From contig OX597824.1 of assembly GCA_951406725.2 (NCBI GenBank), positions 85,932,001-85,996,000 on the forward strand: a stretch of DNA of 64,000 nucleotides, given 5' to 3'. Positions 1-64,000 of the stretch are shown here, piece by piece (the first letter of the stretch is position 1; the number at the start of each line of letters is the position of its first letter). The stretch is from Octopus vulgaris. Taxonomy: Eukaryota. Position numbers and translations under genes: made by a program. The notes under the pieces are model-generated. The model was not told where the DNA came from and did no database searches. It saw nothing but the letters and a program-made list of their open reading frames with translations.

Positions 1-498
1 GTATTAATGTTTGTTGTTGTTCTTGTTAGTGGTGTTTTATGTTTCAGCTTTTATTTGCTTGCTTTTTTTTTTAATTAATTATCCGATCCTTTACTTTTTA
101 CCGACGACGGGAGAGACACAAACAAGCTTAACATCAAACGATTCATTGAGTTAAAAAACCCCACAAATTGTAACAATCGTGGACGTTTGAGGGAGTCTTG
201 TTATCTGGGTGTAAACTATTTCGTGGTTTTTCTTCCCCCACAAACTTTTAGCTTTGTTTCGTTTGTTTACTTCTCTTTACAAACACGGGACGTCCCACAT
301 TTTCTTCTGCAAAACTTTCACATCTTTTTCCTTTTCTTTTTAACTTTTGTGTCCTTTCTTTTTTTGCAGAAATCAATCGAGTTTAAATTATCAACCAGGT
401 ATCTCTCTTTAGCATCTCAAACTCACCCTCCTTGTTCCTATCACTGTCACTCTGTATCCTCCTTCACTATATTCTCACACTTCCCCCCTTCTCCACTA

Positions 499-545
<47 letters not shown>

Positions 546-859
546 TCCTCTCCCCTGTCTCACTCTCTCTTTGTCCGTCACCTCAACAAGGTTAATGTAG
601 TAAGCACCTGTTACTACTGCCTTCCACCACAAACTCAGGTGATTCACTCTCCACTGTGAGATAGATACTTACTTATGCTACCTGCCAGGTAACCACCCTT
701 CAAATTGCCCTGTTGGTAGAATAGCAATTTGAAACCACTTTTAACCTTGCTCTCTACTCTATTAATAAATCCTTATTTGTTTATTTATATATTTGTTAAT
801 CAATTTAATTATATTTTGCATCACAATATGTGAACTTAGCGTCATTGGTTACAGGCTCC

Positions 860-1272
860 GGATCTTTTCGGTTTGAACGGCAGTTTTTTCTAGCGGTGTC
901 ATATGAAATTGTCACCCATAATTATAACCCTAGTATCGATCTATTGCATTTCAATCTGTTTTAGGGTTGGGGTTAGGGGGGAAGGGTATCTTTTTTTTTT
1001 CAGAAATGTGAATAAACCCAATCTGTTTCTTAAACGAGGGACATATTCATACGGCACAGAATGGTTTTCAACTCAATAGACGTCATTGATTAGTTGAAAT
1101 TGCAGGAATTGAAGAAAAACAACAACAAATATCTTACAAACCATAGAATTTTCACAATAAAGCCAAGAGAAAAAGATGTTTTATAAACACACTCTACCAG
1201 TATACGAAGTTTAAAAGTGTTTAGCTACGTGGAAATTATTTTTAAAAACTGCCGGTCAAACCGAAAAGATCC
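860..1272. mobile_element. Non-autonomous DNA transposon (MITE), Merlin-like
   Basis: TIRs GGATCTTTTCGGTTTGAACGGCAGTTTTT; perfect 8-bp TSD CAGGCTCC. GG-starting TIRs with an 8-bp TSD fit Merlin. Confidence 0.9.
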
Positions 1273-2322
1273 CAGGCTCCCAATGAACCAATCACTGCAT
1301 TTCTGATGGCGAGAGTGACAAGGGAGTATTTACAACTCGAAATATCTCAAGGGACTTCATTCCCGAAGCAACTGTCATTCAGTTTCCTAATTAATTAGAC
1401 ATGTCTGTATAGTAAGAAGTTGGCTTCCCAACTTCATTGTTCCAGGTTCAGTCCCATTGCGTGGTACCTTGGGCAAGTACTTTCTACAGTAGTCTCGAGC
1501 CGAACTAAGCCTTGTGAGTGGATTTGGTAGGCGGAAACTGAAAGTGTGTGTATGTGTGTGTGTGTTGTGTGTGTGTATGTGGTGTGTGTGTGTGTGTGTG
1601 GTGTGGGTGTGTGCGTGCGCGCGCGCGTCACCATAGATTGACACCACCGGGCTTTAATAATTGATTGAATTATTGTCAAGACGACATGCTGCGATAAATC
1701 ACGGCGGGGCAGATAAAGGGAGGTTTAAAGGAAGATTTACATTGTTTATGGTTCAGTCCATTTTCAGTTTCGCTTGGTCCAGTCCATTCAATACAGTAAA
1801 ATCTCTATACCTTAACCTCTCTCTCTCTCACTTTCTCTTGTTATCTCTCCTTTATTCACTCCTCATACCCTACAATATCTCTCGTTTTCTCATGTCATAT
1901 CTCCACTCTACTTTTGTTTTGTTCTTTCTCAAGCCATGCCTGGCTCATAAGGGCCGGTTTCCCGGTTTCCTTGGCGTATAGGTTCCCCACCTGGACGGGA
2001 CGCCAGTCCGTCACAGGTGAGTTGCAAGATGCAGGAGGAAAGAGTGAGAGAAAGTTGTGGCGAAAGAGTCAGCAGAAGTTTCGCCATTACCTTCTGCCGG
2101 AGCCGTGTGGAGCTTAGGTGTTTCACTCATAAACACACACATCGCCTGGTCTGAGATTCGGGCCCACGATCCTTGGACCGCGAGTCCACTGCTCTAACCA
2201 CTTGGCCGTGTGCCTCCACCTCCTCTCTACTACTTCATGATAAAACATGCTTAGACTCTAAAAGAGACGAGTTCGCTTCGTACTTGATTTGCAGTTTATC
2301 TGTCATACATCTCTCTCTCTAT

Positions 2323-2374
<52 letters not shown>

Positions 2375-2382
2375 CTCACACA

Positions 2383-2422
<40 letters not shown>

Positions 2423-4652
2423 GACCTCAGAGAACCTGTGCTCCTGCAGGTCACTCAATGGAACTATCCTTCCCATTGTATTATTGTACAAGTGGCTGAG
2501 TATCCCGCTCTGTAATCTTCAAGTAGAATCAATGTAAATGAATACAAGCCAGGGCACCTCTGATCATACAACTATCTATGCACGATAAGCGCTGACCTGG
2601 GGTTAAACAGCCAGCCCTACAATGCATGAATACAAACGAATATTCTACATGGCGATCCATGGCAGCTGTAAATTAAAAAAGAAAAAGAAAACGGATACAC
2701 AATACAGCGGTGTGCCCCAGCACAATGGTGGTACCCCAGCATGGCCGCGGCCTTCGGGCTAAAACATTTTAAAGGATTTAATACAGGAATGAATAATGGG
2801 CGTTAGTAAATCCAATGCAGCTTGTTTTACTGCCTATACAAGTACCATCGTGTAGAGTCAGCACTATAGTTTAATCAAGCACTTTGACCCCCTTCGGTCA
2901 TGAATGGCCATGGGATTGCACCTAGAAAGTTCCCCTCCGAGGCACAGGTCCGGACAAGGTTATTTATGGGAAACCAAAAGTCACCGATGTTATGCAAGGG
3001 AAAGGCAAAGGCCAATACCTATTTCTTTACTACCCACAAGGGGCTAAACACAGAGGGGACAAACAAGGACAGACAAACGGATTAAGTCGATTATATCGAC
3101 CCCAGTGCGTAACTGGTACTTATTTAATCGACCCCGAAAGGATGAAAGGCAAAGTCGACCTCGGCGGAATTTGAACTCAGAACGTAGCGACAGGTGAAAT
3201 ACCTATTTCTTTATTACCCAGAAGGAGCTAAACATAGAGGGGACAAACAAGGACAGACAAACGGATTAAGTCGATTACATCGACCCCAGTGCGTAACTGG
3301 TACTTATTTAATCGACCCCGATTCATGGACGCTTTTGTATCTGCTGTATAAGTTGGTATAGGGGCAAGTGGGGTAGTAAATTCAAAGGCTGCCCCTGGGT
3401 AGCACACACTGTTGCCATGTCACTGCCTTGAAATAACACTCTGATTTGAATCCCGTTCAATACTTCTGGGGGGGGGGGGTCGATAAATGAAGCGCCAGTA
3501 GAGTACTGAAAATCGTACCCCACCTCTCCCCCTTTCTCTGTACGCATGCGTGTGTATTTCTGCGGAATAAATTGGTTGTAGGTCTGGAGAGGGATGGGCC
3601 TCGTTAAGTTTAAAATGCTCAAGACATTATATTTCAAGATTGCACACGTATGACTATATCAGGAGGGACCAAATACAAAAAGAAGGACCTCTGGTTTACC
3701 CTGTAATTCAAAAGTTCAGTCATATCGATTGAGTCACGCTGATTTGATCTGAAGATTGCGTTAATATCAATGGTACACGCATCTGCTGAATATTCAGCAC
3801 TTACACGTTAATTTCACGATTAAGGATTTAGTTGGTCAAAAACCTAAAGGCTCATCGTAGAGACTGACGGAGGATCCACCACTAAGTTGGATAACTTAAT
3901 TGTTGAGGGATTATTGTTTGTTCGCTCCTTCTAAGAAAATTTAATGGCGTCCGTATTTTATTACTTTGAGCTTTCGGCCATATTGTAAAAGGACTGCTCT
4001 CTGCATCGGTGTATTGCAATGGCATCTGGTATTGTGCATTCACAATAAATCGCAGACTTTTCGATGAAGTCCGAAGAAAACCTTCTCATACACAACTCTA
4101 CAATCAACCAGCAACAACAGTAGGGGACAATTAGATCCCAAAATATAAACACAATGACATGGAAGCACTCCGTCGGTTACGACGACGAGGGTTCCGGTTG
4201 ATCCGAATCAACGGAACAGCCTGCTCGTGAAATTAACGTGTAAGTGGCTGAGCACTCCACAGACACGTGTACCCTTAACGTAGTTCTCGGGGATATTCAG
4301 CGTGACACAGAGAGTGACAAGGTCGGCCCTTTGAAATACAGGTACAACAGAAACAGGAAGTAAGAGTGAGAGAAAGTTGTGGTGAAAGAGTACAGCAGGG
4401 ATCACCACCACCCCCTGCCGGAGCCTCGTGGAGCTTTAGGTGTTTTCGCTCAATAAACACTCACAACGCCCGGTCTGGGAATCAAAACCGCGATCCTTTG
4501 ACCGCGAGTCCGCTGTCCTAACCACTGGGCCATTGCGCCTCCACAGAATGACAAACACGATATGAACACCTCGACATATAAACTGAAAACTAAATAGAAA
4601 AAGAGGGGAGACAGACAGATAGACGGATGGACAGAAGGAATGAAAGACATAA

Positions 4653-5068
4653 GGCGGCGAGTTGGCAGAAACGTTAGCACGCCGGGCGAAATGCTTTGTG
4701 GTATTTCGTCCGCCGCTATGTTCTGAGTTCAAATTCCGCCGAGGTCGACTTTGCCTTTCATCCTTTCGGGGTCGATTAAATAAGTACCAGTTACGCACTG
4801 GGGTCGATATAATCGACTTAATCCGTTTGTCTGTCCTTGTTTGTCCCTTCTGTGTTTGGCCCCTTGTGGGTAGTAAAGAAATAGGTATTTCGTCTGCCGT
4901 TACGTTGTGAGTTCAAATTCCGCCGAGGTCGACTTTACCTTTTATCCTTTCGGGGGTCGATAAATTAAGTACCAGTTACGCACTGGGGTCGATGTAATCG
5001 ACTTAATCCCTTTGTCTGTCCTTGTTTGTCCCCTCTGTGTTTAGCCCCTTGTGGGTAGTAAAGAAATA
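4653..5068 (+). mobile_element. SINE family B (tRNA-like head, Nin/Deu-like core), head + 2 body units
   Basis: GGCGGCGAG..A box, B box GAGTTCAAATTC, core GCCTTTCATCCTTTCGGGGTCGATAAA; flanking direct repeat AGGAATGAAAGACA. Other copies: 3014-3321(-), 7805-8378(-, 3 units), 13067-13483(-), 22533-22929(-), 25775-26138(-), 38803-39180(+), 48096-48510(+), 55347-55576(+). Confidence 0.9.
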
Positions 5069-5294
5069 GGAATGAAAGACAGACAGACAGTCAGTGGGAG
5101 GCAAACGTGATGGGTGACATCCAGCGAAACACATATTGACAAAAGAGAGTGAAATCGAGAGAGACGAACATAGAAAGACAGATGGCAGGCAACTTGTCAT
5201 CGAGTCACGTGGGTTTTTCCAAATCATTCCTTAAACCAGATCTTTATATTTAATCCTTATATTACTTCCTGTTGCACAACTGATATGATGCTGA

Positions 5295-6440
5295 TGTCGT
5301 TGTTGTTGTTGTTGGTGGTGGTGGCGGTGGTGGTGGTGGTGGTAGTAGAGTTGTTGCTGTTGTTGGTGGTGGTGGTGGTGGTAGCGGTGGTGGTGGTAGT
5401 AGTAGAGTTGTTGCTGTTGTTGTTGGTGGTGGTGGTAGCGGTGGTGGTGGTGGTAGCGGTGGTGGTGGTGGTAGTAGAGTTGTTGCTGTTGTTGTTGTTG
5501 GTGGTGGTAGCGGTGGTGGTGGTGGTAGTAGAGTTGTTGCTGTTGTTGTTGTTGCTGGTGGTGGTGGTGGCGGTGGTGGTGGTGTGTTAGTAGTGGTAGT
5601 GGTGGTGGAGTTGTTGCTGTTGTTGTTGTTGGTGGTGATGGCCATGATGCTAGTGGCCGTGATTGTGTTGATGATGCTGATGGTGATGACTGTTGTTGTT
5701 GTTAAGTAAGGGTGATTAGGTGATGGTCTAGGGCTTAGGGGCGGGAGACCCCAGACCTTGGGAAAAAACAAACAAACTTTGATCGTCTTGTTGTAGTCGA
5801 GGGCTCTTCGTTGACGCCCGACCACCACTGGGAGGTGGCCCTCGAAGTCACTGGAAATGGAAATCTCCAGGTCCAAATTCCTGAACGGCTGCTGCTGCTG
5901 ATGGTGGTGGTGGTGGTAGTGGTGGTGGTGGTAGTGATGGTGGTAGTGGTGGTGGTGGTAGTGGTGGTGGTAGTGGTGGTGGTAGTGGTGGTGTCGTGTT
6001 GGTAGTGGTGATGGTACTGGTGGTCTCGATGTCGGTGGTCGTGATGGTGGTTATAGTGATGGGAGCTGGTGTTGGTGCTGGCAGTAGTTAGAGGTGGTGC
6101 ACAGTAGAAGGTGATGATGCGGCAGCGTTACTAGTAGTGATGGCGACGGTGGTGGCTGTGACGGTGGAGGTGGCAGTGGCGGCGGCGGTGGTAGTGGTGG
6201 TGGTGGTTTTGGTGGTGGCGGCGGCGGCAGTGGTAGTGGTGGTGGTGGTGGTGGTGGTGGTGGTGGTGGTGGTGGTAGTAGTGACGGTGGCCGCAGTGGT
6301 GGGGGCAATAGTGGTGATAATTGTGGTAGTGGTGGTGACGGCGGCATTGGTGGTGGTGGTGGTGGTGGTGGTGGTGGTGGTAGTATTGGTGGTGGTGATT
6401 GTGATGGTGGCAGCGGTGGTATGTAATGGTGACGATGATG
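5295..6440. repeat. (GGT/GTT)n compound trinucleotide tract
   Basis: Direct. Similar triplet tracts at 10660-11205, 35703-35820, 37695-37880, 56505-57570 and 59850-60835. Confidence 0.9.
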
Positions 6441-6799
6441 TAGTTGGCGATATATGTGATAACAACACTGCTCAACCATTCCGGGGGTGACCCAGAAGTG
6501 TCGGCATCAACGACAAACGGCCGTTGACACCGATTAAGAAGTACCTCGTTCTTTTATTCTTTTATTCTGTTATTCTGTTATTTGCTTCAGTCATTTGACT
6601 GTGACCATGCTGGAGCACCGCCTTTAGTCGAGCAAATCGACCCCAGGACTTATTCTTTATAAGCCTAGTACTTATTCTATCGGACTGTCTTGTCGAACCG
6701 CTAAGTGACGGGGATGTAAACACACCAGCATCGGTTGTCAAGCGATGTTGGAGGGGACAAACACACAAACACACACACACACATACATACATACATACA

Positions 6800-6830
<31 letters not shown>

Positions 6831-6831
6831 G

Positions 6832-6870
<39 letters not shown>

Positions 6871-6957
6871 ATGTATGTATGTATGTATGTATGTATGTAT
6901 GTATGTATGTATGTATGCATGTATGTATATGATGGGCTTCTTTCAGTTTCCGTCTAC

Positions 6958-7002
6958 CAAATCGCTGAGGAAGTCTAATAAGACGGAAACATGTCCAGAT
7001 TT
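6958..7002 (+). ncRNA. Minimal type I hammerhead ribozyme motif
   Basis: aaatcg-CTGAGGA-a gtct aata agac g-GAAAC-at-GTC-cagattt, with palindromic ACATGT. Confidence 0.7.
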
Positions 7003-7301
7003 GTCTTTAAACTGTTGCTAAAGATCAGACTCCTCGCCCCACCGCGCGAGTATTTAAACCATGACTGTTCTTATTTAAAGATGCAATTTTAATTAATTAG
7101 AATTTCTTAATTAATTAAGATACCTGTAGGTTTAGTTGGTATGTATGAATGCGTATCTATATTGTCATGAATTTGAGTATTCGTTTGTTTGTAAGCGTTT
7201 GGGTGTATGTTTATTTATGTGAATGCACGCGTGAGTACTATTTACATGTGTTCGAGTACGGGAGGCTTTATGAATCAATATCGTCTTCATTGATAAAATG
7301 A

Positions 7302-7351
<50 letters not shown>

Positions 7352-9244
7352 ACACACATGCACGCACACACGTGGAGGAAGGAAGAGAGAGATAAACAAA
7401 CACATACCTCAAGTGGCACTTTAAGTTTGAGATGATCTGGGCCACTGACTGAAACCTAAATTTATTTAAGTTTGTATAATAATCCGGAAAGACTTCCGTC
7501 CGTCCCCCACCCCCAATATCTCCGAATTTTTTTTTTTTTTTTTTTTTTTCAAAAAACCCACGTTTTCGGCTACGGAGATTCCGGAGAAATGCCAAAAATC
7601 GGCATTTTTTAAATTTTCCCCTACCCACTAAATTGTTCATTTTTTACTTTTTTCAGAAATTTTTTTTCTGATATGCGGAAAAATACGGAGATTATGATTC
7701 TGAAAAAAAATTCCAAAAATTTTTGTAAAATTTCAACTAAAAACTTTAAAAATAAAATACTCCTCCCCATAAACAGGCATTTTTTCCGGCGTTCTGTCGA
7801 TTCTTATTTCTTTGTTGCCCACAAGGGGATAAACATAGAGGGGTCAAATAAGAACAGACAAACGGATTAAGTCGATTACATCGACCTCAGTGCGTAACTG
7901 GTACTTATTTAATCGACTCCGAAAGAATGAAAGGCGGAAACGTTGCCTGAAAGGCTAAGTCGACCTCGGCGGAATTTGAACTCAGAACGTAGCGACAGGT
8001 GAAATACCTATTTCTTTACTACCCACAGGGGGATAAACACAGAAGGGACCAGCAAGGACAGACAAACGGATTAAGTCCATTATATCGGACCAGTGCATAA
8101 CTGGTACTTAATTTATCGACCCCGAAAGGATAAAAGGTAAAGTCGACCTCGGCGGAATTTGAACTCAGAACGTAACGACAGGTGAAATACCTATTTCTTT
8201 ACTACCCACAGGGGGATAAACACAGAAGGGACCAGCTAGGACAGACAAACGGATTAAGTCGATTATATCGACCTCAGTGCGTAACTGGTACTTAATTTAT
8301 CGACCCCGAAAGGATGAAAGGCAAAGTCGACCACGGCGGAATTTGAACTCAGAACGTAGCGACAGGTGAAATACCGCCAATACTACCAAACTACATACAT
8401 AGATATATAAAAAAAATTTTTTTTCTTTTATTAAATCTCACTTACCTCACTCAGCCCTTTTCACTTCAGCCCTATCGAAGCGGGAGTATTATTAGGGTCC
8501 AACACATCGATAACGAAACAAGGTATCCAGAATCCGAAAAGCCTCGTAAACAATTTAATGAGTCAAACAACAAGTAGGTAGCTCCGTGCAGGTGGGCAGA
8601 TTGTGCCTGTGTGCCCGTAGCAGTTTTCCTTATCTTTTTCATCAACCTCAAACAAGTACTACCCCACCTTGCCTCCTGTGGGGTTACCAGGGTAGACAGG
8701 TGTCAATTCAAAAGTTAAGCTGTCACTGACTTAGAGTGTTTCAGGTATTGAACATCCGTGTTTATTATTTGTGTTTCGTTTCTAACGAATCGATGATGCT
8801 GTCTTTAAAGGGTTCCTTTAATCAGTTCCTTTGGCTCCATCCTATTGTTACAAGATTCAGGTTAAAACAGAGCTTTTAAATTGTATTTTTACATCAACCA
8901 AAATCTTATTATTCTTGCTTGAGGATATGTGTTTCTTTTTGTATGTATGTTATTTTTTTTTAACTTCTGCACGCTTTGACACGAAAGAATAAGTGAGACT
9001 TGTCACTCCCTGCTTTTTCGGGGTTTTTTTTTCTATTGTTACTAGAGATCCCTACTACACCTATGGATTGTAATAGCGGGAATCTTGCAGGTAGAGGACC
9101 TTAGGAGCAGATCTCGGTTTTTACAAATGAAATGTGGTTGGTGAATAGTTTTTATCTTCGCAAAATCTTTTCGCGTGGACGACTATTAAATAGTTATGCT
9201 TTTGATCAAAAGACACGCTATGAAATGTGTGTGTATTGTGTGTG

Positions 9245-9765
<521 letters not shown>

Positions 9766-10490
9766 GCGGATGGTGAGAATAGCTGAGGTTTGATCCGCTA
9801 ACACCACCACAAGAGGAGACCAGAATGAAGAAACATGCCAACTGTATCCAGGGCTGTGTCGAGCTCTAAAGTAATGCGTATTGTTTGTTGTTGGTGATGT
9901 TCAGCCCAGGGTAGACTCTCAGTGAACTAACCAAGCATCGAAGGCTTTCCAACCATAACCATCTCGTCTTGTCGGGGATAATTTAGGACTAGTTTATCCA
10001 GTACGCATTTTCTTTCCCGGGAAGAATGAGTATAACTTGAGGAGGGTTAATTGGCTATTGTTTTTAGCAGATCTGGGCGACCGCTTAGAGGCTCCCTAGT
10101 TGGGTCGTGTGCCTAATTGCAATACGCTGCTGTGGGAGTGAGGGTTGGTGCGCTTGCGGTTCAGCCCGACAACCGTCGACAGACTGAGCCGGAAAGAGGC
10201 TGCGAGAGAAAGGGGTGTTCAGCACCCGCTCCCGCACCCCTATTTCCATCCCCTTCGCCACCACAACACCACCACAAACAACACCCATGTACACACGCCA
10301 TTTCAGCCCTTCCCCTATATCTCTTACGCCTTATCAACTCCTCTTTTCCGCTCTTGCCATTCATTACTCTTTCCTCCACCCCCATCTCCCTTTTCTCTCT
10401 CTGTTTCTCTCTCTGTCTCACTCCTTCACTCTTTCTCCCTTTCTCGTTATCCCGTCTCTCTCTCTCTCTTTCTTTCTCTCTCTCTTTCTT

Positions 10491-10521
<31 letters not shown>

Positions 10522-10781
10522 TTCTCTCGCTCTCTCTCTCTCTCTTTGTTTCTGTCCCTCGCACACGCGCACTCACTAGCACTGTCTTTCATGATTTATC
10601 AACGTCACAAATCACAATAGCAACAGCACCAGTAAGTGACAGGGGCGGAGGCGGAGGAGAAGAAGAAGATGATGAAGAAGAAGAAGAAGAAAATGATGAC
10701 GAAGACAGTAGGAAGAAAATGATGATGATGATGATGATGATGATGAGGAGGAGGAGGAGGAGGAGGAGGAGGAGGATGATG

Positions 10782-10833
<52 letters not shown>

Positions 10834-10841
10834 GGATGATG

Positions 10842-10905
<64 letters not shown>

Positions 10906-10943
10906 GGATGATGATGATGATGAGGAGGAGGAGGAGGATGATG

Positions 10944-10992
<49 letters not shown>

Positions 10993-11012
10993 GGATGATG
11001 ATGATGATGATG

Positions 11013-11055
<43 letters not shown>

Positions 11056-11269
11056 GGATGATGATGATGGTGGTGGCGATGGTGGTGGCGATGGTGGTGG
11101 TAGTGGTAGTGAAGAAGAACAACAACACCACCAACAGCAACATCAACAAGGAAGAAGAAGAAGAAGAAGAAGAAGAAGAAGAAGAAGAAGAAGAAGAAGA
11201 AGAAATCGAACAAGAAGATATACAGTGAGTGGTTGAGGGAAGCTGGTGATCGAACTTTTGAACTAATTT

Positions 11270-13890
<2,621 letters not shown>

Positions 13891-14382
13891 TATGTGTATG
13901 TATGTATGTATGTATGTATGTATGTATGTATGTATGTATGTATGTATGTATGTATGTATGTATGTATGTGTGTGTGTGTGTGTGCGTGTGTGTGTGTGTG
14001 TGTACAGGGTAGCCGTAAAGTTTGAATACATAGGCGAAAATGAACGACAGCCAAGCCATGACAGCTTGTTTTGTTTCGTCCCTTAAAGTTGGTCGTCTGG
14101 ATCAGGGCTTGCCCAAAACACTACCCAAAAATTTCTTAACCAAAACTTCCCCACCGCGGGAAAGGCAGTATTGGGGGCGGGGTCCTACTGACATGAAGTG
14201 CAGTGGAAGCATCTGCTGTCTGTTGACGTAACCATCCCTCGCGTGCACTGAGTAGTCCCAGTTCAGTTCTTCCTTCTTTAGATGAACTCCTACTCGGTCT
14301 GTGGGAGAAGATTAAAAAAAAGCAAGATTATTAATATTTTTCATGCATCAAGACTTTATGATAGTCCTGTATATATATATAT

Positions 14383-14691
14383 AAATACAAAATGGGACAA
14401 GGACGCAAAACATCCAGAAGACGATACAAAAAGCACGGACGGGTCATTCGAAGCCTTTATTCTTCAGTCAAGAACCGGATCATCCTCGCAATTTCAGCTG
14501 ATTTCCAAGGAATCTAATGCTCTTAGCTTAGTTTTTCCTTGGGGCTGGTCAGAATGTAGCAATCAAGATTAATCAGCCGAAATTGCGAGGATGATCCGGT
14601 TCTTGACTGAAGATTAAAGGCTTCGAATGACCCATCCGTGTTTTTTGTATCGCCTTCTGGATGTTTTGCGTTCTTGTCCCATTTTGTATTT
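14383..14691. repeat. ~120-bp inverted repeat with ~67-bp spacer, flanked by (TA)n; third copy at 17094-17261
   Basis: Arms 14383-14503 and 14571-14691 are reverse complements with few mismatches. Confidence 0.9.
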
Positions 14692-14738
14692 TTTTTATAT
14701 TTATATATATATAGTGGCGTACGTATACTATGTTCTCT

Positions 14739-14783
<45 letters not shown>

Positions 14784-15863
14784 TTGTTTGTTCCTTCTCA
14801 AGCCATGCCTGGCTCATAATGGGCTGGTTTCCCAGTTTTATTGGCGTATAGGTTCCCCACCTGGAAGGGACGCCGATCCATCGCAGGTGAGCTGCAAGAT
14901 GCAGGAGGAAAGAGTGAAAGAAAGTTGTGGCGAAAGAATTAGCCTCGTGGAGTTTTAGGTGCTTTCGCTCAATAAACACACACAACGCCCGGTCTGGAAA
15001 TCGAAACCGCGATCCTCCGACCGAGAGTCCGCTGCCCTAACCACTGGGCCATTGCGCCTCTACAAATGCGCCCTTTTCTTAAAGCCTAGCCAGGCTCATG
15101 GGCCCGTCCATTGCAGCGTTACTCATTTTTGCCAGCTGAGTGGACTGGAGCAACGTGAAATGAAGTGTCTTGCTCAAGAACACAACGCGTCGCCTGGTCC
15201 ACGAATCGAAACCACAATCTTACAATCATGGTACTGACACCCTAACCACTAAGCCAAGCGCCTCCACGATTAAATAAATTACTATCCGAATACTGGGGAC
15301 GAAATAATCGACAAAAATCTTCCACCTCATCATAATTTCTAATTTTATACTATATTAGAAACATTTATTCATGATTGAGCTCAACAATAATGCAAATGAT
15401 TAAAAGTATTGCACTCCCAAATCTTGACTGGAATAGTTTTGTCTACTGTTCCAACTGCACTGGGAAAATTCGTTAAGTCCACAGCCCATTAATTTGAATT
15501 TTCTTTGAGCCCTGTTGCCTATTCAATAAAGCCCAATTTTCATTCAATATAATTAACCGAACCGTGAGAAAATATAGTGAAAATATAATTTTCCCACGGA
15601 TGTAGATATTAGCGAAACGATGATGGCGGACTTTCTTTTATCTCACCGATTGATAAATCATCGTCTTTGTTATCTCACTCTGTGAAGAGGGAGACTGTCT
15701 TGCATTGGGGTGGCAGGGAGTTAGATAAAGACAGTTGATTCCGTCCCCCATAGCCTGCACTTGGTTGATACCTGAATGCAGCTGGATGTATCATCCTATA
15801 CATGTATGCGTGGGTGGGAACACACGCATACATATAGACTACCACCGTATATAAATATGTATA

Positions 15864-15966
<103 letters not shown>

Positions 15967-15989
15967 CATACATACATACATACATACAT

Positions 15990-16022
<33 letters not shown>

Positions 16023-16042
16023 TACATACATACAAACATACA

Positions 16043-16073
<31 letters not shown>

Positions 16074-16367
16074 GTATATGTATATAAGTGTGTGTGTGTG
16101 TGTGTGTGTATGTATGTGTGTAAGTGTGTATGCGTGTATGTAATATTTATGTATGTATGTATGTATATAATACTATGTAAATGTATATATTTATATATAT
16201 ACATGTATAAATTCATATTTATAGATATATAGGCGCGCACGCGCACACACACAGACACACACACACACACTCACACACACAGATATATAGATATAGATAT
16301 ATATGCGTACATACAAACATATATATATATATATATGAAAGTTCATTTTTTATGTATGAATACACGC

Positions 16368-16404
<37 letters not shown>

Positions 16405-16475
16405 AGTGTGTGTGTGTGTCTCCATACATAAAGTGTATGAATGTATATATATGTGTGTTGATAGCTAGCTAGCTG

Positions 16476-16554
<79 letters not shown>

Positions 16555-16876
16555 ACATGTATATACGTATGTATGTATGTATGTATGTATGTATGTATGT
16601 ATGTATGTATGTATTTATGCATGAGGGTGGCGGATTGACAGAATCATTAGAATGTCGGAATAAATGCCTTGTGGTATTTAAGCATGGTTTTTTAAATTTT
16701 AAATTAAAATTTTTTTTTTTTTATGTCGGTTTCTTTTGCCGAAACACCAAGTTAGGTGAACAGAAACAAACCACCACCGGTTGTCAAACAGTGGTGGTGG
16801 GGCAAGCAAGCACAAAGACACACTCACATACATATCTATATAAAAAGACGAGCATAAACACACACACACATATATA

Positions 16877-16996
<120 letters not shown>

Positions 16997-17299
16997 CATA
17001 TATATACATATATATATACGTGTATTTATATACATATATGTGTATATATATGTGTGTGTATGTATGTATATCTATATACATAGATATATATAAAAAATAC
17101 AAAATGGGACAAGAACGCAAAACATCCAAATAGACGATACAAAAAACACGGACGGGTCATTCGAAGCTTTTAATCTTCAGTCAAGAACCGGATCATCCTC
17201 ACAATTTCGGCTGATTAATCTTGAGATTGCCCCAATCTGGCCAGCCCCAAGGAAAAACTAATACATATATATACGTGTATTTATACATACATACATACA

Positions 17300-17360
<61 letters not shown>

Positions 17361-17540
17361 GCACACACACAAAGTATGGCGGTTTAGTTCATAAGTGATC
17401 TAAACGCTGGGTAAGTGCTGTAACTTTTATGCTTCTTTTTTCTTCTCTCTTTCCATCTTATTCTTTTACCCCCGTCCTCTATGTTGTTATCTTATTGATA
17501 TATACCATTCTCATTTTCCATATCACCCCCCCCCCTATTT

Positions 17541-17596
17541 GTCTCTGATGACGCAATATCCCATACTCGGGGATATCCCAGAAACAGCTGTAAGAT
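17541..17596 (+). ncRNA. Minimal type I hammerhead ribozyme motif
   Basis: gtct-CTGATGA-(atatccc/gggatat stem)-GAAAC-agct-GTA-agat, with palindromic stem III ACAGCTGT. Confidence 0.7.
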
Positions 17597-18086
17597 TTTT
17601 AAGTTCCTCCTATAATGACATTGTATAAGACTTGCGATGTTTGCCTTGCCTTAATGTTCGACGTCCTCTTTTACTCCTTTAATTGTTTCAGTCATGTGAC
17701 TGTGGCCATGCTGGAGCACTGCCTCTAGTCGAGCAAATCGCCCCCAGGACTTATTTCTTTGTAAGCCTAGTACTTATTCTATCGGTCGCTAAGTTACGGG
17801 GACGTAAACACACCAGCATCGGTTGTCAAGCGATGTTGGGGGGGTGGGGACAAACACAGACATACAAACATGTACACATACACATACAAACACATATATA
17901 TACATATATATACGACGGGCTTCTTTCAGTTTCCGTCTACCAAATCCACTCACAAGGCTTTGGTCGGCCAGAGGCTATAGTAGAAGATACTTTCCCAAGG
18001 TGCCACGCAGTAGGGCTGAACCGGGAACCATGTGGCTGGTAAGCAAGCTGCTTACCACACAGCCACTCTTACCCCTATAGTGTAAC

Positions 18087-18172
18087 GCTTACAGCACCTA
18101 GGTTTCCCAATCGGTCACGCATCTAAGTACTAACTAGGCTCGACGTAGCTTTCAACGTATATAGCCGTAAAC
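18087..18172 (-). pseudogene. 5S rRNA pseudogene with ~30-nt internal deletion
   Basis: Matches both ends of the 18804-18920 copy; the central part is lost between short CTT microhomologies. Confidence 0.8.
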
Positions 18173-18192
18173 TAAAAAAAAAAAACACTTTG

Positions 18193-18263
18193 TGCATCGG
18201 CCGGGAATCGAACCCGGGCCGCCCGCGTGGCAGGCGAGCATTCTACCACTGAACCACCGATGC
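18193..18263 (-). tRNA. tRNA-Gly(GCC), copy 1
   Basis: Reverse complement GCATCGGTGGTTCAGTGGTAGAATGCTCGCCTGCCACGCGGGCGGCCCGGGTTCGATTCCCGGCCGATGCA: 71 nt, full cloverleaf, A and B boxes, GCC anticodon, downstream T-run terminator. Confidence 0.97.
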
Positions 18264-18584
18264 TTACGCATTTTGACGTCCTCATTATAACTTGATACTA
18301 AAAACTTTTCACTCTCTGACCGAATTTGGGTCTGTGTTTTTCTTGAGAAGCTCTAATTCTCTTTACTCTTTACTCTTTTACTTGTTTCAGTTATTTTACT
18401 GCGGCCATGCTGGAGCACCGCCTTTAGTCGAACAAATCGACCCCGGGACTTATTCTTTGTAAGCCCAGTACTTATTCTATCGGTTTCTTTTGCCGAACCG
18501 CAAAGTTACGGGGACGTAAACACACCAGCATCGGTTGTCAAGCGATGTTGGGGGGACAAACACAGACACACAAATATATACACA

Positions 18585-18650
<66 letters not shown>

Positions 18651-18803
18651 CATATATACAACGGGCTTCTTTCAGTTTCCCTAACTCCAAATCCACTCAC
18701 AAGGCTTTGGTCGGCCCGAGGCTATAGTAGAAGACACTTGCCCATGTTGAACCGGGAACCATATGGTTTGTAAGCAAGTTACTTACCACACAGCCACTCC
18801 TAC

Positions 18804-18920
18804 GCTTACAGCCCCAGGTCTCCCAAGCGGTCACCCATCTAAGTACTAACTAAGCTCGACGTTGCTTAACGTCGGTGATCGGACGAAAACCGGTACTTTC
18901 AACATGATATGACTGTAAGC
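18804..18920 (-). rRNA. 5S rRNA-like copy, near full length (117 nt), possibly a pseudogene
   Basis: Reverse complement GCTTACAGTCATATCATGTTGAAAGTACCGGTTTTCGTCCGATCACCGACGTTAAGCAACGTCGAGCTTAGTTAGTACTTAGATGGGTGACCGCTTGGGAGACC...GCTGTAAGC has the conserved eukaryotic 5S blocks (CCGATC, GTTAAGC, TTAGTACTT, GATGGGTGACC). Helix I ends pair. There is no oligo-T terminator. Confidence 0.85.
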
Positions 18921-18949
18921 TAAAAAAAAAAAAAAAAAAATTATCAATG

Positions 18950-19020
18950 TGCATCGGCCGGGAATCGAACCCGGGCCGCCCGCGTGGCAGGCGAGCATTC
19001 TACCACTGAACCACCGATGC
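18950..19020 (-). tRNA. tRNA-Gly(GCC), copy 2
   Basis: Identical 71-nt sequence to copy 1. Followed by a ~19-T run; TATAAT-like element about 25 nt upstream. Confidence 0.97.
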
Positions 19021-19481
19021 TCACTCATTTCAATGTCCTCATTATAACTTGTTACTAAAAACTTTTCACTCTCTGACCGAATTTGGGTCTATGTTCTTTT
19101 TTTTTTTAAGAAACTCTACTCGTTATTATTCACCTGTGTTCACCTGATGAAAACGGTTTTATTTATTTATTCATTCATTTATTGCATGATGTAACGCTTC
19201 AGTTCATTAATTAAAAAAAATTGTCTATTTACTCTTTTTACTCTCTCTTTTACTTGTTTCAGTCATTTGACTGTGGCCATGCTGGAACACCGCCTTTAGT
19301 CGAGAAAAATCGACCCCAGGACGTATTCTACGTAAGCCTAGTACTTATTCTATCGGTCTCTTTTGCCGAACCGCTAAGTTACGGGGATGTAAACACACCA
19401 GCATCGGTTGTCAAGCGATGTTGGGTGGGGGCAGAAACACAGACACACAAACACACACACACACACATACATACATACACA

Positions 19482-19561
<80 letters not shown>

Positions 19562-19572
19562 CATATACATAC

Positions 19573-19604
<32 letters not shown>

Positions 19605-19758
19605 GACGGGCTTCTTTCAGTTTCTCTCAACCAAATCCACTCACAAGGCTTTGGTCTGCCCGAGGCTATAGTAGAAGACACTTGCCCAAGGTGCCACGTA
19701 GTCGGACCGAACCCAGAACCATATGGTTGGTAAGCAAGCTACATGCCACACAGCCACT

Positions 19759-19856
<98 letters not shown>

Positions 19857-20247
19857 TGTATGTGTGTTTGTGTGTGTGTGTGTGCGTGCGTAATCCATAT
19901 TGATGCAATGGAGCAGGTTGACCAGGGTTTTTATGTCTTTAATTGCTTTACCTACCATTCTGCTGTCCACTACGATAGACGGTCTCTCTGTTGGGTTCTA
20001 ACGAGGGAGACTCCCTCCCTAAATTTGGATTCTTATTCGCATACATAGCGACCCTAGTTGCTAACCGTGAACTATAAAATCTTTTATTTCAGCTTATCGT
20101 AAATTTTTTACGATTTTTTTACTGCTGTGTCACCATTTTTCGGTGTATTTCAACCAGAAAAATGTTCACTTAAAGAGAATAACAAGCTACATAATGCAAA
20201 ATCTTTACTTTTCAAAAATTCCAATTCTAAAGGGTCGTAAAGAAAAT

Positions 20248-20278
20248 AAACCCGAGCAACGCCGAGCTATACTGCCAG
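20248..20278 (+). mobile_element. Degenerate Helitron 3' end
   Basis: AAACCCGAGCAACGCCGAGCTATACTGCCAG matches the 3' terminus of the 35011-35406 element; the 5' end was not located. Confidence 0.55.
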
Positions 20279-20496
20279 TTATTTTAATAACGCACACTTT
20301 TTACTTGTGCAAAGAAATCTATTAACGTATTTTTCTATCTGGAAAATTTTCTGTTACGGAGCTTAATGTACAAGAAATGTAACTAAATATCCATTGTTTG
20401 TCCAGTTCTGCCATCCTTCCTTCCTTCCTTACGCCATCAGGTCAACGAACGATCTCTAGTTACTTCCTTGATGAGTTCCATGCACTTGTCATTATA

Positions 20497-21005
20497 TTGG
20501 GTTGTCCGGAAAGTTCGTGCCGATTTATAATAGCTTCCCTTTCGACTTATTTTAGAACATGGTTGAGTCCATAAAATAGGATTTGACTACACCTCCATTT
20601 CAAGCACAGTTTAAGCTATCTTTTCGTGGAAGAAGATTAATGTTCCTATAACCTGTGTTAATTCTGTAACCCTTTAAAATGGAAGATAAGAAAGTTCATT
20701 TTCGGCACTTTGGGAACCAGACAAAAATTGCTGCAACTCGGCTGGGATGTGTTACCCCGCCCTCCATATTCACCAGATATTGCTCCTTCAGATTTCCACT
20801 TATTCAGGTCTCTGCAGAATAGTCTTAATGGTAAAAATTTCAATTCCTTGGATGACATAAAAAGATACCTTGATGAATTGTTTGCCATGAAAGCACCTCA
20901 ATTCTGGGAAGAGGGTATTTTCAAGTTAAAGGAAAGATGGAGACGCATTGTGCAACAAAATGGTTCATATTTGGTTCATAAAAAATGTAATGGCAAGTAT
21001 TTATT
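20497..21005 (+). mobile_element. Mariner (DD34D) internal-deletion derivative
   Basis: TA|TTGGGTTG TIR-like start. An N-terminus (MEDKKVHFRH) is fused to a C-terminal GWDVLPRPPYSPDIAPSDFHLFRSL...RW...NG.Y. The right end is lost in (TG)n. Confidence 0.85.
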
Positions 21006-21013
21006 GTGTATGT

Positions 21014-21080
<67 letters not shown>

Positions 21081-23312
21081 TGCGTGTGTGTGTCTTTGTG
21101 TTTGTTCGTCTTCCACTGATGTATTTACGTCCCTGTAACTTAGCGGTTTGGCAAAAATTAACCGATAGAATAAGTACCAAACTTTTTTAAAAAATTAGAA
21201 ATTAGTACTGGGATCGATTCATTCGACTAAAAATTCTTCAAGCCTGTGCCCCAGAATGGCCGCAGTCTAATGACTGAAACAAGCAAAATAAAAGATAATT
21301 CAGTTCTCTTTGCAAAAAAAAGTCACCTGCGCTAAACTTGCTTCTTATGTCGAAATCGTAGATAAACACAGGCCTTGTGCACCACATAGGTCCGTGAAAA
21401 GGTTTCTAGAAGAGCAGATGAAGTGATGTACATCAAACGCATTCTTGTTGACCTAAAGATTATGTTGTTAAAGGAATGGCTGTGTGGTAAGTAGCTTGTT
21501 TACCAACCACATGGTTCTGGGTTCAGTCCCACTGCGTGGCACCTTGGGCAAGTGTCTTCTACTATAGCCTCGGGCCGACCAAAGCCTTGTGAGTGGATTT
21601 GGTAGACGGAAACTGAAAGAAGCCCGTCGTATATATGTATATATATATATATGCGTGTGTGTGTTTGTGTGTCTGTGTTTGTCCCCCTAGCATTGCTTGA
21701 CAACCGATGCTGGTGTGTTTACCTCCCCGTTACTTAGCGGTTCGGCAAAAAGAGTGCGATAGAATAAGTACTGGGCTTACAAAAAGAATAAATCCCGGGG
21801 TCGAGTTGCTCGATTAAAGGCGGTGCTCCAGCATGGCCGCAGTCAAATGGCTGAAACAAGTAAAAGAGTAAAAGAGTAAAATGTCTTCTCAGCACTAAGA
21901 TGTCTCCTCGGGACTTCATTTGTAGACAATTAAATGGCTGAATTTCGTTCATTTGAGAACGAAAAATCAGACAATCGTTCATTTGTGAGTTGTTTGGTTT
22001 TCTTTCGTTTTGGGTTCAACGCAAAATTCAGACAATAAAAGTTCGCTCTCAAAATTGTTCTTAACGGCGGCATCGGAGCTTATCTACATAAAAGAAAACG
22101 CACTAATCCCTCCGCTTCAAAAGTTGTCATGACTACTACATGAGCAAACTTACCAGGATATCTGGGACATTTCCCCCAAAAAGGGTCAGAAAAAAAAACA
22201 AGTCTTTTAGATTTCAAAAGAGCAAACAAAAGATTAGCACGTGACTTCCGGTCCAAGTTTTCTAGAGGAAGAAAATGACTGCCTGAAATAAAGTGGAGCG
22301 TTTAACCCAAAGCTTTTAATTTTCATATCGATAATTATATAGACTCCTGAGGGAGTATGCATGTATGGAAGAGTAATGTGTGTGTGTGTGGTGGGGGAGT
22401 TTACAATCGAAGCCACTCATTGTAATCACGGATCATGTTATTGTTATCAACATTTAGTAGAAGACACTTGCCCAAGGTGTCACGCAGTGGGACTGAACCC
22501 AGAACCATGTGGTTGGTAAGCAAGCTACTTACCTATTTCTTTATTACCCACAAGGGGCTAAACACAGAGGGGACAAACAAGGACAGACATAGGTATTAAG
22601 TCGATTACATCGACCCCAGTGCGTGACTGGTACTTAATTTAACGACCCCGAAAGGATGAAAGGCAAAGTCGACCTCGGCGGAATTTGAACTCAGAACGTA
22701 ACGGCAGACGAAATACCTATTTCTTTATTACCCACAAGGGGCTAAAGACAGTGGGGACAAACAAGGACAGACATAGGTATTAAGTCGATTACTGGTACTT
22801 AATTTATCGACGCCGAAAGGATGAAAGGCAAAGTCGACCTCGGCGGAATATGAACTCACAACGTAACGGCAGACGAAATACCGCTAAGCATTTCGCCCGA
22901 CGTGCTAACGTTTCTGCCAGCTCGCCGCCTTACCACACAGTCACTCCTGCACCTAGCTACTTACCACACAGCCACTCCTGCGCCTTGGTCAACATTTATT
23001 TATTTTAGTCTTAAGACTCTTAAGGTCAGTTTCCCGGCTTCCATGATGTATAAGTGACCAAGATCACAAGGTTCTCCTTGAAACAGATGTCCTGGTAACA
23101 GAAGCGGTGGAAAAATCCTTTAAATGTCTGGCGGAGTTAAGTAAAACCCCGTGCAAATAAATGTGGTTTTGTCCAGGGACTGTCATGACTGAGCCGACCA
23201 TGATTAACGACATTCTTAACATGACCATTCCATCTTATCGTCTAGCATTATCCGATACAGCCGTCTTGACTAAGGCAGTATGGTATAATTCGAGAGGAGA
23301 ATTTGACTGCTA

Positions 23313-24806
23313 GGGTCTTTCGGTTTGAACGGCAGTTTTTAACATAATTTCTAGGTAACTAAAATAATTTTAACTTCGTATACTGGTAGAATGTGTTTAT
23401 AAAACATCTTTTTCTCTTGACTTTATTGAGAAAATTCTATAGTTTGTAAGATATTTGTTGTTGTTTTTCTTCAATTTCTGCAATTCCAACCAATCAGTGA
23501 CGTCTATTGAGGTAAAAAAAAAAACATTCTGTGCCGTATGAATATGTCCCTCGTTTAAGAAACAGATTGGGGATCTTTTCTTTTTGAAGGCCAGATTTTC
23601 CTAGTTAACTAAAAAATTTGAAACTTCGTATACTGGTAGAATGTGTCAAAAGAAAACATTATTGTAAACAAAATTGAAAACAAAATTGTAATTTGTAACT
23701 TAAACGTAGTTTAATTTTCACGAATTTTAACCAATGAAATCCCAACATCTTCGAATTTTAACCAATGAAATCCCAACATCTTCGAATTTTAACCAATGAA
23801 ATCCCAACATTGCTGCGTTATCGATATTGATAAATAAATATAGCAGACGCACGACACACACGACACACACACACGACACACACACACACGCACATTTGCA
23901 CAAGCACATAGTAATTAATATATAAGCGTACACACACATACAAACGGACATATACATACACACACATACGCACATAAGCAAAAATACACGTTCGTGTTTT
24001 GCCACTTGCCGCAACAAATTTGCACAGAAGGGGGGGGGGTCAATGTTTCATCGTTTCGGGGTCGATAAATTAAGTACCAATTACGCACTGGTGTCGAGGA
24101 TTTTTTCCCCAATTTATATCACAGCTTCCGACAAGCTGGGGGCATCCTTTTATGAAAAAATATTTCGCAAATTTTTACAATACTACTAACACTCCACGCG
24201 CAAACTCGAGACCGATTTAGGCATATTATTGTTTTGTTTTTGTTGTTTCTGGCCCTTCAAAACCATGGGAGAAGCCTTTTCGGTAAAAAAAAAAAGAAAG
24301 AAAATATTCAAAAAATATCGTTAATATTTTTATTGGGCGACGAAATTAATCGATTTAAGAGATATAGCTGTTATTTCTAGCACATGTAGAAGACAGAAGA
24401 AGAGGTAAATAATTTGAGCTCGAATGCTGCGAATTCATTGGGTAAAATTCTTAAAAATTAAACTACGTTTAAGTTACGAATTACAATTTTGTTTTCAATT
24501 TTGTTTACAATGTTTTCTTTTGACACATTCTACCAGTAAACGAAGTTTCAAATTTTTTAGTTGACTAGGAAAATCTGGCCTTCAAAAAGAAAAGATCCCA
24601 GATTGGGTTTATTTACATTTCTGAAGAAAAAAAAGATACCCTTCCCCCCACCCCTAACCCTAATCCTAACTAACCCTAACCAACCCTAACTAACCCTAAC
24701 CCTAAAACAGATTGAAATGCAATAGATCGATACTAGGGTCATAATTATGGGTGACAATTTCATATGACACCGCTAGAAAAAACTGCCGTTCAAACCGAAA
24801 AGATCC
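23313..24806. mobile_element. Same MITE family, interrupted by a nested element
   Basis: Same TIRs and internal sequence in the opposite orientation; TSD GACTGCTA/GGCTGCTA. Confidence 0.9.
23571..24598. mobile_element. Nested Merlin-like element with ~165-bp TIRs
   Basis: Starts GGATCTTTTCTTTTTGAAGG and ends with the inverse; perfect 8-bp TSD CAGATTGG. Internal 31-bp tandem repeat x3 at 23721-23810. Confidence 0.9.
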
Positions 24807-25239
24807 GGCTGCTATTTCTAGCAGAGCGAATGACCGCTTAGACGCCTTCTAGAAATAGATGTAAAGAGATGTGACGTGATGTGAGGTGTGAATAAGACTT
24901 AAAGGGGCTCCAGTGTAAAACAGCGAAAGAATAAAACTGTGACGGCGTTTGAAAACAAAGGCAGATAATAAAAACGCCAGATTTCACCATTTTTTTTTTG
25001 CCACTCACGAAAGTTTCTTAATTTACCAATCATAAAACAATCAACAGTGATAAGTAGTTCTATCAACAGCTAGATAAATACAGGAGTTTGTCAAACAGGG
25101 AAATCCATAACGATTTGGATGTCAGCCCATAAATAGAATAAGGAAAACAGAAAAGTAGGTGAATTATTGAAAGAGGGAGCACAAAAAAAAATTAATAAAA
25201 TAACAGACGCGGGTTACATCTGAAATGTATCCAAGTTTA

Positions 25240-25670
25240 TAGGCGCAGGAGTGACTGCGTGGTAAGTAGCTTGCTAACCAACCACATGGTTCCGGGTTCA
25301 GTCCCACTGCATGGTATCTTGGGCAAGTGTCTTCTCCTATAGCCCCGGACCGACCAATGCCTTGTGAGTGGATTTGGTAGACGGAAACTGAAAGAAGCCT
25401 GTCGTATATATATGTATATATATATATATATAAGTGTGTGTGTGTATATGTTTGTGTGTCTGTGTTTGTCCCCCCCCTCCCCAGCATTACTTGACAACCG
25501 ATGCTGGTGTGTTTACGTCCCCGTCACTTAGCGGTTCGGCAAAAGAGACCAATAGAATAAGTACTGGGCTTACAAACAATAAGTCCCGGGGTCGATTTGC
25601 TCGACTAAAGGCGGTGCTCCAGCATGGCCGCAGTCAAATGACTGAAACAAGTAAAAGAGTAAAAGAGTAA
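25240..25670 (+). mobile_element. SINE family A (tRNA-like head, internal (TA)n(TG)n microsatellite, AAAGAGT tail)
   Basis: GGCGCAGGAGTG.CTG.GTGGTAAG...GGTTCAGTCCC...GACTGAAACAAGTAAAAGAG. Other copies: 1410-1545, 6555-6960(-), 17668-18078(-), 18361-18803(-), 19226-19761(-), 21472-21880, 22455-22985(-), 31540-31921, 32830-33050, 33080-33290(-), 33320-33540(-), 33795-34178, 36846-37262, 40218-40382(-), 52692-53111(-), 59210-59583. Confidence 0.92.
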
Positions 25671-26964
25671 GTTAAATCACTCGGCAAAAGTATAACGAAT
25701 CAAGACTGAAGAAAACTTATTGGGAAGGAGAGACATATTAACGAATTTAATTCTCTGTTAACTCAACTAGATCTTATTTCTTTATTGCCCACAAAGGGGC
25801 TAGAAATATAGAGGACAAACAAGGACAGACAAGGGGATTAAGTCGATTACATCAACCCCAGTGCGTAACGGGTACTTAATTTATCGACCCCGAAAGGATG
25901 AAAGGCAAAGTCGACCACGGCAGAATTTGAACTCAGAACGTAACGGCAGACGAAATACCTATTTCTTTACTACCCACAAGGGGCTAAACACAGAAAGGAA
26001 CAAACAAGGACAGACAAAGGGATTAAGTCGATTACATCGATCCCAGTGCGTAACGGGTACTTAATTTATCGACCCCGAAAGGATGAAAGGCAAAGTCGAC
26101 CTCAGCGGAATTTGAACTCAGAACGTAGCGGCAGACGACTCTAATAGTTATCTGATGGAAGGCAAGGTTTACGATATCGGAAGAATATCGTCTTCTTCCA
26201 TCATCTTTTTGTTCTTCATGTAGTTCAGACTTCCGACAGGCGAAGAGAGAAGACTTCAAGTAAATGCTATTTACAACTGGTTTTATTTACGAGTTTCACA
26301 GGATAGGTGAAGTGTGCTGCTCTCAGCAACCATCTTAAGCTGTGTGCGTTGTGCAGTAGCTCCGATAATGCGGGTGCAAATTACCTCTGGAGGTACAACA
26401 TGCAGACAGGCCCAGTCAGTGGTGTGTTCAGCAAACGCTGCTGTGAAGTGGCGCCAAAAGATTTATCTGAAGGCTGCGATTGGTTGGATTGCATATTGGC
26501 GCGCAATAGAGTAAGAGACAAATTGCGCCAATACCAACCAATCAGAGTGGTAGACACAACGAGGTCTAAAACTGCCTCCAAAGGTTAGCTGTTACCTGCT
26601 ACGTTCGTATGTACTTATATATAATAGAGAGAGGAAGTTCACTACAGATCTATCAGGTTTTGAAAATAAAACAGGTAGACATTTTTGGCCAGCATTTGGC
26701 CAGTTTAAATGGTTAAAAGAGGCAAGAAAGCAGCAGGAACTTGCAGGAAGATATGTGCTGTGTACAGCGACGATACTGTTCAGTAACGTGAGCGCTTGAA
26801 GTAGTTTTCAACATTTCCATCAGGAGATTTTTTCCATTTAAGATGCACCTCGCTCGGAAGATGGAATAGTCCGGTACTGTATGTATAGCGTATCTTCGAA
26901 ATGCGTTATACACACATCTATTCTATAAATAGCTGTTAGAGACTATTTTCACTCCTTATTCATC

Positions 26965-27229
26965 GACTGGCCTCCATGCTGGTGGTACGTAAAAAACACC
27001 ATCCGAGCGTGGCCGTTCGCCAGCCTCGTCTGGTACCTGTGTCGGTGGCACATAAAAAGCACCCACTACACTCACGGAGTGGTTGGCGATAGGAAGGGCA
27101 TCCAGCTGTAGAAACACCGCCAGATCTGACTGGGCCTGGTGCAGCCTTCGGGCTTCCCAGACCCAGATTGAACCGTCCAACCCATGCTAGCATGGAAAAC
27201 GGACGTTAAACGATGATGATGATGATGAT
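26965..27229 (+). mobile_element. RTE-type short retroposon/3' tail ending in (GAT)n
   Basis: GGTTGGCG.TAGGAAGGGCATCCAGC...GGACGTTAAACGATGATGAT. Related copies at 63585-63975(+), 47688-47810(-), 39235-39480(-). Confidence 0.75.
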
Positions 27230-27845
27230 TCCTTTATTGCTACGATACAATCTATGCTGACAACTCTGTTTGGTCATTCTTTCGATATAACTCGACAACA
27301 TTTCACTTTGGGTATCTCCGTGGGTTGTGGAGTATAGATATAACGAAATTATGCCAGCAATGTCTCATTTTAAACTTGAAGAAAAAAAGCCTTGCATATT
27401 TGTTCTTACCTCTTTCATGTTTGTATGTAAAATCCCGCAAATTTCCAAGCAGAAAACAGAATCGAACTGTCATTTGCTTCCGCGGAAATACCCGAAGTGG
27501 AATGCTTTGATTTTGTCGAGTTATATCGAAAGAATGCCCCCTATTGTAACAACTCTGCAGTTACGTTTAAATATATAAATGCCATGCTCCTAACAGATAC
27601 CCATTGTTTGTTCATTCTTTGTATGTATGTATGTATGTATGTATGTATGTATGTATGTATGTATGTATGTATGTATGTATGTATGTATTATGCATATATG
27701 TGAGTGCATGTGTATGTGTGCGTGTGTGTGTGTGTGCATGTAAACAAGAGAAACTAGACTGAGTGAACACGCTTTATTGCATAATACTACAATAGTGTCA
27801 TCTGGTAGCCGATACTCGTAGACGGGCTTTATACGCATATTGAAT

Positions 27846-27906
<61 letters not shown>

Positions 27907-28016
27907 CATACATATATATATACATACATATATATATATATGTATATATGCGGCGAATTCTACGGTTGGATGTCGGGTTTGTAATGTTGTGTTTTTTTCT
28001 TACATGTCTTGAGTTC

Positions 28017-28080
28017 GTTGCACTGAAGAGCATAGAATGCATATTCTGCATTGATTGCGAAATCACAGGTGATATGTAAC
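28017..28080 (+). ncRNA. Type I hammerhead ribozyme motif (well formed)
   Basis: Stem I gttgca/tgtaac; CTGAAGA core; stem II gca...tgc; GAAA; stem III Atcac/gtgaT; AUA cleavage triplet. Confidence 0.75.
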
Positions 28081-28201
28081 TAAATTCTGTTTTTAAATTA
28101 CTTGCTTTGAAGTTTTGCATTCGGTACAATTTGTTTATTTTAGTAGTTTTGACTGCAAAAGTCCCTCCTAGCGTGCGGTACCTATGAATAATAGTACCCT
28201 C

Positions 28202-28282
<81 letters not shown>

Positions 28283-28289
28283 TATATAC

Positions 28290-28320
<31 letters not shown>

Positions 28321-29396
28321 CACACACACATACATACATACATACATACATACATACATACATACATACATACATACATACATACATACATACATACATA
28401 CATACATAGAGAGAGAGGGGGATCAGAAAGAGTCAGGGAGAGATAGAAAAGTATGTTTTAGAACCTCAAGGTTTTGGGTTGTCTTCATCTAACAAAACTA
28501 TGACGAAATGAATTCCAACCATGACCATCACAACTTAGTCTGAAGGTTAGCAACTCTAAATTATCCAGGAAGTGCTTCGTTTTATTGAGATGGTAGAGTG
28601 TTAGCTGAGGCTGATTTGGCTGCTATTTTTAGCACTGAGACTCCCTCTATGTTGTGCTCGAATATTAGGGCTCCGTTAATGCTCTTCGACGTACGATGCT
28701 TAATAAATGTTAATAACTCTTGTCGGAAAGGAATACATGCAACATTCAAATTTTTCTGCTTTTAATAAAGGAGAAAATGCAGCAAACGGATCGTGTAGAA
28801 AATTCCTTGTGGCAATCGCTAGTTTCCGGATTTTTAATATCGATAGTTCTGAAATCATGTAGAGTTCAATCAAAATCTCTTAAACATTATTAATAGTACT
28901 GGTACAGAAAAACACATTTAGTGCTATTGATTTTCTTCGGTACACAAAGTTCTGATTGCTACATTTTTTTTTTTCGTTCTATATTTTTCCGTTCGATACT
29001 TTTTTCTCTCTCTTTTTTTTTTTCCGTTCTCTAATTACATGTTTCGTGTTGCATGTACTGTTTTAGGATATGTTCCTTGTAATACTGCGATATTTGCAGC
29101 CTTAATTGCCAGCTACTGGAGATACGTTTCGACCGTTAAATGACATGTCAGACTAAATCATTGCTACTCTTCGCTGCACAATTAGGTAAGGACATTAAAC
29201 TTGGCTAAACCATCCATCTCCTGTTACACGAGAAGCGGTAAGCGAGTCAAACTACGTCTGTTATACGTCTATTTATACATAACAACAAGGAAACCGTGTT
29301 AGTCTGGAGTGTTAGACTTGATCGCATATTCCGATTTCTTGAATATAAAACAGTGGGGGATTAATTGCCGTGATAAATAGAATTAGAGAAAGACTG

Positions 29397-29815
29397 GGAT
29401 CTTTTCGGTTTGACCGGCAGTTTTTTTAAATAATTTCCACGTAACTAAACACTTTTAAACTTCGTGTACTGGTAGAATGTGTTTATAAAACATCTTTTTC
29501 TCTTGGCTTTATTGAGAAAATTCTATGGTTTGTAAGATATTTGTTGTTGTTTTTTCTTCAATTTCTGAAATTTCAACCAATCAATGACGTCTACTGAGGT
29601 GAAAACATTCTGTGACGTGTGAAAATGTCCCTCGTTTAAGAAACAGATTGGGTTTATTTACATTTCTGAAGAAAAAAAGATACCCTTCCCCCTAACTCTA
29701 ACCCTAACCCTAAAACAGATTGAAATGCAATAGATCGATACTAGGGTCATAATTATGGGTGACAATTTCATATGACACCTGCAAGAAAAAACTGCCGTTC
29801 AAACCGAAAAGATCC
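29397..29815. mobile_element. Third copy of the Merlin-like MITE
   Basis: Same TIRs; perfect 8-bp TSD AAAGACTG. Confidence 0.9.
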
Positions 29816-30246
29816 AAAGACTGTCTCCATGAAGTGTAGATCGAGGGAGTTTCTCCATTTGTTAGAAATAACAGATAAATATCCTTCAAATCACATCGAA
29901 ACATTTCAAAATAAAAATGAAAAAAGAAAAGGAACTCCTTGTAAGACGATATAGTCAAAGATACCCACTTTGTTGAAGATATTTATGGAATAAACGAACA
30001 GAAATCGAAATCGAGATACAAAAATCGTACTAATTATATAATGATTAAGAACGAGAGAAGTGAGGGACAAAAACATTTATACATTTTTTCTTTGTCAATT
30101 TTCTTTTACAGTAAGTATTTCAAATTTATTTACGACCATCAAACGAAATCATAAGTAATATCACACACACACACACACATATATATCTTTAATTTTGCGC
30201 ATGCGCATTGTTTATTTTTTTATTTTAACGACTAGACAGTATAGTA

Positions 30247-30960
30247 GGGTCAGTTAGGCACCGTCTGTAAGAAAAACAGCACCATGGCACAATTCAGTCT
30301 GGCAGAAATTTTGGAAACGACATGCTGTACTGCTTGGTGTTCGCGCCAGAAGCTCCAATACCAACAGATAGTGAACACACAGAAAAACCGTTGGCTTACC
30401 GTGTCCCCAAAACATGTACCAATCAACATCATCGTATTCGGAGTGATCACTAGTGATGGCAACGTTATGCCTCCATTCATCTTCCCACACGGCCTCACAC
30501 TCAACACGGAAACCTACATCAAGTGCCTGGAGGAGGTAGTGCTGCCCTGAGTCAAGAAGGTGACTGCTGGAAGACCCTATGTCTGACAACAAGACCCTCC
30601 ACCATGCCACACAAGCAGGAGAACCCATTCATGGCTGCCAGACAATTTCTGCGACCACATCACCCCTAACACTTAGCCACCTAACTCTTCAGACTGCAAC
30701 CCCCCTTGATTATTACGTGTGAAGCGCAGTTGAGCGAGAGATCAACAAAACTCCTTGTAACAGCAAAGATGAACAGAAGGCAAGGATTGTGGCAGCATTC
30801 ACCGACTTGAACAAGGAGACCGCCCAGAAGAGTTGCAGGAGATTCCGAAGTTGTCTGGAGGCCTTGGTTGAAGTCAATGGCGATTTTATTGAATAAATTT
30901 ACGGTTTAGTATTTCAAGATATTTTTATGTAATTTTGATAAATATATATGTTAAAATGGG
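30247..30960 (+). mobile_element. Tc1/mariner superfamily DD37D (maT-like) transposase pseudogene
   Basis: VFGVITSDG..MPPFIF, then QQD-x37-D (..PPNSSDCNPLDY, across a +1 frameshift) and a terminal NGDFIE*. Multiple stops. Confidence 0.8.
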
Positions 30961-31956
30961 GGTTCTTCAGAAGGATTTCTGGAGTAACGTGACTGGTTAG
31001 GGTGCGTAACACACACACACACACATACACACACTTACATACACTTACATACACACATATACATACATGCATGCACAAACATACATACATACATACATAC
31101 ATACATACATACATACATACATACATACATACATACATACATACATACATACATACATACATAAACCGGCTCTTTATTATCAAGAAATCTTGAAATAAAA
31201 CTGAATAATGACATACATATGTATTTGTGTGTTTATACACACACACGCACACACACACACACATACTCACATACACACACATATGTGTAGACACGCACAC
31301 GCGCACACACACGCACGCACACACACACACACACACACACACATACCTGTATGTATCTAAGTATGTACGTATATATGTAAGTTTATATGTACGTATATAA
31401 CGGGGACGTATCTGGCAAGTGATTTGATCTGAAATCATATGTTGAAACTAAAGCGATTACAGCTTGAAGAACGTATATTAGTCGTTCAAAAATACACAAA
31501 GACTATTTATTAGCTTCACTTAGACATTTGTTATTTACTATAGGCGCAGTAGTGGCTGTGTGGTAAGTAGCTTGCTTACCAACCACATGGTTCCGGGTTC
31601 ATTCCTACTGCGGGGCACCTTGGGCAAGTGTCTTCTACTATAGCCTCGGACCGTCCAAAGTCTTGTGAGTGGATTTGGTAGACGGAAACTGAAAGAAGCC
31701 TGTCGTATGTGTGTGTGTGTGTGTGTTTGTCCCCTCAACATCGCTTGACAATCGATGCTGGTGTGTTTTGCCGTAACTTAGCGGTTCGGCAAAAGAGACC
31801 GATAGAATAAGTACAAGGCTTCCAAAGAATAAGTCCTGGGGTTGATTTGCTCGACTAAAGGCGGTGCTCCAGCATGACCGCAGTCAAATGACTGAAACAA
31901 GTAAAAGAGAGTAAAAGAGAGTATTTAAACAAGGCTTACAATCTATGTGTGTAGTT

Positions 31957-32040
<84 letters not shown>

Positions 32041-32681
32041 CATATATGGTTTTCCACCGTTTGAACTCGCTGTATTGTTATTTGCAAGCGCAAAACATCG
32101 CTACCATTCACGAAATCTCCTTTTCATATACATACACATATATAAACCTCAAGTCTATTTGTAGCAGAGATAGACTGATTTCGAAGCAACAATTCCAAAA
32201 TGATAGATTTCTTCAACCTCAATGACATATTGCCGGACATATTAGTTTGCGGCTTATAAGAGACGAAAGAAAATGGAAGGAAAATTAGGTCTTAGATGCC
32301 GAGAAAATTGATCACGAATTGGAGTAATAAGACTCGTGAAGGAGAAAAATAGAGTCCGGTGTATGTCAGGCTCTCTCATTCTGGCAAGAAAAGTAATTGT
32401 TTAATGAAACGGACCGACTCTAGAGTGTCGTCTGCTTTATCATTGATAGGCTTTTTGCATTGTAAGGTCAGCTGAGTATGGACGGCACGAGATAAAATTT
32501 TGCTATAATGATGTCGATGACGATGGGAGAGGAGGCAGTGTTTATCTCTTCGGTGACGGAAATTGCGAGCCGAAAGTGATGGTGATGGTGATGGTGGTGG
32601 AGGTGGTGAACCATGAGCACAATATATCGTTTGAAGAGAAGATTCTAGAACGGTGGAAGACTATTACGGACACGTATATTC

Positions 32682-32730
<49 letters not shown>

Positions 32731-33524
32731 CGAATATACGTGTTCCTAATAGTGTATGTATGAATGTATGTATGTATGTATGAATGTATGTATGTATGTA
32801 TGTATGTATGAATGTATGTATGTATGTATGTACCTATGTGTCAGTGTTTGTGCCACCGGCACTGCTTGACAACCGGCGTTGTTGTGTTTACGTCTTTGTA
32901 GCTTAGCAGCCCGGCAAAAGATTCCGATCAAATAAGTTCTACGTTTAAAAAAAAAGTCCTGGGGTCGATTTGTTCGACTAAAAACCCTTAAAAGAGGTGC
33001 TCCAGCATGGCCGCAGTCAAATGACTGAAACAAGTAAAAGAATAAAAGAACAAATGCATGTGTGTGTGTGTGTGTGTGTATTCTTTTATTCTTTTACTTG
33101 TTTCAGTCATTTGACTGCGGCCATGCTGGAGCACCGCCTTGAAGTGATTTTGACGAACAATTCGACCCCAAGACTTATTTTTAAGTGTAGTACTTATTCT
33201 AACGGTCTCTTTGCCGAACTGCTAAGTTACGGGGACGTCAACACATCGACATCGGTTGTCAAGCGGTGGAAAGGGACAAACACTGATATATAATGTTATA
33301 CACACACACACTCTTCTCTCTTTACTCTTTTACTTGGTTTCAGTCATTTGATTGCGGCCATGCTGGAGCACCGCCTTTAGTCGAGCAAATCAACCCCAGG
33401 ACTTATTCTTTGTAAACCTAGTACTTATTCTATCGGTCTCTTTTGCCGAACCGCTAAGTTACGGGGACGTAAACACACCAGCATCGGTTGTCAAGCGATG
33501 CTTGGGGGGGGGGGACCAACACAA

Positions 33525-33560
<36 letters not shown>

Positions 33561-33590
33561 CTTGTTTCTCTCCTTGTTTTTTTCTGTGTC

Positions 33591-33628
33591 TCTTCCTGTC
33601 GAAGAGCGTAGTCTCGAAACGTAAAAGA
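33591..33628 (+). ncRNA. Variant minimal hammerhead motif (CUGUCGA core)
   Basis: tcttc-CTGTCGA-a gag cgtagt ctc-GAAAC-GTA-aaaga, inside a 160-bp block (33561-33720) flanked by (TA)n. Confidence 0.55.
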
Positions 33629-33716
33629 CTTTTTCTATTCCTGAGCGCTATACTAATACATTTGTTTGTTTGTACTCCACCTGCCTTCGTCTTTTGTTTA
33701 TTTTCGTAAACTTTCC

Positions 33717-33797
<81 letters not shown>

Positions 33798-34176
33798 CAC
33801 AGGAGTGGCTGTGTGGTAAGTAGCTTGCTAACCAACCACATGGTTCCGGGTTCAGTTCCACAGCGTGGCATCTTGGGCAAGTGTCTTCTGCTATAGCCCC
33901 GGGCCGACCAATGCCTTGTGAGTGGATTTGGTAAACGGAAACTGAAAGAAGCTTGTCGTATATATGTATATATATATGTGTGTGTATGTGTTTGTGTGAT
34001 TGTCCCCCTAGCATTGGTGTGTTTACGTCCCCGTCACTTAGCGGTTCGGCAAAAGAGACCGATAGAATAAGTACTGGGCTTACAAAGAATAAGCCCCGGG
34101 GTCGAATTGCTCGACTAAAGGCGGTGCTCCAGCATGGCCGCAGTCAAATGACTGAAACAAGTAAAAGACTAAAAGA

Positions 34177-34223
<47 letters not shown>

Positions 34224-34299
34224 TACGACGGGCTTCTTTCATTATATAAAAAGTTATGGCCATTTTCTCACTTTCAACATCTAACGTCCGTAAGTCGCA

Positions 34300-34900
34300 T
34301 CCATGGAATGCGGTTGAAATTACTTTAACTCTTCAAACATGATATCTTTTTTTTGTTTTTGCAGTCGTTATTGCTTTCTCAAACATTGTCTAATTTTACC
34401 AATACCATTGTAACCGCTGCAAGCCTTCATTCTTCCCTTTGATCTGATATCTTCTGTTATCATTCTTCTCAAATATTTAAATCTATCAACTAGTTTGAGC
34501 ATCTTCTAAGCTATTTCAATAGGATTTACTATTTCCTTTCGTTCTTTATTAATTATCATTATTTTGTTGTCGAGGTTCATTTTTTTCCTTCGCTTATCTC
34601 CATTCCATATCTTCTGGCATTTGTTAAAAGTTCTTCATCAATTATGTCTTATTGAATCAATATTATCTGCAGAACGGAGATTACTGATTTCGTTATCTCT
34701 TACTTTAGTATTTCCTTCAAAAGATTCTAAAGTTTCTGACGTTATGTATTCTACAAACATTGAAAAGGCTTGGCGAAAGATCACGCCCAAGTCTGACATT
34801 ATCTGTTGTTTTAAACCAGCTATCCGCTGAATTTCTAACCAAAGCCGAAATTGTGCATGTTCACACAATGATTTTATAACATTTACTATTGGAAAGCTGA
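34300..34900 (-). mobile_element. Highly decayed RTE-clade RT fragment
   Basis: ..LESFEGNTKVRDNEISNLRSADNID resembles the INNLR(Y/F)ADD motif; YGM and FKYL motifs follow. Confidence 0.65.
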
Positions 34901-35010
34901 TGATACAGTTTCACATTATAAGCCATTCATTGCGTCCAATACACAATCTTACACAATCATAGGCATTGAAAAACAAGAGAGGGAGAGAGAGAATGAAGTT
35001 TTAGTAAAGA

Positions 35011-35406
35011 CTAGCAGTATCGCCCGGCGTTGCTCGGGTTTGGAAGGGAAATAACAATATAAGCATTTTTAGAGATGTAAAGTATAATAGCCATCTCAAT
35101 ATGGCTAACCACAAAGGGGGGTATTACTGTAGCTTTTTACGTTCTGAGATTTAATAATAAATTTTTTGAGAGTTACTTCCTTTATATATGCCAAAAATGC
35201 ATTAAAAATGGGGAAAATTGATGCTAAATTTTTTTTTTAATCGTAGACTCATCGTAGACGCGCGCTAATACCCAGAAGGGCTCGATATGAATCACGACTA
35301 TAAGATACCCGGTTTTGGTTAAACTGCACCGCAAAATGTGGGAGTAGTTAGGAATCTAAATCGTAGGAGACAGACACTCACACAACCTCTCTTTTATATA
35401 AAAAGA
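35011..35406 (-). mobile_element. Non-autonomous Helitron
   Basis: On the minus strand it begins TC and ends CCCGAGCAACGCCGGG hairpin + CGATACTG-CTAG. Inserted between A and T with no TSD. Confidence 0.85.
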
Positions 35407-36043
35407 TTAGAGTAGTGTTCCAAGTACGGTAATCCCTCACCACATCGCGGTTCACCTATCACGGTTTATTATTTAAGCTAACGACGATTCCTCCAGCCTT
35501 TCGCTTCAGAGGGAGTAGCGTAGACGGAAATGAACGAAGGATAAGACTTTGTAGAATCGTTAGATTGTCGGACAAAGTCACTTTTTCTTTCTTTTTTTTT
35601 TTGCACCACAGACAATTTTCATGAAAGACCGTGGGATCATCCTTTCGGGGTCGATAAATTAAGAAGAAGACCGTGGGATCATCCTTTCGGGGTCGATAAA
35701 ATAAGAAGAAGAAGAAGAAGGAGAAGGAGAAGAAGAAGAAGAAGAAGAAGAAGAAGAAGAAGAAGAAGAAGAAGAAGAAGAAGAAGAAGAAGAAGAAGAA
35801 GAAGAAGAAGAAGGAGGAGGTCAGCAATTTTTACGATAACATTGATCCCAGTAAATAACTGGTACATCAGGAGGCTGAAAGACAAAGCTAACCTCGACGT
35901 GAATTGAACTCAGAAAATAAAGAACCGAATAAAATATCCCATTGCTCTAACGATTCTGCCAGCAACCATTCTCAACAAAACAACATCATCATCATCATCA
36001 TCATCAACAACAACTATAATAATACCAATACTACTACTACTAC

Positions 36044-36080
<37 letters not shown>

Positions 36081-36564
36081 CGTGGAAAGCAGTAAAAAAA
36101 AACTTGGTAGTTTATCAAGATCCATTAAAATCAACATTCACGGAAGAAAAAAAATTGAAGTAATGACGTCATTGATTCAAAGAATATTAAACGCAAAATG
36201 CAGAGTTTTACAGGCGGTAATTCTTTGAAGATGGATATTTGTGATGTGAAAGAAAAATGCCAAGGATAATTCTAATGGCAGAAATTTCTAAAAGAGTTAA
36301 AACATTTTGTTTTGTTTTGTTTTTATTTTGTATTATTTTAATTTATTTTATTTTATTGTATTTTAATTTTATTTTTGGAACTTTAACAACTCGACCATAT
36401 AATTGAGTATAATTTCATCAAACCCTCCTCCATCTTTTGCAAGAATCGCAATATCTTTGTGAATGTGACGTAGAATTTCTGCTGGTAGAAATCTGTAAAA
36501 TCACAAACGCACTATACGAACATGAGGGTTCCACTTCACCCCATGGCTCGACTATGTTTTCTAC

Positions 36565-37009
36565 TACAGGGTGTTCAAAAAGTCTCTCCACAGTAAGTGT
36601 TTTATTGCAAAATAAATATTTACAGTGATCCCTCGTTTATCGCGGTAGATTGGTTCCGAGACCGGCCGTGATAACTGAATTTCCGCGAAGTAGGGACATC
36701 ATATTTACAGTATTTATTTAACATGTATTTGGACTTTTAAAACACTCCCTGTACTGTTAACAACCCACCCATTACAGTAGACTATTAATAACAAGGACAA
36801 CTGTTAAGCAATAACACTTTGGATTTTAAAAATCAAAGATTGTTACTGCAGGAGTGGCTGTGTGGCAAGTAGCTTGTTTACCAGCCACATGGTTCCGGGT
36901 TCAGTCCCACTGCGTGGCACCTTAGGCAAGTGTCTTCTGCTATAGCCTCGGGCCGACCAAAGCCTTGTGAGTGGATTTGGTAGACAGAAACTGAAAGAAG
37001 CCTGTCGTA

Positions 37010-37048
<39 letters not shown>

Positions 37049-38450
37049 TTGTGTGTCTGTGTTTGTGTGTCTGTGTTTGTCCCCCTAGCATTGCTTGACA
37101 ACCGATGCTGGTGTGTTTACGTCCCCGTAACTTAGCGGTTCGGCAAAAGAGACCGATAGAATAAGTACTGGGCTTACAAAGAATAAGTCCCGGGGTCGAT
37201 TTGCTCGACTAAAGGCGGTGCTCCAGCATGGCCACAGTCAAATGACTGAAACAAGTAAAGGAGAAAGGAGTAAGGAGGAGTACTCATCACGAAAGAAGTC
37301 GAAGTAAAATTTGAACGATGATGGTGAGGAATTTGCTGCGCAGTAGAAATGATGATGATGAGGCTGACGTCGGTGCCCTTTCCTGGGACACCTCTTCCAC
37401 TTCTTCCGAAGGTGCAGCCGTAGTAGTAGCAGCAGGGACTGGGGTTTTTTTTTTGCGAAGCTGCAAAAACATTGTGATAGGAAGTTGCTGCCGCTGCTTC
37501 TTTTTCCGTTCAAAGAGCATCTTGTAGGGATTCATGGCTTCGTCGACCTTGTTGCAAAATTGCACAGAACGAACCATATCGTCATCCCATTCCTGTGACC
37601 CCTCTTTCGATTCTTTAGCCAGGCTGCAAAGCTTGGTCAGTCGTTCCAAAGTCAAGTCAGTTTGGTCGACAACTTCTTCCATTCCTTGCTGCGTTTCTTC
37701 TTCTTCTTCTTCTTCTTCTTCTTCTTCATCGTCGTCTTCTTCCTTTTCATCGTCGTCTTCTTCCTTTTCCTCCTCTTCTTCTTCTTCTTCTTCTTCTTCT
37801 TCTTCATCTTCTTCTCCTTCATCATCTTCTTCTTCTTATTCTTCTTCTCCTTCTCCTTCTCCTTCTTCTTCTTCTTCTTCGCTGGTTGACTTCGTCAAGC
37901 CTTCGAGGTCTGCGTCGGTTAGCGGCTGGGAGTGGCAGTTTAATATTTCCTAGACTAGGAAATAATATTATTATTAATATTTTAATGGATTTAATGAAAA
38001 ATTTTTGGTGTTCATATATATATATATATATATATATTTAAAATCCGCGAAGTTGTGAATCCGCGATAGTTGAACCGCGAAGTAGCGAGGGATCACTGTA
38101 TAAGATGGTAAAAGACTACAAAAGAATATGTTAGACTTTACAAGACTTTAAAAAACTTTATAAGAGGAGTTGAAAGTGTCGTCCTTCATTTTTAATACAC
38201 AAGTTGACTCTTTTACACATGTTTTGAAATACATCTTGGAGAATCTGACGCGGTATGCGCAGGATGAAAAGAATTCACTGCTGAGAGACTTTTCGAATAC
38301 CCTGCACATCCATAATGCTGATCTTTTCTCAGGAGTCTCTAACTGTTGACTTATTCTCATCATAAATTGATTTTTCTTTTTCTTAAATGTTTCAAAGTTC
38401 GTTCCGGAGAATATGCCTTGAAATTAGCTTTCGATATGTTTACTGTTAGT
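36565..38450 (-). mobile_element. Old Tc1/mariner remnant split by the pogo element
   Basis: 38158-38250 minus reads QILQDVFQNMCKRVNLCIKNEGRHFQLLL*, a typical transposase C-terminus. A TA-CAGGGTGTTC TIR-like end lies at ~36565 on the other side of the pogo insertion. Confidence 0.55.
36623..38098 (-). mobile_element. pogo/Tigger-like deletion derivative
   Basis: TIRs CAGTGATCCCTCG flanked by TA. Carries a C-terminal transposase remnant (acidic tract, ..KKKQRQQLPITMF) at 37287-37950 and a SINE insertion. Confidence 0.85.
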
Positions 38451-38466
38451 AGAACGTATTTTATTT

Positions 38467-38772
38467 ATTTATGCGCCCTTTTCAAGCCTAGCTAGGCTCA
38501 TGGGCCCGGTCTCCCGGTTTCTGTGGCGTATGTGTTCCCCCCAGCTGGACGGGACGCCAGTCCATTGCAGCGTTACTCAAGAAACAGGAAGAGAGAGTGA
38601 AAGTTGGGGCGAAAGAGTACAACGGGTCGCCACACCCCCACTGCCGGAGCCTCGTGGAGCTTTTAGGTGTTTTCGCTCAATAAACACACTTAACGCCCGG
38701 TCTTGGAATCGAAACCGCGATCCTCCGACTGCGAGTACGCTGCCCTAATCACTGGGCCATTGCGCCTCCACG
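38467..38772 (-). mobile_element. SINE family C (tRNA-Arg-like head GGAGGCGCAATGGCCCAGTG)
   Basis: A and B boxes, repeated at 1920-2219(-), 4152-4543(-, different tail), 12000-12240(-), 14790-15062(-), 46930-47000(+), 58690-58875(+). A related head occurs at 15065-15267(-) and 46543-46760(+). Confidence 0.85.
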
Positions 38773-39499
38773 AGTAGAACGTATTATGATACAATTATTA
38801 AAAGCGGCGAGCTGGCAGAATCGTTAGCACGCCGGTCGAAATGCTTAGCAGTATTTCGTCTGTCTTTACGTTCTGAGTTCGAATTCCGCCGTGGGCGACA
38901 TTGCCTTTCATCCTTTCGGGGTCGATAAATTAAGTACCAGTTGCGTATTGGGGTCGATCTAATCGACTGGCCCTTCTCCCCCAAAATTTCGGGCTTTGTG
39001 CCTAGAGTAGAAAAGGATCGTTAGCATGCCAAGCGAAATGCTAAGAAGTATTTCGTCTGTCTTCACGTTCTGGGTTCAAATGCCGCCGGTGTCTGCCTTT
39101 GCCTGTCATCCTTTCGGGGTCGATGAAATATGTACCAGTTGCGCACTGGGGTCAATGTAATCGACTACCCGCCTTCCCCCAAATTTCAGGATTATGATAA
39201 ATTATTCTGGAAGAAAATTGATTATTAAATAGACATCATTATCATCGTTTTAATGTCCATCTTTACATACATGCATGGATCGGATGGAGTTTACAGAGGT
39301 AGATTTTCTACGTGGTGGGGATGACCTACCTGTCGCCAACCCTCCCTTGTTTCCAAGCAATGTAAAAAACATTTCCCGTGTCCAGACATACTTTAACAGA
39401 ATTTTGGAAATAAATGGCACAGCTTGTATGACAGTGACACTCGTTTACAATAACCATACGACGCCAAGAAGAAACATCAAAATATATACCCACTCATAT

Positions 39500-39878
39500 A
39501 TACATACATACATACAAACAGTTGCATGCATACATACAAACAGTTGCATGCATACATACATACATACATACATACATACAAACAGTTGCATGCATACATA
39601 CAAACAGTTGCATGCATACATACATACATACATACAAACAGTTGCATGCATACATACATACATACATACATACATACATACATACATACATACATACATA
39701 CATACATACAAACAGTTGCATGCATACATACAAACAGTTGCATGCATACATACATACATACATACATACATACATACATACATACATAGATGCATACATA
39801 CATACATACATACATACATACATACATACATAGATGCATACATACATACATACATACATACATACATACATACATACA

Positions 39879-39912
<34 letters not shown>

Positions 39913-39948
39913 CATACATACAAACAGTTGCATACATACATAGATACA

Positions 39949-39982
<34 letters not shown>

Positions 39983-40014
39983 CATACATACAAACAGTTG
40001 CATACATACATACA

Positions 40015-40048
<34 letters not shown>

Positions 40049-40080
40049 CATACATACATACAAACAGTTGCATGCATACA

Positions 40081-40114
<34 letters not shown>

Positions 40115-40145
40115 CATACATACATACATACATACATACATACAC
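39500..40145. repeat. (CATA)n array punctuated by 10 copies of CAAACAGTTG
   Basis: Direct count; the last three copies are spaced exactly 70 bp apart. Confidence 0.9.
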
Positions 40146-40394
40146 ACACATGAATACATATAAGCATACATGCATCCACGCATGTGCATACATACGTACG
40201 TACAACCATATTTAACTTATTTTCAGTTCCCGTCTACCAAATCCACTCACTTACTAGGCATTGGTCAGCACTTTACTATAGTAAAAAAAAAAAGCAAAAA
40301 CACGTACCTTCAGTGTCACACAGTGGGACTGAACCTGAAGCCATGTAGTTGGAAAGCAAACTGCTTAACAACACAGCCACCCCAGGACCAATTA

Positions 40395-40474
40395 CAGTGA
40401 TCCCTCGTTTATCGCGGTTTAATTGGTTCCGAGACCGGCCGCGATAACTGAATTTCCGCGAAGTAGGGACACCA
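40395..40474. mobile_element. Solo end of the same pogo-like family
   Basis: TA-CAGTGATCCCTCGTTTATCGCGG... nearly identical to 36623-36700. A more diverged end is at ~35427-35465. Confidence 0.75.
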
Positions 40475-40549
40475 CGTCAATGCATGTGTGTGTGCGTGCA
40501 TGCTTGCGTACTTATATACATACACACACACACACACACACACATACAT

Positions 40550-40582
<33 letters not shown>

Positions 40583-41593
40583 TACATACATTCATACACG
40601 CACACATACATACATACATACATACATCCATACATACATGCATACATGCATACATACATACATACATAAATACACACACGCACACACACACATATATACA
40701 TACATACACACACACATACATACACACATACACACATACATACCTATATATATATACATACACACACACACATACATACATATATACATGCACTCGTACA
40801 TACACACACACACACACATACATACACACATACATACATACATATATACATACATACATACACATACACTCACACACACACACGCACACACACACACACA
40901 CACATTCACACAAAAGATATTCCGATTGCTGAACAGACATTACATTACAAATCAATAAATTCAACGATGAACCTCATCCCCCCCCACACACACACACACA
41001 CAAACCAAAGACCAGAAAAAAATATCAGAAGCAATTTCGCATCAACCCCGAAACACAGCACGCTGTTGCAGATGCAGTTTTGCTCTCCTTATCTGCACAG
41101 ACATTGTGTCTCGTACGGACGTATCCCGTCCTGCTGCGCTATTATTCTTTATCTAATTACTTTGCACTAACTTTCATTCCCCCTTCCCATACGTGTACAA
41201 ACGTGTATGTAGTATATGTATGTATGTATGTATGAATGCATGTGTGTATGTATGTATATATATATGTGTGTGTGTATGTATGTGTGTATGTATTTTGTAT
41301 GTATTATGCATGTATGTATGGGTGATTGTACATGTACGTACCTATGTATATGTGTATATATTTTTGTGCATGTATGTATGTATGCATGCATGCATGTATG
41401 CATGCATGTATGTATGTATGTATGTATGTATGTATGTATGTATGTATGTATGTATGTATGTATGGGTGATTGTGCATGTATGTATTTGTGTATGTATTTA
41501 TGTATGTATGTATTTGTGTATACATTTGTGTGTGTATGTATGTTTGTGCATGCATGTATGTATATGTGTATGTATGTATGTATGTATGCATAT

Positions 41594-41647
<54 letters not shown>

Positions 41648-41697
41648 GTATGTATGTATGTATGTATGTATGTATGTATGTATGTATATGTATGTAG

Positions 41698-41728
<31 letters not shown>

Positions 41729-41767
41729 TGTGTATATGTACGCATGTATGTATGGAATGTAAATACG

Positions 41768-41810
<43 letters not shown>

Positions 41811-42011
41811 ATGGGTGGGTGAATGCATAAATGTATGTATATACAGAAATACATAGATAGCAACGGGTGCGAATAAAAGCATACACATACATACAAGTGT
41901 GTATATTATGTATGTATGTGTGTGTGTTTGTGTGTGTTAACCTACATTCATATACGCGCGCGCGGTCGTCTGTCTGTGTGTATCTGTGTGTGTGTGTGTG
42001 TGTATGTGTGT

Positions 42012-42060
<49 letters not shown>

Positions 42061-42297
42061 TGTGTGTCTGTGTCTGTGTGTCCTATCTATTTGATTTTCA
42101 CAATAAATGTCACTCCTCTCAGTATAGAATCACACCACATATGCTCAATTATTATTATTATTAAAAGTGTTTTAAAATAACAAAAGAAAATATTTTTAGG
42201 TAGGCACATAAATGCAAAACAAGGTGGAAAAAATAGTGCTCGAATACCAAGTGTAGAGTAATATGGTTTATTATAAAAGCTGCAAAATATTCACAGA

Positions 42298-42381
42298 ACA
42301 GTTACTCAGAGTTTCAAGTTCTCGTTCGTCGAACAGAACAGTTCTGTCTGATGAACAATAACTTGAAACTCTGAGTAACAG
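42298..42381. ncRNA. Inverted pair of hammerhead motifs
   Basis: Plus copy ctgt-CTGATGA-acaataactt-GAAAC-tctga-GTA-acag (42344-42381); degenerate inverted copy at 42298-42337. Confidence 0.6.
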
Positions 42382-42437
42382 TTGTGTGTATATTTTGTAG
42401 GTTGTATAATAAATTTTATATATACATACATACGTAC

Positions 42438-42518
<81 letters not shown>

Positions 42519-42850
42519 CACATATATATACACACACTCGTGCGCACACATATATGTATGTATATGCGTGTGTGTGTGTATATGTAGATGCATATATATA
42601 TATATATATGCTTTTTTATTCTTTTATGTCTCAGTCGTAAGGCTGTGGCCATGCTGCGTATATACATACATACATACATACATACATACATACATAAATA
42701 CATACATACATACATACATACATACATACATACATACATACATACATAAATACATACATACATACATACATACATACATACATACATACATACATACATA
42801 AATACATACATACATACATACATACATACATACATACATACATACATACA

Positions 42851-42886
<36 letters not shown>

Positions 42887-42989
42887 TTGTGTATGTGCGT
42901 GTGTGTGGGGTGTTGTTGTTTTGAGTTGCAAAGCGTAAAATTGCTCTCCGCATCCTGTAAGATATGTCCAACAAAATATCTTGCAACAG

Positions 42990-44470
42990 ATGCCATAGAA
43001 ATACGTATGGTCAGTAGACACCAGTTTGCAAAGGCTCAACGAAACACTATGACAAGGGTTTTCGTCATTGCAAATATGATGGGTGGGGAGCTTGGTCGTC
43101 GGGGTCTCCAAATAAACAGCTCCAAATGTGAGCTCTGGATCCTCACCCACCCGGTTTCTCAACATCAACCAACAATTGACCTTTTTGCAGAGTCCTTCCC
43201 TTCCATTGCAGTTCCTCCCCCATCGGCTTGGTGGTCTCTGGGAGCCCCAATCACTGACCTTTGCCTTTGAGTCCATCACACAGTCGAAGGTGGCTGCCCA
43301 TGAGCAAATGCTGAAGAATATTGAAGTTATCGGACCCCATCAAGGTTTTTTCATACTTAGGAATTACCTCTCGATCCCTAAGCTTCTGTATTTACTCAGA
43401 GTCAGCTCATCTTACCGATTCCTATCGTGCCTCCAACGCCTCGACAACCTAATCTTTGAGAGACTCGAATGCTTAGTCAATGTCAGACTCTCTCCAACGT
43501 CCTGCAACCAGGCTGCATTGACCAAGCGATTTGGAAGTCTTGGTCTTCGTAAGTGTTCGTCCCTCTCTCTCCTCTGCTTCCTTTCCTCCACCCTGGTAAG
43601 CAACATCCTCTCCTCTCCAACATGAACCAGTTCCAACAGGGAGTTGGATGAAACTCTCTAATACTGGAGGGAATTGGGCTTGTCTGCTCCTGAGAAGGTG
43701 GAGAACTGTCGGAGTCAGAGAGCATGGAACAAAATAATTTCGACTCCCTCTTCATCCAGTTGGACCAGTTTTCAAGGTGCCGCTTACAGTCTGCTAGTGC
43801 CAAATACTCAGGTGACTGGATTGATGCCATCCCTGTGGCTAATGTTGGTGGCCTACTCAGCTTGGACGAACTTTGTGTCTCCATTGACCTCAGAGTGGGA
43901 GCTGACGTATGCACTGGTTTGATCTGTCGTTGTGACAGGCTCCTCGACTCCGCAGGCACCCATGACCTTTCTTGCCGCCTGAATGCTGGTCGCTTCGCGC
44001 GTCATACAGAGTTGAACCTGGTACTCAAGAGGAGCCTGGCCCGGGTAAATATTTTGGAACCATCTGGATTGTTCAGATGTGATGGAAAGAGACCTAGCGG
44101 CCTCACCCTGTGCCCCTGGTCGCAATGCAGATGCCTTGTCTGAGATGTCACAGTTAGCGACTCCTTTGCGTCTTCTCACGTCCTGAATGCTGCGGTCAGG
44201 ACGAGATCCACAGCTTCTGCGGTCGAACGGAACAAAATCCTGAAATACCGCGATCTGTTGGCCAACTACATTTTCCATCCTGTGGGCATTCGAGACGTTT
44301 GGTGGAGACGGACCACGAACTGTGAGATTCCTGTCTTCACTGGCAACTCGCCTCGCAGAGGTAACTGGTGAGGCTCGTGAGGGCGTTTGGCTGTTCCAGT
44401 TCGTGAGGGCGCTTAGCTGTTCAGCCATCACCCGCAGCAACGCTGCAAGCGTGCCTCAATAGCCATCAGA
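42990..44470 (+). mobile_element. Degenerate non-LTR retrotransposon with restriction-like endonuclease (CRE-like clade)
   Basis: [25 protein letters not shown], zinc knuckle C.C..(D..G.H.LSC), RH, EP.GL...DGKRP(S)G, W(*)DVTV; frameshifted. Confidence 0.82.
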
Positions 44471-44481
44471 AAGGTTTCCCA

Positions 44482-44679
44482 GCGGCGAGCTGGCAGAAAC
44501 GTTAGCACCCCGGGCGAAAGGCTTAGCGGTATTTCGTCTGGCGTTACGTTCTGAGTTCAAATTCCGCCGAGGTCGACTTTGCCTTTCATCCTTTCGGGGT
44601 CGATATAATCGACTTAATCCTTTTGTCTGTCCTTGTTTGTCTCCTCTGTGTGTAGCCCCTTGTGGACAGTAAAGAAATA
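44482..44679 (+). mobile_element. SINE family B monomer with internal deletion
   Basis: 14-15-bp TSD AGAAAGGTTTCCCA(G), showing retrotransposition. The deletion lies between two GGGGTCGAT repeats. Confidence 0.9.
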
Positions 44680-45592
44680 AGAAAGGTTTCCCAGTGTCCC
44701 AAACTTTTCAACCCAAGGTGGTGAATTGTTTTGGGTTTTTTTCTTTTTTCTCATTTTTCTTTCTCTCTTTATTTTTATTTTTTTATTTTTTATTTTTTCC
44801 GTTGTGTTCTCTATTTTGTCCAGTTTTCTAATTTAATTTTGTCGAACGGTAAACAATGTGAAGGCATTACTATAACAAAATAAAACAAAACTGGATATAT
44901 TTATGTGTATCTTGTGACTAATACAAACACGATACAATAGATCCATTTTTTTTACAAACGATCTCGGATCAAATCTGCTGCTGAACAAACTACACCTAAT
45001 TGTAGATAATTTTTACTGCTAAGCTATTTATTTACCCTTGAGCTTTTTGTGTTATCGACCTGTGGAATATGTGATAATGAAATATAGAGGAGTGTTTGTA
45101 GGAAAGAATGTGGGAATGGGAAAGAATGTGGGAAATAGATGGTGATGAAGAGAGACAAAAAAACAGACGAGTTTATTGTAGATGCCGACATTTTGAAACT
45201 CGGTTGCAGTAAGATGGTAATACATAAAATTGGTCTTTGCTGTATTTGTATGGAAGATTTTGTGTGAGGTGTTCGGCAGGATGGGATTATGTTGCGGAGA
45301 AGGACGAGAAGTATGATAGAAATTGATCATATATAGATAGACAGATAGACAAACAGACAGGTGTAGATATATATTTACATATGTATGTATTTATGTACGG
45401 ACGGACAGACAGACGGACGGACGGACGGACGGACGGACGGACAGACAGACACACACGGACGGACGGACGGATGGATGGATTAATGCTTAAATCTCCCTAT
45501 TCGCAATCTAGAAGCCACCCCACCCCGTCTTCTTTATTTTACTCCGGCATCACAATGTTTTAAGCAAACTACGCGTGTGTGTGTGTGCGCGC

Positions 45593-45630
<38 letters not shown>

Positions 45631-47457
45631 GCATATATAGATATACATATGCATACATACAGACAGGGTTACACACACAGACACGCACATATATAGATCA
45701 CAAGAGGTCATAAAAGATCAGTTGAGGAATGTTGATAAGGATTGTTATGGTTAATGTGAGGGGCGTAATATATATATATATATACACACACATATATATA
45801 TATTGTTGTTGGCATCCTTTTTGTCTCGGGAGACAATGGAGTTGCGCATAAAATAGTCCAGTCCAGCTTTTACATTTCATGTCCTGATACATTTCCTGCA
45901 GTGGCTGTGTAGTCCTATCCTGGACAAACATATATATATACATACATATATATATACACATACATACATATATATATGTATATATATTATAAATTTTATC
46001 TGTTGGCGGCCAGAGCTGGCCGCTAACACTTTTTTCTGCAAAATAGGGGTAGTTTATCCTGTTCAGGCTATATTATTGGCATTATCCTGCGTTTGAGATG
46101 GAAACTGAATGAAGACGGTCATATATATATATATACAGTACAAAATATATTAGGTGGGATATGGTATAAATACTATATAACACAAATACATGGTATCAGA
46201 TAGTATATAAGACACATACATATATATGAAACATAAATATAAACAAGAAGCAAGAAATTTTAAAAATATATAATTTTTATTTCATATAAATAACCAAGAT
46301 GGGCTGATCAGTAAAGAAAAATAAAGATTTCTTCGACCAAGCACAACTCCAGTAAATAACTGGTACATATTTTGTCATTTGTGGAGAAATGAAAGATTAT
46401 ATTTGCTGTTGTTGTTGTTGTTTTTAGGCCCAGGCCAATCCTGATCAGACAAACTCATGACCAATAGCATTCCAGTTATGGTAGTTCAACCTTGTCGAAG
46501 AATATCTATGAATACATTATCCAATGTGTCCCTTTCTTTTGTGGAGGAGACGTGTGGCTTAGTGGTTAGGGTGTTGGATTCATGATGATAAGATTAGGGT
46601 TTCAATTTCTGGACTGGGTAATGATGTTGTGTTCTTCAGCAAAACACTTGATTTCACATTACACCAGTCCACTCAGCTGGCAAAAGTGAGTAACCTTGCA
46701 ACAGATTTGCATCGCATCCAGGGGCAATATATACGCCACAGAAACTGGGAAACCAGCCTTATGAGTCATATCAGACTGAAGCATGATATACCTGGAATGT
46801 ATGACCTTGGGATTATAGCTAAATCCATGTACAAAGCCAGACTGATCCATTGTCTAGTATAACACCCACCACCTGGCTCCACAAGGTGACTTTGAACCAG
46901 GGTCTCTGGTCTGAGGATAACTTCTTGCCTGGAGGTGCAATGGCCTAGTGGTTAGGGCAGCAGACTCGTGGTCATAAGAATGCAGTTTCAATTCCCAGAC
47001 CGTCAGTCTATCGCGTGTGGTGGGTGGATCTTCAAGTTAGCACACGCATTCTTAATAGCTTACAGTAGGCTTGAATTAGAGATTATTCTTTGTGGCTAAT
47101 GGCATGAGTCTTGATTTGAAGAAGCAGAAGAAGACTTCTTGCCTTCATCTCGCTAATCTCAGAAATCCCTGTTAAAAGAGCAAGAGTGTAGCCCTCCCTT
47201 CACTGATTAAATCATAGCACCACTGCTGTTGGTTTGTTTATGCCCCTGTAACTTAGCAGTTCAGTGACCAATAAGCAAATAAACTTAGGCTGGGTCATTT
47301 GGTTGGTTTCATTGAAGATGTCTGTTCAAGCATGGCCAACCGAGGCCACTCGATATCTATGGCAGAGAAAAAAAAAACTGAAGACAGCCAGAGATAACCA
47401 GTACTATAGTGAAAGTTATAAAGATGACAGACCAAATACTCATTGCTCTGAGTGTGT

Positions 47458-47498
<41 letters not shown>

Positions 47499-48908
47499 TG
47501 AGTGAGAAGAGAGAGAAAGAGAGAATGAGTGTGTGTGTCTGTATATATATAAAACAGTTCATTAATGATTTACAAAATTCAGAATATAATTTATAAAAAT
47601 ATATACATTACATTTCTCACTATATATAATACATGTATACACATATATATACATATATACATATACATACATACATATATATATTTATCATCCTCATCAT
47701 CATCATCATTTAACGTCCGTTTTCCATGCTAGCATGGGTTAGACGGTTCGACTGGGGCCTGGTAGGCCATGGAGGCTGCACCAGGCTCCAGTCTGATTTG
47801 GCAGTGTTTCTATATATATATATATATATATTAGGCTCAAATATTGTTTCATGTTCAGAATGGCCATATCTGGCCTCTCACAACTACCCTACAATGTCAT
47901 TCTCAAAAATAAATTATCACATCTTTGAAATCTAAAAGGTATGAGATAATACATAATCCAAGCATTATACTTGACAGAATAATCTGTTATGTTACTCACA
48001 GTTAATCAGATCAGTTATTTAGCTTCTTGGTTTCAAATTTTGGCATCTTTGGGGAAGGGGCTAAATCAGTTACATTGACCCCAGTGCTGAACTGGGGTGG
48101 TGAGCTGGCAGAAACGTTAGCCCTCCGGGCGAAATGCTTAGCAGTATTTCGTCTGCCGTTACGTTGTGAGTTCAAATTCCACCGAGGTCGACTTTGCCTT
48201 TCATCCTTTTGGGATCGATAAATTAAGTACCAGTTACACACCGGGGTCGATGTAATCGACTTAATACCTATGTCTGTCCTTGTTTGTCTCCTCTGTGTTT
48301 AGCCCCTTGTGGGTAGTAAAGAAATAGGTATTTCATCTGCCGTTACGATCTGAGTTCAAATTCCGCCAAGGTCGACTCTGCCTTTCATCCTTTCGGGGTT
48401 GATAAATTAAGTACCAGTTACGCACTGGGGTCGATGTAATCGACTTAATACATATGTCTGTGCTTGTTTGTCCCCTCTGTGTTTAGCCCCTTGTGGGTAA
48501 TAAAGAAATAGGTACTTATTCTATTGACCCTGAAAGGGTAGGCAAAGTCAACCTTGGCAGAATTTGATGGCAGGTGCTATGCATTTTGCCTGACATGCTA
48601 ACAACTCTGCTAGCTCGCCACCTCAGTTATCTTGCTTATTGGATCTTAGTTCTGTTCTTTTCTTACATGTTCAATACCACATTTTGAGCTGCTACTTTTT
48701 GTTATCTCTTGTTAATTTATCCTTTAGATTGAAGCTGTGTTCCTATTCAATTCAATTCCAATCTGCAGTACTTGAGGTACACTATTATACTGCATCAAAT
48801 ATCTTTTTACTTCCACACCAAAAATAGGGCAACTTGCTGATGTTTACATGGGTCTACCCGAATACATTTATCACCCATCTGTACATAGACGTGTGAAAAT
48901 TTCTGAAA

Positions 48909-51900
48909 TCATCTATTGATTTCAGGTGCCATGTTACCAAAGAAAATAGCAAGTTTGGACATTTTGGTTTGTACACTATTACTCTCTTTCAAAATTTCCC
49001 TCATCTCATCTTCAAGATCTAGAATTCTTCGGTGAGCATTGTCTAATTCCAGTTGCTGATCTTTGGCCAACTGAGACAGGGCTTTTTGGTGTGCACTTTC
49101 CTTATCATCCAACTGTTGTCGGAACAAACTGTCCATTTTGGACATTTTCTCTTCATTTTTTTTCAGTTCATTTTTCGCTTTCTCACAAGCCTCCAGTAAA
49201 TTTTTTTCTTTGTTCTCCCAAATTGATTTCGCTTGCTTTACCTGAGTTTCTAAAGTACCAATCAAATCAGATTTTTCTTTCCAATGCTCTTTTAACAAAT
49301 AATGAGCATTCTGAGATCTTTCGAGATCTTTTACCACTTCGGCAAGTTGGCCTTTCAGTTCTGCTTTACGATCTTCAAGTTTTTCAATTGTAAACTGGCT
49401 TTCTTGTCTGGCGTCCTGTTCAAGCATCAGTTCATCTTCAATCTTTTTTTGTGCCTTGTAAGCATCTTCACGGATACCCTTTATTAATTCATCCTTCTGG
49501 TGCAACTCCGCTTTCAGGGATCTTATTGATTCAGCCTGGTCATCAATGATTTTCGTTTTTATTTTTACCGTATCTACCTCAGATTTCAGCTGCTTCTTCA
49601 GACACTCAATTTCGACTTCAAGAGATTCCAACTTGACTTCAAGCCGACCACGATCTTGAGCAAGAGAAGTCCCTTGTTGAGCAAGTTCATTCTCCCAAAC
49701 CTTCCGTTCAGCACGCAAACCCACAATAAGTGACTCTTGCGCTTCAATCTGAGCTTGATATGTCAAAGAGTCATGCTTTAATTTGTCACTTTGAGTTGCT
49801 CTCTTCTGCATCTCTGCCAGATGCTGATTAGCATCTTCCATTTGTTGTTTGTGTTTGGAAGTCATTTCTTGTTCCGATTTCAAGAGATCTGAAATCTGAT
49901 CCTTTTGTTTCTTAACAACATTTGTCAACTGTGAAAGGGTTTCACTCTTTTTCTTGTCCCTCATCTGAGCAGCAATTAAAGCCTGTTTATTGAGCTCGTT
50001 TTCTTTCACAATTGAATCACAAGCAAGTTCAAGTTGATTCACTTGGCCTGACTCAAGCTGCAAAGCATCATTCAACTCCTTCTCTACGTTCTTATAATGC
50101 TTCTCCATCATTTCAGTGCGTTCAGCCTGAAGCTTCATGCGATCTTCATATTGCAATTTAACATGTTTCAACTCCCTTTCGATCACACTGCGAAGCTCTT
50201 TACTGCCTAATTTAAACCTGTCACGCAGTTCATCTTTGTGTTCAAGTTCCCGAGATGCCAGCAACTGTTGCAGTTCGGTAACTTGTTTTTGTAAAGAAGT
50301 CACAGAACTCTTTAAGTCACCAGAGTGCTTTGTTGCAACGGCTGAAAGTTGGCGCTCCTTTTCAAACCGTTTTCTCTCTTCATTTAATAATTTCATATGA
50401 TGGTTTTCTCTTTCGATAGCAGCAGATTGAACTTCTGATAAAAGAGCTTTCTGACTTTCACTGTTTTCTTTTGCTGCATTTAGTTTTTGCTGGAGATCCT
50501 CAAGTTTTTGGTCCATAGAGCTAATTTTTTGCTCCAGATTTACGTTATGCATTTTTTCTTTGTCAAAACACTCTTTTAAGTGGTTGTTTTCTTGAATCAA
50601 TCTTTCGTACTGTGTCTTTATTTCTTGTGAACTTGCCCTGGCGTGGTTCACAGAAGCGGTCATTTCTTTTAAAGCCTGCTCAGCTTTCCAGCAGCGAGAC
50701 CGTTCCTCTGCGAGTTCTTCAATCAAATGCTTGTACGTACTTTCAATCACATCCCTGTACTCCTTATCACTCTGCTGAACTTCATTATCAACTTTTACTC
50801 CTGACTTTTTACCACCAGCACGAGAGTCCGCTTGCTTACTGCTGCAAAGATTCGGCTTTGACGGGTTCTCACTGGGGTTTTTACTTTTGATACAAGTTTT
50901 GAGAGGTTTCTGCACTGGTTTAGCAGAAACCTTAGTCGGTTTAGCAATCTTGCTTGACCTTTCCTTAGCCTTTGGCAATATTTCACTAGTTCCATTACTC
51001 TTTCTCAAAGCATTACTATCATTACTGCTGTTGTGAGGTTCTATTGTCAGACTTTCACCCCTCGTTGATTCCATACTTAAACTAGACGTCCCAGGAGGGC
51101 CATTAAATTCATCGTTCTCCGAGTTTCGCAAGTTATTCCCTGAATCAGAACCATTATCGGAATAGTATTTATATTTATATTTCTCCATAACAAGATCGAT
51201 TTGGGGCGTCTTTATTTCGCACAGAGATTGTGAATCCATACTACTTCTGGGGGTTTTACTGTCGAAACGGCCAGACTGACTTTTAAAGGAGTCGTAGGAA
51301 CTTGGGCCCACAGAGACGGGGAAATCTACACTCGAGCCAGGGTTTCGTAAAGCAATACCAGGGATATCACCTATTCTTAGGATTTCACCGCTTCTGGAGA
51401 CATTATCTAAAACAAGGATCTGAGTTAATCGCGAAAGGAGTCGCTGCCGATAGTCAATTTGGCTGCAAACCGGATTGGTCAGATCGTCTTGTTCTAAAGT
51501 AAGGCAGCGGATATTGGAGCAATCTCTCAGAGAAGTAACCAGATGACTTAAGTTAGCAATCCTGTTATCGTAAAGAGAAACAACACTCAGGGAATAATCA
51601 CTCCCGCTTACCTCTTTAAACCCACTAACGTCCTCAATTTGATTATGGCTGAGGTTTAAAATTAGGAGAGATGAGAGCGATGCCATACCTTCCACCTTTC
51701 GGATGAAATTGCACGAAAGGTTCAATATTCGGAGCATTCTGAGATTACTGAGTGCTTTCATGCTTGAAATTCTGTTGGACGACAGGTCAAGTTCCCTGAG
51801 GTAGAGCAAGTTGGATAGTTGTGTGGAGATCACTGTAAAATCGTTGCCATGCAAGTTGACAACTTCGGTGGAGTCGATCAGTGGAAGTTCCGAAGACTCC

Positions 51901-51950
51901 GAAAGACCGCGACATATTAAAGAAACTTCTTTGGCAGGCCACGGCAACAT
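48909..51950 (-). CDS. LRRCC1: Leucine-rich repeat and coiled-coil domain protein (LRRCC1/CLERC-like centrosomal protein), single uninterrupted ORF
   Basis: 1013-aa non-repetitive ORF. N-terminal SDS22-type LRRs (LNLHGN, LDLSSNRI, LNLSCNFI, LNLSHNQI, LYDNRI) and an LRR cap (NPVC..DYR...LDN) are followed by a Ser/Lys-rich linker and a ~600-aa coiled coil. Motifs such as TPQID and ELAQQGTSLAQDRGRLE fit my recollection of LRRCC1. Confidence 0.85.
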   Translation of the reverse strand: MLPWPAKEVSLICRGLSESSELPLIDSTEVVNLHGNDFTVISTQLSNLLYLRELDLSSNRISSMKALSNLRMLRILNLSCNFIRKVEGMASLSSLLILNLSHNQIEDVSGFKEVSGSDYSLSVVSLYDNRIANLSHLVTSLRDCSNIRCLTLEQDDLTNPVCSQIDYRQRLLSRLTQILVLDNVSRSGEILRIGDIPGIALRNPGSSVDFPVSVGPSSYDSFKSQSGRFDSKTPRSSMDSQSLCEIKTPQIDLVMEKYKYKYYSDNGSDSGNNLRNSENDEFNGPPGTSSLSMESTRGESLTIEPHNSSNDSNALRKSNGTSEILPKAKERSSKIAKPTKVSAKPVQKPLKTCIKSKNPSENPSKPNLCSSKQADSRAGGKKSGVKVDNEVQQSDKEYRDVIESTYKHLIEELAEERSRCWKAEQALKEMTASVNHARASSQEIKTQYERLIQENNHLKECFDKEKMHNVNLEQKISSMDQKLEDLQQKLNAAKENSESQKALLSEVQSAAIERENHHMKLLNEERKRFEKERQLSAVATKHSGDLKSSVTSLQKQVTELQQLLASRELEHKDELRDRFKLGSKELRSVIERELKHVKLQYEDRMKLQAERTEMMEKHYKNVEKELNDALQLESGQVNQLELACDSIVKENELNKQALIAAQMRDKKKSETLSQLTNVVKKQKDQISDLLKSEQEMTSKHKQQMEDANQHLAEMQKRATQSDKLKHDSLTYQAQIEAQESLIVGLRAERKVWENELAQQGTSLAQDRGRLEVKLESLEVEIECLKKQLKSEVDTVKIKTKIIDDQAESIRSLKAELHQKDELIKGIREDAYKAQKKIEDELMLEQDARQESQFTIEKLEDRKAELKGQLAEVVKDLERSQNAHYLLKEHWKEKSDLIGTLETQVKQAKSIWENKEKNLLEACEKAKNELKKNEEKMSKMDSLFRQQLDDKESAHQKALSQLAKDQQLELDNAHRRILDLEDEMREILKESNSVQTKMSKLAIFFGNMAPEINR

Positions 51951-51999
51951 TATCGGTTTAGGTGTGGAAATGACTAAAACACTGTCACAATGTAATCCA

Positions 52000-52281
52000 T
52001 CGTAGATTTACCGATTTACCAGGATCGGATCCAATGTATAATCCCGAAGTAACGCCATTTCGTTCGATGTTGTTTGTAGAAACGGTCGTGTTTGAACGTG
52101 TCTCCACTCAACAAAGAGCGATTCCCCAAGGGACACAATCAGACACCGATTTGAAATTCTTTTAATTAGTAAGATAACTGTTATTTTCTTTGATCTGGAT
52201 TCAACAACATCTATGATACCAGCATCATAACCTAGGAATTATATATGATTGTTAGATTCACAGGAGTAATCCACAATAATT

Positions 52282-52337
<56 letters not shown>

Positions 52338-52600
52338 AGACATCAGCTATACTAGATGTATCAATGTCAGTGAAAAATACTGCTATAACATTTCATTAAT
52401 TTTCCTCCGTCTAAATTACTTTCATCTCGATATAAATCAATAGAAAATATGAGGAAACAGTTAATTGATGTAATAAATATATAAAAGTGTTGGCTGTACA
52501 GAGTTGCTTCCCTTAAGCCACGCCAGTTTGGCCGGAAGCAGAAAAAAAAAAAGAATTGGAAATTTTTTTAAATATTGGTTGTTAGTCTTACTGGTAACTA
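52000..52600. promoter_or_regulatory. Probable promoter/5' leader region of the LRRCC1-like gene
   Basis: TE-free stretch upstream of the ATG with relative CpG retention near 52000-52150 and an ETS-type CCGGAAG at ~52532. Confidence 0.35.
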
Positions 52601-52635
52601 GAGTTTGAAGATACTAAACTAGAACGTATATATAT

Positions 52636-52692
52636 GGCCGGTTAGCTTTGTTGGTTAGAGCGAATGTCGTGGGTTCGAACCCTACACTAGCT
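52636..52692 (+). pseudogene. tRNA-Ile-like pseudogene lacking the anticodon arm
   Basis: GGCCGGTTAGCT.tGTTGGTTAGAGCG (5' half typical of tRNA-Ile AAT) is joined directly to GTCGTGGGTTCGAACCC (T arm). Confidence 0.65.
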
Positions 52693-52909
52693 CTTTTACC
52701 CTTTTACGTGTTTCAGTCATTTGACTGCGGCCATGCTGGAGCGCCGCCTTCTAGTCGAGTAAATCGACCCCAGGACTTATTCTTTGTAAGCCTAGTACTT
52801 ATTCTATCAGTCTGTTTTGCTGAACCGCTAAGTTACGGGGACGTAAACACACCAGCATCGGTTGTCAAGCAAAGCTAGGGGGACAAACACAGACACACAA
52901 ACACAAACA

Positions 52910-52950
<41 letters not shown>

Positions 52951-53204
52951 GACGGGCTTCTTTCAGTTTCCGTCTACCAAATCCACTCACAAGGCTTTGG
53001 TCGGCCCGAGGCTATAGTAGAAGACACTTGCCCAAGGTGCCATGCAGTGGGAATGAACCCGGAACCATGTGGTTGGTAAGCAAGCTACTTACCACACAGC
53101 CTCCTGCGCCTATATACTTTACTTTTTCAAGGCAGTGATCTAGCATGGCCGCAGTCAAATGACTGAAACAAGTAGAAGAAATATATATATAATATATATA
53201 TATA

Positions 53205-54400
53205 ATAATAATAATAATAATGAAATTATTGTATACAGTGCTCAGGTGCACCACAACTTGTCAGAAAGTGCATATAAAGTACATGCAGTAATGTAGAAAT
53301 GTCTGGAAAGCGAACAATGTATGAGTCAGATACATGCTTGTGTGTGTATGGAGGGGAGAAAATCAAGTGTAGTGTTGGCGAATCTCAGGAAGCATGGAAG
53401 TCTTGAAGGATGCAGTGCTCCGACAACTAACAACCGATGCCGGCAGTTTGTTCCACGCTTCAGCAACTCTCAGCGTGAAAAAATGTTTCCTGAAGTCATG
53501 GGAGCTGTGCTGTTTTCTTACTTTGTAAATATGTCCACGGGTGTTAGATGGGTGGAGTTTGAAGAGGTGCTCAGTGTTATTGTTTGTGCGATGGTTGATA
53601 ATTTTATGGGTGTCTGCCAGGTCAGCTGCTAGACGTCGGAGTTTCAATGTGTCCATGCCCAGGGAAGTAAGGCGTTCAAGGATATGGCAAATGCCTGATG
53701 GAGGGTATTCTTTTGGTTGCACGTCGCTGAACAGCTTCCAGATGATTGATGTCCTGGGCAAGATAGGGGTTCCAGACCGGTGATGCAAATTCCAGGTGAG
53801 GTCTTACCATAGCTATATAAAGCCACAGATAGATAGCCGGAGAGCGGCTCACAAAGGATTTGGTGAGTGATGCCAAGACACCCTCGGCCTTCTTGACAAT
53901 TTTGGCGATGTGTTTTGTCCAACGCAAATCACTGTCGACAATAACACCCAGGTCACGTTCACTTGAAGACTTTTTGAGACTAGTGTTGTGGAGGGAGTAG
54001 GTGGACGCTGGGTTTCTCCTCCCAAAATGCATGGTGGTACATTTGTCCACAGCCAGCTTGAGTTGCCAGTCCATGATCCACTGCTGCATTGTGTCCAGGT
54101 TTGCTTGCAATAGAGATCCATAGTGTATAGGATTTGACCTCTTTATTTCGAGGTACAGCTTGATGTCATCTGCATATTTCAGCACTGTGGCATTCTTTAA
54201 GTTGGCATCTATGTCATTAACATATGCAACAAATAAAAGGGGGCCAAGAACAGATCCCTGCGGCACACCAGATGTCATCTCATAGGGCGAAGAGTGCTGT
54301 CCTAGAACTGTGACAACCTCTTTTCGGCCGAAAATAAAGGACTTTAACCAGTTATAGAGTTCGTCTCTTACACCCAACGCAGAAAGCTTCACCATAAGTC
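53205..54400 (-). mobile_element. 5'-truncated CR1/L2-group LINE (RT C-terminal half, 3' UTR, (TTA)n tail)
   Basis: SGVPQGSVLGPLLF, KYADD, ERDLGV, VRPHLEFASPVWNP, LEAVQRRATK, TRGH..K, WNKLP; one frameshift near 53680. Confidence 0.93.
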
Positions 54401-54416
54401 TATATATATATATATA

Positions 54417-54593
54417 TACAAGATAAGAAAATGGAGAAATACATCTAAGTCAAATATCAATTACCAGATAATACTCAATCACATACTTTAACCCTACAGT
54501 CTCTTATGTGGTGGTTTAATAAAGTATGTGATTGAGTATTATCTGGTAATTGATATTTGATTTAGATGTATTTCTCCATTTTCTTATCTTGTA
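54417..54593. repeat. 74-bp near-perfect inverted repeat with 29-nt loop
   Basis: Arms 54417-54490 and 54520-54593; one mismatch (G.U-compatible on the plus strand). Confidence 0.92.
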
Positions 54594-54763
54594 TTAGTAA
54601 TTTGTGGTAAATCATTTTACCTTTGCCCATATAATACAGTAAATGAATTGATTGCATCGCAATCCTTAACATTTATGTATTAACTTTGTTGGGTACTTCA
54701 CTAGCAGTATATAGGATATATGTTATCCCATGGAGGGTTGCATTTACAACCCCTATCTCAATT

Positions 54764-54795
<32 letters not shown>

Positions 54796-55180
54796 TAGAG
54801 AGAGAGAGAGGAGGGGGGGTATTATAATGGAATAAGTAGATGTGCTCCAAAAGGAAACAGCTAGGATTGACCCTATGTACCAATAATAATAATAATGATA
54901 GATAGATAGATAGATAGAGGTAAAGGAAATAACTCAAGTAAGCTCATGACATGGAAGAGATAAACATTTGCTTGTATTATCTAAAATGGTTTACTCAGAA
55001 AATTTTTAATGAACTGAAGCTTTTCTTTTCATTGGAGAAAGAAACTAAAAACCTAATGGCATTCATTAGAGACTCGCAAAATAGGGAAGAGTGAATTTCA
55101 AGAAATTCCAAATTAATTTTTAATATCTAATTTCTATGCTTAAGGAAAAATTTGATCCTTGCTAGCAAGGATGGTTACAG

Positions 55181-55220
55181 TAACAGACATTTTTCGATCT
55201 TATTGGACTTCGTCAGCGAA
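55181..55220 (-). ncRNA. Degenerate hammerhead motif, same family as 6958-7002
   Basis: Reverse complement cgCTGACGAagtccaataagatcGAAAaatGTC. Confidence 0.55.
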
Positions 55221-55578
55221 GCTTGGAAAATGTCAACCTATTTGATCAATACAAAGAATTGCACAAAAAAGAAAAGGGTTACGAACATTTTGTAGGAAGA
55301 TCAAGACTACAGAGGACATGACTAATATTATTATTATTATCATCAAGGTGGCGAGCTGGCAGAATCGTTAGCACGCCGGGCGAAATGCTTAGAGGTATTT
55401 CGTCTGCGGTTACGTTCTGAGTTCAAATTCCACCGAGGTCGACTTTGCCTTTCATCCTTTCGGGGTCGATAAATAAAGTACCAGTTTCGCACTGGGGTCG
55501 ATGTAATCGACTTACTCCCTTTGCCTGTCCTTGTATGTCCCCTCTGTGTTTAGCCCTTTGTGGGTAATAAAGAAATAT

Positions 55579-55746
55579 ATTATTATTATTATTATCATTA
55601 TTATTATTATTCAGCTCACTGCCTGGAATCGAACTCAGAATCTGGGGGTTAGTACCCAGCACTCTTAACCACTACACCATATGCCCATAGTGGTTAAGAG
55701 AGTGGGGTATTAACCCCAAGATCCCAAGTTCAATTCCAGGCAGTGA

Positions 55747-55780
<34 letters not shown>
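55579..55780. repeat. Head-to-head pair of short tRNA-like elements with (AAT)n tails
   Basis: Both read TAGTGGTTAAGAG...GTTC(G/A)ATTCCAGGCAGTGA.CTGAATAATAAT on opposite strands. Confidence 0.8.
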
Positions 55781-55782
<2 letters not shown>

Positions 55783-55993
55783 GCAAAATACTTTCTACGT
55801 AATCTCAAGTTTTAAAACAAACATAATTTTCGTATGGTTCTTTAGGCATTCACTAGTACAACACTAAGTACAAAACCAAATATATGGCACCCTAGGCATA
55901 ACACCAACATGAACTTCCAACTTGTTGTCTCTTGAGGTCTCTGGGTGAGACTTGGAGCCAGCTTGTGCAAATGTAAAACAAAAGTCAAACATA

Positions 55994-56043
<50 letters not shown>

Positions 56044-56090
56044 TCAAAATATACCTTAGGAATGAGAACTCAGGTTCGAAATTTCCCCAA

Positions 56091-56136
56091 GAGACTTGAT
56101 GAAGGCTGGAGGGTGTATCAACCGAAACGTTGTGCT
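56091..56136 (+). ncRNA. Degenerate minimal hammerhead motif
   Basis: tTGATGA-a ggctg...caacc-GAAACGTT-gtg with the first core C mutated. Followed by an (AATGTAAAT)4 tail. Confidence 0.55.
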
Positions 56137-56234
56137 AACAAGAAACAAGATGAGGACAAATATCCGTCAAATGTAAATAATGTAAATAATGTAAATAATG
56201 TAAATAATTCCTCAGCTCTTAAATATAGAATTAC

Positions 56235-56348
56235 CCTGCACAAGAGTTCCAATTGATTTAAATTAGGAATAGGCATTTGAATGAGGGGAAATATAATCTG
56301 ATATGTTTCAGTCTTAATAAACCTCCTCAGCAAAGTACAGTCATTCAC
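56235..56348 (-). CDS. Candidate isolated internal exon (114 nt, phase 0/0) of an unidentified gene
   Basis: Minus strand has a CTAAG branch-like site, a long T-rich tract and CAG acceptor, an open frame VNDCTLLRRFIKTETYQIIFPLIQMPIPNLNQLELLCR, then an AGG|GTAATT donor. No homology recognised. Confidence 0.35.
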
Positions 56349-56663
56349 CTGTCAGTCAAATCCAAAGAAAAAAAAATAAAAAGAAAAAAAACTTAGTCTA
56401 TTTACAGCTGCAACCTGTACTCCCTGTGGTATTTGAGATTACAGCTTGAAAGATTGGGCTATTGAGAATTTGTATCTTTGATGGCAACAGGGAGCTGTAA
56501 CTGGGATGATGATGATGATGATGATGATGATCTTGATGATGGTGGTGGTGGTGGTGTTGATGGTGCTGGTAGTGGTAGTGGTAGTGGCAGCAGTGGTGGT
56601 AGTGGTGGTGGTGCTGCTACTGGTGGTAGTGGTGCTGGTGCTGCTGCTGGTGATGATGATGAA

Positions 56664-56699
<36 letters not shown>

Positions 56700-57315
56700 C
56701 TTGATAATAGTGGTGGGGTTGGTGGCAGTGGTGGTGGTGCTGCTGCTACTGCTGCTGCTACTACTACTGCTGCTGCTGCTGCTGCTGACGATGATGATGA
56801 TGATGATCTTAATGATGGTGGTGGTGGTGGTGGTGCTTTTGGTGGTGGTAGTGGTAGTGGTGGTGGTGGTGGTGGTGGTGTTCATGGTGAAGGGAAATAA
56901 TAAGAGGAGGAAGAAGAAAAGGAGGCAAAGAAGGCAGGAGTGAAGATGTAAGCCGATCTTGAGAGAGAGAGAGAGAGAGAGTTGATTGCTCCAGGTAATT
57001 TCTACCAAGGGAATCCTATAGAATTAGGTGTGAAAGAAAAGTGAAGGTGAAACCAGGTAACTCTTCCTACACACCTTGTCTTACCTTTAGTGCAGGTTAC
57101 GTAACTGTAATTGCTATCAAGCTCATCTGCACTCTCGTCTTCATCATTCCCATCCCCACCCTCATCATCGTCGTTGTCGTCGTTGTTGTCATTGTCATCA
57201 TCATCAACATCGTCATCATTAACATCATCATCATCAGCTGCAGCACCACCACCACCACCACTACCACCAAACCAGCCACCATCATCATCATCATCATCAT
57301 CATAATCATCACCAC

Positions 57316-57350
<35 letters not shown>

Positions 57351-57358
57351 CCACCACC

Positions 57359-57389
<31 letters not shown>

Positions 57390-59007
57390 CTGCTGTAATC
57401 TGTAGCCAACGAAAGTACCACCACCACCACTGCCACCACCAATCACCTAGGTGATTGCCACCACCACCACCACCACTGCAACCACCACCACCATCACAAC
57501 CACCACCAATCACCTACAATCAACACTTATAATTGCTACTGTCATCATCATCATCACCACCATCATTTACCACTAACATATGCTCCACTATTTGGAACCC
57601 AACAAGGGAACTTCTATATTAGGGGCTCTCAACGGGATTCCATATGGCCCTTGAGAGGCCCATATAAGATTTCACGTGCAATAAAATTGGTTTTTCTTCT
57701 CCAATGCACAAAATAGTCACTCTTTGGTCTTTTACTTGTTACAGTCATTTGACTGCTTCTGGTATTTTATTTACCGACCCCACCACAACAAAACGAAAGG
57801 CAAAGTTGACTTCCACAGGATTTGAACTCAAAATTCAGGGAGCCAGCTCAAATGTCACAAACACATTCTCTCAAATACCCTAATGAATGCCAATTAACTA
57901 ACAGCCTTTCGTAACTATATAAGACCTTATATACATACATTGGGTATCATTTATACACTACACTCTGGCTGTTTCCTCATACATTCCCACAGATGTAAGC
58001 AGATATCAGCATATTTTTCCTGTAACAAGACTCCAGTTCGTTTCTTAGTTGCTTTTTGCTCTATGTTGAACGTAATGCCGAGCCAGTGATACAGCTTCTA
58101 AATAGTAGTGCCCTGACCTGTTAGAAATAGCAGTCAAATCCCCCCCCCCCCCTTAAATCAAAGCCCTACCTACTACTACCTTAAAAATAGAAGGACACAT
58201 TGTATGATATAGTTGCAGCTGAAGTATAATTTAAAGTAACATGGAATGGTCATGGCTGGAATGGTTGTTGTTGTCGTCGTCTTCTTCTTCTTCTTCTTCT
58301 TCTTCTTCTCCTCCTCCTCCTCCTCCTCCTTCTTCTTCTTCTTCTTCTTCTTCTTCTTCTTCTTCTTCTTCTTCTTCTTCTTCTTCTTCTTCTTCTTCCA
58401 ATCAGGACTCACGCTAATAGCCACAAAGAATAATCTCTAATTCGAGCCTACTCTAAGCTATTAAGAATGCATGTGGCAACTTCAAGATCCACCCACCACA
58501 TGTGATAGACTGGCGGTTGCACGGGCGCGAAAGCTACGTTGTTATCCTCATTCTGTAAACAGTGGCTTTTAACGGGTGGAGAGCTGAACCATCCTGGGGT
58601 ACAGAGGATTCACAATCTAGACTAGGGTCTGAAAGTTTACCACACCATAATGGGTTACACCATGGTTCCTCTGCTTTGTGGCAGAAGTAGGAAGAAAGAG
58701 TGAGAGAAAGTTCTGGTGAAAGAGTACAGCAGGGTTCTCTCACTCTTTCTTACTGTTTCTTGAGTAACGCTGTGATGGACTGGTGTCCTGTCTAGCTGGG
58801 GGGAACACATACGCCACAGAAACCAGGAAACCAAGCCCATGAGCCTGGCTAGGCTTGAAAAGGGCGCATAAATAAAAAAAGTAAAATAATAATAATCAAT
58901 AATAAATCTCTTGCATACAGTTTTTCGAGATCAGTGATGAAAAGTTACTGGAAAAACGATATAAGGATTTGCATTGGGACCCCTTTCATCGAAAACCGGT
59001 GATTGTC

Positions 59008-59050
59008 GTACACTGATGACAGGTCAATACCTAGAAACTGCAGTCCGTGC
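59008..59050 (+). ncRNA. Minimal type I hammerhead ribozyme motif
   Basis: gtaca-CTGATGA-c aggt caat acct a-GAAAC-tgca-GTC-cgtgc, with palindromic stem III ACTGCAGT. Confidence 0.75.
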
Positions 59051-60394
59051 GTATCACTTAGGTTGACGAAGGAGGGATGACCTCCCTTTGCAAATACCAT
59101 AAGGGCACAGAAAGTGTGCCTAAAGCCAGCTGGAGACGATGTTCTCCTGGGGCTACAAGCTACAGTAACACCCACCCTTAGTGGTTAGCCATATTGAGAT
59201 GGCTAGTATAGGCGCAGGAGTGGCTGTGTGGTAAGTAGCTTGCTTACCAACCACATGGTTTCGGGTTCAGTCCCACTGTGTGGCACCTTGGGCAAGTGTC
59301 TTCTGCTATAGCCTCGGGCCGACCAAAGCCTTGTGAGTGGATTTGGTAGACGGAAACTGAAAGAAGCCCGTCATATATATGTATATATATATGTGTGTTT
59401 GTGTGTCTGTGTTTGTCCCTCTAGCATTGCTTGACAACCAATGCTGGTGTGTTTACGTCCCCGTCACTTAGCGGCTCGGCAAAAGAGACTGATAGAATAA
59501 GTACGGGGCTTACAAAGAATAAGTCCCGGGGTCGAGTTGCTCCAGCATGGCCGCAGTCAAATGACTGAAACAAGTAAAAGAGTATGCCTTACATTAAAAT
59601 AATAATAATAACAATGGTTTCAAATTTTGACTCGTGACCTGAAATTTGGGGCTGGGGTTGTTAATTACATTGATAAAAAATAAGGTGCTTCACCAGTACC
59701 CTAAATTATCCACCCTTGGAGGGATGAAAGGCAAAGTTGACCTCAGCAGGATTTGGACTTGTAACATGAAGAACCAGAATAAATAGGGCAAGGAGTTTTT
59801 TTTTGTGGTTTTTCTGACATTTCAGCAATTCAACCAACTCAACTCACAAATGATGATGGTACTGTTGCAGAAGTTGGTGATGGTTGTGATGATGGTGATG
59901 ATGGCAATGATGGCGGTGGTGGTGTTGGTGGTGGTGGTGATGATGGTGGTGGTGGTGATGGTGGTGGTGGTGGTCGTGGTGGTCGTCGTCATGGTAGAGG
60001 TGACGGTGACAATAATGAATGGTGCTGCTGCTGCTGCTGATGATGATGATGACGATGACGATGATGATGATGAGGAGGAGGAGAAGGAGGAGGGGCAGAA
60101 GGAGGAGGAATTTTATGATGATGATGATAATGACAACAATGGTGAGGAAGATGATAATAACGCTGATGACGACAACAACACTGACAACAACTACGATGAT
60201 GACAATGATGGTGGTTGTGGTAGCAATAGTGATGATGATGATGACGCCGCCGCCGCCAACAACAATGATGACAATGACAACGACAGCGTTGATGATGATG
60301 ATGATGATGATAATAATGATGACGATGACGACAACAATGACGACGACGGCAATGATGATGATGATGATGATGACGACAACGCCAAGAATGATGG

Positions 60395-60441
<47 letters not shown>

Positions 60442-60475
60442 ATGGTGATGATGTTGGTGATGATGATGATGGTGG

Positions 60476-60581
<106 letters not shown>

Positions 60582-61355
60582 GACAACGATGGCGATGGTG
60601 TTGGTGGTGGTGATAGGGTGGGGCTGGGGGCGAGATGATGCCGATAGCCCTATAGCCTGATAGCCCTGATGATGACACCCACGAAGGCAACGATGACGAC
60701 GACGTCAACGGTGACGATGACAACGACGACGACAACAATGTGTATAACGATGACAATGATGACGACATGACAACAATGGTTTCAACAAACAACAGCCATA
60801 ACAACAAAAAGACAACAAACAACACCAACAACAACTGCAAAATTGTTATTGCATTTATAACCATAATTTTAATTCCCTTTTTTTTTCCTTATTTCTTTTT
60901 CTTTCTTTCCTTTTTTCTCTTTTCTTTTTCTTCTCTTTTTTGGTATTTGTTTTGACAGATGTGCTAAAACAAAAGCCTCTCTGTAGTCCTAACTTCTGAA
61001 ACAGAAATAAGCTAAATAACCATGTGTTGTTTTTTCATTTATTTTCCAAACTAAATGTCATCTCTTCTGTCTGTTCTATTGATTTTATTTCTCCGGGTAT
61101 AGGCATGAGGTCCTTTTCTAAGAACACACACACATGCACACATACACACTCACAAATATATATATATACACACACAAACACACACATTTATATATGTATA
61201 TATATACACACACATATACTCACACATATACGCACACACACACACACACACATATATACCCACATGCAAACATATTTATAATTGCTATGGATTACATCCA
61301 ATTTGATAGAAACTGAGTGTATTTCTTACTGTTATTTATTTTACGTACATATATA

Positions 61356-61413
<58 letters not shown>

Positions 61414-61461
61414 TAGATAGATGTATATATTTGTATATATGTATGTATGTGTGTATGTATG

Positions 61462-61528
<67 letters not shown>

Positions 61529-61572
61529 TTATTATATTCATACATATATTTATACATGTACATATATACATA

Positions 61573-61665
<93 letters not shown>

Positions 61666-61711
61666 ATCTATATATATTCAATTTCTGAACATCACACCTA
61701 ACACTCTCTAC

Positions 61712-61748
<37 letters not shown>

Positions 61749-62228
61749 TATATACATATATGTATATGTGTGTGTATGTGTGTGTATGCCTGTATGTGCA
61801 TGGGAGTGTATGTGAGTGTGTGTGTATGTGTAGATATGTGTGTGTGTGTGTGTGTGTGTGTGAGTGTGCGTGCCTGCATGCATGTGTGCCATGTTCCCAC
61901 ACACATGTGCACGCATTTGGGCGAGTGTCTCCACTCCACATTGGCCCAGACTGATAAAGGACAAGTGAATACTAACCTGTTGGGATTTGAACTTTAGGAA
62001 AAATGTCAATTGCCAAAGAAATTACTGTGAAGAGTATTGCATGGTTCTCAACCAAGTAACATACCATTCTCTCTTACCATTCTGTGCTTCCCCATCGCTC
62101 TTACCCTAAAGTGGTCATTATGTCAGTTTGTTTCCCTAAGTATATAAGAGATATTTTTCTTTTTTTTTATCAAAGTGCAGAGAATGCATTCTGTCATGTG
62201 ATAGCGATGGTTAACTATCATTAGGATG

Positions 62229-62294
<66 letters not shown>

Positions 62295-62700
62295 CTCTTT
62301 CCCTCTCTCTCTCTCTTTCCCACGTCTCTCTCTTTCCTTCTCTTTCTCTGTTAAACGTACGTTCGTACAAACATTCTTTCATATATGCATACATGCATGC
62401 ATGCGTACATACATACATACACACATATATACATACATATACATATATACATGCATACATATGCACACGCACGCATGCGAGCGCGCATACATATGTATAC
62501 TCTCTTATTCTTTTGTTTCAGTCTTGAGGTTCTGGCCATGCTGGGGCAGCATATATGTACATATCTCTCTATATATGTATGTGTATGTACACACGTGTGT
62601 GTGCACACACACACACACACACATTTACATATATGTATAAATATATATGTGCATGTATGTATGCATATATATATATATGTATGTGCGTGAAATATATGTA

Positions 62701-62757
<57 letters not shown>

Positions 62758-62900
62758 GTGTGTGTGTATATATATGTGTCTATATATATATATATATATA
62801 TACATATATGCATACATATATGCACGTATATTCATATGTACATGTGTGTGTATATATATACATATGCATGTATATGTGTATATATATTTGTGAGTGTGTG

Positions 62901-62939
<39 letters not shown>

Positions 62940-63591
62940 GCATACATATATGCACGTATATTCATAAGTACATGTGTGTGTATATATATACATATACATG
63001 TATATGTGTATATATACTTGTGTGTATGTGTGTATATATATATATATATATACATACATACATACATACATACATACATACATACATACATACATACATA
63101 CATACATACATACACATACACATGTATTGCATATGCATGTGTCTGTGAATATACATGTGGAAGTATGTGTATATGTATATATATATATATATGGTGTGTG
63201 TAGATATATTTATGTTTGTATGTTTGAATGTGCATGTATGCATATGTACGCGATGTGCGTGTGTGAGTATATTTGACATCCAGCTTTTTGTTGATATACT
63301 TAAATGCTATTAATTCTAAGCTCATGAATAATTAACCCAACACATATGTCACTCTCAGAGATGACAAGGTCGACTGCCGGTGTGGGAGAACGGAGGAGGT
63401 ATCCTTCTTATCAGCAGATACTCAATTGTTGAAGTAGGAATTCCTATTGTTTTTCATCAGTTACATAAGTGATTATGAGTTAATTGTCTCCATCAACAGC
63501 TCTTCGTTAGCTGTTGTAGGAATTCGTCATATAACTCAAAAAACTATCGTCAGCAACCAAGCTATTTAACTACAAAGCATTATTAGCCCCC

Positions 63592-63805
63592 GTGCCAATG
63601 GCACGTAAAAGGCACCATCCGACCGTGGCCGTTTGCCAGCCCCGTCTGACACCTGTGCCGGTGGCACGTAAAAAGCACCATCCGACCGTGGCCGTTTGCC
63701 AGCCCCATCTGGCACCTGTGCCAGTGGCACGTAAAATGCACCATTCGACCATGGCCGTTTGCCAGCCCTATCTGGCACCTGTGCCAGTGGCACGTAAAAA
63801 GCACC
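63592..63805 (+). repeat. 63-bp tandem repeat (3 full units + start of a 4th) inside the RTE-type retroposon
   Basis: Units start at 63592, 63655, 63718 and 63781. Confidence 0.9.
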
Positions 63806-64000
63806 CACTACACTCACGGAGTGGTTGACATTAGGAAGGGCATCCAGCCGTAGAAACATTGCCAGATCAGACTGGGCCTGGTACAGCCTCCTGGCTTCCC
63901 AGACCCCAGTTGAACCATCCAACTGATGCTAGCATGGAGGGCGGACACTAAACGATGATGATGATGATGATGATGTTAAAGAGAGAAGAACTGCTCCAGT

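What the first reader, a model, noticed from the sequence alone, without database searches (positions are those of the whole stretch)
17668..19761. Duplicated Pol III cassette: tRNA-Gly - oligo(T) - 5S rRNA - SINE, all co-oriented
Seen: on the minus strand the order is SINE-A / ~100-bp flank / tRNA-Gly / T-run / 5S / SINE-A / flank / tRNA-Gly / T-run / deleted 5S / SINE-A, with a period of 757 bp. The tRNAs are identical while the flanks and 5S copies have diverged. Only 20-29 nt separate tRNA from 5S, so the 5S TFIIIB footprint would overlap the tRNA end. Known: dicistronic tRNA-5S genes exist in Yarrowia lipolytica, and 5S linkage to other gene families occurs in animals. Inference: this is either a dispersed tRNA-5S linked unit or a coupled Pol III unit, duplicated by unequal crossover between the flanking SINEs. 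The long T-run argues against simple read-through.
Basis: partly seen in the sequence, partly recalled or inferred. Interest (0 to 1): 0.72.

Follow-up and report, generated by a model that had tools for sequence, protein, structure and literature searches.

The report
tRNA-5S-SINE triple retrocopy, later duplicated
A glycine tRNA copy, a decayed 5S ribosomal RNA copy and a short mobile element lie fused end to end between two copies of a 12-base piece of an older repeat, likely pasted in together when a reverse transcriptase hopped across three RNAs and later duplicated; this is likely not a paired tRNA-5S gene unit, but both tRNA copies are unmutated and may be working genes born this way.

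Summary
The arrangement is real, but it is not a coupled Pol III unit. Both 5S copies are decayed, lack a terminator, and the tRNA-to-5S join was found only here. The 5S+SINE half is ordinary in this genome: 67 of 80 dispersed 5S copies examined run straight into a SINE head or tail (control 3.85%). A 12-bp direct repeat encloses an 8-nt leader, tRNA, T-run, 5S and SINE, and those 12 bp are the start of an older repeat that resumes after the SINE. The best reading is one tripartite pre-tRNA/pre-5S/SINE retrocopy made by two template jumps, then duplicated in tandem (757 bp). Both tRNAs are unchanged (0 of 71 differences, against 43 of 476 in the rest of the duplicate), so they may be selected tRNA retrogenes. 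Against this: such long target duplications are rare for this SINE, and no empty site or RNA evidence was obtained. Tripartite chimeras are published (fungus, mouse), and this scan already noted 5S-, pre-tRNA- and U6-5.8S-SINE chimeras elsewhere in this genome. Modest interest.

The parts
19231..19762 (-). Solo SINE (family 'A'), separate insertion upstream; head abuts a (CA)n run
   Evidence: 7.0% from family consensus
19041..19220 (-). Old dispersed repeat R1; its 3' end abuts the target-site copy
   Evidence: 25 other matches, 68-93% identity; L252 and L254 end at query 199/200
19029..19040 (-). Decayed 5' copy of the 12-bp target-site duplication (unit 1)
19021..19028 (-). 8-nt putative pre-tRNA leader (unit 1)
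   Evidence: ends in GTGA like the bases before several other tRNA-Gly(GCC) genes
18950..19020 (-). tRNA-Gly(GCC) copy 1, identical to the canonical gene
   Evidence: same 71-mer in 25 of 28 other tRNA-Gly loci fetched
18921..18949 (-). Pre-tRNA trailer, T19 run and one A at the junction
   Evidence: same T-run + A + 5S(+1) junction in the 5S-5S chimera L271
18803..18920 (-). Full-length decayed 5S rRNA retrocopy (9 substitutions, 1-nt deletion), no terminator; its trailer is lost
18359..18802 (-). SINE A copy of unit 1 (5.6% from consensus), ending in the short tail repeat
18284..18355 (-). Duplicated 3' part of repeat R1 (start of unit 2)
   Evidence: 5 of 72 differences
18272..18283 (-). 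5' copy of the 12-bp target-site duplication (first 12 bp of repeat D)
18264..18271 (-). 8-nt putative pre-tRNA leader (unit 2)
18193..18263 (-). tRNA-Gly(GCC) copy 2, identical to copy 1
18173..18192 (-). Pre-tRNA trailer, T12 run and one A
18086..18172 (-). 5S retrocopy with a 31-nt internal deletion, a 1-nt deletion and 5 substitutions
18080..18085 (-). Remnant of the pre-5S 3' trailer, of the commonest trailer class in dispersed 5S-SINE chimeras
17669..18079 (-). SINE A copy of unit 2 (5.0% from consensus); its tail overlaps the target copy by 3 nt
17657..17668 (-). 3' copy of the 12-bp target-site duplication
17422..17668 (-). Multi-copy repeat D, interrupted by the insertion near its start

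Best explanation
The leader-tRNA-Gly, T-run, 5S and SINE lie inside one 12-bp direct repeat and are likely a single tripartite retrocopy, made when a LINE reverse transcriptase likely copied a SINE RNA and then jumped onto a U-tailed pre-5S RNA and a U-tailed pre-tRNA; the unit was then duplicated in tandem. Shown: the order of parts, the direct repeat, that the repeat is the start of element D, that dispersed 5S copies are nearly always fused to a SINE, the decay of 5S and SINE, and the unchanged tRNAs. Inferred: one insertion event; template jumping rather than RNA ligation before reverse transcription; a LINE as the enzyme source (clade not tested); an early duplication (the two 5S copies share no substitution); and that the tRNA copies, which carry internal promoter boxes and their own T terminator, work as ordinary single tRNA genes kept by selection while the 5S passengers decay.
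For: Direct repeat 12 bp, 11 of 12 identical, ending 8 nt before tRNA 2 and starting at the SINE tail; 0 of 990 unrelated 60-nt stretches scored as well. The sequence after the SINE is a multi-copy repeat whose consensus start matches that 12-mer at 11 of 12 bases, and all three window copies share the minority G at its first base. Upstream of the 12-mer is another repeat that ends exactly there, so the tRNA sits between repeat pieces, not in a gene flank. 67 of 80 dispersed 5S 3' ends are followed within 32 nt by a SINE head or shared tail, against 3.85% of 2000 random places and 2 of 80 on the opposite strand; 52 of 80 begin at +1 to +5; trailers vary, so the fusions arose many times. Pre-tRNA-SINE joins occur too. 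An independent 5S-5S-retroelement chimera has the same T-run + A + 5S(+1) junction (L271). tRNA 0 of 71 differences against 43 of 476 elsewhere in the duplicate, Fisher p = 0.0035; expected 4.8 changes per copy, P(0 in both) about 5e-5.
Against: Long target duplications are rare for this element: 0 of 33 solo SINE A copies reach score 8, 0 of 30 5S chimeras reach 7, and 0 of 10 tRNA chimeras reach 10. Three of the 12 bases could be SINE tail. The unit-1 copy of the repeat matches the 3' copy at only 10 of 12 and unit 2 at 9 of 12. The two tRNA trailers hardly align and no exact source gene for either was seen among the first 100 of 147 rows listed. The 72-bp R1 piece also has a 55-bp stretch with one difference, so local gene conversion could add to the tRNA identity. 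No empty site and no RNA evidence were obtained.
Confidence: 0.75

Rival explanations
1. Two steps: a tRNA-Gly gene (or an earlier pre-tRNA retrocopy) was already here, and an ordinary 5S-SINE chimeric retrocopy later landed right behind its T terminator; the 12-bp repeat is chance or belongs to the earlier event.
For: This SINE family rarely makes long target duplications. SINEs do sit just behind tRNA genes inside a tRNA cluster (L126, L127). The intact tRNA is what an old gene would show. PMC4476161 (passage) notes that tripartite structures can also come from two events. RTE-type elements favour sites near T stretches (PMC6007223, abstract).
Against: The 12-mer before the leader is the start of repeat D, which resumes exactly after the SINE tail, and the DNA upstream is another repeat. 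None of 28 other tRNA-Gly loci fetched has a 5S nearby, so there is no sign of targeting.
Confidence: 0.18
2. A functional tRNA-5S linked or dicistronic Pol III unit, as in Yarrowia, in which the tRNA promoter drives or helps 5S expression.
For: Co-orientation, 20-29 nt spacing, intact tRNA, and 5S copy 1 still scores 94 bits. The main fused tRNA in Yarrowia is also Gly(GCC).
Against: One locus only. T19 and T12 terminators lie between the genes; Yarrowia gaps are 4-7 nt. 5S copy 1 has 10 changes and copy 2 has lost 31 nt. Neither has a terminator or the upstream element of the real 5S cluster on C4.
Confidence: 0.03
3. Same single insertion, but the RNAs were joined by an RNA ligase before reverse transcription, not by template jumps; or the tRNA identity comes from gene conversion and the copies are silent.
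For: Ligation is reported for U6/L1 chimeras (PMC6789731, search listing only). Patchy divergence within the duplicate.
Against: The DNA cannot tell ligation from jumping; trailers of varied length ending in T's plus an A fit jumps onto U-tailed 3' ends. Conversion would have to spare the leader and trailer on both sides of the tRNA body. This rival overlaps the best explanation on the single-insertion point.
Confidence: 0.2

Closest known systems
Tripartite chimeric retrocopies: WEIRD/Mg-SINE/MGL-LINE of Magnaporthe and B2/U6/L1 of mouse (PMC2104539; abstract and section 8 read)
   Same: Three co-oriented RNA copies inside one 12-16 bp direct repeat, retroelement at the 3' end, explained by a double template switch.
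   Different: Here the parts are pre-tRNA, pre-5S and a full-length SINE; both passengers keep precursor trailers; the unit was duplicated and one part (tRNA) is unchanged.
U6-L2, U6-Mon-1, U6-RTEX and U6-AnolisSINE2 chimeras of platypus and Anolis (PMC4476161; passages read)
   Same: With stringent LINEs, small RNAs are mobilised only as fusions to the element or its SINE; matches 67 of 80 dispersed 5S copies here being fused.
   Different: Reported for U6; here 5S and pre-tRNA, in a mollusc-type genome, mostly without long target duplications.
5S/L1 and tRNA/L1 chimeras of mammals (PMC11838501; passages read)
   Same: 5S and tRNA sequence fused to a retroelement in one insertion.
   Different: There mostly antisense and truncated (twin priming); here sense, full-length and with precursor trailers.
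Dicistronic tRNA-5S genes of Yarrowia lipolytica (PMC2566860; passages read)
   Same: tRNA-Gly(GCC) directly upstream of a co-oriented 5S.
   Different: Yarrowia: 48 units, 4-7 nt gap, 5S intact and expressed. Here: one locus, T19/T12 terminator between, 5S decayed.
5S-headed SINEs (SINE3; 5S-fused Deu-SINE subgroup; passage in PMC4758252)
   Same: 5S sequence in front of a tRNA-derived SINE head or LINE-type tail.
   Different: Many different trailers and at least four partners point to repeated one-off fusions, not one amplified master.

Membership tests
Tripartite template-switch retrocopy | Three co-oriented RNA-derived parts with the retroelement at the 3' end | tested here: met
Tripartite template-switch retrocopy | One target-site duplication around all three parts | tested here: met
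   12 bp, 11 of 12 identical, null 0 of 990, equals the start of interrupted repeat D; atypically long for this SINE family
Tripartite template-switch retrocopy | Passengers end at RNA ends (5S at +1; precursor leader, trailer and U-tail) | tested here: met
   5S starts at +1; trailer remnant of the common class; leader ends like those of paralogues; exact source tRNA gene not found
Tripartite template-switch retrocopy | Empty orthologous site with one copy of the target | tested here: inconclusive
   the downstream flank is a repeat, so orthologous contigs could not be told from paralogues; the tRNA-side junction was not read in other runs
Tripartite template-switch retrocopy | Joining by reverse-transcriptase jumps, and identity of the partner LINE | not testable with these tools
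   jump versus ligation needs biochemistry; the partner LINE was not sought
Yarrowia-type dicistronic tRNA-5S gene | 4-7 nt gap between tRNA and 5S, no terminator between them | tested here: not met
   29 and 20 nt with T19 and T12 (PMC2566860)
Yarrowia-type dicistronic tRNA-5S gene | Intact 5S followed by a terminator | tested here: not met
Yarrowia-type dicistronic tRNA-5S gene | Many copies across the genome | tested here: not met
   1 match in each of two patterns; 0 of 28 other tRNA-Gly loci; 0 of 80 dispersed 5S. Decayed copies can be missed: both patterns miss unit 2
Yarrowia-type dicistronic tRNA-5S gene | Co-transcribed precursor detected | not tested
   no RNA reads were laid on the junction
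5S-derived SINE family (SINE3) | One fixed 5S-to-body junction amplified from a master copy | tested here: not met
   41 different 7-nt trailer starts and four partner types among 80 copies; one trailer class is common (17 of 80 exact), so a small sub-family is not excluded
Functional tRNA gene | Canonical sequence with A and B boxes, T terminator, purifying selection | tested here: met
   expression itself not tested

The most novel reading that the evidence does not exclude
Reverse-transcriptase jumping onto U-tailed Pol III precursors is a working factory for new tRNA genes in this lineage: both tRNA-Gly copies here are expressed, selected genes that were born as passengers on a SINE, terminator included. 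The same route builds tRNA-then-5S adjacency in one step and, with a shorter U-tail and an intact 5S, could seed Yarrowia-type dicistrons.
Probability: 0.35. Interest if true: 0.6.

Novelty: new member of a known kind. Interest (0 to 1): 0.36.

Why it matters
It explains an apparent tRNA-5S linkage as a retrotransposition fossil, a warning for surveys that count 5S linkage to other small-RNA genes. If the tRNAs prove active, it is a datable example of tRNA genes born by RNA capture and kept by selection, which makes a little-tested route of tRNA gene gain testable genome-wide in a species with many such fusions.

Tried and rejected
Target-site search around 38 dispersed 5S chimeras gave mostly microsatellite matches, near the shuffled level; the stricter repeat gave 0 of 30. 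The reversed-pattern controls (0 and 1) are too weak, since a reversed SINE is not a repeat; one search is the control used, and many of the 148 matches are chance (ARAGORN called an abutting tRNA in 8 of 29 loci). Sharing of derived bases among the three SINEs did not settle the duplication route: B and C share one rare state, A and B two, none in the 3' half. Laying contigs of four DNA runs on the downstream flank showed it is a repeat and could not isolate the orthologous site. Rfam at E 0.05 on 20 dispersed 5S loci found no other small RNA before the 5S, only microsatellite noise and one 5S-5S pair. The fold of leader-tRNA-5S shows two separate domains and decides nothing. A word search of earlier scan notes for this exact combination found 0. 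Paper searches listed no report of a tRNA-5S-SINE chimera or of tRNA-5S linkage in octopus; most subscription papers and all supplements were not seen.

Full report
Observation. The arrangement is as described. ARAGORN and Rfam give two identical tRNA-Gly(GCC) on the minus strand (18950-19020, 18193-18263), a full 5S (18803-18920, 94.3 bits) and a deleted 5S (18086-18172, 44.3 bits). The gaps are 29 and 20 nt with T19 and T12 and a single A before the 5S. Three copies of one tRNA-type SINE (here 'A') are co-oriented. The 757-bp period holds for the tRNA and its flank only. The organism is likely an octopus, a label taken from earlier scan notes and not tested here.

The linkage is local. A DNA search of the genome with flank+tRNA+5S listed 41 matches (40 of 1404 candidates scored); only the two window units span both genes. 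Two patterns for tRNA B box followed by a 5S start each gave one match, unit 1; both miss the more decayed unit 2, so decayed cases elsewhere can be missed. Of 30 tRNA-Gly loci fetched (of 131 candidates), the 28 outside the window have no 5S within 1.5 kb. Intact 5S genes cluster on C4 at 35.20-35.33 Mb with a shared AT-rich upstream element and T terminators; the window copies have neither.

The 5S+SINE half belongs to a large class. A pattern for 5S 3' end followed by the SINE A head gave 82 exact junctions on many contigs, with varied trailers and T numbers. For an unbiased view I took the first 83 listed of 241 exact 5S 3' ends, dropped 3 in the C4 cluster, and fetched 80. 67 of 80 are followed within 32 nt by a SINE head (A 32, B 9, C 4) or by the shared 3' tail (22); random places give 3.85% of 2000 and the opposite strand upstream 2 of 80; 52 of 80 start at +1 to +5. 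None has a tRNA upstream. This is the pattern of precursor 5S RNAs, trailer and U-tail included, copied onto retroelement cDNA. Unit 2 keeps a remnant of the commonest trailer class; unit 1 has lost it. Pre-tRNA-SINE joins exist as well (L094, L098, L115 for Gly; 8 of 29 loci by ARAGORN), and L271 is a 5S-5S-retroelement chain with the same T-run + A + 5S(+1) junction.

The tRNA appears to be inside the insertion. A 12-bp repeat lies 8 nt before each tRNA (18272-18283; decayed at 19029-19040) and right after the last SINE tail (17657-17668). 0 of 990 unrelated stretches matched as well. The DNA after the SINE is a multi-copy repeat D whose consensus start matches this 12-mer at 11 of 12 bases; all three window copies carry the minority first base. 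The DNA before the 12-mer is a different old repeat, R1, that ends exactly there in two other full copies. So repeat D was opened near its start and leader-tRNA-T-5S-SINE put in. Against this: long duplications are rare for this SINE (0 of 33 solo copies at score 8; 0 of 30 5S chimeras at 7 and 0 of 10 tRNA chimeras at 10), three of the 12 bases overlap the SINE tail, and no empty site was read (one search was swamped by paralogues; the tRNA-side junction was not read in other runs).

Duplication. Unit 2 repeats the last 72-78 bp of R1 through the SINE. SINEs B and C are 5.6% and 5.0% from the consensus of 75 copies (family median 5.9%) and differ at 35 of 352 sites; the two 5S copies share no substitution. 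The duplication therefore likely came soon after insertion. The breakpoint lies at the SINE tail. Either a microhomology duplication, or unequal crossover through the upstream solo SINE followed by loss of about 109 bp between two TAGA words, fits the junction; shared-state counts do not decide.

What works and what does not. 5S copy 1 has 9 substitutions and a 1-nt deletion, copy 2 has 5 substitutions, a 1-nt and a 31-nt deletion, and neither has a terminator: both look dead (inference). The tRNAs differ at 0 of 71 sites, against 43 of 476 in the rest of the duplicate (Fisher p = 0.0035); from the decay of their own 5S and SINE parts 4.8 changes per copy are expected (P about 5e-5 for none in both; this rate may be a little high because it is measured against a consensus). 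The same 71-mer is in 25 of 28 other tRNA-Gly loci. tRNA genes have internal promoters (established knowledge), and the copied U-tail supplies a terminator, so a retroposed pre-tRNA can be a complete gene. Selection is the simplest reading; gene conversion is the alternative; expression was not tested.

Mechanism, most likely (0.75). A LINE enzyme primed on the SINE tail at repeat D, copied the SINE, jumped to the U-tail of a pre-5S RNA, copied it to +1, jumped to the U-tail of a pre-tRNA-Gly, copied it through an 8-nt leader, and finished with a 12-bp duplication; the unit was then duplicated. The order, repeat, decay and genome-wide class are shown; the single event, jumping versus ligation, the enzyme and tRNA activity are inferred.

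Known relatives. Tripartite chimeras with 14-16 bp repeats are described in Magnaporthe and mouse (PMC2104539, abstract and section 8). U6 fusions to L2, RTE and their SINEs are described in platypus and Anolis, with the note that stringent LINEs mobilise small RNAs only as fusions and that tripartite forms can also arise in two steps (PMC4476161, passages). Mammalian 5S/L1 and tRNA/L1 chimeras are mostly antisense and truncated (PMC11838501, passages). Yarrowia dicistrons have 4-7 nt gaps and intact 5S (PMC2566860, passages), which this locus fails. PMC6007223 (abstract), PMC4758252 and PMC9115989 (passages) gave background; PMC6789731 was seen as a listing only. Searches listed no paper on a tRNA-5S-SINE chimera or tRNA-5S linkage in octopus; supplements were not read. 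Earlier notes of this scan already describe 5S-SINE, pre-tRNA-SINE and U6-5.8S-SINE chimeras on other DNA of this genome; they are unchecked notes and came after my own reading was formed (notes).

Verdict. A real feature, a new member of a known kind. The part worth following is the possibility that two working tRNA genes were born this way. Interest 0.36.

Noticed in passing
G000:C4:35.20-35.33 Mb (L031, L032, L034-L037, L040-L059): The intact 5S genes form a cluster with mixed head-to-head and tail-to-tail orientation, spacings of 0.4-1.3 kb inside ~5-kb higher-order units, and a shared AT-rich upstream element, unlike a simple head-to-tail array.
   Followed up: partly
L271 (G000:C25:5354954-5355202): Two identical, intact 5S copies, each with trailer and one A, followed by an RT-like reading frame (Penelope-like by eye, not tested): a young 5S-5S-retroelement triple chimera.
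   Followed up: partly
L098 1504-1574, L094 1501-1571, L115 1503-1573: tRNA-Gly(GCC) fused through its trailer to a truncated SINE or tail; L098 has a 7-bp direct repeat and a perfect tRNA beside a SINE part with 7 of 127 differences.
   Followed up: partly
L151-L230: 22 of 80 dispersed 5S copies are joined to a ~50-nt 3' tail at almost the same point, a hot spot for the jump and a ready-made SINE3-like structure. L158 has a different tail and, by eye, a 14-bp direct repeat.
   Followed up: partly
L131 1531-1643: Intron-containing tRNA (113 nt) with trailer joined to a SINE A and a 7-bp direct repeat: the intron is retained, as expected for an unspliced precursor.
   Followed up: no
window 48912-52007, minus strand: 1032-codon open frame with N-terminal leucine-rich repeats (Pfam LRR_4, E 2.6e-10); probably a long exon of a protein gene.
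   Followed up: no
window 53200-54400, minus strand: Truncated LINE with an RVT_1 match (E 5e-19) and an (ATT)n tail; its 3' end differs from the SINE A tail.
   Followed up: no
L236, L237, L240, L243, L254: Repeats D and R1 occur as inverted pairs in several loci, suggesting arms of foldback or MITE-type elements.
   Followed up: no
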